From Escherichia coli (lineage in GTDB: Bacteria > Pseudomonadota > Gammaproteobacteria > Enterobacterales > Enterobacteriaceae), in assembly GCF_045037415.1 (NCBI RefSeq), contig NZ_CP173438.1: 64,000 bases of DNA. One strand, given 5' to 3'. Below the pieces are notes generated by a model. It searched no databases. It had not been told where the DNA came from and saw only the letters and a program-made list of their open reading frames with translations. Below, piece by piece: positions 1-64,000 of this stretch. The translations under genes were made by a program, and so were the position numbers. Numbering within the stretch: the first letter of the stretch is position 1; the number at the start of each line of letters is the position of its first letter.

Positions 1-1278
1 GTAGCGCAGTATGGCTTCCGGGTCTTCCACCAGTTCCGTGGAGGTCTGCCAGCCGTTCTGCGGGTCGGTGTAATTCACCTCCACCGCCGTGTGCCGGTCC
101 TTCAGGGCACTGAAGCTGTAGCGGAATCCCACGCCGTTATCATCCACCACCACATCGCTGTTGGTGTACGGCCACACCACATCCGACGGGCGGTCCTGAA
201 CGAACGTCAGCGTCTGACCGTTCCATACCGGCATACAGCGCATCGCAGAGCAGAAATCACTGAGAACGTCCCACGCCTTACGCTGTTGTGCCAGGTACGC
301 ATTAAAGGTCATCCGCGGCTCGGTCCCCCCGAAACCATCCGGGACCGTCTGGTCGCAGTACTGCCCGATGGCATACAGCGCCCACTTGTCCACATCCGCC
401 GCCCCCAGACGTTTTCCCATGCCGTAGCGCGGGTGAGTCAGCATGTCCCACAGACACCAGGCCGGGTTGTTGCTGTATGCCGGTTTCAGACTGCCGTCCC
501 AGATACCACTATACGTGCGTTTTTCCGGGTCATAGTTTGACGGCACCTGGATGATGCGACCGCGGATATGGTAGTTCACCGTCATCTGCTGGCCGCCGAA
601 CTGCTCCGCATCCACCTGCAGCCCCACAATGGCCGTGTTCGGGTAGCACTGTTTCACATCGATGATTTCGGTGTATGACGACCACAGCGTCTTATTCTGC
701 AGCTGGTCCGTGGTGCTGTCCGCCGTCTCCCTGACCATCCGGATGTTAAAGGGCCGGGGAGGCAGATTATCCAGAATCACCGAGGCCAGGAACTGTGAGG
801 TGGTCTTGCCGTTAATGGTGACGTCCTTTTCTGTCACCCAGTTACCGTTACGCTGTAACTGAATCAGCAGGCGGACGGATGCCGGGTTACGGTCACCCTT
901 TGAGGTGGTCTCCACCAGTGACTGCACCCCGAAGGTAACCCGCAGGCGGTCAATGTTCGCGGACGTAATGGTGCGCGTCACCGGTTTTGCCTTCGTCACT
1001 TCCACGCCCAGTCCGGTTTCAGCTCCGGAGGACTCAAAGCCTTCCGGTGGTGTCTGCTCCTGCTCCCCGGCGCGCCAGACCGCCGTCACACCGTGTATCA
1101 CGGGATTGCCGTCCGTGTCCGTCAGTGGGGTTTTGTTCACCAGAATACTCTGCAGTCCCTTCACCGGACCTTCTATCGGTCCCTCACCAATCGCATCAAT
1201 CACGCTCATCATCTGCGTGGATTTGAGATTATCCTTCGCCTCACGAGGCGTGTGTGCCTTACCGCCACCTTTTCCCAT
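1..1278 (-). CDS. J: Tail tip / host specificity protein J, N-terminal ~425 codons (3' end outside window)
   Basis: Minus-strand translation from ATG at 1278 reads MGKGGGKAHTPREAKDNLKSTQMMSVIDAIGEGPIEGPV..., near-identical to lambda J N-terminus; SD GGAAGG 5 nt upstream; frame open to position 1. Confidence 0.9.
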   Translation of the reverse strand, partial: MGKGGGKAHTPREAKDNLKSTQMMSVIDAIGEGPIEGPVKGLQSILVNKTPLTDTDGNPVIHGVTAVWRAGEQEQTPPEGFESSGAETGLGVEVTKAKPVTRTITSANIDRLRVTFGVQSLVETTSKGDRNPASVRLLIQLQRNGNWVTEKDVTINGKTTSQFLASVILDNLPPRPFNIRMVRETADSTTDQLQNKTLWSSYTEIIDVKQCYPNTAIVGLQVDAEQFGGQQMTVNYHIRGRIIQVPSNYDPEKRTYSGIWDGSLKPAYSNNPAWCLWDMLTHPRYGMGKRLGAADVDKWALYAIGQYCDQTVPDGFGGTEPRMTFNAYLAQQRKAWDVLSDFCSAMRCMPVWNGQTLTFVQDRPSDVVWPYTNSDVVVDDNGVGFRYSFSALKDRHTAVEVNYTDPQNGWQTSTELVEDPEAILRY

Positions 1279-1382
1279 ACAGCCTTCCCCTGAATAAATT
1301 AACCGCCACTTGCCATTCCGTACAGAAGTCGGATATCCTTCGCCCGAAAAGCATGAAACACATTTCTGCCATGCTAAAGAGA

Positions 1383-1417
1383 AACCCCGGTATCAGCAGA
1401 TACCGGGGTTTTCTTTC
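1383..1417. terminator. Bidirectional intrinsic terminator-like hairpin in the I-J intergenic insert
   Basis: AAACCCCGGTATC-agca-GATACCGGGGTT with T-rich runs on both strands. Confidence 0.5.
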
Positions 1418-1483
1418 ATGCCCACCGATAATCCTGTTGGTTAAAACCGGTAATGGCATAAAAATTCTGAATATCTTCACATT

Positions 1484-1511
1484 TTCACACACTGACTGTG
1501 GCGCTTATAAT
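1484..1511 (+). promoter_or_regulatory. Putative sigma70 promoter, antisense to the tail operon
   Basis: TTCACA (1484-1489), 16-nt spacer, TATAAT (1506-1511). Confidence 0.4.
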
Positions 1512-1517
1512 TTCGCT

Positions 1518-1616
1518 GCGTTAGTGTTTTTTTGCCCGAGTAACAAAAACAACTCCTTAACATTGATCTTCATTTGTCTGTCCCCGCAGCTCCGCGATCA
1601 CTGCGGGATTTTTTTA
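1518..1616 (+). ncRNA. Putative ~100-nt small RNA between promoter and terminator; no ORF with start codon
   Basis: Promoter at 1484-1511 and intrinsic terminator at 1583-1616 bracket a segment lacking any ATG; contains CA-rich tract AACAAAAACAAC. Confidence 0.3.
1583..1616 (+). terminator. Intrinsic terminator (plus strand)
   Basis: CCCGCAG-ctccgcgatca-CTGCGGG followed by ATTTTTTTA. Confidence 0.55.
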
Positions 1617-1620
1617 TGTT

Positions 1621-2301
1621 TTATCCCTGTCGCCCGATAACCACGACCGTTCCGCCCCCGCCTTCATCACGGGTGCTGATGTCCTGGGATATACGGCGGG
1701 AGCCAACCAGCATTTCCCCGTAAGGCACCGGCATCGGGTTCCCCTGGGCAATCATGTTATCCAGCGAGGAAAAGTACGTGTTCTGTCTGCCGTTATCCGT
1801 TGCGCGGTAATCCGGTGTTTTTGCCTTCGGGGCCAGCATCTGGGCCACACCGCCCAGAATCATGCTGGCTCCAAGTGAAAACAGCATCGTGGTGGCAGAA
1901 AAACCACCGGCTGCCAGGGCTGAACCCCATAACGCCATTGATGCCCCGGCAGTGAAGAAAGAGCCCACGATGGCTGCCGCCCCCAGCACAATCTGCAGTC
2001 CACCCTTTCCGGCCCCGGCCAGTCGCGGCACAATATGGATGACCGTTCCCTCACCCAGCTGTTCGTGAAGACGGGCGTACACCGCCTCCGGTGCCGTGTC
2101 ATAACCGGCAATACGTATCTGGTACCAGCCTTCGTTCATCTGACGGCGAAAGCCCGGCACCTGTAACGACAGCGCCCGGATGGCTTCCGCTGCCGTGTTC
2201 ACATACAGGCTGAGGCGGCGGCCAAATCGTTGTAAATCCCCGTGAAGGCAGATGCGTGCCAGTGGCGGTGACGCCAGACAGAATGCGTTCGTCGTTGCCA
2301 T
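1621..2301 (-). CDS. I: Tail assembly protein I
   Basis: 226 aa; MATTNAFCLASPPLARICLHGDLQRFGRR... and C-terminal QNTYFSSLDNMIAQGN match lambda I. Confidence 0.9.
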   Translation of the reverse strand: MATTNAFCLASPPLARICLHGDLQRFGRRLSLYVNTAAEAIRALSLQVPGFRRQMNEGWYQIRIAGYDTAPEAVYARLHEQLGEGTVIHIVPRLAGAGKGGLQIVLGAAAIVGSFFTAGASMALWGSALAAGGFSATTMLFSLGASMILGGVAQMLAPKAKTPDYRATDNGRQNTYFSSLDNMIAQGNPMPVPYGEMLVGSRRISQDISTRDEGGGGTVVVIGRQG

Positions 2302-2942
2302 TTTTCGGAATACCTCTCCCGTTTACTCAGTTGTTCAGGCAGATGGTGAAGCAGCTCACCGTTGCCGCAGTAAATGGCGGCATGGTTCGGTACCGAAGCA
2401 CCAAAGCAGCACAGCAGAATATCGCCCGCCTGTGCAGAGGACAGGGGCACCCGGTAAAAGCCGGTGACCGCCATATTGTCCAGGTAAAGGTTCTGACCGT
2501 TGCGCCACCAGTCATCCTCGCGATGAAAATCCGGCATTTCAGTCCCCGCCAGATGATAAGCATCCCGGAACAGCGTGTAACAGTCCGTCACCCCGTGCTC
2601 AAAGCGCCGTCCTGTCAGATGTGGCACACAGCGGAATTTGTGAATGTCACCCCGGCAGACCAGCCACCAGGGCAGTGCGCTTTTTATCTGCAGCCGCCGG
2701 TCAGCCTCGCTCAGCCAGGGCAGCCCACCGGGATGACTGTGGACCAGTGCCACAATCTCCCCCTGCATCTCTGCCCGCAGCCAGTCTTCCGGTGCGATAC
2801 GAAAATACGCCTCCGGCTCTGCAGAAATATTCACACAAGGGATATACCACTCCCCCTCCGACGTGCTTATCACGAAGCCGCACGACTCCGCAGGCGCACA
2901 CCGCCGGGCATGCGCCAGAATCGCTGATTCAGTCTGTGTCAT
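2199..2942 (-). CDS. K: Tail assembly protein K (JAMM/MPN plus NlpC/P60 motifs); start taken at internal MTQTESAIL
   Basis: HSHPGG JAMM motif and DCYTLFRDAYH NlpC/P60-like motif; ORF track 5' extension overlaps L so the internal Met was chosen. Confidence 0.8.
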   Translation of the reverse strand: MTQTESAILAHARRCAPAESCGFVISTSEGEWYIPCVNISAEPEAYFRIAPEDWLRAEMQGEIVALVHSHPGGLPWLSEADRRLQIKSALPWWLVCRGDIHKFRCVPHLTGRRFEHGVTDCYTLFRDAYHLAGTEMPDFHREDDWWRNGQNLYLDNMAVTGFYRVPLSSAQAGDILLCCFGASVPNHAAIYCGNGELLHHLPEQLSKRERYSEKWQRRTHSVWRHRHWHASAFTGIYNDLAAASACM

Positions 2943-2952
2943 AAACCGGGAT

Positions 2953-3651
2953 TTACTGCGAAAGTTTATTAATGGAAAGGAAACCGCCAAAATTGCCGAC
3001 ATTCCTGCGCAGTTCACACCCGCGCATGCACTTGCTGCATCTGTCCTTACGGATATCCGTGGTGGGGTTGTCGAACTCATCCGCCACCGCAGGACCGTTA
3101 TACCCGCATTCATCTCCCCGGTAATCCCACATACAGGTGTTCGCCAGCATGATGCGACCGGGAAACAGCGCCCCATCCGTCTCGGTCGGTGTAGCCAGCA
3201 CAAACGAGGCCGTCATGGCTGTCAGCTGCGACATCTGCTCCACCACCCAGCGGTCACTCAGCTCCTGCTCCGGGTCCGCCTCCGGATTGCCCGCAACGAA
3301 ATTCACCGCATCCAGAAAACGGGCATACACCCGGCGGCGGACCACCGTGGCCCCCACCAGACTCTGCAGGTCTTCCGCCATCCCGGTGACCAGACCGAAC
3401 AGATTGGACACCGTCAGCGACGGTCTGGCACTGCTGCCCTTCCCGCTCATCTCAAAACCGCTGCCGTCAATCGGGTATGCCTGATATTGCCGCCCCTGCC
3501 AGGTGACCGGCTCCCCTTTTTCATTCAGCTCATTACAGAAAAAATACCGCTCACCGCCCTGTACCGTCAGGTCGATTTCCCAGAGTACCACCCGCGGTGA
3601 CTGCTCTGACTTAACCGACTCGTTCAGACTTTCTTCGCGAATATCCTGCAT
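2953..3651 (-). CDS. L: Minor tail protein L
   Basis: 232 aa, lambda L-like, positioned between M and K. Confidence 0.85.
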   Translation of the reverse strand: MQDIREESLNESVKSEQSPRVVLWEIDLTVQGGERYFFCNELNEKGEPVTWQGRQYQAYPIDGSGFEMSGKGSSARPSLTVSNLFGLVTGMAEDLQSLVGATVVRRRVYARFLDAVNFVAGNPEADPEQELSDRWVVEQMSQLTAMTASFVLATPTETDGALFPGRIMLANTCMWDYRGDECGYNGPAVADEFDNPTTDIRKDRCSKCMRGCELRRNVGNFGGFLSINKLSQ

Positions 3652-3992
3652 CAGTTCACCACCTGCTCAATCGTACAACTGAAATCACTGTGCCTGGCGT
3701 TATCTGTGACGCTCCACTCCCGGCACACCACCCTCACCGTCAGGTTATGTTTCGGCGGTCGCCACAAAAAGGCACGGTAACCACCATGCCACGATAAAAA
3801 TTCATCCAGCCAGCGCCGGGTTGGTTCATCCGTCACCCGGAACACCGCCTGAAACGTCTTCAGTCTGGCATTAAGTCCCGTCGGTCGGCGCTGTTCATAA
3901 CCGTCACCAAACCGAACCCTCACCACCGACGGTTTCTCACTCACCTGCATCCCTTCACGCGGGACCAGATGCAGCGTTTTTATCTCAGCCAC
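3651..3992 (-). CDS. M: Minor tail protein M
   Basis: 113 aa; VRFGDGYEQRRPTGLNARLKT and C-terminal EQVVN resemble lambda M. Confidence 0.85.
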   Translation of the reverse strand: MAEIKTLHLVPREGMQVSEKPSVVRVRFGDGYEQRRPTGLNARLKTFQAVFRVTDEPTRRWLDEFLSWHGGYRAFLWRPPKHNLTVRVVCREWSVTDNARHSDFSCTIEQVVN

Positions 3993-6900
3993 TCAGCATT
4001 CCTCCGTCACGTCGCATGGACAGCATCACCGCCTGCACCCGCTGGTCAATCAGCTGCACAAGACTGCCTGCCGCCTCCGCCCCTATCTGTCCGTTAGCCC
4101 CGTCATTCTGAATGGCGATGTGGTAGACCGGGGAATACACCAGACCGGCACTGCCGTTCATACTGCCCACCGCGCGTACGCCCAGCGAGCCATCCGCCGC
4201 CCGGGTCAGGGGCATAATGGCTTCAGGTCCGGCTTCCCCCATCAGCCCGGCCCCTTTTGCAAACGCAAAGTACGTGGGCGTGTCCACAATGCTGTTGCTG
4301 TACGCACTCAGGTTTGCCGAGGTATACACGCCGCCTTTTGCATTGGCCACCGCACCGCCCAGCCAGTCACCAATGCTGCCAATAAATCCTCCCGCACCGG
4401 ACATACCGTTTGCCGCCGTCTTAATTCCGTTGACAATCGCAGCATTCATAAGAACTTTTGAGATTTCCTGCAGTACGGATGAGGCCCAGTTGCGCCATTC
4501 CACTTTGTTTCCGTTCAGCATCTCCGTGATGTTATTCACCATCCCTGAGATACCCTCCGTCGCAAGCTGTGCTGCCTGTGAGGCGTAATCGGATGCATTG
4601 TCCACCCAGTTACTGAGCCCCTCCTGCAAGCCTTTCTGCCAGTCCGCACGCTGCGCATCCGATTCGGCATAAAAGGCTGCCTGGTCCTTAAGGCGTTCGC
4701 TCAGATACTGCGCGTTCTGTGCCCGTGCCTGTCTGTAAAAATCCTCACTGATATCCCCGGTCTGATACTGAGACTGAAGGTCCGCATCCTTCTGGCGGAA
4801 GCTGTCACGGATCTGCTGCAACTCCCGCATGCGTTCCCTGGCTCGTTCTCCCTGCCCGTATCCCAGCAGTTCGGCTTCATTTGATGCACGCGCAGCCACA
4901 TTATCATTCTTCAGGGTCTCTTCCCGGGATCGCAACTGTTCCCGGATTTTTTGCTGGTCAATCAGGGCCGCGTTACGCAGCAGTTCCTGCTTCTGCATCT
5001 CCGTCAGGGTTTTCAGTTCGCCCTGCGCAGTCTGGTACTTCAGCTTCGCCAGCTCTGTATTCTGACCCGCCAGTGCCAGTTGCTCTTTCTGCTGCTTCAG
5101 TAGCCGGGAAAAACTGTCTTCCGCTTTTTCCGTCTCTGATTTTCCACCCCGGGATTTAGGTTTGTTCGCCTCGTTATTACGCCAGGCTTCCAGAGCATTA
5201 CTGATATAACGCTGTCTCGCCTCCTGATACGAATCCCCCACAAAACCAAGGTCATCCGCCGCATACCCCAGCCGGGCACGCTCTTTTTCCTCCCCCTTCA
5301 GTCGGGACAGGGCCAGCTCACGTTCTGTTTTTGTCAGGGCGCTCTGCTGTTTATCATCCAGGGTGGCCTGCGGCAGCCGTAACGGTACATTCACCAGTCC
5401 CTGACGCTGCTGAAGCAGTTCATTCCCCAGCCCCAGCAGACGGTTGAATTCCGTATGCTGACCGTTCATAACCAGCATGGACTGGTACACCTTATTCTGC
5501 TCTGCCGCCTGCTGACGAATTAACGCCACACGACGGTCTTCCAGCCCGGCAAGCACATCCTGAATGGACTGCGCTTTTTCCTGCATCTGTGCCAGACGGG
5601 ACTGCTCAACGGCAAGCTGCTCTGTTGCCTGAGAAAGCCCTTCCGTCACGGTCTTCACCGATGTCAGATGGTTTATCATGAATCCGTCACCGGTTGTCCA
5701 GCCAGGGTTAGCCAGAACATACTGATATCCAGCGATTTTTTCCTGCAGGGATTTCACCCGGCTGGCCTGTTCATCAATCAGCCGGTTCTGCTCTGCCAGC
5801 GCCGCCCGTGTTCGTCCTTCATTATCTGAGGCTTCAGGCAAAGACATTGACGGCGTTTTATGCGCGATTTCATCTATCGTCAGTGCATACTGGCGCGCTG
5901 ACTCCCTGGCCTGCTCCTGATTCTGGTACAGCGTATACCATGCTGCTGCCCCCAGCATCACCAGTCCGGGTACGCCACCAACCAGTCCCAACGCACCAGT
6001 CATCAGACGTGAGCCCACCGCCGTTGTACTGTTCAGCTCATTCTGGGCTGCGGTTCTGGCAGCAATATTTCTGTTCAGGCGTTCCTGTGTGGCCGCCAGA
6101 CGGGCTTCTGCAGCAATCTGCATCTCCGTCCCGCGGGCTGCCGCCACAGCCTGCTGTGCACGGTACACGGCTGCCCTTGCCCGCGCCGTGGCAATCTGCG
6201 TCCCCCTGAGCTGTGCTTCCGCCAGTGCCACTTCATTACGTGCTGCCGTCACAAGTCCTGCCGTGGCAGACACCGCTCCGGAGGCCATATTGCCAAAGTA
6301 CCGGGCAACCCCGACGGCAACCAGCGCCCCCGCGGCTGTTGCCACATTATCAATATTACCGGCAACACCGTTCAGCACGCCGGAGAGCGTTTTCGTCGCT
6401 CCGCTGGCTTCATTCGCGCCACCCACCCAGGCCATAAAGGCGTTTTCCACCTTTGTGATCCCGTCAGAGACCGTTTCCGGCATGGCGGCATATTCATCAC
6501 GCAATACCCCCAGCTGGCTGATTAACGCAGGAACGACTTTATCCGCCGTCAGTTTGCCGTCGTCCGCCATCGCCTTAAGGTCTTTACGGGCCACGCCCAT
6601 ACCCGCAGCCAGTGCACGTACGATCCGGTCTCCGCTTTCATTGACCGAATTAAATTCCTCACCGCGTAACACACCCTGTGCCAGCGCCTGGCTGAACTGG
6701 GTGATCACCGAGCCCGCCTCTGCCGTACTGGCACCGGAGATTTTCAGCCCCGTGGAAATGGCCTCCGTCACCTTCAGCACATCATCAGCACTGTAACCAT
6801 ATTCACGCATTGAGGCTGCCGAGCGGGCAAACAGGGCCGCATTATCTGAAAATGCCGTGCCCGTCCGCTGGCTGATATCCATCAGCACTTTCTGTGATGA

Positions 6901-7227
6901 CGAAAATTCATCGGATGACTGCGACGCCTGTTTCAGTCGGGCATTCACGGAACTCCATTCATCGGCCAGAGAAATCAGGTGTCCGGTGGCAAAGGCACCT
7001 GCAAATGCCCCCGCCGTTCCGGCAGCTGAAGCGCGGATTTCCGTCAACTGGCTGTTCAGCTCAGCCAGGGCGCGTCGCTGCACCCGGGCGACTGCGGCAG
7101 CCTGACGCCCGCCATTCTGCAGGGTCCGGTAATATTCACTGCCCATGCGGGAAGCCCGCTGGATCTCCGACTGGAATGACTGCGAATTTGCCGAAATTTT
7201 GATAATCAGTTCACGTAACGTCGCCAT
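3985..7227 (-). CDS. H: Tail tape measure protein
   Basis: 1080 aa, Ala/Gln-rich coiled-coil-like sequence with Gly-rich hydrophobic segments, positioned between GT and M. Confidence 0.9.
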   Translation of the reverse strand: MATLRELIIKISANSQSFQSEIQRASRMGSEYYRTLQNGGRQAAAVARVQRRALAELNSQLTEIRASAAGTAGAFAGAFATGHLISLADEWSSVNARLKQASQSSDEFSSSQKVLMDISQRTGTAFSDNAALFARSAASMREYGYSADDVLKVTEAISTGLKISGASTAEAGSVITQFSQALAQGVLRGEEFNSVNESGDRIVRALAAGMGVARKDLKAMADDGKLTADKVVPALISQLGVLRDEYAAMPETVSDGITKVENAFMAWVGGANEASGATKTLSGVLNGVAGNIDNVATAAGALVAVGVARYFGNMASGAVSATAGLVTAARNEVALAEAQLRGTQIATARARAAVYRAQQAVAAARGTEMQIAAEARLAATQERLNRNIAARTAAQNELNSTTAVGSRLMTGALGLVGGVPGLVMLGAAAWYTLYQNQEQARESARQYALTIDEIAHKTPSMSLPEASDNEGRTRAALAEQNRLIDEQASRVKSLQEKIAGYQYVLANPGWTTGDGFMINHLTSVKTVTEGLSQATEQLAVEQSRLAQMQEKAQSIQDVLAGLEDRRVALIRQQAAEQNKVYQSMLVMNGQHTEFNRLLGLGNELLQQRQGLVNVPLRLPQATLDDKQQSALTKTERELALSRLKGEEKERARLGYAADDLGFVGDSYQEARQRYISNALEAWRNNEANKPKSRGGKSETEKAEDSFSRLLKQQKEQLALAGQNTELAKLKYQTAQGELKTLTEMQKQELLRNAALIDQQKIREQLRSREETLKNDNVAARASNEAELLGYGQGERARERMRELQQIRDSFRQKDADLQSQYQTGDISEDFYRQARAQNAQYLSERLKDQAAFYAESDAQRADWQKGLQEGLSNWVDNASDYASQAAQLATEGISGMVNNITEMLNGNKVEWRNWASSVLQEISKVLMNAAIVNGIKTAANGMSGAGGFIGSIGDWLGGAVANAKGGVYTSANLSAYSNSIVDTPTYFAFAKGAGLMGEAGPEAIMPLTRAADGSLGVRAVGSMNGSAGLVYSPVYHIAIQNDGANGQIGAEAAGSLVQLIDQRVQAVMLSMRRDGGMLSG

Positions 7228-7274
7228 TCACCTTTCTCCGGGCGTAAAAAAACCGCCTCAGCGGTTCTCATCAT

Positions 7275-7583
7275 TCATGACTGTGCTGCGAAGCTCAGCG
7301 CGTCTTCCAGCGCCGCAAACGGATCCACCTCCGGCTTATCCTCATCCTCGCCCCAGCAGAGCATGGCGTCCTTCAGTGCAACATTCATCCCCTGTGCCCC
7401 AAAAACCGCTTTCACGATCTGTGCATTACGGATATCCCCGCGCTCATCACCCAGCGGGGATACCCTGTCGAACTCCATCCACATCATCGCCTCGCTCACA
7501 CTCAGGCTGTGCCGCAGTTCGGATAAGGTGCGCCCCAGACGGAGCGCAAGTCGCATCAGAAAGCGAATTTCCGGGCGGGCTAC
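7275..7583 (-). CDS. T: T portion of the G-T tail assembly chaperone, reached by -1 frameshift from G
   Basis: The -1 frame after the slippery site reads KKVARPEIRFLMRLALRLGRT..., continuous with the ORF 7275-7556. Confidence 0.7.
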   Translation of the reverse strand, partial: VARPEIRFLMRLALRLGRTLSELRHSLSVSEAMMWMEFDRVSPLGDERGDIRNAQIVKAVFGAQGMNVALKDAMLCWGEDEDKPEVDPFAALEDALSFAAQS

Positions 7584-7954
7584 TTTTTTCTGGCCGACTC
7601 TGCATCAGCGATCAGTTCCAGTGCCTGACGCAGCAACCGGGCATGTACCGGACCATAGACGGCCAGCACCTGCTCACGGTCGTCCGGAGCGAACACCCGC
7701 TGCAGATCCGTATCACACAGGACATCGCAGAACAGCGTCACATCCGCTTCTAGGTTACGGCGGGTTTTCGCCACCACCGACAGGGTATCGTCATCCTCTC
7801 CATCACCATTGAGCACTTCCTGCCACAGATACCAGGCCTCTGCCGAAGGCTCCCGCAGCACCACGCTGACATTACCCCATTCCGGCACCTTCACCGTTTT
7901 ATGACGAAACCCTGACAGTCTGGCCAGCGCCAGCGTTTTCAGATCCTTTTTCAT
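7580..7954 (-). CDS. G: Tail assembly chaperone G
   Basis: Start at internal MKKDLKTL just after the V stop; ends ...ADAESARKK immediately after the slippery heptamer. Confidence 0.8.
   Translation of the reverse strand: MKKDLKTLALARLSGFRHKTVKVPEWGNVSVVLREPSAEAWYLWQEVLNGDGEDDDTLSVVAKTRRNLEADVTLFCDVLCDTDLQRVFAPDDREQVLAVYGPVHARLLRQALELIADAESARKK
7583..7589 (-). other. Programmed -1 ribosomal frameshift slippery heptamer A-AAA-AAG at the end of G
   Basis: Minus strand reads GCC AGA AAA AAG TAG; AAAAAAG precedes the G stop and the -1 frame continues into T. Confidence 0.65.
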
Positions 7955-7968
7955 GATGACCCATCCCC

Positions 7969-8685
7969 TTATCCGGCGGCTGCGCTCACTGTCACGGTGC
8001 ATTCAACAGACGTCACACTCTGTGCTTTCTCTGCCGAATCGGTCACCACGCAGGTATATTTCCCCGCATCAGCGGACTGCGCACCTGGCTTACTGAAGGT
8101 GTCTGTCGTCTGCCCGTCAACCGGCTGACCATCCTTCTTCCAGGCGTATTTATACGGCGGCGTTCCCCCGTTGGCACTGACTGACATTGTCAGCAGCGCA
8201 CCTGTATTCACGGTAAGTGTTTTATCCAGATTTTTCACAAACGCCAGCGGTACCACAAAGGACACCGGTTTGCCTTTCATACGCAGTGAAAACGTTGCTG
8301 CCACCACGCCGTTGGTACCGGATGACCAGGTGTGCTGACGCACTTCCGCCAGGAACTTAAAGCCCTTACCGGACGGAAACAGCACCTTAAACGCATACAA
8401 CGCGTCATTGTCATAGGCATCACGCAGGGCGTTCTGGGCCTGATTCAGATAAAAATTACCCGACATGGAAATCTCAGACGACGCCCCCAGACCGTTGATG
8501 TTCTCCTGCTCGGTGGAGCAGAGCGTGGTCACATCAATATCCTGTTTCTGACCAGCGGTGAACTGGACTTCCTTGATGGTGCAGTCCAGGCGCAGATATT
8601 CCGCCTTATCCATAGTTTCAGCAGTCGCCGGGGCAGATGAAATCATCACCTGCGTCAGCTGTGAGCGTTCATACAAAGCAGACAT
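7969..8685 (-). CDS. V: Major tail protein with C-terminal Ig-like domain
   Basis: 238 aa, strong SD AGGAGG, C-terminal Ig-like segment (TPPYKYAWKKDGQPV), positioned upstream of G. Confidence 0.8.
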   Translation of the reverse strand: MSALYERSQLTQVMISSAPATAETMDKAEYLRLDCTIKEVQFTAGQKQDIDVTTLCSTEQENINGLGASSEISMSGNFYLNQAQNALRDAYDNDALYAFKVLFPSGKGFKFLAEVRQHTWSSGTNGVVAATFSLRMKGKPVSFVVPLAFVKNLDKTLTVNTGALLTMSVSANGGTPPYKYAWKKDGQPVDGQTTDTFSKPGAQSADAGKYTCVVTDSAEKAQSVTSVECTVTVSAAAG

Positions 8686-8701
8686 TCTGCCTCCTGATAA
8701 T

Positions 8702-8723
8702 AAAAAACCCGCACGCGGCGGGG
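8702..8723 (-). terminator. Intrinsic terminator-like hairpin upstream of V
   Basis: Minus strand CCCGC-cgcgt-GCGGG followed by TTTTTT. Confidence 0.4.
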
Positions 8724-8751
8724 TATGGGTTTTGTAGAAAAAAAGAAAAAG

Positions 8752-9096
8752 TCACACCGTGACCTGAAACTCCAGGGTTGCACGGTAACAGCGGTTTTCC
8801 GGAATATAGTCCTGCATTTCACTGACGGATCCCGGGGCCAGCAGCATTATGGCTTCACGGGCGTCCTGACGTATCTGACGCGCCTGCGTCACAGTCCCGG
8901 CATAAACGTCTATCTGCACCGACACTGAGGACTCCGCCTGCCCGCCCATCACGTCCGCAGACACCGATGAAATCAGGCTGAAAACCACCCACGGAAGCGC
9001 CACCGACGGCCTGCCATCCAGCAGGGGGACCACATACGGGTACACCTGCCCGCCGGCAAGATGCGCCAGATGAGGATACAAATCCGCCTCCGTCAT
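8752..9096 (-). CDS. Tail terminator-like protein (lambda U position)
   Basis: 114 aa between the gp10-like gene and the major tail gene. Confidence 0.5.
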   Translation of the reverse strand: MTEADLYPHLAHLAGGQVYPYVVPLLDGRPSVALPWVVFSLISSVSADVMGGQAESSVSVQIDVYAGTVTQARQIRQDAREAIMLLAPGSVSEMQDYIPENRCYRATLEFQVTV

Positions 9097-9539
9097 CGTC
9101 TCAGTACCTCATCAATGGCCCGGTTCATCCGCGCAATCGCCACCTGAGCTGCCTGTTCACTGCGCACATCAAACGCCGGGCGCACAAACGGGTGCGGTGG
9201 CATATTCACGGTCCCCATTTCCACAAACCGCCAGTAGAAAGCATTGCGCGGGTTATCCGCCTTCATGGTGTTATCGCTGTTACCGGTGTCCGGATTAACA
9301 CCACGGATATGGACACCGGATTCCATCCCGCCATCGCGGGAGCGCCGGGAAAGGACCACCACATTGCGGCGCAGTTTTCCCCTGCGTACCGGTGCCCGTG
9401 ACACCACTTCTTCTTTCAGCACATTCGCACCCGCACGGGTTGCCTCACGCAGCACCCGGTTATTTTCCGCACCACTCAGAAGCTGCAAATCGCGGCTGAT
9501 GTCCTCCAGCCCCGAAAAATCCAGCAGGGTTTCGATCAT
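9093..9539 (-). CDS. HK97 gp10-like tail completion protein
   Basis: 148 aa; family assigned from remembered sequence pattern and position. Confidence 0.65.
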   Translation of the reverse strand: MIETLLDFSGLEDISRDLQLLSGAENNRVLREATRAGANVLKEEVVSRAPVRRGKLRRNVVVLSRRSRDGGMESGVHIRGVNPDTGNSDNTMKADNPRNAFYWRFVEMGTVNMPPHPFVRPAFDVRSEQAAQVAIARMNRAIDEVLRR

Positions 9540-36429: not shown

Positions 36430-36617
36430 ATACAGCATTTGCACTTGTTCTGACAGTTTTTCTTGTTTCCGGAGAGCCAGTTGATATTGCAGTCAGTGTT
36501 CACAGGACAATGCAGGAGTGTGTGACTGCAGCAACCGAACAGAAAATTCCCGGTAACTGTTACCCGGTCGATAAAGTTATTCACCAGGATAATAACGAAA
36601 TCCCGGCAGGTCTTTAA
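36426..36617 (+). CDS. Small hydrophobic N-terminus protein (63 aa)
   Basis: MNTAFALVLTVFLVSGEPVD... signal-peptide-like or TM N-terminus; SD AAAGGA. Confidence 0.5.
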   Translation: MNTAFALVLTVFLVSGEPVDIAVSVHRTMQECVTAATEQKIPGNCYPVDKVIHQDNNEIPAGL

Positions 36618-36709
36618 AACAGTTCCGTAATAAATATCCGGTTTCATTCTTATATGCCAGCAATGGCAGGGATTTGTTCACCCTTAAATCTGTAATGAGG
36701 TAAAACAAA

Positions 36710-39181
36710 ATGAGTAAAGTCTTTATTTGCGCCGCCATTCCGGACGAACAGGCAATAAAGGAAGAAGGTGCCGTCGCTGTAGCCACTGCCATTGAAGCCG
36801 GTGATGAACGTCGCGCCCGCGCAAAATTTCACTGGCAATTCCTGGAACATTATCCGGCTGCTCAGGACTGCGCTTATAAATTTCTTGTCTGCGAGGATAA
36901 ACCCGGTATACCCCGCCCTGCCCTCGATTCCTGGGATGCTGAATATATGCAGGAAAACCGCTGGGATGAGGAGTCTGCTTCCTTTGTCCCGGTTGAGACT
37001 GAATCCGATCCGATGAACGTCACTTTTGACAAGCTGGCCCCTGAAGTACAGAACGCTGTCATGGTTAAGTTCGACACATGTGAAAACATCACCGTTGATA
37101 TGGTTATTAGCGCACAGGAATTGTTGCAGGAAGACATGGCAACATTCGACGGACATATCGTTGAAGCGTTGATGAAAATGCCAGAAGTTAACGCCATGTA
37201 TCCGGAGCTTAAGCTGCATGCCATCGGGTGGGTTAAGCATAAATGTAAGCCTGGTGCCAAATGGCCCGAAATTCAGGCAGAGATGCGCATCTGGAAAAAA
37301 CGTCGTGAAGGTGAACGCAAGGAAACCGGAAAATACACGTCTGTTGTTGATCTCGCCCGCGCCAGAGCCAATCAACAGTACACTGAAAATTCAACAGGAA
37401 AAATCAGCCCGGTCATTGCTGCCATTCATCGCGAATACAAGCAGACATGGAAAACACTGGATGACGAACTGGCCTACGCTCTCTGGCCTGGTGATGTGGA
37501 TGCCGGAAACATTGACGGCAGCATCCATCGCTGGGCAAAAAATGAAGTTATCGACAACGACCGCGAAGACTGGAAGCGTATCTCGGCATCAATGCGCAAA
37601 CAGCCTGATGCCCTTCGCTACGACCGCCAGACTATTTTTGGCCTTGTCCGTGAACGTCCGATCGACATTCACAAAGACCCTGTGGCACTGAACAAATACA
37701 TTACTGAATACCTGACTACAAAGGGCGTGTTTGAAGATGAAGGAAGAAATCAGAGCGCAACTGATACTCTCTCGTCGCCAGTACCAGAAACTGATGCAGT
37801 GGAAACGGCAATTCCGGACAACGAAAAAACCGAATGCAAAGTGGAAGTCGAACCATCTGTAGAGCGTGAGGGGCCGTTCTACTTCCTCTTCACCGACAAG
37901 GATGGCGAAAAATACGGTCGCGCAAACAAACTTTCTGGTCTGGATAAGGCGCTGGCTGCCGGGGCAACTGAAATCACGAAAGAAGAATATTTTGCCCGCA
38001 AAAACGGCACATACACAGGTTCACAACAAAATACTGATGCATCTGACACGACCGCACAACCAGACCTGGTAAAAGTTACCGCTGACGAAGTAAACAAAAT
38101 TATGCAGGCAGCCAGTATCAGCCAGCCTGACGCTAATAAGTTGCTCGCTGCATCACGTGGTGAATTTGTTGAAGGGATTAGCGACCCGAATGATCCGAAA
38201 TGGGTGAAGGGGATTGAAACCCGCGATTCTGTGCACCAGAACCAGTCAGAAACGGAACAGTACGACCAAAAAGCGGAACAAAACAGCCAAAATGCGTTAC
38301 AAAACGAGCCAGAAACGAAACAACCTGAACCAGTCGTGCAACAGGAAGAGGAAAAAGTTTGTACCGCATGCAATCAGACTGGTGGTGGTAACTGCCCTGA
38401 TTGTGGCGCAGTGATGGGTGACGCAACCTACCAGGAGACATTCAACGAAGAAAGCCAGGATGAAGCCCGGGAAAAAGATCCAGAGGAAATAGAAAATGCC
38501 GGACTCCCGAACAAGGAGTGCACCGAAGGCGATCAACATGCCAATGACAATAATGAAATAGGCGAGACAGCAAATCCCTTAATTAAGGTGAACAGTCATC
38601 GTAAAAGCACATCCACCAGCAGGTTGTGGCACCATCTGATGATTGACCTTGAAACCATGGGAAAAAATCCTGATGCCCCGATTATCTCAATAGATGCAAT
38701 ATTTTTCGATCCGCAAACCGGAGATATGGGGCCGGAATTTAGTAAGACTATCGATCTGGAAACTGCTGGCGGAGTCATTGATCGTGACGTCATTAAAAGG
38801 TGGCTGAAGCAATCACGTGAAGCGCAGTCTGCCATTATGACCGATGAAATCCCGTTAGATGATGCACTGTTACAATTGCGGGAATTTATCGACGAAAACT
38901 CCGGTGAATTTTTTGTTCAGGTCTGGGGAAATGGAGCCAACTTCGAAAACACGATTTTGCGCCGTTCATACGAACGGCAGGGGATCCCCTGCCCATGGCG
39001 TTACTACAACGATCGCGATGTACGCACAATCGTTGAGCTGGGGAAAGCCATAGACTTCGATGCCAGAACGGCTATTCCATTCGAAGGTGAGCGCCATAAT
39101 GCACTTGATGACGCCCGTTACCAGGCAAAATACGTTTCAGTTATCTGGCAAAAACTGATCCCGAATCAGGCTGATTTTTAA
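36710..39181 (+). CDS. Large early protein: EaA-like N-terminal region, acidic linker with CxxC...CxxC zinc ribbon, C-terminal DEDDh 3'-5' exonuclease domain
   Basis: 823 aa; C-terminus has MIDLETMG (motif I), VWGNGANFE (motif II) and HNALDDARY (motif III). Confidence 0.7.
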   Translation: MSKVFICAAIPDEQAIKEEGAVAVATAIEAGDERRARAKFHWQFLEHYPAAQDCAYKFLVCEDKPGIPRPALDSWDAEYMQENRWDEESASFVPVETESDPMNVTFDKLAPEVQNAVMVKFDTCENITVDMVISAQELLQEDMATFDGHIVEALMKMPEVNAMYPELKLHAIGWVKHKCKPGAKWPEIQAEMRIWKKRREGERKETGKYTSVVDLARARANQQYTENSTGKISPVIAAIHREYKQTWKTLDDELAYALWPGDVDAGNIDGSIHRWAKNEVIDNDREDWKRISASMRKQPDALRYDRQTIFGLVRERPIDIHKDPVALNKYITEYLTTKGVFEDEGRNQSATDTLSSPVPETDAVETAIPDNEKTECKVEVEPSVEREGPFYFLFTDKDGEKYGRANKLSGLDKALAAGATEITKEEYFARKNGTYTGSQQNTDASDTTAQPDLVKVTADEVNKIMQAASISQPDANKLLAASRGEFVEGISDPNDPKWVKGIETRDSVHQNQSETEQYDQKAEQNSQNALQNEPETKQPEPVVQQEEEKVCTACNQTGGGNCPDCGAVMGDATYQETFNEESQDEAREKDPEEIENAGLPNKECTEGDQHANDNNEIGETANPLIKVNSHRKSTSTSRLWHHLMIDLETMGKNPDAPIISIDAIFFDPQTGDMGPEFSKTIDLETAGGVIDRDVIKRWLKQSREAQSAIMTDEIPLDDALLQLREFIDENSGEFFVQVWGNGANFENTILRRSYERQGIPCPWRYYNDRDVRTIVELGKAIDFDARTAIPFEGERHNALDDARYQAKYVSVIWQKLIPNQADF

Positions 39182-39245
39182 TGTTCAACCCCGGTCGTTG
39201 CCCACCAGCTATAGTGGCGGCGACCATGATTAGCGAACGACGCTC

Positions 39246-39494
39246 ATGGCAAGACTTATTCTGCTCACTGAGTGGGCAAAAGAGGAATTCAGTGAACCGG
39301 TCCCAACTCCGAGTACGTTAAGTAAATACGCTAAAGCCGGAATGATATTTCCTCTCCCCAAAAAAGTTGGAAGACGCTGGCGAGTGGATCCGCAAGCTCG
39401 CTTTGTCGGAATGGTAAACAAGCCGGAGGTGATCGCCACAGATCACCCTGCTTTGAAGAGGATACTGGAAGATGGCGCGCCCGCGAAAATATAA
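39246..39494 (+). CDS. xis: Excisionase (lambda Xis-like)
   Basis: 82 aa; LLTEWAKEE...IFPLPKKVGRRWRV resembles lambda Xis; overlaps the int start. Confidence 0.75.
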   Translation: MARLILLTEWAKEEFSEPVPTPSTLSKYAKAGMIFPLPKKVGRRWRVDPQARFVGMVNKPEVIATDHPALKRILEDGAPAKI

Positions 39495-40602
39495 AACCAA
39501 TGTTCCGGGATTATCTCCGTATTTTGACAAAAGAAATAACAAAGTTTACTGGCGTTACAGGCATCCCATAACAGGCAAAAATCACGGTCTCGGCAGTATT
39601 GACCAGAAACTGGCAGAAACTATTGCAGCAGAAGCGAACAGCCGTCTTGCCCGGCAGCAAATGGAACAAATGCTCAGTCTGCAGGAGAAAATTATTAGTG
39701 ATACCGGCGGTTCATCAACCGTTACCATTTTTCTGAATAATTACAGAAAAATTCAACAGGAAAGATATGAAAACGGCGAGATCAAACTCAACACGCTGAA
39801 ACAGAAAGCGGCCCCTCTCAGGGTATTTGATGAACGTTTTGGCACCAGACCGTTAGATGCCATAACCGTAAAAGATGTGGTATCAGTACTGGAAGAGTAC
39901 AAGGCCAGAGGACATAACAGAATGGGACAAATTTTCAGGAAGGTACTGATCGATGTTTTCCGGGAAGCTCAGCAAACGGGCGATGTCCCGCCAGGCTTTA
40001 ACCCTGCAGAATCGGCAAAAAAACCGCAGGTGCGGATATCAAGACAGCGACTGACTTTTGATGAGTGGATGATGATTTATAACGCAGCGGAAAAGGATGG
40101 TTACTTTTTACAGCGCGGTATGCTGCTGGCACTGATGACAGGCCAGCGCCTTTCAGATATTTGCAAAATGCAATTTTCGGATATCCGGGATGGTTATCTT
40201 CATGTCGAACAGCAAAAAACAGGAACCCGGATTGCCATCCCTCTGGCTCTGCGTTGCGATAAATTAAATCTCACCCTAGATGATGTGGTGTCATCCTGCC
40301 GCGATTGCGTTCTTAGTCCGTGGCTATTGCACCACCATCACGCGAAAGGGACAGCTAAGCGCGGCGGGATGGTTAAGCCAGCAACATTAACCGTTGCATT
40401 TAAAAAAGCCCGGGATTCTGTGGATTACAACTGGCGTGCTAATGGCACCCCACCCTCTTTCCATGAGCAGAGATCTTTATCAGAGCGATTGTTCAGAGAG
40501 CAGGGGGTTGATACCAAAATTTTGCTGGGCCATTCGAATCAAAAAATGACCGATATTTACAACGACGCACGCGGTAAGGAATGGAAAAAACTGGTCATTT
40601 GA
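39472..40602 (+). CDS. int: Tyrosine integrase (lambda Int family)
   Basis: 376 aa; closely parallels lambda Int (DGYLHVEQQKTGTRIAIP, HEQRSLSERL, LLGHSNQKMTDIYNDARGKEW). Confidence 0.9.
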   Translation: MARPRKYKTNVPGLSPYFDKRNNKVYWRYRHPITGKNHGLGSIDQKLAETIAAEANSRLARQQMEQMLSLQEKIISDTGGSSTVTIFLNNYRKIQQERYENGEIKLNTLKQKAAPLRVFDERFGTRPLDAITVKDVVSVLEEYKARGHNRMGQIFRKVLIDVFREAQQTGDVPPGFNPAESAKKPQVRISRQRLTFDEWMMIYNAAEKDGYFLQRGMLLALMTGQRLSDICKMQFSDIRDGYLHVEQQKTGTRIAIPLALRCDKLNLTLDDVVSSCRDCVLSPWLLHHHHAKGTAKRGGMVKPATLTVAFKKARDSVDYNWRANGTPPSFHEQRSLSERLFREQGVDTKILLGHSNQKMTDIYNDARGKEWKKLVI

Positions 40603-40613
40603 TGACCAGTTTT
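40591..40613. terminator. Bidirectional intrinsic terminator spanning the int stop codon (shared with ompW)
   Basis: CTGGTCAT-ttg-ATGACCAG flanked by A6 upstream and TTTT downstream. Confidence 0.55.
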
Positions 40614-40644
40614 GCAGAGGGGTTTTGCAGAGGTTTTGCAGAGA
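40610..40644. repeat. Three tandem copies of an 11-mer TTTTGCAGAGG between int and ompW (candidate attR region)
   Basis: TTTTGCAGAGG-gg-TTTTGCAGAGG-TTTTGCAGAGA. Confidence 0.8.
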
Positions 40645-40647
40645 AAA

Positions 40648-41286
40648 TTAAAAACGATATCCTGCGGAGAACATAAACACCCACGGATCCAGTCGTACCG
40701 AGTCTTTTACGGTAGTAACACCAGATTTGTACTTAGCCGTGGTATCGATATCCATGTACCAGACTGACATATTCAGCAACCAGTCACGGTTGATGAGATA
40801 ATCCAGGCCTACTTGCCCCGCCACGCCCCATGAATCCTTCAGACTAAGGTCAGATAAACCAAGACCTTCACCGGTGTCATTGAAGTCATTATTAAAAAAG
40901 GTGGTGTAGTTAATACCCGCACCAATGTAAGGACGGAATTTACTGCCAGAATCGCCAAAATACCATTGTGCCATCAGTGTTGGCGGTAAATGATGGACTG
41001 TCGCAATATCCCCGGTTGTGGCTGTGCCAACTTTATGACGAAACGGCGATGCCGCCAGTAATTCCACACCAATGTTGTCGGTCGCCATATAAGTAAACGT
41101 CAGGCCCAGTTGAGTGTTATTGGTCACGCTGAATCCACCCAAACTTCCTAACGTACCACCAGCACCTTCTGTTGGACGTACGGTTGCAGAACCAGCACGC
41201 ATAAAAAATTCGCCTGCTTCATGCGCAAAGGCACTGCCAGAGAGAAGAGTTGTTACTGCCAAAGCCGCCACTGTTAACTTTTTCAT
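40648..41286 (-). CDS. ompW: Outer membrane protein W
   Basis: 212 aa from MKKLTVAALAVTTLLSGSAFA; C-terminal DPWVFMFSAGYRF. Confidence 0.9.
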   Translation of the reverse strand: MKKLTVAALAVTTLLSGSAFAHEAGEFFMRAGSATVRPTEGAGGTLGSLGGFSVTNNTQLGLTFTYMATDNIGVELLAASPFRHKVGTATTGDIATVHHLPPTLMAQWYFGDSGSKFRPYIGAGINYTTFFNNDFNDTGEGLGLSDLSLKDSWGVAGQVGLDYLINRDWLLNMSVWYMDIDTTAKYKSGVTTVKDSVRLDPWVFMFSAGYRF

Positions 41287-41641
41287 ATCCGCTCCGTCGT
41301 TATGGTTATAAAAACGTGACGAATATACCCACATTGGGGTAACAAATGATCCTACACAGATCACATTACATATGGTAATTCACCCTTTATTGATCTAGAT
41401 TAATTTAGAAGTTGCATTGAAAATCCTGGTTAATGTGATTTAAATCAATTTTTATATATTTCGCTACGCAAATATTAACTCGCTCGCCACTTGCAGCGGT
41501 TTACCCACGCCTGAAGGCCAGCAATTACCTCCGCTTTACAAAGATATGCTTTTCCATACAAGACCTGATGCTGCCACCCGGGGCTTAACCAGGGTACAAT
41601 TGCCCGCTAATTAACACCTGCATAAAACTCAAGGAGAGTGC

Positions 41642-42385
41642 ATGTCTATCACGGCGCAGTCCGTATACCGTGACACCGGAAATTTCTTCCGTAATCAATT
41701 TATGACCATTCTGTTGGTATCGTTGCTATGTGCGTTTATCACAGTGGTGTTAGGGCATGTTTTCTCACCCAGTGATGCACAGCTTGCGCAGCTCAATGAC
41801 GGCGTACCCGTTAGCGGCAGTAGTGGGTTGTTCGACCTGGTTCAGAATATGTCACCGGAACAGCAACAAATTTTGCTGCAGGCTTCAGCGGCGTCCACTT
41901 TTTCAGGATTAATCGGTAACGCCATTCTCGCCGGGGGCGTAATATTAATTATCCAGCTGGTGTCTGCGGGTCAGAGAGTCAGTGCGCTGCGAGCTATTGG
42001 TGCCAGTGCGCCGATATTGCCAAAGTTATTTATTCTGATTTTTCTGACTACCCTTTTAGTACAGATTGGCATCATGCTGGTGGTCGTTCCGGGAATTATC
42101 ATGGCCATTTTACTGGCTCTGGCACCGGTGATGCTGGTACAGGACAAAATGGGCGTTTTTGCCTCGATGCGTAGCAGTATGCGGCTGACATGGGCGAATA
42201 TGCGTCTGGTGGCACCCGCAGTACTGAGCTGGTTGCTGGCAAAAACACTGTTGCTGCTTTTTGCCTCTTCTTTTGCCGCATTAACCCCGGAAATTGGTGC
42301 CGTACTGGCGAACACCTTGAGCAACCTGATTTCAGCCGTATTGCTCATCTATCTGTTCCGCCTGTATATGTTGATTCGCCAATAA
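41642..42385 (+). CDS. yciC: Inner membrane protein YciC
   Basis: 247 aa multi-TM protein in conserved position. Confidence 0.85.
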
Positions 42386-42414
42386 CCTTAAGCATTTGAT
42401 TACGGAATCATAAA

Positions 42415-42954
42415 ATGAAGCAGTTTCTTGATTTTTTACCGCTGGTTGTCTTTTTCGCGTTTTACAAGATTTATGACATCTATGCGGCTACTGCGGCGCT
42501 GATCGTCGCCACGGCGATTGTGCTTATCTATAGCTGGGTTCGCTTTCGTAAGGTTGAGAAGATGGCCCTGATCACTTTTGTTCTGGTGGTCGTCTTCGGT
42601 GGCTTGACGCTGTTCTTTCACAATGATGAGTTTATTAAATGGAAGGTTACTGTCATTTATGCCCTGTTTGCGGGTGCCCTGTTAGTCAGTCAATGGGTGA
42701 TGAAAAAGCCGCTAATTCAGCGGATGCTGGGTAAAGAACTCACCCTGCCGCAATCGGTATGGTCGAAGCTGAATCTGGCCTGGGCTGTTTTCTTTATCCT
42801 TTGCGGCCTGGCAAACATCTACATCGCATTCTGGCTGCCGCAAAATATTTGGGTCAACTTTAAAGTCTTTGGCCTGACCGCCCTTACCTTAATCTTCACA
42901 TTGTTAAGCGGTATCTATATCTACCGCCACATGCCGCAGGAAGATAAATCCTAA
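42415..42954 (+). CDS. yciB: Intracellular septation protein A (YciB)
   Basis: 179 aa, [23 protein letters not shown]... Confidence 0.9.
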
Positions 42955-43058
42955 CCAGACTGCCAGTCCTTCGGGGCTGGCGCTGTATCTCCTCTGTTCT
43001 CCTCAGGAAAATCATAGTAGCATCGCGCCTGTGATTTTCCTTTTAAGTCGGTTTTACC

Positions 43059-43457
43059 ATGTCTACAGCACATAACGTCCCTCAGGGCGATCTTGTTTTA
43101 CGTACTTTAGCCATGCCCGCCGATACCAATGCCAATGGTGACATCTTTGGTGGTTGGTTAATGTCACAAATGGATATTGGCGGCGCTATTCTGGCGAAAG
43201 AAATTGCCCACGGTCGTGTAGTGACCGTGCGGGTTGAAGGAATGACTTTCTTACGGCCGGTTGCGGTCGGCGATGTGGTGTGCTGCTATGCACGCTGTGT
43301 CCAGAAAGGGACGACATCAGTCAGCATTAATATTGAAGTGTGGGTGAAAAAAGTGGCGTCAGAACCAATCGGGCAACGCTATAAAGCAACAGAAGCATTA
43401 TTTAAGTATGTCGCGGTTGATCCCGAAGGAAAACCTCGCGCCTTACCCGTTGAGTAA
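43059..43457 (+). CDS. yciA: Acyl-CoA thioesterase YciA
   Basis: 132 aa hotdog-fold thioesterase. Confidence 0.9.
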   Translation: MSTAHNVPQGDLVLRTLAMPADTNANGDIFGGWLMSQMDIGGAILAKEIAHGRVVTVRVEGMTFLRPVAVGDVVCCYARCVQKGTTSVSINIEVWVKKVASEPIGQRYKATEALFKYVAVDPEGKPRALPVE

Positions 43458-43496
43458 TAATCAAAAGCCTCCGGTCGGAGGCTTTTGACTTTATGC

Positions 43497-44216
43497 TTAC
43501 TGAATTTCGGTAGTGCCGTTAATTTTAAACAGGATATTCACCACAATCCCACTGCCTGGCTTACCCGGCTCATAACGCCATCTGCGCATCGCATTTTTCA
43601 CTTCACGCTCAAACATGTTCGCAGGCTTGGCTGAGAGGATTTGTACGTTATCCACGCGACCATCTGGCGTGACATCAAATTTAACTTTAACCTGCCCTTC
43701 AATGCGCAATGCCTGTGCTCGTGCCGGATACTGCGGCTGATTACGGCTTAATGCGCGTGGTCCTGAAGCCACACTGGTAACCGGCTTGCTGGTTGCAGCC
43801 GTTGCCGTACTTGATGTCGGGCGCGCGGGTGCCGTATTTTCAAACGGTGATGCCGGACGCGACTCTACGGGTTTGACATCGCGTTTTGGCTGCTCCACCT
43901 TTTTCACCGGCTTCGGTTTTGGCTTTGGTTTCGGCTTCGGCTTTTCAATGACCACCGGAGCTTCTTTTGGCGGTTCAGGGATCGGCTCAGGTTCCGGTTC
44001 TGGCTCTACCACCGGCTCCGGTGGTGGTTGAACGGCTTGTGGCGGTTCAAGATCAGCAGGCGCAACCATCGTGACAGAAATCGGCTGCGCAGGCGCAGGT
44101 AGTTCAATAACCTGATGTACCGAGGTATAGAGCAAACCCGCCACAACAGCACCATGAATGCAGACCGAAAGTAACGTCGGCCAGGGGAAGCGGCGAGGTA
44201 AATCAAGGGTCATTGA
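43497..44216 (-). CDS. tonB: TonB energy transducer
   Basis: Start at internal [14 protein letters not shown]; Pro-rich EP/KP repeats. Confidence 0.9.
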
Positions 44217-44436
44217 AGTCATAATCATTTCAGTAGAAAAACCAGGCCCCGATTTTAAATGCAAATAGCAATCATATTCAATAAGGCAAGACGATCAGGA
44301 TCAGTGAAAATGTCATTTTTGGCGTAATTGACCTTACTTTATGCATGGTCTTAACAAAGACATCATCTTTCCGTTGCAGATCTTCGCCCTTTCAAATAAC
44401 GTACTTTACAACTTTCCCGAACAAGGAGTTGTGCCT

Positions 44437-44733
44437 GTGTTGTATGTTATTTACGCTCAAGACAAAGCTGATAGCCTCGAAAAACGCCTTTCCGTTCGTC
44501 CGGCACATCTAGCACGTTTACAGTTACTGCATGATGAAGGTCGTTTGTTGACCGCCGGTCCAATGCCAGCGGTAGACAGTAACGATCCAGGGGCTGCGGG
44601 ATTTACTGGCTCAACCGTTATTGCTGAATTTGAGTCGCTGGAAGCAGCTCAGGCCTGGGCCGATGCTGACCCGTACGTAGCGGCAGGAGTCTATGAACAC
44701 GTTTCAGTGAAACCATTTAAGAAAGTGTTCTGA
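44437..44733 (+). CDS. yciI: YciI-like protein (probable GTG start)
   Basis: 98 aa ending ...[13 protein letters not shown]. Confidence 0.75.
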
Positions 44734-45032
44734 ATAGAAATTCAATATTTAAGGGCACGGTTTTTGCAACCGTGTTCTTGTTTGGCCTTTCCTTATAGGT
44801 CGGTCAGTGCATTCACCACCACAAGCAGATAATAACTTTATCTGTATTTCTTTATATGATGTGAACATATTCAGGAAAATGCCCTTTCCTGACGCAGAGT
44901 TGCTCACTCAAAACCTTTGATTACTGCGGATAAAGTCATCTACTATTGTTTAACACATTCACGAGCTGCATGTATGTTCAGAAAATGTGCACGTTGAGAT
45001 AATTAAACAAAATTGTGGTTACAGAGGTATCA

Positions 45033-46286
45033 GTGAGTCACTGGACTACATTCAAACAAACAGCAACAAAGTTATGGGTGACCCTACGGCACGACATTCT
45101 CGCGCTGGCCGTCTTTTTAAATGGATTGCTTATTTTTAAAACAATCTATGGTATGTCGGTCAATTTGCTTGATATTTTCCATATCAAAGCATTTTCAGAG
45201 CTGGATCTCTCCTTGCTGGCAAACGCCCCACTATTTATGCTCGGCGTATTTCTTGTCCTGAACTCCATTGGCTTACTGTTCCGGGCAAAGCTCGCATGGG
45301 CAATCAGTATCATTTTGTTGTTGATAGCGCTAATTTACACTCTGCATTTTTATCCCTGGCTGAAATTTAGTATTGGATTTTGCATTTTTACGCTGGTGTT
45401 TTTGCTGATACTGAGCAAAGACTTCTCCCACAGTAGCGCAGCAGCCGGGACAATTTTCGCATTTATTAGTTTCACGACGTTACTGTTTTACTCCACTTAC
45501 GGTGCGCTTTATTTAAGCGAAGGTTTTAATCCGCGAATAGAAAGTTTGATGACCGCGTTCTATTTTTCGATAGAAACCATGTCAACCGTCGGCTATGGCG
45601 ATATTGTCCCTGTTTCTGAATCAGCACGATTGTTCACTATTTCGGTCATTATTTCCGGCATTACCGTTTTTGCCACATCTATGACCTCAATTTTTGGTCC
45701 GCTTATCCGCGGGGGATTCAACAAACTTGTAAAAGGAAACAATCATACAATGCATCGTAAAGATCATTTTATTGTTTGCGGACATTCGATTCTCGCCATC
45801 AATACGATTCTGCAACTGAATCAACGCGGACAAAACGTAACGGTTATCAGCAACTTGCCTGAAGATGATATCAAGCAACTTGAGCAACGCTTAGGCGATA
45901 ACGCCGATGTTATCCCCGGTGACAGTAATGACAGTTCAGTGTTAAAGAAAGCGGGAATCGATCGTTGCCGGGCCATTCTGGCGCTGAGTGATAACGATGC
46001 AGATAACGCGTTTGTTGTACTCTCGGCAAAAGATATGAGCAGTGATGTCAAAACAGTTCTTGCCGTCAGTGATAGCAAAAACCTGAATAAGATTAAGATG
46101 GTACATCCGGATATCATTCTCTCACCACAACTGTTTGGCAGCGAAATTCTGGCGCGAGTTTTAAATGGTGAAGAGATTAATAATGATATGCTCGTTTCAA
46201 TGTTGTTGAACTCCGGTCATGGCATTTTCAGCGATAACGATGAACAAGAAACGAAAGCTGACAGTAAAGAATCGGCGCAAAAATAG
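45033..46286 (+). CDS. kch: Voltage-gated K+ channel Kch (probable GTG start)
   Basis: TVGYGD selectivity filter; 417 aa from (M)SHWTTFKQTATKLW. Confidence 0.85.
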   Translation: MSHWTTFKQTATKLWVTLRHDILALAVFLNGLLIFKTIYGMSVNLLDIFHIKAFSELDLSLLANAPLFMLGVFLVLNSIGLLFRAKLAWAISIILLLIALIYTLHFYPWLKFSIGFCIFTLVFLLILSKDFSHSSAAAGTIFAFISFTTLLFYSTYGALYLSEGFNPRIESLMTAFYFSIETMSTVGYGDIVPVSESARLFTISVIISGITVFATSMTSIFGPLIRGGFNKLVKGNNHTMHRKDHFIVCGHSILAINTILQLNQRGQNVTVISNLPEDDIKQLEQRLGDNADVIPGDSNDSSVLKKAGIDRCRAILALSDNDADNAFVVLSAKDMSSDVKTVLAVSDSKNLNKIKMVHPDIILSPQLFGSEILARVLNGEEINNDMLVSMLLNSGHGIFSDNDEQETKADSKESAQK

Positions 46287-46656
46287 AGTTTAAAGACGGA
46301 AGAGTAAACTTATTGGGCACCGCAATGGTGCCCAGTACATTTAGATATTGTAGATCGCAAACAATAACGAGTTACGCTGTTTGTTTAGAATGCACTTCCT
46401 GATGCTGTGGATACGCATATTTCGGCGCGACTGCCCCTCAAGCCAACGCGATTTACGTCGGCTAGCCTGACGCTGCATGCGCCAGCGCCCCACTTCCGTT
46501 CTACTCCGCTTCATGTTAACTACTCTATGCAACAACAGAATGGTCATTATACCCCCGCCCCTGACGCTGACCAGTGCTTTTCCCTCGTTTTTATTTGCCA
46601 GATGAATCCATATGCGTAAACTCATAACAATGCGCTTTCAAAAGGATTTCTAATCT

Positions 46657-48481
<1,825 letters not shown>

Positions 48482-48533
48482 ATAATCGCTTTTGGCGTGA
48501 ATAAGGGCTGACAACTGTCAGCCCTTATTGCTT

Positions 48534-49538
48534 TTAAAGCGGATCGACTTTCAGGCAAGAAACGGCGTGTCTGAAACTCCCTTCCAGCACAGGACGTGTT
48601 TTGGCGCACTCCGGACCTGCAATCGGACAACGGGTACGGAAAACACAACCGGAAGGCGGGTTGATCGGCGACGGTAATTCCCCTTCCAGTAACTGGATGG
48701 TTTTGTTCTTCTCCAGATCCGGATCAGGTATGGGGACTGCCGACATCAATGCCCTGGTGTAAGGATGTAGCGGATTGTGGTAGACCTCATCATAGGTCCC
48801 CAGTTCTACCGCATGGCCGAGATACATCACCAGCACACGATCGGAAATGTGTTTTACCACGGCCAGGTCGTGAGCGATAAAAATTAATGACAATCCCATC
48901 TCACGTTGCAACTGCTGGAGCAGGTTGACCACCTGCGCCTGAATTGACACGTCCAGCGCCGACACCGGCTCATCACAGATAATCAGCTTCGGTTCAAGAA
49001 TAAGAGCGCGAGCAATCCCGATACGCTGGCACTGCCCACCGGAGAACTCATGCGGATAGCGGTTAATCAGGTTAGGCAACAAACCGACTTTCAGCATCAT
49101 CGCCTTCACGCGCTCGCGAACTTCCTGGCGTGACATTTTCGGATGATAAGTACGCAGTGGTTCAGCGATGATCTCGCCGATGGTCATACGCGGGTTCAGC
49201 GATGCCAACGGATCCTGGAAAATCATCTGAATATCACTGCGTACGGCACGCCATTCATCGGGCTTCATGCCCAGCAACTCTTTACCTAACCAGGCAACAT
49301 GACCGTCGGTCGCTTTAACCAGGCCAATGATGGCGCGAGCAAAGGTGGACTTACCGCATCCCGATTCCCCTACCACACCTAATGTTTCCCCTTCATACAG
49401 GCGAAGAGTTACACCATCGACGGCTTTGAGCGTTTTCGGCGGTTGCCAGAACCACTGTTTGCCATCTTTGATTTCAAAGTGCACTTTCAGATCGGCGATT
49501 TCGAGGAGGACTTTTCTTCCTTCGGTTACAGCATTCAT
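48534..49538 (-). CDS. oppF: Oligopeptide ABC transporter ATP-binding protein OppF
   Basis: 334 aa, Walker A GESGCGKST. Confidence 0.9.
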   Translation of the reverse strand: MNAVTEGRKVLLEIADLKVHFEIKDGKQWFWQPPKTLKAVDGVTLRLYEGETLGVVGESGCGKSTFARAIIGLVKATDGHVAWLGKELLGMKPDEWRAVRSDIQMIFQDPLASLNPRMTIGEIIAEPLRTYHPKMSRQEVRERVKAMMLKVGLLPNLINRYPHEFSGGQCQRIGIARALILEPKLIICDEPVSALDVSIQAQVVNLLQQLQREMGLSLIFIAHDLAVVKHISDRVLVMYLGHAVELGTYDEVYHNPLHPYTRALMSAVPIPDPDLEKNKTIQLLEGELPSPINPPSGCVFRTRCPIAGPECAKTRPVLEGSFRHAVSCLKVDPL

Positions 49539-50548
49539 AACAGTTCCTCCACCGGTTTAAAGCAAGCACGCAGACGGCCAGGCGTAAACTCTTCCAGCGG
49601 CGGTGCGCTACTACAAATATCCATCGCATGCGGACAACGTGGCTGGAACGGGCAACCTTTCGGTAATCGCAGCAGGTTTGGCGGATTACCCGGAATAGTC
49701 AACATTGTTTCACCTTCCGCATCGAGACGCGGCACCGCGTTGAGCAAACCGATAGAATAAGGATGTACGGGTTGATAAAAGACATCGCGCGCGTTGCCAT
49801 ATTCCATCGTGCGCCCGGCGTACATTACCAGCACTTTGTCGCAGATCCCCGCCACCACGCCAAGATCGTGGGTAATCATAATGATGGCGGTATTAAATTC
49901 CCGCTTCAGTTCATTCAATAGCGTCATGATCTGCGCCTGTACGGTGACGTCCAGCGCAGTAGTGGGTTCATCCGCAATCAGCAGCTTAGGTCGACATAGC
50001 AATGCCATCGCAATCATGACTCGCTGACGCATGCCGCCAGAAAATTCGTGCGGGTACATTTTCATGCGTTTACGCGCTTCCGGCATTTTTACCGCATCGA
50101 GCATCCGCACCGATTCTTCAAACGCCTCAGCTTTGCTCATGTTCTTATGCAGCATCAGCACTTCCATCAACTGCTCACCGACGCGCATATAGGGATTCAA
50201 CGAAGTCATTGGGTCCTGAAAAATCATTGAGATTTGTTCAGCTCGCAGTTTATTGAGTTCATGCTCTGGCAAATTGAGGATTTCACGCCCATTGAAGGTT
50301 GCCGATCCGCCAATACGTCCGTTGGCAGCTAACAGGCCCATCAACGCGAATGCGGTTTGCGATTTGCCCGAACCAGACTCACCTACGATGCCCAGCGTTT
50401 CTCCGGCACGTAGCGAAAAATTCAAATCATTGACCGCCGTGACGTCGCCATCCGGGGTACTAAAGGTGACACGCAAATCTTTCACGTTCAGCAGTGCGTC
50501 AGCCTGTTGTTGTGCGAGCGGCACAGTTGCAGTTTCAATTACGCTCAT
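49535..50548 (-). CDS. oppD: Oligopeptide ABC transporter ATP-binding protein OppD
   Basis: 337 aa, Walker A GESGSGKSQ. Confidence 0.9.
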   Translation of the reverse strand: MSVIETATVPLAQQQADALLNVKDLRVTFSTPDGDVTAVNDLNFSLRAGETLGIVGESGSGKSQTAFALMGLLAANGRIGGSATFNGREILNLPEHELNKLRAEQISMIFQDPMTSLNPYMRVGEQLMEVLMLHKNMSKAEAFEESVRMLDAVKMPEARKRMKMYPHEFSGGMRQRVMIAMALLCRPKLLIADEPTTALDVTVQAQIMTLLNELKREFNTAIIMITHDLGVVAGICDKVLVMYAGRTMEYGNARDVFYQPVHPYSIGLLNAVPRLDAEGETMLTIPGNPPNLLRLPKGCPFQPRCPHAMDICSSAPPLEEFTPGRLRACFKPVEELL

Positions 50549-50559
50549 GGCTGCACTCC

Positions 50560-51468
50560 TTAACGATCTTTCGGGTCGAGGGCATCACGCAAGCCATCGC
50601 CGATAAAGTTGAAACAAAACAGCGTTACCACGAGGAATCCCGCTGGGAACAACAGTAACCATGGAGAGACTTCCATCGAGTTCGCGCCATCACTCAGCAA
50701 TGCACCCCAGCTGCTTAACGGCTCTTGTGTACCTAATCCCAGGAAGCTAAGGAAAGATTCAAAGAGGATCATGCTGGGCACCAGAAGCGACGCATAGACC
50801 ACCACCACACCGAGTACGTTCGGCACAATGTGGCGAATAACAATGCCCGGCGTCGATACACCGCCAACTTGTGCCGCCTCAATAAACTCTTTGCGCTTCA
50901 GACTCAGGGTTTGCCCACGCACAATACGAGCCATATCCAGCCAGGAAACCATGCCAATCGCCACGAAAATCAGCAGGATGTTTTGACCGAAAAAGGTCAC
51001 CAGCAAAATGACGAAGAACATGAATGGGAAGGAGTTGAGGATTTCCAGCAGACGCATCATTACCGAATCCACTTTACCGCCCAGATAACCGGAAAGCGAA
51101 CCATAAAGTGTCCCCACGACCACTGCCACCAGTGCCGCAGCAACACCGACCATGAGTGAGATACGCCCGCCAATCGCAACGCGCACAAGCAGGTCGCGAC
51201 CGGATGAGTCAGTACCAAAGTAGTGACCGGACTCCATATCCGGGGCGCTGGACATCATCGCCCAGTCAGTATCGTCATAGGCAAACTGCGAAAGCATCGG
51301 TGCCAGGATTACAAATAACGCGATCAGCACCAGCACTATCAGACTGGCAACCGCCGCACGGTTATGCATAAAACGTCGACGTGCGTCCTGCCACAAGCTG
51401 CGCCCTTCGACCTCCAGCTTTTCACTGAAATTTTCCAGCGTCTCGCTGTTTTTCTTACTTAACATCAT
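50560..51468 (-). CDS. oppC: Oligopeptide ABC transporter permease OppC
   Basis: 302 aa permease. Confidence 0.9.
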   Translation of the reverse strand: MMLSKKNSETLENFSEKLEVEGRSLWQDARRRFMHNRAAVASLIVLVLIALFVILAPMLSQFAYDDTDWAMMSSAPDMESGHYFGTDSSGRDLLVRVAIGGRISLMVGVAAALVAVVVGTLYGSLSGYLGGKVDSVMMRLLEILNSFPFMFFVILLVTFFGQNILLIFVAIGMVSWLDMARIVRGQTLSLKRKEFIEAAQVGGVSTPGIVIRHIVPNVLGVVVVYASLLVPSMILFESFLSFLGLGTQEPLSSWGALLSDGANSMEVSPWLLLFPAGFLVVTLFCFNFIGDGLRDALDPKDR

Positions 51469-51482
51469 CGCGAGCTCCAGTA

Positions 51483-52403
51483 TCAGTAACGGATTTTCGG
51501 GTCGATAACCGCATATAGCACATCGACAATGGCATTAAACAAAATGGTTAACGCGCCAACCAGAATGGTCAGACTTAACACTAAGGAATAGTCACGGTTC
51601 AATGCGCCATTAACGAACAATTGCCCAATCCCCGGTAAACCATAAATGGTTTCGATGACCATCGAACCGGTAATAATGCCGACAAATGCGGGCCCCATAT
51701 AGGAGAGCACGGGTAACAGAGCAGGTTTTAATGCGTGGCGTAAAATGATCCGCCGCATAGGTAACCCTTTCGCCCGGGCAGTACGAATAAAGTTGGAGTG
51801 TAAAACCTCAATCATAGAGCCACGGGTAATACGCGCAATACTGGCGATATAGGCGAGTGATAACGCCACCATTGGCAATATCATGAATTTAAGCGCTCCA
51901 CCATTCCAGCCACCGCCCGGCAGCCAATGCAAAATGATCGCAAATATCATGACTAATAATGGCGCAACCACAAAACTGGGGATAACAACCCCGGTCATTG
52001 CCAGCCCCATCACGGTATAGTCCCATTTGGTGTTTTGCTTTAATGCGGCAATAACGCCAGCACTAACACCCAGTATTACCGCAAGAAAAAATGCTGCAGC
52101 TCCCAGTTTGGCAGAAACGGGAAAACTGGATGCAACCAGGTCATTGACCGAATAATCTTTATATTTAAACGATGGACCGAAATCGCCATGCGCCAGTTGT
52201 TTCAGGTAGCTGAAATACTGTGTCATGATCGGATCATTAAGATGATATTTCGCTTCGATATTGGCCATCACTTCCGGTGGTAAAGTACGTTCGCCGGTAA
52301 AAGGACTGCCCGGCGCGAGGCGCATCATAAAGAACGAAATAGTAATAAGAATAAATAGCGTCGGAATCGCTTCCAGACAGCGACGTAGAATAAATTTTAA
52401 CAT
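51483..52403 (-). CDS. oppB: Oligopeptide ABC transporter permease OppB
   Basis: 306 aa permease. Confidence 0.9.
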   Translation of the reverse strand: MLKFILRRCLEAIPTLFILITISFFMMRLAPGSPFTGERTLPPEVMANIEAKYHLNDPIMTQYFSYLKQLAHGDFGPSFKYKDYSVNDLVASSFPVSAKLGAAAFFLAVILGVSAGVIAALKQNTKWDYTVMGLAMTGVVIPSFVVAPLLVMIFAIILHWLPGGGWNGGALKFMILPMVALSLAYIASIARITRGSMIEVLHSNFIRTARAKGLPMRRIILRHALKPALLPVLSYMGPAFVGIITGSMVIETIYGLPGIGQLFVNGALNRDYSLVLSLTILVGALTILFNAIVDVLYAVIDPKIRY

Positions 52404-52488
52404 TGCCCTACCTTCTGGCCTGTGCCTTCTGTAATGCGATAAAAATCAGACACCGTGGAGCAGGACACTCCTGCCCCACGTATTGCCA

Positions 52489-54120
52489 TTAGTGCTTCAC
52501 AATGTACATATTCCGGGTGTAGGTATTATCCAGCGGATCTTTGCCGGTATAGCCACCAACCCACGGTTTCACCAAACGCGCATTCACGTAGTAATAAACA
52601 GGAACAATGGCCGAATCCTTATCCAGCTGTTGTTCTGCTTTAGTGTACAGAGCTGCACGCTGCGCCTCGTCAGTCACTTTCAGCGTTTCCGCCATAATGC
52701 TGTCAAAGGCCGGGCTCTTATAATGCGCGGTATTCATTGAGCTGTTCGACAGCATGGTGTTCAGGAAGGAAGTTGGTTCGTTGTAGTCTGCACACCAGCC
52801 TGCACGGGCCACATCAAAAGTGCCCTGGTGACGGGTGTCGAGGAACGTTTTCCACTCCTGGTTAACCAGTTTGACGTTTACACCAATGTTTTTCTTCCAC
52901 AATGAAGAGGCAGCAATCGCCAGCTTTTTATGCAGATCGGAGGTGTTATACAACAGGTTGATGGTCAACGGTTTGTCTGCGGTATAACCCGCTTCAGCCA
53001 GCAGTTTTTTCGCTTCTTCGTTACGTTTTTCCTGGCTCCAGCCAAACCATTCCGGCTGAGTCAATTTTGCGCCATCAGTATACGGTGGAGTGTAACCATA
53101 GGCGGGCATGTCGCCCTGCGCTTTCACTTTATTAACAATGATATCGCGGTCCATACCCAATTTCAGTGCGGTACGCACACGCACGTCATTAAATGGCGGT
53201 TTCTGGTTGTTAATTTCGTAATAGTAAGTGCACAGGTATGGATCAACGTGAACTTCGTCCGGGATCTCTTTTTTCAGCTTCTGGAACAATTCGATCGGCA
53301 TGTTGTTATAAGTCATGTCGATTTCACCACTACGGTAGCGGTTGACATCGGTAACTTCAGAAGCAATAGGCAAATAGGTTACCTGGTTAATAACGGTTTT
53401 CGCGTTGTTCCAGTAGGTCGGGCTGCGTTCAAGAACGATTCGTTCGTTTACGACCCAATCTTTTAAGGTATAGGCACCGTTGGTGACGATATTACCAGGC
53501 TGGGTCCATTTTTCGCCGAATTTCTCGATAGCGGCTTTTGGCACCGGTGAAGTTGATGGATGAACAAGTAATTTATAGAAGTACGGAACAGGTTCACTTA
53601 AGGTGACTTCTAATGTGTGGTCATCAATAGCTTTCACGCCGAGATCGGTAATCGGTTTTTTCCCTTCAAGAATTTCATCAATACCGGCGATATGCCCATA
53701 TTGCAGATAACTGGCATACGGAGAAGCAGTGTTTGGATCAACAGAACGTTGCCAGCTATACACAAAGTCTTGTGCTGTGACTGGCGTGCCATCAGACCAT
53801 TTCGCATCTTTACGCAAATGGAAGGTCCAGACTTTCGCGTCTTTATTATCCCAGGATTCAGCGACGCCAGGTGCCGGATGGCCGTCAAGATCGCTAACCA
53901 GTAAGCCTTCAAACAGGTCTCGGCTGATATTAGACTCCGGAACACCTTCAATTTTGTGCGGATCTAATGACTGAACTTCTGAACCATTGTTACGTACCAG
54001 CGTTTGTTTTTCCGCCAGTGTGACACCTGCGGGTACATCAGCTGCCAGCGCGACATTCCCTGCCATAAGCGCAGCCAAAACGCCAGCTGCTACTAAACTT
54101 CTCTTGGTGATGTTGGTCAT
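52489..54120 (-). CDS. oppA: Periplasmic oligopeptide-binding protein OppA
   Basis: Start at MTNITKRSLVAAGVLAALMAGNVALA signal peptide; 543 aa. Confidence 0.9.
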   Translation of the reverse strand: MTNITKRSLVAAGVLAALMAGNVALAADVPAGVTLAEKQTLVRNNGSEVQSLDPHKIEGVPESNISRDLFEGLLVSDLDGHPAPGVAESWDNKDAKVWTFHLRKDAKWSDGTPVTAQDFVYSWQRSVDPNTASPYASYLQYGHIAGIDEILEGKKPITDLGVKAIDDHTLEVTLSEPVPYFYKLLVHPSTSPVPKAAIEKFGEKWTQPGNIVTNGAYTLKDWVVNERIVLERSPTYWNNAKTVINQVTYLPIASEVTDVNRYRSGEIDMTYNNMPIELFQKLKKEIPDEVHVDPYLCTYYYEINNQKPPFNDVRVRTALKLGMDRDIIVNKVKAQGDMPAYGYTPPYTDGAKLTQPEWFGWSQEKRNEEAKKLLAEAGYTADKPLTINLLYNTSDLHKKLAIAASSLWKKNIGVNVKLVNQEWKTFLDTRHQGTFDVARAGWCADYNEPTSFLNTMLSNSSMNTAHYKSPAFDSIMAETLKVTDEAQRAALYTKAEQQLDKDSAIVPVYYYVNARLVKPWVGGYTGKDPLDNTYTRNMYIVKH

Positions 54121-54857
54121 TGTTTTTTGGACTCCCTCATTATAATTACTGGTATTAACCAGCATGTGTAATCCCGGATTGGGACCCTGCACAGGCTCGG
54201 AGACTTTCTGCTGTCAGGTTACTTTATCGTTACGTATTACTATCACCGACTTTATTTATTCTGGTGATTCAGACGATCACCTTATGTCGATTCGTACTGT
54301 GTCTCCCCTGTCGAGACACATTATTCTTTCGCGACGGTCTTTAATTGTTAATTATTCTCATTACCAATAAAGAATCGCCTGGCGGTTGCCCGGAAAGTAC
54401 CAAATGCGGTTCTTACTCGCCAATACATTTTGCAAAATTGTTAAGCAATTCTCTTTTATTGACCGTACCAGAATCTATAGCTTGCATCCATGCCTTAACA
54501 AACATCTTTCAATTCAATCAAATAGAGGTTAGTTAAGCATGTCTCTCTTTTCTGATTACAGTTCCAGTAGTGAAATGCACAATAATTTAACAATTGATTA
54601 TTATTTAGCACTTTCCTCTACCAAAGGCAGTGGAATTACTAATATCATTTCAATTATTCTTCAGCAAGCCCAGGATTATGATGTGGCGAAAATAACATGA
54701 TGGTGAGGAGAAGCAGTTAAGGAAATCCTTATAACTAACTGTAATTTGAGAAGAATATTTTTACCTATTCCTTTTGCTTTTGATAACTGCGCAGGAACAA
54801 AGTAAAAATAATGACGAAGTAAACGGAGCATGGCAGCTCCGTTTCATTTGAAAGGAA

Positions 54858-55505
54858 TTAATTAAGCAGGCCGGGGAAAATCCCCTTAATACCAGTAACG
54901 ATAAATTCAATCCCCAACGCCATCAGCAATAGCCCCATAATACGCGTAATCACGTTGATGCCGGTCTGGCGTAAAACTCGTACCAGCCACGGTGCCATGC
55001 GAAACAATCCCCAGCAACATAAAGCGAACAATGCAATAGCCACAAAGAAACCAAACAGATAGCTAATGCTGTGATAACGCGTACCCCAGACGATGGTAGA
55101 ACTGATCGCCCCTGGCCCCGCCATCAACGGCAACGCCAATGGCACCACACCAATGCTTTCACGCACCGCGGTTTCTGATTTTTCTTGCTTGTTCTGTTTA
55201 TCCTCACCAAGCTTGCCGCTGATCATCGACATCGCTATTGTCACCACCAGGATGCCACCGGCGATACGGAATGAATCAATTGATATACCAAAAAGTTGTA
55301 GAATCGTGTCGCCGAGAAAAAGCGAGATCCACAAGATAATGGCCACAGACAGGTTGGCTGTAAGGTTAGTTTTGTTTCGCGCTGCCGCTGTCTGATAACT
55401 GGTCATGCTGATAAAGACGGGAATAATCCCTACCGGGTTGACCAGCGCAAATAACCCGATGAAAAATTTGAAGTAAACGGGAAAATCAAAAAAGGTCTGA
55501 ATCAC
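54858..55505 (-). CDS. ychE: MarC-family inner membrane protein YchE
   Basis: 215 aa multi-TM protein. Confidence 0.85.
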   Translation of the reverse strand: MIQTFFDFPVYFKFFIGLFALVNPVGIIPVFISMTSYQTAAARNKTNLTANLSVAIILWISLFLGDTILQLFGISIDSFRIAGGILVVTIAMSMISGKLGEDKQNKQEKSETAVRESIGVVPLALPLMAGPGAISSTIVWGTRYHSISYLFGFFVAIALFALCCWGLFRMAPWLVRVLRQTGINVITRIMGLLLMALGIEFIVTGIKGIFPGLLN

Positions 55506-55981
55506 GGTTAGCTCCGAAGCAAAAGCCGGATAATGTTAGCCATAAATAAGGTTGAAAAGACGCGCTGACAATACGCCTTTTGACAGCATTTTTCACCTCC
55601 TAACTACTTAAAATTGCTATCATTCGTTATTGTTATCTAGTTGTGCAAAACATGCTAATGTAGCCAACAAATCATACTACAATTTGTTAACTGTTAGCTA
55701 TAATGGCGAAAAGCCATGCTGAAAGGTGTCAGCTTTGCAAAAATTTGATCTTGATCACGTAATCAGTACCCAGAAGTGAGTAATCTTGCTTACGCCACCT
55801 GGAAGTGACGCATTAGAGATAATAACTCTAATGTTTAAACTCTTTTAGTAAATCACAGTGAGTGTGAGCGCGAGTAAGCTTTTGATTTCCATCGGTTAAG
55901 CAAATCATCACCGCACTGACTATACTCTCGTATTCGAGCAGATGATTTACTAAAAAAGTTTAACATTATCAGGAGAGCATT

Positions 55982-58657
55982 ATGGCTGTTACTAATGTCG
56001 CTGAACTTAACGCACTCGTAGAGCGTGTAAAAAAAGCCCAGCGTGAATATGCCAGTTTCACTCAAGAGCAAGTAGACAAAATCTTCCGCGCCGCCGCTCT
56101 GGCTGCTGCAGATGCTCGAATCCCACTCGCGAAAATGGCCGTTGCCGAATCCGGCATGGGTATCGTCGAAGATAAAGTGATCAAAAACCACTTTGCTTCT
56201 GAATATATCTACAACGCCTATAAAGATGAAAAAACCTGTGGTGTTCTGTCTGAAGACGACACTTTTGGTACCATTACTATCGCTGAACCCATCGGTATTA
56301 TTTGCGGCATCGTTCCGACCACTAACCCGACTTCAACTGCTATCTTCAAATCACTGATCAGCCTGAAGACCCGTAACGCCATTATCTTCTCCCCGCACCC
56401 GCGTGCAAAAGATGCAACCAACAAAGCGGCTGATATCGTTCTGCAGGCTGCTATCGCTGCCGGTGCTCCGAAAGATCTGATCGGCTGGATCGATCAACCT
56501 TCTGTTGAGCTGTCTAACGCACTGATGCACCACCCAGACATCAACCTGATCCTCGCGACTGGTGGTCCGGGCATGGTTAAAGCCGCATACAGCTCCGGTA
56601 AACCAGCTATCGGCGTAGGCGCGGGCAACACTCCAGTTGTTATCGATGAAACTGCTGATATCAAACGTGCAGTTGCATCTGTACTGATGTCCAAAACCTT
56701 CGACAACGGCGTAATCTGTGCTTCTGAACAGTCTGTTGTTGTTGTTGACTCTGTTTATGACGCAGTACGTGAACGTTTCGCAACCCACGGTGGCTATCTG
56801 TTGCAGGGTAAAGAGCTGAAAGCTGTTCAGGACGTTATCCTGAAAAACGGTGCGCTGAACGCGGCTATCGTTGGTCAGCCAGCCTATAAAATTGCTGAAC
56901 TGGCAGGCTTCTCTGTACCAGAAAACACCAAGATTCTGATCGGTGAAGTAACCGTTGTTGATGAAAGCGAACCGTTCGCACATGAAAAACTGTCCCCGAC
57001 TTTGGCAATGTACCGTGCTAAGGATTTCGAAGACGCGGTAGAAAAAGCAGAAAAACTGGTTGCTATGGGCGGTATCGGTCATACCTCTTGCCTGTACACT
57101 GACCAGGATAACCAACCGGCTCGCGTTTCTTACTTCGGTCAGAAAATGAAAACGGCTCGTATCCTGATTAACACCCCGGCTTCTCAGGGTGGTATCGGTG
57201 ACCTGTATAACTTCAAACTCGCACCTTCCCTGACTCTGGGTTGTGGTTCCTGGGGTGGTAACTCCATCTCTGAAAACGTTGGTCCGAAACACCTGATCAA
57301 CAAGAAAACCGTTGCTAAGCGAGCTGAAAACATGTTGTGGCACAAACTTCCGAAATCTATCTACTTCCGCCGTGGCTCCCTGCCAATCGCGCTGGATGAA
57401 GTGATTACTGATGGCCACAAACGTGCGCTCATCGTGACTGACCGCTTCCTGTTCAACAATGGCTATGCTGATCAGATCACTTCCGTATTGAAAGCAGCAG
57501 GCGTTGAAACTGAAGTCTTCTTCGAAGTAGAAGCTGACCCGACCCTGAGCATCGTTCGTAAAGGTGCAGAACTGGCAAACTCCTTCAAACCAGACGTGAT
57601 TATCGCGCTGGGTGGTGGTTCCCCGATGGACGCTGCGAAGATCATGTGGGTTATGTACGAACATCCGGAAACTCACTTCGAAGAACTGGCGCTGCGCTTT
57701 ATGGATATCCGTAAACGTATCTACAAGTTCCCGAAAATGGGTGTGAAAGCGAAAATGATCGCTGTCACCACCACTTCTGGTACAGGTTCTGAAGTCACTC
57801 CGTTTGCGGTTGTAACTGACGACACTACTGGTCAGAAATATCCGCTGGCAGACTATGCACTGACCCCGGATATGGCGATTGTCGACGCCAACCTTGTTAT
57901 GGACATGCCGAAGTCCCTGTGTGCTTTCGGTGGTCTGGACGCAGTAACTCACGCCATGGAAGCTTATGTTTCTGTACTGGCATCTGAGTTCTCTGATGGT
58001 CAGGCTCTGCAGGCACTGAAACTACTGAAAGAATATCTGCCAGCGTCCTACCACGAAGGGTCTAAAAATCCGGTAGCGCGTGAACGTGTTCACAGTGCAG
58101 CGACTATCGCGGGTATCGCGTTTGCGAACGCCTTCCTGGGTGTATGTCACTCAATGGCGCACAAACTGGGTTCCCAGTTCCATATTCCGCACGGTCTGGC
58201 AAACGCCCTGCTGATTTGTAACGTTATTCGCTACAACGCGAATGACAACCCGACCAAGCAGACTGCATTCAGCCAGTATGACCGTCCGCAGGCTCGCCGT
58301 CGTTATGCTGAAATTGCTGACCACCTGGGTCTGAGCGCACCGGGCGACCGTACTGCTGCTAAGATCGAGAAACTGCTGGCATGGCTGGAAACACTGAAAG
58401 CTGAACTGGGTATTCCGAAATCTATCCGTGAAGCTGGCGTTCAGGAAGCAGACTTCCTGGCGAACGTGGATAAACTGTCTGAAGATGCATTCGATGACCA
58501 GTGCACCGGCGCTAACCCGCGTTACCCGCTGATCTCCGAGCTGAAACAGATTCTGCTGGATACTTACTACGGTCGTGATTATGTAGAAGGCGAAACTGCA
58601 GCGAAGAAAGAAGCCGCTCCGGCTAAAGCTGAGAAAAAAGCGAAAAAATCCGCTTAA
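55982..58657 (+). CDS. adhE: Bifunctional aldehyde/alcohol dehydrogenase AdhE
   Basis: 891 aa starting [26 protein letters not shown]. Confidence 0.95.
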
Positions 58658-58697
58658 TCAGTAGCGCTGTCTGGCAACATAACGGCCCCTTCTGGGG

Positions 58698-59842
58698 TAA
58701 TGCCAGTCAGTTAAGGATCAGTTGACCGATCCAGTGGCTGTGTAAGAATCCGGAAACGCTCACTCGTTTCCGGATTTTTTTATGCTCATTGGACAGGCCC
58801 TTGATTTGGTATCCCGTTACGATTCTCTGCGTAACCCACTGACTTCTCTGGGGGATTACCTCGACCCCGAACTCATCTCTCGTTGCCTTGCCGAATCAGG
58901 TACTGTAACGCTACGCAAGCGCCGTCTTCCCCTCGAAATGATGGTCTGGTGTATTGTTGGCATGGCGCTTGAGCGTAAAGAACCTCTTCACCAGATTGTG
59001 AATCGCCTGGATATCATGCTGCCGGGCAATCGCCCCTTCGTTGCCCCCAGTGCCGTTATTCAGACCCGCCAGCGTCTGGGAATTGAGGCTGTCCGCCGCG
59101 TGTTCACGAAAACAGCGCAGCTCTGGCATAACACCACGCCGCATCCGCACTGGTGCGGCCTGACCCTGCTGGCCATCGATGGTGTGTTCTGGCGCACACC
59201 GGATACACCAGAGAACGATGCAGCCTTCCCCCGCCAGACACATGCCGGGAACCCGGCGCTCTACCTGCAGGTCAAAATGGTCTGCCAGATGGAACTGACC
59301 AGCCATCTGCTGACGGCTGCAGCCTTCGGCACGATGAAGAACAGCGAAAATGAGCTTGCTGAGCAACTTATAGAACAAACCGGCGATAACACCCTGACGT
59401 TAATGGATAAAGGTTATTACTCACTGGGACTGTTAAATACCTGGAGCCTGGCGGGAGAACACCGCCACTGGATGATCCCTCTCAGAAAGGGAGCGCAATA
59501 TGAAGAGATCAGAAAACTGGGTAAAGGCGATCATCTGGTGAAGCTGAACACCAGCCCGCAGGCACGAAAAAAGTGGCCGGGACTGGGAAATGAGGTGACA
59601 GTCCGCCTGCTGACCGTGACGCGCAAAGGAAAAGTCTGCCATCTGCTGACGTCGATGACGGACGCCATGCGCTTCCCCGGGACGTATACCGGAGCTGATG
59701 CGCGATCTTGCAAGTATGGGACAACTAGTGAAATTACCGACAAGAAGAGAAAGGGCCTTCCCGAGAGTGATAAAGGAGAGGCCCTGGAAATACTCCACAG
59801 CCCCGAAAAAGAGCCAGTCAGTTGCTTAACTGACTGGCATTA
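58698..59842. mobile_element. IS4-family element with internal deletion, 17-bp terminal inverted repeats, flanked by 12-bp target-site duplication
   Basis: IR-L TAATGCCAGTCAGTTAA (58698-58714), IR-R TTAACTGACTGGCATTA (59826-59842); CCCCTTCTGGGG at 58686-58697 and 59843-59854. Confidence 0.8.
58782..59828 (+). pseudogene. insZ: IS4 transposase pseudogene (insZ-like); frame broken by an internal deletion near 59690
   Basis: N-terminal ~300 aa match IS4 transposase; C-terminal [33 protein letters not shown]...SQSVA is present only in another frame. Confidence 0.8.
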
Positions 59843-60114
59843 CCCCTTCTGGGGCCGTTTTTTATTTTCCCAAAGCAACTTTTCCATAAACCGGCAGCAT
59901 TGTCCTTCATCATATTTGCGACGATGTATAACGCCTACACACAGCGATATTGTACTTTACAGGTTACAAGTCAATGTCGGTGTATAAGCGCTCTGTGAGG
60001 CGTATAACGGCGTTAAAAAACTGCCGAGAAGGGTGTATAGCCCGGAAGAAGTGCGTAAAACGAACTGACAGGGATAAAAGCGCCCTGCTCACCCTGTCAG
60101 TAAAGAAATTCTTA

Positions 60115-60732
60115 TTAATCGTGGCGATGCCTTTCCTGAATAGCCGTTAATGAGCCGACTTCTAACGCCTCTTTATAGTGTTTACGGCATACAGAAACGT
60201 AGCGTTCATTACCACCAATAACCACCTGCTCACCTTCGTTATAAGGTCTGCCTGCTTGATCAAGACGCAGCACCATGCTTGCTTTACGGCCACAAAAACA
60301 GATGGTTTTTAATTCAACCAGTTTGTCGGACCATGCCAGTAAGTATTGACTGCCAATAAATAATTCACCTCGAAAATCGGTACGTAGACCATAACAAAGT
60401 ACGGGTATATCGAGTTGATCGACAACCTCCGATAATTCATATGCTTGTTGTCTGGTTAAAAACTGGCATTCATCAACCAGTACGCAATGAATTGCCTGCT
60501 GTTCATGTTCCGCACGAATCTCATCAAATAATGATGAATTTTGGTTAAATAATTTTGCAGGTGATGACAAACCTATACGCGAACTGACTTTCCCGGCACC
60601 AAAGCGATCATCAATTTCTGCCGTATATACGACAGTGCGCATGCCGCGTTCCTGGTAATTGTATGAAGATTGCAACAATGCTGTAGACTTACCCGCATTC
60701 ATTGCGGAATAGTAGAAATATAGCTGTGCCAT
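60115..60732 (-). CDS. tdk: Thymidine kinase
   Basis: 205 aa, [21 protein letters not shown]. Confidence 0.9.
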
Positions 60733-61335
60733 CAGCCACAGGCCCTCAATGATATGAAATAAAGTTGGCTGGAGTTTATCATAATTCGTCAGTTTTTCAG
60801 CTCAACAGTATGCACAGAAGTGGTATATGCGTTCTCCCTTACGAAGCCTTGCATAATCCTTCTGAGCTATCATTACAACTGCCTCGCTTGTTATAAGCGG
60901 GTAAATGACTGCCGGTAACTATTCACAATCTTTAACCTGTTGCGCATGTAATAGCCCTCTGTTGACCTCCAGGAGATAGTGCAATACTAAGTCCCTGCTC
61001 TTATTGCGACTGTTCTACTTTTCATCATTCGCTTAATAGGGAATTCTCGTAAACACGACTAATACAGAAGACTGAAAGGTCGTCAGCCTACGATTATCTC
61101 CCCATAAAATGTGACATGAATCAGGAAGTTTTAACCTCACGTGCTGCGAAATCATCGGTGCAAATAGGGCTATATGCCGCGTCTTTTCTGGCTAATTTTA
61201 TGAAAAGATATTTATTGGCGGCACAAAATAAAGAACAATTTTGAATTCCTTACATTCCTGGCTATTGCACAACTGAATTTAAGGCTCTATTATTACCTCA
61301 ACAAACCACCCCAATATAAGTTTGAGATTACTACA

Positions 61336-61749
61336 ATGAGCGAAGCACTTAAAATTCTGAACAACATCCGTACTCTTCGTGCGCAGGCAAGAGAATGTAC
61401 ACTTGAAACGCTGGAAGAAATGCTGGAAAAATTAGAAGTTGTTGTTAACGAACGTCGCGAAGAAGAAAGCGCGGCTGCTGCTGAAGTTGAAGAGCGCACT
61501 CGTAAACTGCAGCAATATCGCGAAATGCTGATCGCTGACGGTATTGACCCGAACGAACTGCTGAATAGCCTTGCTGCCGTTAAATCTGGCACCAAAGCTA
61601 AGCGTGCTCAGCGTCCGGCAAAATATAGCTACGTTGACGAAAACGGCGAAACTAAAACCTGGACTGGCCAGGGCCGTACTCCAGCTGTAATCAAAAAAGC
61701 AATGGATGAGCAAGGTAAATCCCTCGACGATTTCCTGATCAAGCAATAA
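61336..61749 (+). CDS. hns: Nucleoid-associated protein H-NS
   Basis: 137 aa, [36 protein letters not shown]. Confidence 0.95.
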
Positions 61750-61771
61750 TCTTTTGTAGATTGCACATGCT

Positions 61772-61800
61772 AAAAATCCCGCCATCGGCGGGATTTTTTA
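61772..61800. terminator. Intrinsic terminator downstream of hns
   Basis: AAAAATCCCGCC-atcg-GCGGGATTTTTTA. Confidence 0.6.
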
Positions 61801-61893
61801 TTGTCCGGTTTAAGACAATTTAATAAGAATAAGCTATAAAAAAAACGGCGTCGATTGCTCAACACCGTTTCGTGGAAAACACCGATACGGATG

Positions 61894-62802
61894 TTACTTC
61901 TTAATGCCCATCTCTTCTTCAAGCCAGGCTTTAAATTCCGTGCCAAGGGTGTTATGACGAATACCGTATTCAACGAAGGCCTGCATGTAACCTAATTTAT
62001 TACCGCAGTCATGGCTCTTCCCTTTCATATGATAGGCTTCAACCGTTTCTTTTTCGATCAGCATATCAATTGCGTCGGTGAGCTGAATTTCATCACCAGC
62101 TCCAGGAGGGGTTTTTGCCAGCAACGGCCAAATATCCGCGCTAAGTACGTAACGACCCACAATAGCGAGATTAGACGGCGCAACATCCGCTTTTGGTTTT
62201 TCAACCACGCCAACCATCGGTACGCTTTCACCCGGCGCTAATTCAACGCCTTTGCAATCCACAACGCCATATGCGGTCACATCAGCAACCGGTTCAACCA
62301 TGATCTGGCTATGACCCGTTTCATCAAAGCGGCGGATCATCTCTGCCAGGTTATCCTGTGATAAATCGGATTCATATTCATCCAGAATAACGTCAGGCAA
62401 AATAACAGCCACAGGTTCATCACCCACTACCGGGTGAGCACACAATACCGCGTGTCCCAGGCCTTTCGCCAGCCCCTGACGAACTTGCATAATAGTCACG
62501 TGCGGCGGACAAATAGACTGCACTTCATCAAGCAGTTGACGTTTTACACGTTTTTCCAGCATTGCTTCCAGTTCAAAACTGGTATCAAAGTGGTTTTCAA
62601 TAGAGTTTTTAGATGAGTGAGTAACCAGCACAATTTCAGTAATGCCAGCCGCAATACATTCATTCACGACGTATTGAATTAATGGCTTATCGACAAGTGG
62701 CAGCATCTCTTTCGGGATGGCTTTCGTCGCCGGCAACATCCTGGTTCCTAATCCCGCTACGGGGATAACGGCTTTTTTGACTTTCGTATTAATGGCAGCC
62801 AT
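61894..62802 (-). CDS. galU: UTP-glucose-1-phosphate uridylyltransferase
   Basis: 302 aa, [33 protein letters not shown]. Confidence 0.9.
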
Positions 62803-63003
62803 TTAAATTCTCCTGGACTGTTCGTGTTTTGAACGTGTTCATATTTCTGTATCGCATCCCAGTATATCAGCACCCCGAAGGGGCTAAGTTCTGAAAAGGA
62901 GGCGAGTTAGCATAATTAAGACAATTACTTATACGAATAGCGACGATAGTACCACCAGCCGACATTAGCAGGTAATGCAAATTTAGCCCGTGTTATCGTT
63001 TGC

Positions 63004-64000
63004 TCATTCTGCAGACAACATCAAGCGCAGCCGACCACCGGTTCCCCATATTTGGCATTGCCAGGCATCGCATCGCTGGCTCAATTGATTCAAATAAGCG
63101 TTACCTAAAGTGCCTAACGGAACACCATTACTGATTTGCACCTGATGTTCGCCGGTATTTAACGTCGCATTCAGACCCGCAGAAACCAGAATGAGATTTT
63201 TCAGTTCGCGATGATAATAGCCAACTAATAGCGGAAACTGCCCCGGCAGATTGGCCTGACGGAGTAAATGGTTTACCTGCTTCAATAACGCGCCCAACTC
63301 TGGCAACCGTTGATTTTGGTGTGCAAGCTGTTCCTGTAATAATCCGTTAAACAATGCGCGTAATAACAAGGCAGCAAGTACGCCATTATGTCCAGCTCGG
63401 GTGACATCAAGGCAATAAAATGCCAGATCGTTTTCCGAAAGTGCGGCAATATCAAGCACCAGGCCGGGTTTGTCCGCGGCAACTAATTGACGATAATTAA
63501 CCCGGCATTGGGAAATCACCTGCTGAACCGGCGGTTGTAGTTCCTGTAATAATTTCGCCGCTGCAGCAGGGTTATCAACCATTGCATCCCAGTCGCGAAA
63601 AAGCCTTTCCTCTTCCTCAACGCGGGAATTAAACATGCTGGGATAGAGACAGGCAAAAACCATCTCGCGCAAGCGATTCAGATCTTTAACCGGTTTCAGC
63701 AAAACATCTTCAACGCCCAGACGTAACGCTTTGGCAATATCTGCCATATTTTCAGTGGCAGATATCACCAGAACTGGTGTCTGGTCACCTCTGTTGCGTA
63801 TATGTTCCAGCAGTTTAAGCCCGTTCATTCGTGGCATCGCGATATCACATATCATCAGGTCTGGAGTGAAACCTCCCAGCAACTCAAGGGCATCCACCCC
63901 ATCAGCCGCCAGTACCGTTGTCGCTCCCAATGAGGAAAACCACGAATCCAGAAGCGAGCGAAATACCTGCTCATCTTCAACAATGAGAATCTGTTTTCCG
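63004..64000 (-). CDS. rssB: Response regulator RssB (5' end outside window)
   Basis: C-terminal 330 codons of RssB; ORF still open at the window end. Confidence 0.9.
   Translation of the reverse strand, partial: GKQILIVEDEQVFRSLLDSWFSSLGATTVLAADGVDALELLGGFTPDLMICDIAMPRMNGLKLLEHIRNRGDQTPVLVISATENMADIAKALRLGVEDVLLKPVKDLNRLREMVFACLYPSMFNSRVEEEERLFRDWDAMVDNPAAAAKLLQELQPPVQQVISQCRVNYRQLVAADKPGLVLDIAALSENDLAFYCLDVTRAGHNGVLAALLLRALFNGLLQEQLAHQNQRLPELGALLKQVNHLLRQANLPGQFPLLVGYYHRELKNLILVSAGLNATLNTGEHQVQISNGVPLGTLGNAYLNQLSQRCDAWQCQIWGTGGRLRLMLSAE

Follow-up and report, generated by a model that had tools for sequence, protein, structure and literature searches.

The element described here lies in a 64,000-nt stretch of Escherichia coli DNA (contig NZ_CP173438.1; referred to as the window), between two tail genes of a prophage. 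Tail assembly protein I is encoded by a minus-strand ORF at 1621–2301 (phrog_32, E 6.5e-79), and the N-terminal part of J, the central tail fiber, is encoded by the minus-strand frame 1–1278 (phrog_31, E 5.6e-269). With the J ATG at 1278–1276 and the I stop codon at 1623–1621, both genes are separated by 342 bp, exactly the distance given in the original prediction. The following features were assigned to this region:

1279–1620, no strand: I–J intergenic spacer of 342 bp, between the J start and the I stop, both on the minus strand
1279–1454, no strand: left half of the gap, specific for PPompW-type prophages, with a hairpin as its sole assigned feature
1383–1417, both strands: second hairpin, strong and bidirectional, between the sRNA promoter and the J start
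1455–1620, plus strand: conserved sRNA module comprising the upstream block, the promoter, the sRNA and its terminator, with homology to the I–J gaps of Sakai Sp11, Sp14 and Sp15 and of many Stx phages
1465–1484, plus strand: conserved block TTCTGAA-NN-TCTTCACATTT upstream of the −35 element, containing TGAA-N4-TTCA
1484–1511, plus strand: sigma-70 promoter, TTCACA (1484–1489), 16-nt spacer, TATAAT (1506–1511)
1518–1615, plus strand: predicted sRNA of ~97 nt (96–98), its +1 placed at G1518 from the spacing to the −10 element and the conserved GCGUUA
1527–1533, plus strand: U7 run near the 5′ end, which may pair weakly with the A-rich tract or provide a U-rich Hfq contact
1542–1553, plus strand: (A-A-N)4 tract, AAC AAA AAC AAC, of the Hfq distal-face (ARN) type
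1552–1573, plus strand: conserved single-stranded block ACUCCUUAAC…AUCUUCAU, a candidate seed with an anti-Shine-Dalgarno-like UCCUU and an invariant AUCUU
1583–1615, plus strand: intrinsic terminator with a 7-bp GC stem, an 11-nt loop and A + U7
1505–1573, minus strand: 22-codon ORF MKINVKELFLLLGQKNTNAAKL, in the direction of the tail operon and not considered a gene

The promoter matches the sigma-70 consensus at 11 of 12 positions, and three promoter-like sites were found within positions 1000–2000, compared to 0.5 ± 0.6 in shuffled sequences. Indeed, a near-consensus plus-strand promoter of the form TTCACA-16-TATAAT had been proposed for this site. The assignment of its −35 hexamer has to be specified, however: the universally conserved TTCACA (1476–1481) is not the −35 element, which is formed by a second TTCACA (1484–1489). 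This second copy is particular to the allele group of the window, and the Sakai allele has TTCCGG instead. The block TTCTGAA-NN-TCTTCACATTT is near-invariant over 39 promoter variants and is swapped out in a variant bearing sodC; it is possibly an UP element or a regulator site. At the other end of the unit, the terminator stem is formed by CCCGCAG (1583–1589) and CTGCGGG (1601–1607), followed by A + T7 (1608–1615), and ends 5 nt before the I stop codon, so that the strong intrinsic terminator expected just before the I stop is present. On the minus strand no U tract follows this hairpin, and late transcription should therefore not be stopped there. The transcribed segment had been described as free of start codons; it has no ATG, but GTG and TTG are present. 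A plus-strand frame of 128 aa over the gap (1254–1640) was dismissed as a chance frame and is not present in Sakai. By prediction, the unit thus has its own promoter and a Rho-independent terminator yielding an RNA of ~85–100 nt.

Contrary to what had been supposed, the genes I and J are not strictly adjacent in lambda, since I ends at 15444 and J starts at 15505, leaving a spacer of 60 bp; nevertheless the insert in the window is extra relative to lambda. Read in the sense of the late operon, the lambda spacer has a terminator-like GC hairpin with a U tract behind it. Since it already holds a hairpin, the extra part in the window consists of the promoter–RNA–terminator unit and ~100 bp of left-half sequence that is particular to this prophage type. 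The second hairpin of the window has a 10-bp stem (1385–1394/1399–1408), the loop AGCA and T-rich runs on either strand, with folding z-scores of −6.1 on the plus and −5.3 on the minus strand, in line with the second, bidirectional terminator of the original prediction. It is the positional equivalent of the lambda spacer hairpin and of CAGGCACCC…GGGTGCCTG in Sakai, just upstream of J, and in the short type of left half the hairpin shows one compensatory change (C-G to T-A). PPompW-type prophages contain the entire gap with 100% identity, as do about 870 complete E. coli genomes. The long left half occurs together with at least two different sRNA alleles, a combination which shows mosaic exchange.

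Only the right half of the gap (1455–1620) is common to the window and many long-tailed Stx1/Stx2 phages, with 74–77% identity (VT1-Sakai: 74% over 166 nt, E 3e-20). In the genome of E. coli O157:H7 Sakai (NC_002695.2) the I–J gaps are located at 2902691–2902930 (Sp15), 2676622–2676861 (Sp14) and 2166672–2166911 (Sp11). For this strain Hfq-CRAC peaks were published as EcOnc22 (Sp15, 2902714–2902774), EcOnc23 (Sp14, 2676643–2676704) and EcOnc24 (Sp11, 2166694–2166753), all on the plus strand (Tree et al. 2014, Table S2; PMC4104026). These coordinates refer to NC_002695.1, and the offset between the genome versions was calibrated (+142 at AgvB1, +133 at the Sp12 HnrS repeat, +135 by a CLASH read). 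The three RNAs fall inside the three Sakai I–J gaps by coordinates and by strand. Furthermore, the EcOnc22 and EcOnc23 halves of RNase E-CLASH hybrids listed by Waters et al. in supplementary file 9 are GCCTGAAAAATAACTCCATAACGTTAATCTTCA (PMC5286369). This read corresponds to positions 1353–1385 of the Sakai locus (L004), inside the body of the predicted RNA's homologue in Sakai, and thus the identification of EcOnc22 rests on sequence. On Northern blots EcOnc22 gave a band of ~85 nt, which was destabilised in a Δhfq strain (PMC4104026). The predicted length of the Sakai homologue is 88–91 nt, with the +1 G at L004 1337 and the end of the U tract at ~1424–1427, in agreement with this band. According to the CLASH read and the agreement in length, the copy in the window is a member of the EcOnc22/23/24 family. 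Judged from the alignment, in which 71 of 99 columns are identical (~72%) over the RNA, it is a diverged allele of this known family of prophage sRNAs. The proposal of a sRNA unit with promoter and terminator, running antisense to the tail operon, is in this way backed by homologues detected experimentally as Hfq-bound sRNAs (PMC4104026).

The allele in the window and EcOnc22/23/24 of Sakai Sp15, Sp14 and Sp11 share the I–J slot and the orientation opposite to the tail-gene strand, and homology to the published RNA is evident. In common are also the position of the −10 element, the 5′ end GCGUUA, the U-run, the (AAN)n tract, the block UCCWUA…AAUCUUCAU and the terminator CCCGCAG/CUGCGGG with its U7 tail. 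Among the Hfq-relevant motifs, the window allele has the U7 tail and (AAN)4; the data on Hfq binding and stability refer to the Sakai alleles. In contrast to EcOnc22/23/24, the window allele is 8 nt longer and has a different 5′ loop, and its candidate seed differs by three substitutions (CCUUAACAUUG against CCAUAACGUUA). Its promoter TTCACA-16-TATAAT is much nearer to the consensus than TTCCGG-17-AATAAT of EcOnc22/23/24, and the left half of its gap is ~100 bp longer than in the EcOnc22/23/24 gaps and unrelated to them. Rfam gave no family over the whole window at gathering threshold relating to this element, nor any within 1000–2000 at E ≤ 10, and the weak Rfam matches in the window were driven by terminators. 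A review from 2021 assigns no function to the EcOnc22/23/24 family (PMC7873438), and literature searches by sequence fragment and for tail-region sRNAs gave no further match.

For a survey of the family, loci were collected by a terminator-anchored scan of IMG/VR and a J-anchored scan, yielding ~200 loci with 46 distinct RNA alleles. The flanks of these loci are uniform: J borders the element in 107 of 108 cases, and the opposite border is formed by I in 114 of 116. All alleles keep a −10 hexamer (TATAAT, AATAAT, GATAAT or TATCAT) at a fixed distance from the 5′ end GCGUUA, and nearly all 46 contain the U-run, the A-rich tract, the block UCC(W)UA…AAUCUUC and the CCCGCAG/CUGCGGG terminator with its U tail; AUCUU is invariant. 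The consensus structure calculated by RNAalifold consists of the terminator alone. The 5′ ~65 nt are unstructured or form a weak hairpin between the U-run and the A-run, and ACUCCUUAAC…AUCUUCAU is unstructured in the consensus fold. Within the A-rich tract, variation among the 46 alleles is confined to every third column (29, 32, 35 and 38, with 2–4 bases each), while the A-A columns hold A in 41–46 of 46 alleles. ARN motifs are bound by the distal face of Hfq, and this third-column variation reads as the signature of an (A-A-N)n/ARN repeat, as expected of a distal-face site. According to Tree et al. the ARN motif is also present in AgvB and AsxR (PMC4104026).

Of 5426 complete E. coli genomes, 1807 contain family members, which occupy 5244 places in total, with a median of 2 and a maximum of 10 copies per genome, and these loci are never annotated. 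When the GTDB species representatives were scanned with a strict pattern, the sole match was a 460-bp contig labelled Parendozoicomonas, which is probably a contamination. Thus, at the stringency of this pattern the family appears confined to E. coli-type prophages.

According to Juhala et al. (2000), a moron is reportedly an extra piece of DNA that lies between two conserved genes of a phage, has a promoter and a terminator of its own and is absent from related phages. This description fits the gap in the window, with 342 bp including promoter and terminator, compared to the 60 bp of lambda with a hairpin only. The slot was compared over 71 loci with a J N-terminus at least 98% identical to that of the window. 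The sRNA terminator was present at all 71, and an empty I–J site was not found among these close relatives. The gaps fall into size classes of 235–240 bp (short left half), 341–344 bp (long left half, as in the window) and 851 bp. The 851-bp type carries a gene for a Cu/Zn superoxide dismutase in the orientation of the sRNA (NF007628 SodC, 218 bits, cutoff 165). Here the sodC terminator takes the place of the block with the sRNA promoter, and both the body and the terminator of the sRNA are kept downstream; sodC next to the sRNA body was seen at 8 of the 71 loci. Both sodC as an alternative cargo and the hairpin-only spacer of lambda fit the reading of the element as a moron. Classical lambdoid morons (lom, bor, tail-region sodC) are likewise extra units with their own promoter and terminator between conserved phage genes, but they carry a protein gene, whereas the element in the I–J spacer carries a non-coding RNA.

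On this basis, the I–J spacer RNA is probably a Hfq-dependent, trans-acting moron sRNA of the prophage, consisting of its own promoter, an RNA of ~97 nt and a terminator. While expression and Hfq dependence are established for the Sakai alleles, we infer expression of the window allele as well as its seed, its targets and the direction of regulation. As an autonomous sigma-70 unit oriented against the late tail operon, it could be expressed in the lysogen. The 3′ U-tail would contact the proximal face of Hfq and the (A-A-N)3-4 tract the distal face, similar to class-II sRNAs. The unstructured block ACUCCUUAAC…AUCUUCAU would serve as seed and most plausibly pair with GGAG/AAGGAG-like sequences in the ribosome-binding regions of mRNAs from host or phage. 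Because the seed positions differ among alleles, the targets may be allele-specific. The CLASH hybrid fragments of the Sakai alleles all cover the stretch equivalent to the candidate seed. Their published partners, with 1–2 reads each, are the yjbJ coding sequence (codon ~44) and ECs5349 (PMC5286369). The CUCC of the seed reads UUCC in one common allele, which makes the anti-Shine-Dalgarno reading a soft one. Complements to 10 nt of the seed occur in the 64-kb window at the rate of chance (3 found, about 3 expected). One such chance-level 10-mer is located at the Shine-Dalgarno sequence of oppD.

An RNA in this position might instead act in cis by pairing with the late transcript in its I–J spacer, either of its own prophage or of a related incoming phage, and thereby trigger processing, modulate expression of J (tail tip) or contribute to superinfection exclusion. 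Its antisense orientation to the late operon and its strict restriction to the I–J junction would suit such a role, as would the full complementarity to the spacer, which exists by construction, and the strong SD-like UAAGGAG in the complementary stretch of the late mRNA. The predicted RNA, however, ends before the I stop and 240–340 nt from the J start, and overlaps neither a coding sequence nor the ribosome-binding site of J. Moreover, the Sakai RNA is made in uninduced lysogens, where late mRNA is absent, and Hfq dependence is typical of trans-acting sRNAs. AgvB-type sRNAs are equally bound to their slot, yet do not act in cis. We consider this mode of action unlikely. An anti-sRNA function directed at a core sRNA other than GcvB, in which a mRNA-like binder of the distal face of Hfq titrates a class-I sRNA, is quite improbable as well. 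The conserved (AAN)n distal-face motif and the multicopy nature of the family would agree with a sponge, and AgvB and AsxR of the same strain, Sakai, provide a precedent (PMC4104026). On the other hand, a partner did not come to light, the conserved block with its UCCUU resembles an anti-SD sequence and thus has the polarity of a sRNA seed, not of a mRNA mimic, and the CLASH hybrids are formed with mRNAs (PMC5286369). Neither a cis-antisense nor a sponge role is incompatible with the trans-acting model.

It is very unlikely that the element is a non-functional remnant or a transcriptional insulator, with hairpins that stabilise or punctuate the late mRNA and a fortuitous promoter. The hairpin already present in the lambda spacer and the bidirectional hairpin of the left half could be understood in this way. 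Nevertheless, promoter position, 5′ end, (AAN)n and AUCUU are kept over 46 alleles despite ~28% divergence, and a discrete, Hfq-dependent RNA arises from the Sakai alleles (PMC4104026).

The original prediction had named the (CA)-rich sequence of the RNA as a possible partner of GcvB: as an AgvB-like anti-sRNA it would sponge the GU-rich R1 seed of GcvB and de-repress the opp and dpp transporters. The tract AACAAAAACAAC (1542–1553) is indeed A/C-rich, and AgvB-type anti-sRNAs with ARN motifs exist in EHEC prophages (PMC4104026). AgvB (EcOnc01) and AsxR (EcOnc02) also resemble the window RNA in being short RNAs encoded by prophages and associated with Hfq, each with an ARN motif and ending in an intrinsic terminator. 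They are likewise morons, with a 3′ part that is conserved and pairing regions that vary, and are expressed in the lysogen, as is presumed for the window allele. Nevertheless, all further results speak against this identity, which is hardly tenable. The suggested comparison with the Rfam models of AgvB (RF02702) and AsxR (RF02703) gave no match within 1000–2000 (E ≤ 10) or in the window (gathering threshold), while the genuine Sakai genes, as positive control, were recovered with 96.5 and 88.1 bits, respectively. In accordance with this, the window RNA has no sequence or covariance-model similarity to AgvB or AsxR. The AgvB genes are located downstream of PR′, convergent with a STnc100/EcOnc27-type RNA, and encode RNAs of 51–60 nt (PMC4104026), compared to the I–J tail slot and the ~97 nt found here; STnc100 of the window lies 22 kb away (23751–23940), and neither AgvB nor AsxR was found beside it.

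Pairing with GcvB does not favour the sponge either. The R1 target consensus CACAACA is absent from the predicted RNA, which lacks a complement of R1, and the longest Watson-Crick helix with R1 has 6 bp (AACAAC/GUUGUU) as against 12 bp for AgvB. For the duplex energies, 24-nt windows were scored against a background of real sequence, since full-length duplex folding and composition-preserving shuffles proved uninformative for GcvB pairing. The duplex of the tract with R1 reached −12 to −14 kcal/mol, which is unexceptional among random 24-mers of the window (5th percentile −16.8), so the proposed pairing prediction did not bear out the sponge. The tract reads AAAAAUAAC in Sakai and AAGAAUAAU in another allele; its variation across alleles follows (AAN)n and does not preserve a complement to GcvB. 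Thus, the CA-rich tract exists at the given site, but it is an (AAN)n motif that is not kept as a CA sequence. The presence of oppA in the same window, which had been mentioned in this context, is irrelevant to the sRNA element.

Equally hard to credit is a small protein gene (MKINV…) on the tail-operon strand, for which the plus-strand signals would be incidental or belong to a type-I-like antitoxin: its ATG-initiated frame shares the N-terminus MKINV·ELF among alleles, and in some the C-terminus NVK·FRNFIPS, has 22 aa in the window and 39–41 aa in some relatives and is now and then annotated as hypothetical protein, but in the commonest allele, that of the window, a stop codon within the −10 element shortens the frame to 22 aa, its start codon is lost in several lineages including an abundant type with 31 loci (L138), a 1-nt indel shifts the frame in another lineage (L072) that keeps the nucleotide motif, and the peptide has no PHROG match and is not hydrophobic. 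Variable sites are distributed over codon positions 1/2/3 as 12/15/14, without an excess at the third position, and the (AAN)n motif accounts for the apparent wobble pattern with its 3-nt periodicity. The codon-position counts, lost starts, frameshift and this periodicity rule the ORF out as a gene. A conserved coding frame in relatives had been named as the observation that would speak against a sRNA; the frame that was checked shows no constraint at the codon level.

The main value of this analysis is therefore a corrective one, as the sRNA gene is real and the AgvB-like sponge of GcvB is not. The family itself was already known, and Hfq binding of its founding members was shown a decade ago (PMC4104026); what is new, as read from the sequence, is a diverged allele with different seed positions and a stronger promoter. 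Members occur in about a third of the complete E. coli genomes, often in several copies, yet remain unannotated and without a Rfam model, and show an enrichment in the lambdoid prophages of pathogenic lineages, Stx prophages included. The I–J junction represents a moron slot which is able to hold the sRNA, sodC or both. The conserved scaffold, the (AAN)n Hfq motif and the allele-specific candidate seed make target prediction and mutational tests straightforward.

How such a prophage RNA can matter is exemplified by HnrS (EcOnc10/11/12), a sRNA from the same screen that is likewise encoded in multiple copies in the late prophage region and pairs with the hha ribosome-binding site (bioRxiv 10.1101/2025.11.27.690950). 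HnrS differs from the window RNA in its unrelated sequence, its length of 66 nt, its slot near the lysis genes and its established target. The 2025 preprint was set aside as a source on the window RNA itself, as EcOnc10–12 are other RNAs. With some reserve we propose, as a possible though far from assured extension of the trans-acting model, that EcOnc22/23/24 and their relatives form a large, unannotated, multi-allelic family of class-II-like Hfq sRNAs. A fixed scaffold (5′ GCGUUA, (AAN)n, AUCUU, terminator) would carry diversifying pairing positions and be stacked to up to ten copies, and might reprogram host expression, as HnrS does with hha, or act against the late mRNA of competing lambdoid phages. 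If this is true, the targets of the window allele, which combines a near-consensus promoter with a seed variant of its own, would be unlike those of EcOnc22.

The 20-nt block TTCTGAATATCTTCACATTT upstream of the −35 element, which contains a TGAA-N4-TTCA palindrome, is kept in all promoter-bearing alleles of the sRNA; the −35 element itself is variable. Possible roles for it are an UP element or a site where a regulator binds. Within the I–J gap, the left half (window 1279-1454) is specific to prophages of the PPompW type, and it recombines with two or more alleles of the sRNA. Since a weak promoter-like site precedes the bidirectional hairpin in this half, a second RNA of approximately 80 nt is conceivable but unsupported. 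In one comparison locus (L130) this hairpin is deleted. The two elements are:

1465-1484, plus strand, conserved block TTCTGAATATCTTCACATTT with palindrome
1310-1339, plus strand, weak promoter-like site TTGCCA-18-TATCCT

The I–J spacer of phage lambda comprises 60 bp (L135 946-1005; lambda 15445-15504) and carries a GC-rich hairpin that precedes UUUUGUCAUUU in late-operon sense, the two together forming a terminator-like element within the late operon. Both the window and Sakai have hairpins at the equivalent position, upstream of J.

A stop-free GTG frame of 128 codons (window 1254-1640, plus strand) covers the whole gap and runs through both hairpins. The Sakai-type gap lacks this frame, which was judged to be due to chance. 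The candidate seed ACUCCUUAAC has a perfect complement in the 10-mer GUUAAGGAGU at the ribosome-binding site of oppD (window 50564-50555, minus strand), which precedes the start of oppD at 50548. The window holds three 10-mers complementary to the candidate seed versus about three expected by chance, and therefore the oppD site was rejected as evidence of targeting.

Elsewhere in the prophage there are gathering-level Rfam matches to further RNAs:

23751-23940, minus strand, STnc100 (132 bits)
24640-24713 and 24817-24889, both minus strand, two tRNAs
29412-29587, minus strand, sok antitoxin RNA (120 bits)
36015-36066, plus strand, DicF (77 bits)

While an AgvB- or AsxR-type RNA adjoins STnc100 in the Sakai prophages Sp5 and Sp10, the Rfam search found none next to STnc100 of the window prophage.

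The published EcOnc coordinates (PMC4104026, PMC5286369) refer to an older Sakai sequence and not to NC_002695.2; relative to this record they are shifted by about +142 at 1.27-1.94 Mb, about +133 to +135 at 2.2-2.9 Mb and about +129 to +133 at 5.1 Mb. Placing the EcOnc sRNAs on the current RefSeq record requires this offset correction.

Among 100,044 species-representative genomes the family pattern gave a single match, a 460-bp contig (L132, NZ_FWPT01000051.1) labelled Parendozoicomonas haliclonae, a marine bacterium assembly. This contig is probably E. coli phage contamination.

Of the 71 loci whose J N-terminus is nearly identical to that of the window, eight have an 851-bp I–J gap carrying sodC, which encodes a Cu/Zn superoxide dismutase and is oriented as the sRNA. 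One of the eight is given here, the other seven being similar IMG/VR loci:

L137 840-1367, minus strand, sodC (NF007628, 218 bits)

In these gaps the sRNA promoter block is replaced by sodC and its terminator, and the body and terminator of the sRNA are kept downstream. In sodC-bearing loci the sRNA may be silent, or it may be supplied by sodC transcription.

What the first reader, a model, noticed from the sequence alone, without database searches (positions are those of the whole stretch)
7580..7595. G-T programmed -1 frameshift site with an A-AAA-AAG heptamer directly before the G stop
The classic slippery heptamer lies at the 3' end of G, and the -1 frame continues for ~100 codons (T). This is the conserved tail assembly chaperone mechanism and supports the tail module being functional.
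Basis: partly seen in the sequence, partly recalled or inferred. Interest (0 to 1): 0.2.

Follow-up and report, generated by a model that had tools for sequence, protein, structure and literature searches.

The report
Known phage tail-chaperone G/GT frameshift site
This is the ordinary, already published programmed -1 ribosomal frameshift that lets an E. coli prophage make two tail-assembly chaperones (G and the longer GT) from one message, and this exact sequence has been measured at about 7% frameshifting in E. coli.

Summary
A tail assembly chaperone ORF (G, 7954..7580, Pfam Phage_TAC_1) ends AGA AAA AAG TAG. The heptamer A_AAA_AAG (7589..7583) is in the phase needed for slippage, and the stop follows directly. 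The -1 frame then runs 102 codons to TGA (7277..7275) and encodes a Phage_tail_T domain. The pair lies between the major tail gene and the tape measure gene. In 13 relatives (99% to 34% identity) an in-phase lysine slip core (A_AAG, or A_AAA in KS9) sits in the same alignment column. My junction rule reproduces the curated frameshift products of HK97, HK544 and KS9 exactly. T's internal ATG has no Shine-Dalgarno. The finding is not new. Sharma et al. 2014 list this E. coli prophage cluster (A_AAA_AAG_25, ECs1801) as an inferred -1 frameshift. Antonov et al. 2013 tested a 75-nt cassette identical to window 7535-7609 and measured 7% +/- 0.79 frameshifting. No significant stimulatory RNA structure or upstream SD was found. 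Verdict: real, interpretation supported, already known, low interest. The main practical point is that most database records, including RefSeq, annotate T as a separate 93-aa gene.

The parts
7580..7954 (-). G: tail assembly chaperone ORF, 124 aa, 0 frame, ATG 7954..7952 to stop TAG 7582..7580
   Evidence: Translation. Pfam PF06222 Phage_TAC_1, E 1.7e-61, full length. Shine-Dalgarno duplex -8.4 kcal/mol before ATG 7954, against -3.3 for the alternative ATG at 8002. Annotated with the same start in RefSeq and phage records.
7583..7589 (-). Slippery heptamer A_AAA_AAG, in phase (0-frame codons AAA AAG)
   Evidence: Invariant in 80 close loci. Same alignment column as the curated slip sites of relatives.
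7580..7582 (-). 0-frame stop codon TAG of G, immediately 3' of the heptamer
   Evidence: Adjacency is not conserved in relatives, where the stop lies 0, 1, 5 or 10 codons after the slip codon.
7275..7583 (-). T extension read in the -1 frame: 102 codons (VARPEIRFLMRLALRLGR...) plus stop TGA 7277..7275
   Evidence: Pfam PF06223 Phage_tail_T, E 1.5e-18. phrog_337 and the fusion profile phrog_14766.
7275..7954 (-). Predicted GT fusion product, 226 aa (G residues 1-124 + 102 residues of T), made by the minority of ribosomes that shift
   Evidence: The same 226-aa sequence is encoded as one ORF in two assemblies that carry a 7-A run.
7583..7604 (-). Overlap window (22 nt): the only stretch where both the 0 frame and the -1 frame are open, so the shift must occur here
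   Evidence: -1 frame closed upstream by TGA.
7554..7556 (-). Internal ATG used by databases as the start of a stand-alone 93-aa 'T' gene. It has no Shine-Dalgarno and is probably not an initiation site
   Evidence: Anti-SD duplex -3.5 kcal/mol; 59% of internal ATG triplets in the V-to-H region are as good or better. Annotation as a separate CDS. The Met is absent in KS9.
7535..7609 (-). Stretch identical to the 75-nt cassette tested by Antonov et al. 2013 (7% +/- 0.79 -1 frameshifting)
   Evidence: Exact match, 0 mismatches. Supplementary Table S2 of PMC3711429.
7448..7577 (-). 130-nt predicted hairpin, 5 nt after the heptamer, as listed by Sharma et al. Not distinguishable from shuffled sequence, so probably not a stimulator
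   Evidence: MFE -52.2, z = -1.35, 19 of 200 shuffles fold as well. Sharma Table S8 gives ddG per nt of 0.020, below their 0.09 threshold. Its 3' arm lies outside the insert that gave 7%.
7969..8685 (-). Context: major tail tube protein with C-terminal Ig-like domain, immediately upstream of G
   Evidence: Pfam Ig_3, Phage_TTP_11 and Phage_tail_2. Annotated as major tail subunit.
3985..7227 (-). Context: tape measure protein (1080 aa), immediately downstream of T
   Evidence: Pfam Phage_HK97_TLTM, TMP_3 and Tape_meas_lam_C.

Best explanation
This is the programmed -1 ribosomal frameshift of the tail assembly chaperone pair G/GT of an HK97-like tail module in a lambdoid E. coli prophage. Most ribosomes translate G (124 aa) and terminate at TAG 7582..7580. 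A minority, about 7% in a published reporter carrying this exact sequence, slip back one base. With codon AAA in the P site and AAG in the A site, the lysine tRNAs re-pair on AAA AAA. The next codon read is GUA, and translation continues in the -1 frame for 102 codons to give the 226-aa GT fusion. By analogy with lambda, G and the G part of GT coat the tape measure protein, while the T domain recruits the major tail protein, so a fixed G:GT ratio is supplied from one mRNA. Shown here: anatomy, phase, protein families, conservation of the slip column, and identity to the experimentally tested cassette. Shown in the literature: 7% frameshift product from this sequence. Inferred: the tandem-slippage route (rather than single-tRNA slippage), and the roles of G and GT in assembly of this particular tail.
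For: Phase and open frames. G is PF06222 and the -1 extension is PF06223; phrog_14766 covers both halves as one protein. Position between the major tail and tape measure genes. HK97 gp13/gp14, HK544 and KS9 relatives are curated as -1 frameshifts. An in-phase A_AAG or A_AAA lies inside the overlap window in 9 of 9 lineages, with a chance product of about 1e-8. The slip lysine falls in the same alignment column in 13 sequences from 99% to 34% identity, G and T diverge at matching rates, and the -1-frame linker upstream of T's Met has an invariant Pro. Fusions predicted by this rule equal the deposited HK97/HK544 (NP_037707.1, AFH20577.1) and KS9 (AAZ14872.2) products residue for residue. T's ATG has no SD. 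Sharma et al. 2014 list cluster A_AAA_AAG_25 (ECs1801) as a safely inferred -1 PRF, and ECs_1801 has an identical junction. Antonov et al. 2013 measured 7% +/- 0.79 with a cassette identical to 7535-7609. A_AAA_AAG is among the three most shift-prone heptamers in E. coli.
Against: No GT protein from this prophage has been observed directly; the evidence is a reporter plus comparative inference. The bare heptamer gives only 0.29% without stimulators, and I found no significant downstream structure, no upstream SD (Sharma Table S4 also reports none) and no Rfam frameshift element. The roughly 24-fold higher native efficiency is therefore unexplained, and part of it may reflect differences between the two assay systems. 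The reporter cannot separate ribosomal from transcriptional slippage. Most database records, including RefSeq, annotate T as an independent gene.
Confidence: 0.95

Rival explanations
1. Same GT product, different route: single-tRNA slippage. The peptidyl-tRNA-Lys on AAG in the P site slips to AAA while the slowly decoded UAG stop waits in the A site (a 'shifty stop' A_AAG event), instead of tandem P- and A-site slippage on the full heptamer.
For: Only the tetramer A_AAG (A_AAA in KS9) is conserved across the family. The preceding codon varies (AAA, GGA, GAA in HK97, GCA in a Klebsiella phage), and in the last two tandem re-pairing is poor. In the Klebsiella phage the overlap window is 7 nt and the stop directly follows AAG. 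A_AAG alone is a recognised -1 shift unit in E. coli, used at G_CGA_AAG by IS1222 (PMC5009743).
Against: In this window the full canonical heptamer is present and invariant. The tested relative whose stop lies one codon further on (G_GGA_AAG_CCG_TAA) shifts about as well, 6% against 7%, so an adjacent stop is not needed. Stop adjacency is not conserved. Both routes give the same protein, so sequence alone cannot decide.
Confidence: 0.2
2. Transcriptional slippage: RNA polymerase adds one A in the A6 run, giving an mRNA that encodes GT in a single frame.
For: An extra A yields exactly the predicted GT, and two assemblies with a 7-A run encode the identical 226-aa protein. The published reporter cannot tell this apart from ribosomal slippage.
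Against: The run is only 6 A long, and the runs cited for transcriptional realignment are longer than 7 A (PMC3711429). Relatives with G_GGA_AAG or A_GCA_AAG have only 3 consecutive A, keep the same architecture, and one was measured at 6%.
Confidence: 0.04
3. T is an independent 93-aa protein initiated at ATG 7556, as annotated in RefSeq and most phage records, and the heptamer is incidental.
For: Annotated that way in RefSeq (PGAP) genomes and most phage records. The Met of the FLM motif is conserved in most relatives.
Against: There is no Shine-Dalgarno; the ATG is no better than the median internal ATG triplet. KS9 has no Met there. The -1-frame linker upstream of the Met is conserved as protein, with an invariant Pro. 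PHROG profiles align residues upstream of the Met. The frameshift product was measured from this sequence. In lambda, the review describes gpG and the frameshift-derived gpGT as the two products of this region (PMC5009743); that no free T is made is my own knowledge of Levin et al. 1993.
Confidence: 0.03

Closest known systems
E. coli prophage tail assembly chaperone cluster A_AAA_AAG_25 (representative ECs1801, O157:H7 Sakai prophage Sp9; Sharma et al. 2014), equal to GeneTack cluster Phage_TAC [862991913] (Antonov et al. 2013)
   Same: It is the same gene. G+T is 96.5% identical, the junction is identical, and the tested 75-nt cassette is identical to window 7535-7609. The gene order is the same.
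   Different: Nothing of substance. There are a few amino acid substitutions away from the junction.
Phage HK97 gp13/gp14 (and HK544, HK446, and others), curated -1 frameshift
   Same: Same Pfam pair PF06222 + PF06223. G is 63% and T 58% identical. The slip lysine is in the same alignment column, between the major tail and tape measure genes.
   Different: HK97 reads CGG GAA AAG (G_GAA_AAG), which is not a canonical heptamer. Its stop lies 5 codons after the slip site. It carries a moron (gp15) between T and H.
Phage lambda G/GT (G_GGA_AAG; Levin et al. 1993; Xu et al. 2004, 2013, 2014)
   Same: Same logic and position. The T halves share Pfam PF06223. A low-level -1 shift near the 3' end of G produces a chaperone pair absent from virions, with a G:GT ratio of about 30:1 in lambda (PMC5009743).
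   Different: Lambda G belongs to another Pfam family (PF06894). BLASTP finds no pairwise similarity in either half. The heptamer differs, the lambda stop is 5 codons downstream, and lambda T is longer (144 aa against 102).
E. coli dnaX gamma/tau frameshift (A_AAA_AAG)
   Same: Identical heptamer, and the same tRNA-Lys (mnm5s2U34) slippage chemistry (PMC5009743).
   Different: dnaX has an upstream SD-like stimulator and a downstream hairpin and shifts about 50% (PMC3711429). Here neither stimulator is detectable and the measured level is 7%. In dnaX the shifted product is shorter; here it is longer.

Membership tests
G/GT-type tail assembly chaperone programmed -1 frameshift of long-tailed phages (Xu, Hendrix & Duda 2004) | Two overlapping ORFs located between the major tail protein gene and the tape measure gene | tested here: met
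   Tail tube 8685..7969, G 7954..7580, T to 7275, tape measure 7227..3985, all on the minus strand.
G/GT-type tail assembly chaperone programmed -1 frameshift of long-tailed phages (Xu, Hendrix & Duda 2004) | The second ORF is in the -1 frame relative to the first and overlaps its 3' end | tested here: met
   -1 frame open from 7604, G stop at 7582..7580, 22-nt overlap.
G/GT-type tail assembly chaperone programmed -1 frameshift of long-tailed phages (Xu, Hendrix & Duda 2004) | A slippery sequence in the correct phase inside the overlap | tested here: met
   A_AAA_AAG at 7589..7583 with 0-frame codons AAA AAG. It is the only one of 28 copies in the window with this context.
G/GT-type tail assembly chaperone programmed -1 frameshift of long-tailed phages (Xu, Hendrix & Duda 2004) | The second ORF lacks its own translation initiation signal | tested here: met
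   Anti-SD duplex -3.5 kcal/mol at ATG 7556, against -8.4 (G), -10.3 (V) and -6.6 (H). Linker residues upstream of the Met are conserved.
G/GT-type tail assembly chaperone programmed -1 frameshift of long-tailed phages (Xu, Hendrix & Duda 2004) | Architecture and slip site conserved in diverged relatives | tested here: met
   13 sequences in 9 lineages down to 34% identity. Slip lysine in the same column. Chance about 1e-8. Predicted fusions equal the curated products.
G/GT-type tail assembly chaperone programmed -1 frameshift of long-tailed phages (Xu, Hendrix & Duda 2004) | A frameshifted fusion product is actually made at a low, fixed percentage | not testable with these tools
   Literature only: an identical 75-nt cassette gave 7% +/- 0.79 in an E. 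coli GST-MBP reporter (PMC3711429 Table S2). Identity of the cassette to the window was tested here.
G/GT-type tail assembly chaperone programmed -1 frameshift of long-tailed phages (Xu, Hendrix & Duda 2004) | Both G and GT are required for tail assembly and absent from virions | not testable with these tools
   Known for lambda (PMC5009743). Not examined for this prophage.
Pfam PF06222 Phage_TAC_1 (HK97 gp13-type chaperone) | Score above the gathering threshold over the full model | tested here: met
   206 bits against a cutoff of 25, model positions 1-124 of 124. HK97 GT scores 201 bits.
Pfam PF06223 Phage_tail_T | Score above the gathering threshold | tested here: met
   67.4 bits against a cutoff of 25.9. 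Lambda T scores 54.1 bits on the same model.
Pfam PF06894 Phage_TAC_2 (lambda gpG family) | A match of G to the lambda gpG model | tested here: not met
   No hit at E <= 0.01 for the window's G, whereas lambda G scores 206.9 bits. BLASTP gives no significant hit.
dnaX / IS3-type stimulated -1 frameshift signal | Upstream SD-like element and/or a stable downstream hairpin or pseudoknot 5-9 nt after the heptamer | tested here: not met
   Upstream anti-SD duplex only -3.0 kcal/mol. Downstream folds z = +0.43 and -1.35. The only compact hairpin lies 35 nt downstream. Sharma Tables S4 and S8 report no SD and a hairpin not above average.
Rfam RF01394 isrK (side observation, T-H spacer) | Score at or above the gathering threshold (50 bits) | tested here: not met
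   27.3 bits. The match is driven by a terminator-like 3' hairpin.

The most novel reading that the evidence does not exclude
The native 138-nt context raises frameshifting from the 0.29% of the bare heptamer to 7% without any detectable SD, hairpin or pseudoknot. Across the family only the tetramer A_AAG is conserved, while the preceding codon and the distance to the stop vary. It is not excluded that this chaperone family relies on an unrecognised local stimulator, such as the adjacent stop context, the nascent peptide, or the rare AGA codon just upstream (which the prophage's own tRNA-Arg(UCU) reads). Part or all of the gap may instead come from differences between the two reporter systems.
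Probability: 0.25. Interest if true: 0.3.

Novelty: already known. Interest (0 to 1): 0.08.

Why it matters
For biology it matters little. This is a textbook recoding event in a very common E. coli prophage tail module: the locus is present in 1245 of 5426 complete E. coli genomes. The exact sequence has already been measured. Its practical value is for annotation. RefSeq (PGAP) and most phage records call T as a stand-alone 93-aa gene from an internal ATG instead of a 226-aa GT product made by ribosomal slippage. The site also gives a clean natural example of A_AAA_AAG working at a moderate level without the stimulators seen in dnaX and IS elements.

Tried and rejected
1. The viral-contig scan with G returned only 98-100% identical loci. 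That was useful for showing invariance but not for conservation, so I switched to tblastn against annotated phages.
2. My first heptamer filter was too loose and reported CCCGGCG in HK97-type phages as a slippery site. I rejected this on inspection and replaced it with frame-by-frame reading and the A_AAG criterion.
3. Downstream stimulatory structure: the 121-nt and 130-nt folds are not better than shuffles. The one compact hairpin (7547..7530) lies 35 nt from the heptamer, too far for a classical stimulator.
4. Upstream SD stimulator: none.
5. Rfam: no frameshift element, only a sub-threshold isrK hit in the T-H spacer.
6. Antisense (+ strand) ORFs 7145-7753 and 7363-7812, and the +1-frame ORF 7447-7605 (-): no Pfam support, so I treated them as spurious.
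7. Direct BLASTP to lambda G and T gave no hits. The relationship of the T halves shows only at profile level.
8. The primary paper Xu et al. 2004 is not in the held library. Statements about it rest on the review PMC5009743 and on my own knowledge.
9. The consensus terminator scan did not flag the T-H spacer hairpin, although folding shows it.

Full report
**What is at the coordinates.**

The feature lies on the minus strand. [quoted passage not shown]
- The ORF it closes runs from ATG 7954 to TAG 7582..7580 and is 124 aa long.
- That ATG has a Shine-Dalgarno (-8.4 kcal/mol). The alternative ATG at 8002 does not (-3.3), and it overlaps the upstream gene.
- The heptamer A_AAA_AAG occupies 7589..7583 in the canonical X_XXY_YYZ phase.
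- After a -1 slip the next codon is GTA (7583..7581). The -1 frame is then open for 102 codons (VARPEIRFLMRLALRLGRTLSELRH...) to TGA at 7277..7275.
- Upstream, the -1 frame is closed by a TGA 22 nt before the G stop, so any shift must occur in 7604..7583.

**Is it more than chance?**
- AAAAAAG occurs 28 times in the window on both strands. Only this copy has a long upstream 0-frame ORF, a 0-frame stop within two codons and a -1 frame open for 100 or more codons.
- In E. coli genes this heptamer is strongly under-represented in this phase (z = -10.1; Sharma et al. 2014 Table S3).
- In 80 close relatives from viral contigs, a 100-nt stretch around the junction varies at three positions, none of them in the heptamer or the stop.

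**What the two frames encode.**
- The 0-frame product matches Pfam PF06222 Phage_TAC_1 over the whole model (206 bits).
- The -1 extension matches PF06223 Phage_tail_T (67 bits).
- PHROG phrog_14766 is a 224-position profile that aligns G to positions 2-122 and T to positions 125-224, so it is a family of fused GT proteins.
- Upstream lies the major tail tube gene with an Ig-like domain (8685..7969). Downstream lies a 1080-aa tape measure gene (7227..3985) with HK97-type and lambda-type tape measure domains.
- The + strand ORFs over this region have no family support.

**Where it comes from.**
- The locus is near-identical to the tail module of long-tailed Stx-converting and related lambdoid phages of E. 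coli, such as 2851, YYZ-2008 and BP-4795.
- It occurs in 1245 of 5426 complete E. coli genomes.
- Window 1-28050 is 99.993% identical to, and collinear with, a prophage of strain 4/1-1. In that prophage V, G, T, H and the downstream tail genes are annotated intact.
- These records annotate G and T as two separate CDSs, with T starting at the internal ATG 7556.

**Comparative test.**

A tblastn of G against annotated phages gave a divergence ladder from 68% down to 33% identity, from E. coli out to Burkholderia. I fetched 13 loci, including HK97 itself.
- HK97 gp13/gp14 ("translated due to a -1 frameshift"), HK544 ("programmed frameshift") and KS9 gp11/gp12 carry curated two-piece CDSs.
- Every relative that could be read through the junction has G in frame 0 and a T ORF of about 100 codons in frame -1.
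- The heptamer itself is not conserved:
  - A_AAA_AAG: window, 2851, phi467, and the Burkholderia phages phi644-2 and PhiBP82.1.
  - A_AAA_AAA: KS9.
  - G_GGA_AAG: SW-37, mEp390, ECP1.
  - G_GAA_AAG: HK97, HK544, LAU1, ENT39118.
  - A_GCA_AAG: a Klebsiella phage.
- What is conserved is an in-phase lysine codon preceded by A. It lies inside the overlap window in 9 of 9 lineages. The background rate of such codons elsewhere in G is 1.4% per codon, which gives a joint chance of about 1e-8.
- In an alignment of the predicted fusions, the slip lysine falls in column 152/153 in all 13 sequences.
- G and T diverge at matching rates, for example 63%/58% for HK97 and 35%/40% for KS9.
- The linker between the slip site and T's internal Met is conserved as protein in the -1 frame (V-x-x-P-G-x-x-F-L-M, with the Pro invariant).
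- As an independent check, the fusions predicted by this rule for HK97/HK544 and KS9 equal the deposited NP_037707.1/AFH20577.1 and AAZ14872.2 residue for residue.

**Rival: independent initiation of T.**
- ATG 7556 has no Shine-Dalgarno (-3.5 kcal/mol). Of the internal ATG triplets in the V-to-H region, 59% are as good or better. V, G and H score -10.3, -8.4 and -6.6.
- KS9 has no Met at that position.
- Residues upstream of the Met are conserved and are covered by PHROG profiles.

**Rival: transcriptional slippage.**
- An extra A would give the same protein. Two assemblies with a 7-A run do encode the identical 226-aa protein as one ORF (TVS74273.1).
- However, the run here is only 6 A long. 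Relatives with three consecutive A keep the architecture, and one of them was measured at 6%.

**Stimulators.**
- No significant downstream structure was found: z = +0.43 for 121 nt and z = -1.35 for the 130-nt hairpin that Sharma et al. list.
- There is no upstream SD and no Rfam frameshift element.
- The stop is adjacent to the slip codon here, but it lies 1, 5 or 10 codons away in relatives. The tested relative with the stop one codon away shifts equally well.

**What is already known.**
- The review by Atkins et al. 2016 describes the lambda G/GT frameshift, its 30:1 product ratio, the roles of G, GT and T, and its wide conservation in long-tailed phages (PMC5009743). It also describes A_AAG as the minimal shift unit and A_AAA_AAG as highly shift-prone in E. 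coli.
- Sharma et al. 2014 name A_AA.A_AA.G among the three most efficient heptamers in E. coli. They measured 0.29% without stimulators, 4.3% with IS911 stimulators and 39% with the IS3 pseudoknot.
- They list a 53-gene prophage cluster A_AAA_AAG_25, "ECs1801, tail assembly chaperone; [true]", as a case that "can be safely inferred", and cross-reference it to GeneTack cluster #10.
- ECs_1801 in Sakai prophage Sp9 has the same gene order. It is 96.5% identical over G+T, and its junction is identical.
- Antonov et al. 2013 cloned two members of their HK97-like "Phage_TAC" cluster between GST and MBP and measured 7% +/- 0.79 and 6% +/- 0.61 frameshifting.

**Relation to lambda.**
- Lambda G is PF06894 and the window's G is PF06222. 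Both T halves are PF06223. BLASTP finds no pairwise similarity.
- The system works like lambda G/GT. It is a member of the HK97 gp13/gp14 lineage, not of the lambda G family.

**Mechanism, with status.**
- Shown here: the anatomy, phase, protein families, conservation of the slip column, absence of an initiation signal for T, and identity to the tested cassette.
- Shown in the literature: about 7% -1 product from this sequence in E. coli.
- Inferred: tandem slippage of the lysine tRNAs from AAA-AAG to AAA-AAA. Single-tRNA slippage at A_AAG with UAG in the A site is a possible contributor.
- Also inferred: G and GT act on the tape measure and major tail proteins as they do in lambda.
- Unexplained: the native context is about 24 times more efficient than the bare heptamer in a different reporter system.

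**Verdict.** It has low interest apart from the annotation point.

Noticed in passing
window 7246-7313 (-), hairpin 7269..7248 followed by U-run to 7246: The 47-nt spacer between the T stop and the tape measure start holds a terminator-like hairpin (AACCGC-TGAG-GCGGTT followed by a U-run). It drives a sub-threshold Rfam isrK match (27.3 bits against a gathering score of 50). A hairpin plus U-run recurs at the same place with different stems or loops in phi467 and mEp390/ECP1, and HK97 has an annotated putative terminator just before H. The consensus terminator scan did not flag it.
   Followed up: partly
L095 and L096 (GCA_007714145.1 contig VMRH01000005.1; Logan ERR13868052), position 655-682: Two assemblies carry a 7-A run instead of 6 at the slip site, so G and T are fused into one 226-aa ORF (TVS74273.1) identical to the predicted GT. 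This is either a homopolymer sequencing error or a natural mutant that would make only GT and no free G.
   Followed up: partly
window 7275-7556 (-) and the same locus in RefSeq genomes and phage records: The RefSeq (PGAP) records I opened and most phage records annotate T as a stand-alone 93-aa 'phage tail assembly protein T' from an internal ATG without a Shine-Dalgarno. Only the HK97-group and KS9 records annotate the slippage. The locus is present in 1245 of 5426 complete E. coli genomes.
   Followed up: yes
L094 (HK97) 1808-1859; L083, L085, L087, L088: HK97-type relatives shift at G_GAA_AAG and a Klebsiella phage at A_GCA_AAG. Neither is a canonical X_XXY_YYZ heptamer; only the tetramer A_AAG is shared across the family.
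   Followed up: partly
window 10219-12804 (-), repeats at 10685-11217: The 861-aa 'portal' ORF has the Phage_portal domain only in residues 54-382. It is followed by a long C-terminal extension containing a 162-nt (54-aa) tandem repeat, 3.3 copies at 95% match.
   Followed up: partly
window 13016-14953 (-): A single 645-aa ORF combines a prohead serine protease domain (Peptidase_S78, residues 48-152) with a major capsid domain (Phage_capsid, residues 386-635). Different records name it either 'prohead protease' or 'major capsid protein'.
   Followed up: partly
window 24637-24713 (-) and 24814-24889 (-): The prophage carries tRNA-Arg(UCU) and a tRNA with anticodon CAU, which is annotated tRNA-Ile in the identical genome. 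The rare AGA codon read by the first tRNA is the codon that supplies the first A of the slippery heptamer. No link was tested.
   Followed up: no
window 8708-8722 (-) and 8749-8765 (-): Two terminator-like hairpins lie just upstream of the major tail gene. HK97 has an annotated putative terminator in the same position.
   Followed up: no

Follow-up and report, generated by a model that had tools for sequence, protein, structure and literature searches.

The DNA that we analysed, called the window throughout, is a stretch of 64,000 nucleotides of Escherichia coli in which the integrase end of a prophage meets the host gene ompW. Here the excisionase and integrase genes run towards a convergent ompW, and a hairpin and three direct repeats lie around the point where the two reading frames end. 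The features to which we refer, with positions counted from the first nucleotide of the window, are the following.

39246-39494, plus strand: xis, the excisionase gene, which overlaps the start of int; annotated as an excisionase in JJ1887 and as xisE in PPompW records.
39472-40602, plus strand: int, encoding a 376-aa heterobivalent tyrosine integrase, assigned from its Pfam domains, with a TGA stop at 40600-40602.
40587-40613, no strand assigned: hairpin AAAACTGGTCAT-ttg-ATGACCAGTTTT, a candidate terminator whose 8-bp core stem (40591-40609) encloses the int stop.
40610-40619, plus strand: repeat 1, TTTTGCAGAG (exact 10-mer), a predicted arm-type Int site, outermost on the P' arm (P'3-like).
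40623-40632, plus strand: repeat 2, TTTTGCAGAG (exact 10-mer), a predicted arm-type Int site (P'2-like).
40634-40643, plus strand: repeat 3, TTTTGCAGAG (exact 10-mer), the predicted arm-type Int site nearest the core (P'1-like).
40648-40740, minus strand: phage-borne 3' end of ompW (last 30 codons plus the stop), part of the P' arm; unlike the displaced native 3' end and within the 121-bp duplication of PPompW.
40741-40770, minus strand: att core, or crossover region; the two prophage ends are identical over 40741-40764, with one mismatch up to 40770.
40771-41286, minus strand: host-derived 5' part of ompW, from the ORF list, the JJ1887 annotation and alignment.

The N-terminus of Int matches the Pfam family Arm-DNA-bind_1 (PF09003), the arm-binding domain of lambda, over residues 2-71 (E 2.6e-21), and its catalytic part matches Phage_integrase (PF00589) over residues 193-367 (E 2.4e-16). 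At the protein level, Int is 99.7% identical to the integrase of PPompW, about 50% identical to that of phage 21 and 37% identical to that of lambda. An excisionase gene directly adjoins int (ORF 39246-39494), as it should in a lambda-type att system.

Many ST131-type E. coli chromosomes match the window at 100% identity. JJ1887 is likewise 100% identical here and is colinear with the window over 42.5 kb apart from an ISEcp1-blaCTX-M-15 insertion, which sits within the tape-measure gene of the JJ1887 copy (locus L001, 37533-40305) and is absent from the window (at about 5200); in JJ1887 the same prophage also has ISEc12 within lom (locus L002, 1130-3432). At the DNA level, the PPompW prophages of STEC O145:H28 match the xis-int-att region with 99.4% identity. 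Nakamura et al. 2021 (PMC8112680) assign a prophage to the PPompW group when its integrase shares more than 90% identity with that of PPompW and when ompW is split by the insertion, and the element described here has both the near-identical Int and an ompW remnant at its far end; on these grounds we assign it to the published PPompW type, a lambdoid, phage-21-like prophage. Elsewhere in the window, two adjacent 30-bp direct repeats (80% identical, 33019-33078) with an iteron-like look lie in a 325-aa ORF of the replication region (32481-33458, minus strand), and a 162-bp unit occurs three times in tandem (87-94% identity, 10673-11278) inside an 861-aa ORF, a portal protein according to the JJ1887 annotation.

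Where does this prophage end and the chromosome begin? A direct-repeat search inside the 64-kb window did not find the matching far junction, and we took the far prophage end from JJ1887, in which the prophage runs roughly 13 kb past the window start. There, the far end is a 141-nt pseudogene labelled 'OmpW family, missing N-terminus' that directly adjoins trpA. When the two ends are compared, all that they have in common is GTCTGGTACATGGATATCGATACC (ompW sense, 40741-40764), or 30 bp with one mismatch up to 40770; outside 40741-40770, the sequences of the two ends are unrelated on both sides. The 24-bp block that is identical at both junctions carries an inverted repeat, TGGTA-N12-TACCA. This comparison shows the crossover to lie within ompW coding sequence, in a core of 24-30 bp (40741-40770) about 100-130 bp to the right of 40591-40647. 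Integration is therefore inside the gene, with the phage supplying the last 31 codons (30 plus the stop) and the 3' flank, and the comparison likewise shows 40603-40740, that is, the right half of the hairpin, the three repeats and these 31 codons, to be phage DNA.

The first-pass annotation had taken 40591-40647 for the prophage-chromosome junction and expected the attachment core in it. Since the ends share only 40741-40764 (or to 40770), this segment is neither junction nor core and instead forms the outer end of the P' arm of attP. In the JJ1887 comparison, 40591-40647 has no counterpart in the direct repeat at the far end of the prophage, the outcome that the first-pass annotation had named as its refutation; that repeat matches 40741-40764, or 40646-40766 in STEC. 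A core within or right beside 40591-40647, overlapped by the repeats, with integration into the intergenic DNA on the 3' side of ompW, would suit the usual closeness of int to att as well as the published STEC duplication, which begins at 40646, directly after repeat 3. We nevertheless consider this extremely improbable: in this lineage nothing in 40591-40740 is common to both prophage ends, their identity being limited to 40741-40770. Moreover, the empty site rebuilt with the 40741-40770 core (from the ompW 5' part in the window, the remnant and the trpA flank) exists as a contiguous, 100% identical sequence in real genomes, where it is annotated ompW|trpA, and the unoccupied ompW-trpA site is found in 620 genomes at a coverage of at least 80% of the rebuilt site. 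IMG/VR contigs also contain attP as one unbroken sequence (int, P' arm, core, P arm; seen in loci L007, L025 and L062), and they pass from core into P arm at the same point.

The earlier expectation of integration at the 3' end of ompW is thus right in that a lambdoid prophage sits at ompW with int beside the junction, but the comparison of the ends moves the crossover inside the coding sequence. Similarly, yciE does follow ompW in K-12, as the first-pass annotation had it, but the unoccupied site in this lineage is ompW-trpA; yciE-yciF-yciG is absent and trpA comes directly after ompW (L002, 11864-11915). The naming of the junctions also has to be reversed: in lambda nomenclature the int-proximal junction with the P' arm is attL and not attR (PMC4880445), whereas the far junction had been called attL.

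The element itself has been described in STEC, and Nakamura et al. 2021 (PMC8112680; GenBank LC567818-LC567841) define a 121-bp att duplication for PPompW and report that attP of excised PPompW circles was confirmed via PCR sequencing. The annotated 121-bp repeat corresponds to 40646-40766 of the window with 120/121 identity. The two results agree once the host allele is considered: the shared block is only 24-30 bp in this lineage because the native and phage ompW 3' ends differ here, and the duplication reaches 121 bp in STEC strains because they are alike there. The ST131 comparison therefore narrows the published duplication to a 24-30-bp crossover block. In Escherichia albertii NBRC 107761 (L091, about 2630-3100), this same int occurs together with its repeats, the phage-borne ompW tail and the core, here fused in frame to an ORF that is not ompW; this arrangement may be a secondary integration site or a rearrangement.

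The phage-borne tail (40648-40740) reads ...DTTAKYKSGVTTVKDSVRL... in the last loop, compared with ...DTEVKYKSNGAVLPAGRYSDNVRL... in the displaced native tail, which is 9 aa longer (L002, 11724-11864), and it also differs from K-12. The swapped segment is one that we take to be the last surface loop of the 8-stranded OmpW barrel. Because the phage tail differs from the native tail that it displaces, lysogeny changes the C-terminal region of OmpW. Among PPompW variants there are at least five different ompW tails, and int and the arm sites are conserved. One could go further and propose that the phage tail is more than a repair of the target gene, bringing its own allele of the last loop and a new 3' UTR for ompW, which would span the Int arm sites and reach as far as the hairpin on the int stop. 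We judge this improbable; if it were true, lysogeny could alter OmpW as a receptor for phages or colicins, and strong, oxygen-regulated transcription of ompW through the arm sites could couple excision or int expression to host physiology.

We now turn to the repeats. Exact copies of TTTTGCAGAG occur in the 64-kb window, on either strand, only at these three positions, and Tandem Repeats Finder (TRF) reports the array with period 11, 2.9 copies and a score of 54. The array had been described as three tandem 11-mers, 'TTTTGCAGAGG x3'; the three exact 10-mers bear this out in part, but they are spaced first by 13 bp and next by 11 bp, and A, not G, comes after the third copy. In E. coli variants, TTTTGCAG is invariant in every copy, whereas position 10 and the spacers vary. 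Two E. coli genomes have two repeats instead of three, L098 (O55:H7 DEC5A) and L099 (tcmA_3). In DEC5A an extra A in the A-run before the hairpin also shifts the int frame, and the lost repeat together with this frameshift suggests a decaying prophage.

For relatives, we scanned IMG/VR with Int, which gave 80 loci, most of them ending at the int stop and nearly all 95-100% identical, with about ten that include downstream DNA; a scan of genome contigs with Int gave three loci, two of them useful (L092 and L093). All relatives with readable downstream DNA have three close direct repeats starting TTTTG just 3' of int, with a spacing of 11-13 bp, and each Int lineage has its own motif. In phage 21 the motif is TTTTGGGGAA, present three times in the interval bounded by the int stop and by the terminator behind the icd 3' copy; GenBank, from which we take the label, annotates this array as 'attP ... 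3 subsites P1P2P3'. Klebsiella phage Kp4865-4 has TTTTGATAA three times, and 813R8, located at potC, has TTTTGGAGA, TTTTGG(G/A)GA, three times. L093, an Enterobacteriaceae genome with a 65%-identical Int, has TTTTGCAG(A/G)(A/G) (TTTTGCAGRR) three times with the same 13/11 spacing and a CCAG lead-in. In L092 (Kluyvera georgiana, Int 68% identical), CCAGTTTTGCAGAAGG at 4110-4125 is the start of the arm-site cluster, and about 1.5 kb of cargo (2629-4125, with ORFs of 306 and 96 aa on the opposite strand) separates it from the int stop, a layout that resembles e14, in which genes part int from att.

A further copy, in the same orientation, is found on the other arm in PPompW, phage 21 and Kp4865-4, at a distance of 115-120 bp from the core or host-homology block, measured from its edge. 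The fourth copies of phage 21 and Kp4865-4 are exact, and that of PPompW, GTTTTGCAGAA, matches at 10/11 positions. Counted from the core centre, PPompW attP has its P-arm copy at -143 to -133 and its three P' copies at +109 to +143. The repeated motif is thus present on both arms of attP and is unrelated to the core sequence, which is the pattern of arm-type sites. In three P-arm versions that otherwise show many differences, GTTTTGCAG stands at an unchanged distance (+140), and directly beyond it their similarity is lost; this end of conservation is where the outer boundary of a functional attP would be expected. On the P arm we find one recognisable copy and no acceptable second, P2-like site; CCGCAAAA at -253 and, in phage 21, TTTTGGCTAA were considered and rejected as weak matches in inverted orientation. 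On the P' arm, which is made up of ompW coding sequence, no match to the IHF consensus WATCAANNNNTTR is found in the interval from the core to the arm sites; the sole hit, with one mismatch, is on the P arm at -114 to -102. Still farther out on the P-arm side, about 280 bp from the core (L002, about 11427-11450), an int-sense GC hairpin is followed by T8 (GCCGCGTTTGCGGTTTTTTTT); this is a position like that of lambda tI/sib, beyond att in the circular phage and parted from int in the prophage.

Because Int has an arm-binding domain, relatives have triple repeats at this position, a fourth copy lies on the P arm and TTTTGCAG is invariant, we read the three TTTTGCAGAG copies as P' arm-type sites, equivalents of P'1-P'3, to which the N-terminal domain of Int very probably binds. 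Counting against this reading are the single recognisable copy on the P arm, P' sites that are farther from the core than those of lambda, the missing IHF match between core and P' sites, and the two genomes with two repeats, although one of these also has the frameshifted int. The first-pass annotation had left the choice between Int and IHF sites, and of these two Int arm-type sites are favoured by the arm domain and the relatives, while the motif is unlike the IHF consensus. The repeats could alternatively be bound by an accessory protein (Xis, IHF, Fis or a phage regulator), given that the Xis sites of lambda are likewise closely spaced direct repeats (PMC4880445). Those sites, however, are on the P arm only, whereas the cluster here lies beside the int stop, where lambda has P'1-P'3, and the other arm bears one more copy at its outer edge. 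Moreover, the motif follows the integrase: four Int lineages (PPompW/L093, phage 21, Kp4865-4 and 813R8) each have their own, and an Int of 65% identity keeps that of PPompW. Together with the mismatch to IHF, this makes binding by an accessory protein in place of the Int arm-binding domain quite improbable. Even less credible is an origin of the repeats by slippage within a spacer, as duplications that have no function; the units are short, A/T-rich and tandem and their number varies (two in L098 and L099), but the 8-mer core stays invariant across variants while the spacers change, the same 3+1 layout recurs with different motifs in three or more phages, and the P-arm copy keeps a fixed distance in otherwise divergent P arms. 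With the copies read as arm-type Int sites, TTTTGCAG provides a testable arm-site motif, and attP limits of about -143 to +143 are available for engineering or curing this prophage.

The remaining feature is the hairpin on the int stop codon. Its stem is formed by CTGGTCAT (40591-40598) and ATGACCAG (40602-40609) around a ttg loop (40599-40601), and the A6 before it (40585-40590) and the T4 after it (40610-40613) can extend the stem to 12 bp. The TGA at 40600-40602 falls in loop and stem, confirming the earlier observation that int stops inside a hairpin with T/A runs on both sides. The ompW stop (40648-40650, minus strand) is convergent with int, and this hairpin is the only stem-loop between the two stop codons. 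Folding of the stretches that contain it gives -21.3 kcal/mol for 76 nt in the int sense (z = -4.4) and -17.0 kcal/mol for 86 nt in the ompW sense (z = -5.2), with 0 of 200 shuffles as good. For the hairpin with its A/U extension, the values are -14.9 kcal/mol (int sense) and -14.4 kcal/mol (ompW sense), and the 8-bp stem by itself, which contains 4 GC pairs, reaches -9.4; the tail is T6 in the ompW sense, the better of the two, and T4 in the int sense. A scan with a terminator consensus did not flag the hairpin on either strand, likely because the maximal stem uses up the four tail T's. An Rfam search of 39000-42000 (E <= 1) found no RNA family, and nothing supports a counterpart here of the e14 / NC-SV sRNAs (co293, svsR; PMC12803456).

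The native ompW terminator (-18.7 kcal/mol) is stronger than this hairpin and has been displaced to the far prophage end, some 54 kb away. We lean towards the hairpin as the terminator of the rebuilt ompW, possibly a bidirectional one, replacing the displaced native element; it may also end or stabilise int transcripts. In phage 21, Kp4865-4 and L093, the host-gene fragment is separated from int by a hairpin that resembles a terminator, and that of phage 21 alone is annotated as one; on this basis the supply of a terminator by the phage would be a habit of the family, and PPompW has no hairpin in this interval other than the stem on the int stop. Variation within E. coli is informative but ambiguous: stem pair 6 changes from C-G to T-A in 45 of 1729 E. 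coli records and either single intermediate is seen in none, and in one variant the loop TGA becomes TAA, keeping the stop. The compensatory change may be a single evolutionary event, and it would be expected of a protein-binding palindrome no less than of an RNA stem; that the left stem arm is coding sequence, and hence constrained, also weighs against a terminator.

It is possible, though we think it the less likely case, that the hairpin is not a bidirectional terminator, acting only in int-sense RNA (as 3'-end protection or an int terminator) or serving as a palindrome for a dimeric protein, with ompW transcripts ending elsewhere or reading into int antisense. The short int-sense tail (T4), the weak stem missed by the scan and the compensatory change, which preserves a DNA palindrome equally, are all consistent with this, and in L093 (65% Int) the stem folds only in the int sense, at -8.7 versus -0.4, through G-U pairs. 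Against it, there is no other hairpin between the ompW stop and int, it is the ompW-sense strand that has the better tail (T6), and the relatives have terminator-like hairpins between the host-gene fragment and int. The original proposal that the hairpin terminates both int and ompW therefore survives as that of the only terminator candidate between them, tempered by the weak stem, the negative scan and a tail of only T4 in the int sense. Taking the pieces together, we consider it probable that 40591-40647 belongs to a P'-arm stretch that carries arm sites and a phage-supplied terminator, with the crossover further right in ompW.

The consequences extend to a large number of genomes. Among the 5426 complete E. 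coli genomes, 1728 have the int end and the repeats, and in nearly all of these ompW is the neighbour, so that carriers make up about a third of complete genomes, including ST131 and the O157, O145, O111 and O121 STEC. In these genomes, phage DNA makes up the last 31 ompW codons, the 3' flank of the gene and its likely terminator, and the main value of this result is for the accuracy of annotation. As a mechanism, this is the ordinary textbook biology of lambda and phage 21 and would not surprise a specialist. What we add, from comparison of sequences, is the narrowed crossover block, a definition of the arm motif and of the attP limits, a 3+1 layout of predicted arm sites that the phage-21-like Int subfamily shares and, with moderate confidence, the placement of a candidate terminator on the int stop codon.

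It is useful to set these features against systems that are better known. Bidirectional intrinsic terminators likewise consist of a single stem-loop with an A tract and a T tract between convergent stop codons; the stem of the candidate here differs in that it overlaps coding sequence and a stop codon and is weak (4 GC pairs). With lambda, the element shares a heterobivalent Int with an N-terminal arm-binding domain, xis upstream of int and, as also in HK022, P'1-P'3 sites that abut or overlap the int stop. The P' sites of lambda lie at about +50 to +80 from the core, and those here (+109 to +143) are farther out. The arm motif of lambda is unrelated to the one described here, its P arm has two sites where we recognise one, and its attB is intergenic with no gene fragment carried, in contrast to the ompW fragment here; the role of the five lambda arm sites is described in PMC4880445. 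PPompW of STEC O145:H28 and other E. coli, also inserted in ompW, is the same element, and differs in having the 121-bp duplicated segment in STEC where a divergent, B2-type native 3' end leaves 24-30 bp in this lineage; arm-type sites and the hairpin are not mentioned in the parts of PMC8112680 that we searched. Phage 21 (attP at icd; GenBank OL657228), with its Int at half identity, carries the 3' end of its target gene and supplies a terminator as the ompW prophage appears to do. Its terminator lies between the gene fragment and the repeats and not, like the candidate here, on the int stop codon, and its motif and target are TTTTGGGGAA and icd in place of TTTTGCAGAG and ompW. In both phages, three TTTTG-type repeats stand behind a CCAG lead-in, in phage 21 with a spacing of 12-13 bp and a position just ahead of the int stop, and a fourth copy is found on the opposite side of the host-homology block, about 120 bp past it.

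Follow-up and report, generated by a model that had tools for sequence, protein, structure and literature searches.

The closest described system for the element considered here is IS4 of Escherichia coli K-12 (insG, 1426 bp), the type element of the IS4 family and a member of its IS4 subgroup. Elements of this subgroup have -AATR ends and are flanked by direct repeats of 10-13 bp, and their target-arm specificity has been called 'spectacular' (PMC2266710). DDE transposases of the IS4 family carry in region C1 the YREK motif, Y-(2)-R-(3)-E-(6)-K, which bears the catalytic glutamate (PMC2266710). ISRm22, from the IS4Sa subgroup of the IS4 family, inserts at the apex of REP palindromes and duplicates the top of the palindrome (PMC1525189). 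Like IS4, ISRm22, IS1397, ISKpn1 and IS621 (REP/BIME) insert into an extragenic palindrome at its axis of symmetry. They differ from IS4 in that they target repeated REP families, whereas IS4 targets unique sites consisting of an A-tract, a GC-rich hairpin and a T-tract, terminators being one example.

Other comparable systems concern transcription that reaches an insertion sequence from the surrounding DNA. IS10 and IS50 are protected from outside transcription. In IS200, a stem-loop at the left end stops transcription entering from outside (PMC4513863). IS200, IS10 and IS50 share with IS4 a stem-loop that lies close to the left end and precedes the start of the transposase gene. Finally, the spacer between tdk and adhE, which is occupied in the DNA described below, also holds an element in K-12 itself, namely ISZ (NC_000913.3 1294426-1295405) with the pseudogene insZ (b4573).

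The window, a 64-kb stretch of E. coli DNA, contains adhE (891 aa; 55982-58657, plus strand) and, convergent with it, tdk (60115-60732, minus strand), both placed from the list of open reading frames and from RefSeq annotation, which for adhE was taken from strain SK1144, whose sequence is identical here. When the spacer between these genes was compared by blastn with the K-12 copy of IS4 (L001 301-1726), positions 58698-59680 matched IS4 nt 1-983 at 98.1% identity and positions 59669-59842 matched nt 1253-1426 at 97.1%. In a megablast search of 5,426 complete E. coli genomes, the element matched IS4 copies annotated as insG in two pieces that span 1426 bp. The element in the window is IS4 itself, internally deleted, and not just a relative of it. 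It has 97-98% nucleotide identity to K-12 IS4 over all of the retained sequence, with the same termini, the same left-end and right-end hairpins, the same target signature and a duplication of 12 bp in both cases; it differs by 24 substitutions, by the absence of 281 bp (IS4 nt 984-1264) and by a shifted reading frame. It also has the -AATR ends and the 10-13 bp direct repeats published for the IS4 subgroup (PMC2266710), its own repeat being a perfect 12 bp. The element is already known as an annotated, inactive copy of a classic insertion sequence: RefSeq lists it as a frameshifted IS4-family pseudogene, and the pseudogene is present in more than 1,000 RefSeq genomes.

The defective IS4 lies on the plus strand at 58698-59842 (1145 bp) and consists of IS4 nt 1-983 fused to nt 1265-1426, as defined by blastn against K-12 IS4 and by the megablast search. 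A first-pass annotation of this DNA had delimited an element of 1145 bp with a transposase frame broken by an internal deletion, and had suggested alignment with intact IS4 and with strains lacking the insertion as a check. The IS4 alignment and the empty-site alleles bear out both the boundaries and the broken frame. The same annotation had recognized terminal inverted repeats, to which it assigned 17 bp; the repeats are present, and they are perfect over 18 bp. The left repeat (IRL; TAATGCCAGTCAGTTAAG) is at 58698-58715 on the plus strand and the right repeat (IRR; the complement of TAATGCCAGTCAGTTAAG) is at 59825-59842 on the minus strand, and the window holds no other match to them even at three mismatches (0.04 expected). 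The duplication flanking the K-12 copy, CAGAACCAAGAT, is distinct from that of the window element and also 12 bp long, and it fixes the ends of IS4 as TAATGCC…GGCATTA. The IRR is identical to that of K-12 IS4. The IRL differs from the canonical form (…GCCGATCAG…) at nt 8-9, where it has AG instead of GA, and this change makes the IRL a perfect inverted copy of the IRR. The 12-bp target duplication that had been proposed is likewise real: CCCCTTCTGGGG is found without mismatch at 58686-58697, 28 nt beyond the adhE stop codon, and at 59843-59854, and these are the only two copies in the whole window. In shuffled controls, matches to the repeat were obtained in 0 of 100 shuffles. An Rfam search of 58300-60400 gave no match at E <= 1.

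The limits of the internal deletion coincide with a short direct repeat. K-12 IS4 contains GCGCTTCCCCGG at nt 972-983 and GCGCTTCACCGG at nt 1253-1264, which can be written together as GCGCTTC(C/A)CCGG, and the missing 281 bp amount to one copy of this 12-bp repeat plus the 269 bp between the copies. The sole surviving copy, GCGCTTCCCCGG, marks the deletion junction at 59669-59680 (plus strand), as seen by comparison with K-12 IS4 and with an intact lineage described below. The arrangement would most simply be explained by slippage or recombination between the 12-bp repeats. With a length of 1145 bp and a shifted frame in place of 1426 bp and an intact 442-aa transposase, the window copy is a defective derivative and not a functional IS4.

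The transposase remnant (58782-59680, plus strand), located by Pfam, tblastn and the list of open reading frames, is in frame with InsG from residue 1 to about 300 and comprises the Nterm_IS4 domain and the N-terminal part of the DDE domain. It is 96.4% identical to InsG 1-304 (tblastn, 304 aa), and the Pfam matches of its reading frame are to PF13006 (6e-32) and to PF01609 (DDE_Tnp_1; 2e-15), the latter over profile positions 3-130 of 200 only. The frame shifts at the junction; the resulting open reading frame, which has 401 codons counted from 58782, leaves the element and runs to 59987. The C-terminus of the transposase survives out of frame at 59698-59829 (plus strand), where the list of open reading frames gives 43 residues matching InsG 400-442; by tblastn, the match in frame +2 extends over InsG 391-442 at 96%. 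The YREK motif is absent from the remnant. Its place in InsG is residues 307-321, which is within the deleted residues, about 300-393, and since the catalytic glutamate is lost with it the transposase cannot be active.

A protein without catalytic activity could still have been retained for another role. In other IS4-family elements truncated transposases act as inhibitors, and among such proteins the Tn5 transposase-related inhibitor protein is the Inh protein of IS50. A truncated protein under the former name is mentioned in the literature (PMC1525189). If the remnant, with its DNA-binding N-terminus and partial DDE domain, had been domesticated in this way as an inhibitor or regulator of transposition, the open state of the 401-aa frame and the persistence of the allele in more than 1,000 genomes would be readily understood. 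The pattern of change is different from what such a role predicts, however, since between deleted lineages the remnant has 12 non-synonymous and 3 synonymous substitutions (80%, against a random expectation of 76%) and the lineage of Z0117EC0036 has suffered a further 1-bp deletion at nt 153. Moreover, in most carriers there is only one matching place per record and hence no intact IS4 that could be regulated, and the tail of the reading frame is an out-of-frame read-through into flanking DNA. Domestication is therefore regarded as very unlikely, and the pattern of substitution indicates that the remaining open reading frame is a pseudogene under neutral drift.

The site that IS4 entered can be read directly from genomes that lack the insertion, in which the length of the spacer between adhE and tdk falls short of that in the window by exactly 1157 bp (1145 + 12). 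Uninserted genomes read AAACGGCCCC-TTCT-GGGGCC-GTTTTTTT, with a T7 run, and the empty site of O157:H7 is AAACGGCCCCTTCTGGGGCCGTTTTTTTG. The reconstruction of an original terminator as GGCCCC-ttct-GGGGCC-T7 is confirmed by these alleles as to the hairpin; the T7 run does not apply to the lineage of the window, which has T6-A-T4 instead. The native adhE hairpin folds with -21.1 kcal/mol (z -5.4). The insertion point is the apex of this terminator hairpin, and the left copy of CCCCTTCTGGGG corresponds to the top of the hairpin. What remains on the left side is a 5-bp stem with G58684-G58685 and no U-run (-9.5 kcal/mol, z -0.74). On the right side, the original right foot of the terminator (CCG) and the T6 run are at 59855-59863 (plus strand), and the remnant hairpin there has -7.5 kcal/mol (z -0.59). 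Both remnants fold no better than shuffled sequence.

The adhE terminator hairpin is also where ISZ resides in K-12, and the first-pass annotation had equated the window element with insZ. This identification fails. Both elements are internally deleted members of the IS4 subgroup, they share the target hairpin and the orientation relative to adhE, and each has a hairpin and U-tract before the transposase start; ISZ likewise has -AATR ends, with a relaxed first base, and a direct repeat within the 10-13 bp published for the subgroup (PMC2266710). Both are annotated as pseudogenes of an 'IS4 family transposase', and at the left terminus 33 of 35 bp are identical. If the window element were the K-12 insertion, the two would be diverged alleles of one ancestral event. 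In blastn, however, only the flanks and the outer ends of the elements (about 35 bp on the left and 18 bp on the right) align, and the interior of ISZ, about 0.94 kb, has no match to the window element, while the transposase remnant of ISZ is 31-42% identical to InsG at the protein level. ISZ starts CAATGCCGATCAG… and ends …CGGCATTG; its left terminus is CAATGCCG (CAATGCC…), so that the terminal base is C where the window element has T. The true length of ISZ is 989 bp, as its annotation ends 9 bp short at the right, and its duplication, CCCTTCTGGG, has 10 bp instead of 12, both junctions being 1 bp inward of those of the window element. Such a symmetric 1-bp shift is not what divergence or internal recombination would yield. 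A full-length relative of ISZ (1427 bp, 92% identity) occurs elsewhere, in the hairpin between ypjA and ssrA, with a 10-bp duplication of its own, CACATCTGTG. A common origin of the two insertions is accordingly extremely improbable. Because interior, termini and duplication all differ, ISZ and the window element are only positional analogues, two different IS4-subgroup elements that inserted independently into one hairpin. The K-12 name insZ should not pass to the element in ST131-type genomes. A literature search for insZ together with adhE and IS4 yielded nothing useful.

Among the 5,426 complete E. coli genomes, 1,133 have an IS4-type insert in some form in the spacer between adhE and tdk. 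The 281-bp deletion junction is found in 1,043 (about a fifth), leaving by subtraction about 90 genomes with full-length IS4 at the spacer. ISZ is found in about 1,990 genomes, which are distinct from the 1,043, a count that takes the single place per genome to be the adhE-tdk spacer, the locus having been checked in sampled rows; by remainder, the spacer is empty in about 2,300. K-12 and O111:H8 have the ISZ allele, O157:H7 has the empty site, and deleted IS4 is found in well-known B2 strains, the carriers of the junction including O25b:H4-ST131, ATCC 25922, S88 and NC101. With its three clean alleles (empty, ISZ, and IS4 or deleted IS4), the spacer could serve as a simple lineage marker.

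A junction identical to that of the window was matched in 568 genomes when a 40-mer was used in megablast, a number that is too low since one SNP leaves no 28-base word; blastn, which admits such SNPs, gave the count of 1,043. These genomes come from many laboratories and sequencing platforms. Repeats have a general tendency to misassemble, and this is all that could be said for the deletion being an assembly or sequencing artefact of the window; given the recurrence of the identical junction, this explanation can be dismissed. Another explanation is that intact IS4 still mobilizes the 1145-bp form in trans, as a non-autonomous element of the MITE type, since both terminal repeats are intact and perfect and some genomes also hold intact IS4 copies. 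An element of this kind would be found at several loci, each copy with a duplication of its own. In all 1,043 genomes, however, the junction is always in the adhE-tdk spacer, at one place per genome, apart from chromosomal segments captured on plasmids. A plasmid match to the junction was considered as a case of mobilization and rejected, because the hit examined is a captured chromosomal block of adhE-tdk-hns-galU and not a transposed copy. Continued mobility of the 1145-bp form has next to no probability.

The order of events at the spacer can be approached through strain 20Y000092, which has an intact IS4 of 1426 bp at the same junction as the window element and has 15 derived substitutions in common with it, including the AG form of the IRL. 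In this intact lineage both 12-bp repeats read GCGCTTCCCCGG, except for a private G-to-A change at nt 972 (L014). As a related intact copy with both repeats occupies the site, the deletion arose in place. Compared with the window, the deleted lineages NGF1 and Z0117EC0036 have 20-27 substitutions, and their junction repeat has A, not C; one ancient deletion that later acquired a substitution, and recurrent deletion between the same repeats, would fit this equally. Canonical (GA-type) IS4 is also present at the same junction, which may reflect either separate insertions or one insertion altered by recombination.

Taken as a whole, the element is very probably a relic of IS4 that has become fixed and is non-autonomous. 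A variant lineage of IS4, with AG at nt 8-9 of the IRL, gave rise to the copy that entered the adhE terminator at its apex, with duplication of the top 12 bp. The inserted copy then lost 281 bp in place between the 12-bp repeats, with a shift of the frame and loss of residues of about 300-393, and the dead copy has been passed down E. coli lineages, well-known B2 strains among them, while decaying neutrally. The insertion itself probably exchanged one terminator for another and was probably nearly neutral.

The choice of a terminator hairpin as the target is not peculiar to this copy. The early IS4 literature reportedly gave the target consensus as AAA-N20-TTT, and a literature search for this consensus returned nothing useful. 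IS4 targets were collected from two sources, other E. coli genomes and 80 metagenome contigs with the canonical left end, which together provided 47 distinct sites. An A-run of at least 4 is present in the left flank of 64% of these sites versus 9% of random window positions, and in 43% versus 2.4% a stem of 4 bp or more reaches exactly to the junction. In the profile of the 47 sites, an A-tract from -21 to -16 (87% A at -18) precedes a C-rich arm, which is joined through a loop to a G-rich arm. The empty adhE site, AAACGG-CCCCTTCTGGGG-CCGTTTTTTT, fits this profile, with its A-tract, GC-rich palindrome and T-tract. Sites for which both flanks are known resemble intrinsic terminators, for example GGCTCC-CTCG-TGGAGCC-T6 behind ymcF and CGGCAGC-CTTGA-GCTGCCG-T7 behind bamD. 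Duplications of 12, 13 and 14 bp were found at the bamD site; one of these differences tracks a 1-bp polymorphism of the loop, so that the site has certainly been hit independently at least twice. In general, IS4 targets palindromes that resemble terminators, in the form of an A-tract and a GC-rich stem-loop that is often followed by a T-tract, and the adhE-tdk locus is a compact natural example of this preference. These sites are consistent with the published target-arm specificity of the IS4 subgroup (PMC2266710) and with the apex insertion of ISRm22 into REP palindromes (PMC1525189).

A fixed orientation of IS4, with the transposase gene always running in the direction of the terminated gene, was considered and rejected, as IS4 lies in reverse in the adhE hairpin of two metagenome contigs (L066 and L071); the apparent uniformity of orientation arose because the query was oriented. 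Independent insertions into the adhE hairpin thus number at least three, by ISZ in the forward direction and by IS4 in the forward and in the reverse direction.

Within the element, transcripts arriving from adhE would encounter a terminator-like hairpin, which the first-pass annotation had noticed. It occupies 58744-58781 on the plus strand (IS4 nt 47-84, including the U7 run) and ends at the transposase ATG (58782). Its arms, 58744-58758 and 58765-58779, form a 15-bp stem with a loop of 6 nt, and the U7 run is at 58775-58781. With -21.1 kcal/mol (z -6.0), the hairpin equals the native adhE terminator in stability. It has the form of an intrinsic terminator, a GC-containing stem-loop followed immediately by a U-tract, and it is the first strong hairpin with a U-run that is now downstream of adhE. 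A terminator scan of the plus strand did not report the left-end hairpin, possibly because the scan prolongs the stem into the U-run, but direct folding shows the hairpin clearly. From this structure, adhE transcripts would most likely end at about 58781, some 90 nt further than before, and not at the split hairpin. If the IS-borne hairpin does terminate transcription, the insertion lengthens the adhE 3' UTR of its carriers by about 90 nt.

Where IS4 has its left hairpin, ISZ carries one of equal dimensions but with an entirely different stem sequence, followed by UUUCUUAUG (-22.3 kcal/mol, z -5.3). The structure is thus conserved between elements with proteins that are only about 31% identical. 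At the opposite end of IS4, the terminator scan and folding gave a second hairpin (59813-59838, minus strand) in which the IRR is paired with an internal inverted copy, followed on the minus strand by UCUUUUU (-18.7 kcal/mol, z -5.8). It faces inward and is terminator-like for transcription arriving from the tdk side, so that read-through from tdk would be expected to meet it. By analogy with IS200, we infer that the hairpins of IS4 stop transcription entering from outside; for IS200 the block is an established property of the hairpin, whereas for the IS4 counterpart it is deduced from the structure and from its conservation in ISZ.

These features can be joined in a tentative proposal, which we consider possible though somewhat short of probable. 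IS4-subgroup elements would be dedicated to insertion at terminator apexes while carrying inward-facing terminators at both ends, thereby replacing the terminator that they destroy with nearly neutral effect, and the left hairpin would gate expression of the transposase, in that transcripts from outside would stop there while the element's own transcript, starting inside the left arm, would escape. If this is true, terminator replacement would explain the at least three insertions into the adhE terminator as well as the persistence of two different dead elements there in over half of the E. coli genomes. IS4-type elements land in terminator hairpins and appear to carry replacements for them, which would account for the repeated and tolerated insertions at the adhE hairpin.

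A start of the IS4 transcript inside the left hairpin arm, through which it would avoid termination, is speculative. The candidate is a weak promoter-like site at 58722-58749 on the plus strand, TTGACC-16 nt-AAGAAT with an upstream TG, whose -10 hexamer overlaps the left arm of the hairpin. The match is no better than chance (1 found versus 1.1 expected). Its TTGACC falls within the 35 terminal bp that the window element and ISZ have in common.

In some strains with IS4 at this site, the target duplication no longer consists of two identical copies. The left copy (the counterpart of window positions 58686-58697) has its loop inverted and reads CCCCAGAAGGGG in strain 20Y000092 (NZ_CP138217.1), which carries an intact IS4 at the same junction, and CCCCATAAGGGG in strain Z0117EC0036, which carries a deleted IS4. 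The loop AGAA of this copy is the reverse complement of TTCT, and the right copy is unchanged, CCCCTTCTGGGG, in both strains. The left terminal inverted repeat (IRL) of the same lineage is a perfect inverted copy of the right one (IRR), with AG replacing GA at nucleotides 8-9. The loop inversion and the change in IRL look like the outcome of gene conversion or template switching, which would have taken place between inverted arms of approximately 35 nucleotides, each comprising flank, duplication and terminal repeat.

The sequences bordering the duplication also differ from those of most E. coli. The left flank of the window lineage (58676-58685) is ACATAACGG rather than ACATAAACGG, while its right flank (59855-59868) reads T6-A-T4 rather than T7-G-T3; the A-tract and T-tract that the target originally had were altered in this lineage after IS4 had inserted. 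Farther to the right, just downstream of the stop codon of tdk, which is convergent with adhE, lies a perfect 10-bp inverted repeat on the minus strand (ACTGACAGGG … CCCTGTCAGT, 60064-60101) whose arms are 18 nucleotides apart and which is followed on that strand by UCGUUUU. Given the tract that follows it, this repeat is probably the terminator of tdk itself.

ISZ, the K-12 element inserted independently in the same adhE hairpin, is identical to IS4 (58698-58732) at 33 of the 35 left-terminal base pairs, whereas the right ends match at only 14 of 18 positions and outside the ends the DNA sequences of the two elements do not align. The likeness of the left ends suggests either a very strong constraint, imposed by transposase binding and the TTGACC hexamer, or a former exchange of ends between the elements. 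In metagenome contig OAUB01000482.1, the sequence ACAGGGAGCCGTTTTCTT, which corresponds to the right arm and U-tract of an ISZ-type left-end hairpin, is found in the IS4 flank about 45 nucleotides left of the IS4 end and is followed by a second hairpin holding the IS4 insertion. IS4 may be nested beside an ISZ-like element in this contig.

The bamD terminator hairpin is a second recurrent landing site for IS4. In three E. coli genomes IS4 occupies this hairpin, CGGCAGC(C)CTTGAGCTGCCG-T7, downstream of bamD, with duplications of 13, 14 and 12 bp.

A chromosomal block consisting of adhE, the deleted IS4, tdk, hns and galU occurs at 17991-23030 of pNR3838_1 (NZ_AP040233.1), which is 94.5 kb long and carries a plasmid annotation; the element and its immediate flanks there are identical to those in the window. 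Either the block was captured in the manner of an F-prime, or the contig is mislabelled. A blastn search of 5,426 complete E. coli genomes returned four plasmid matches to the deletion junction besides pNR3838_1.
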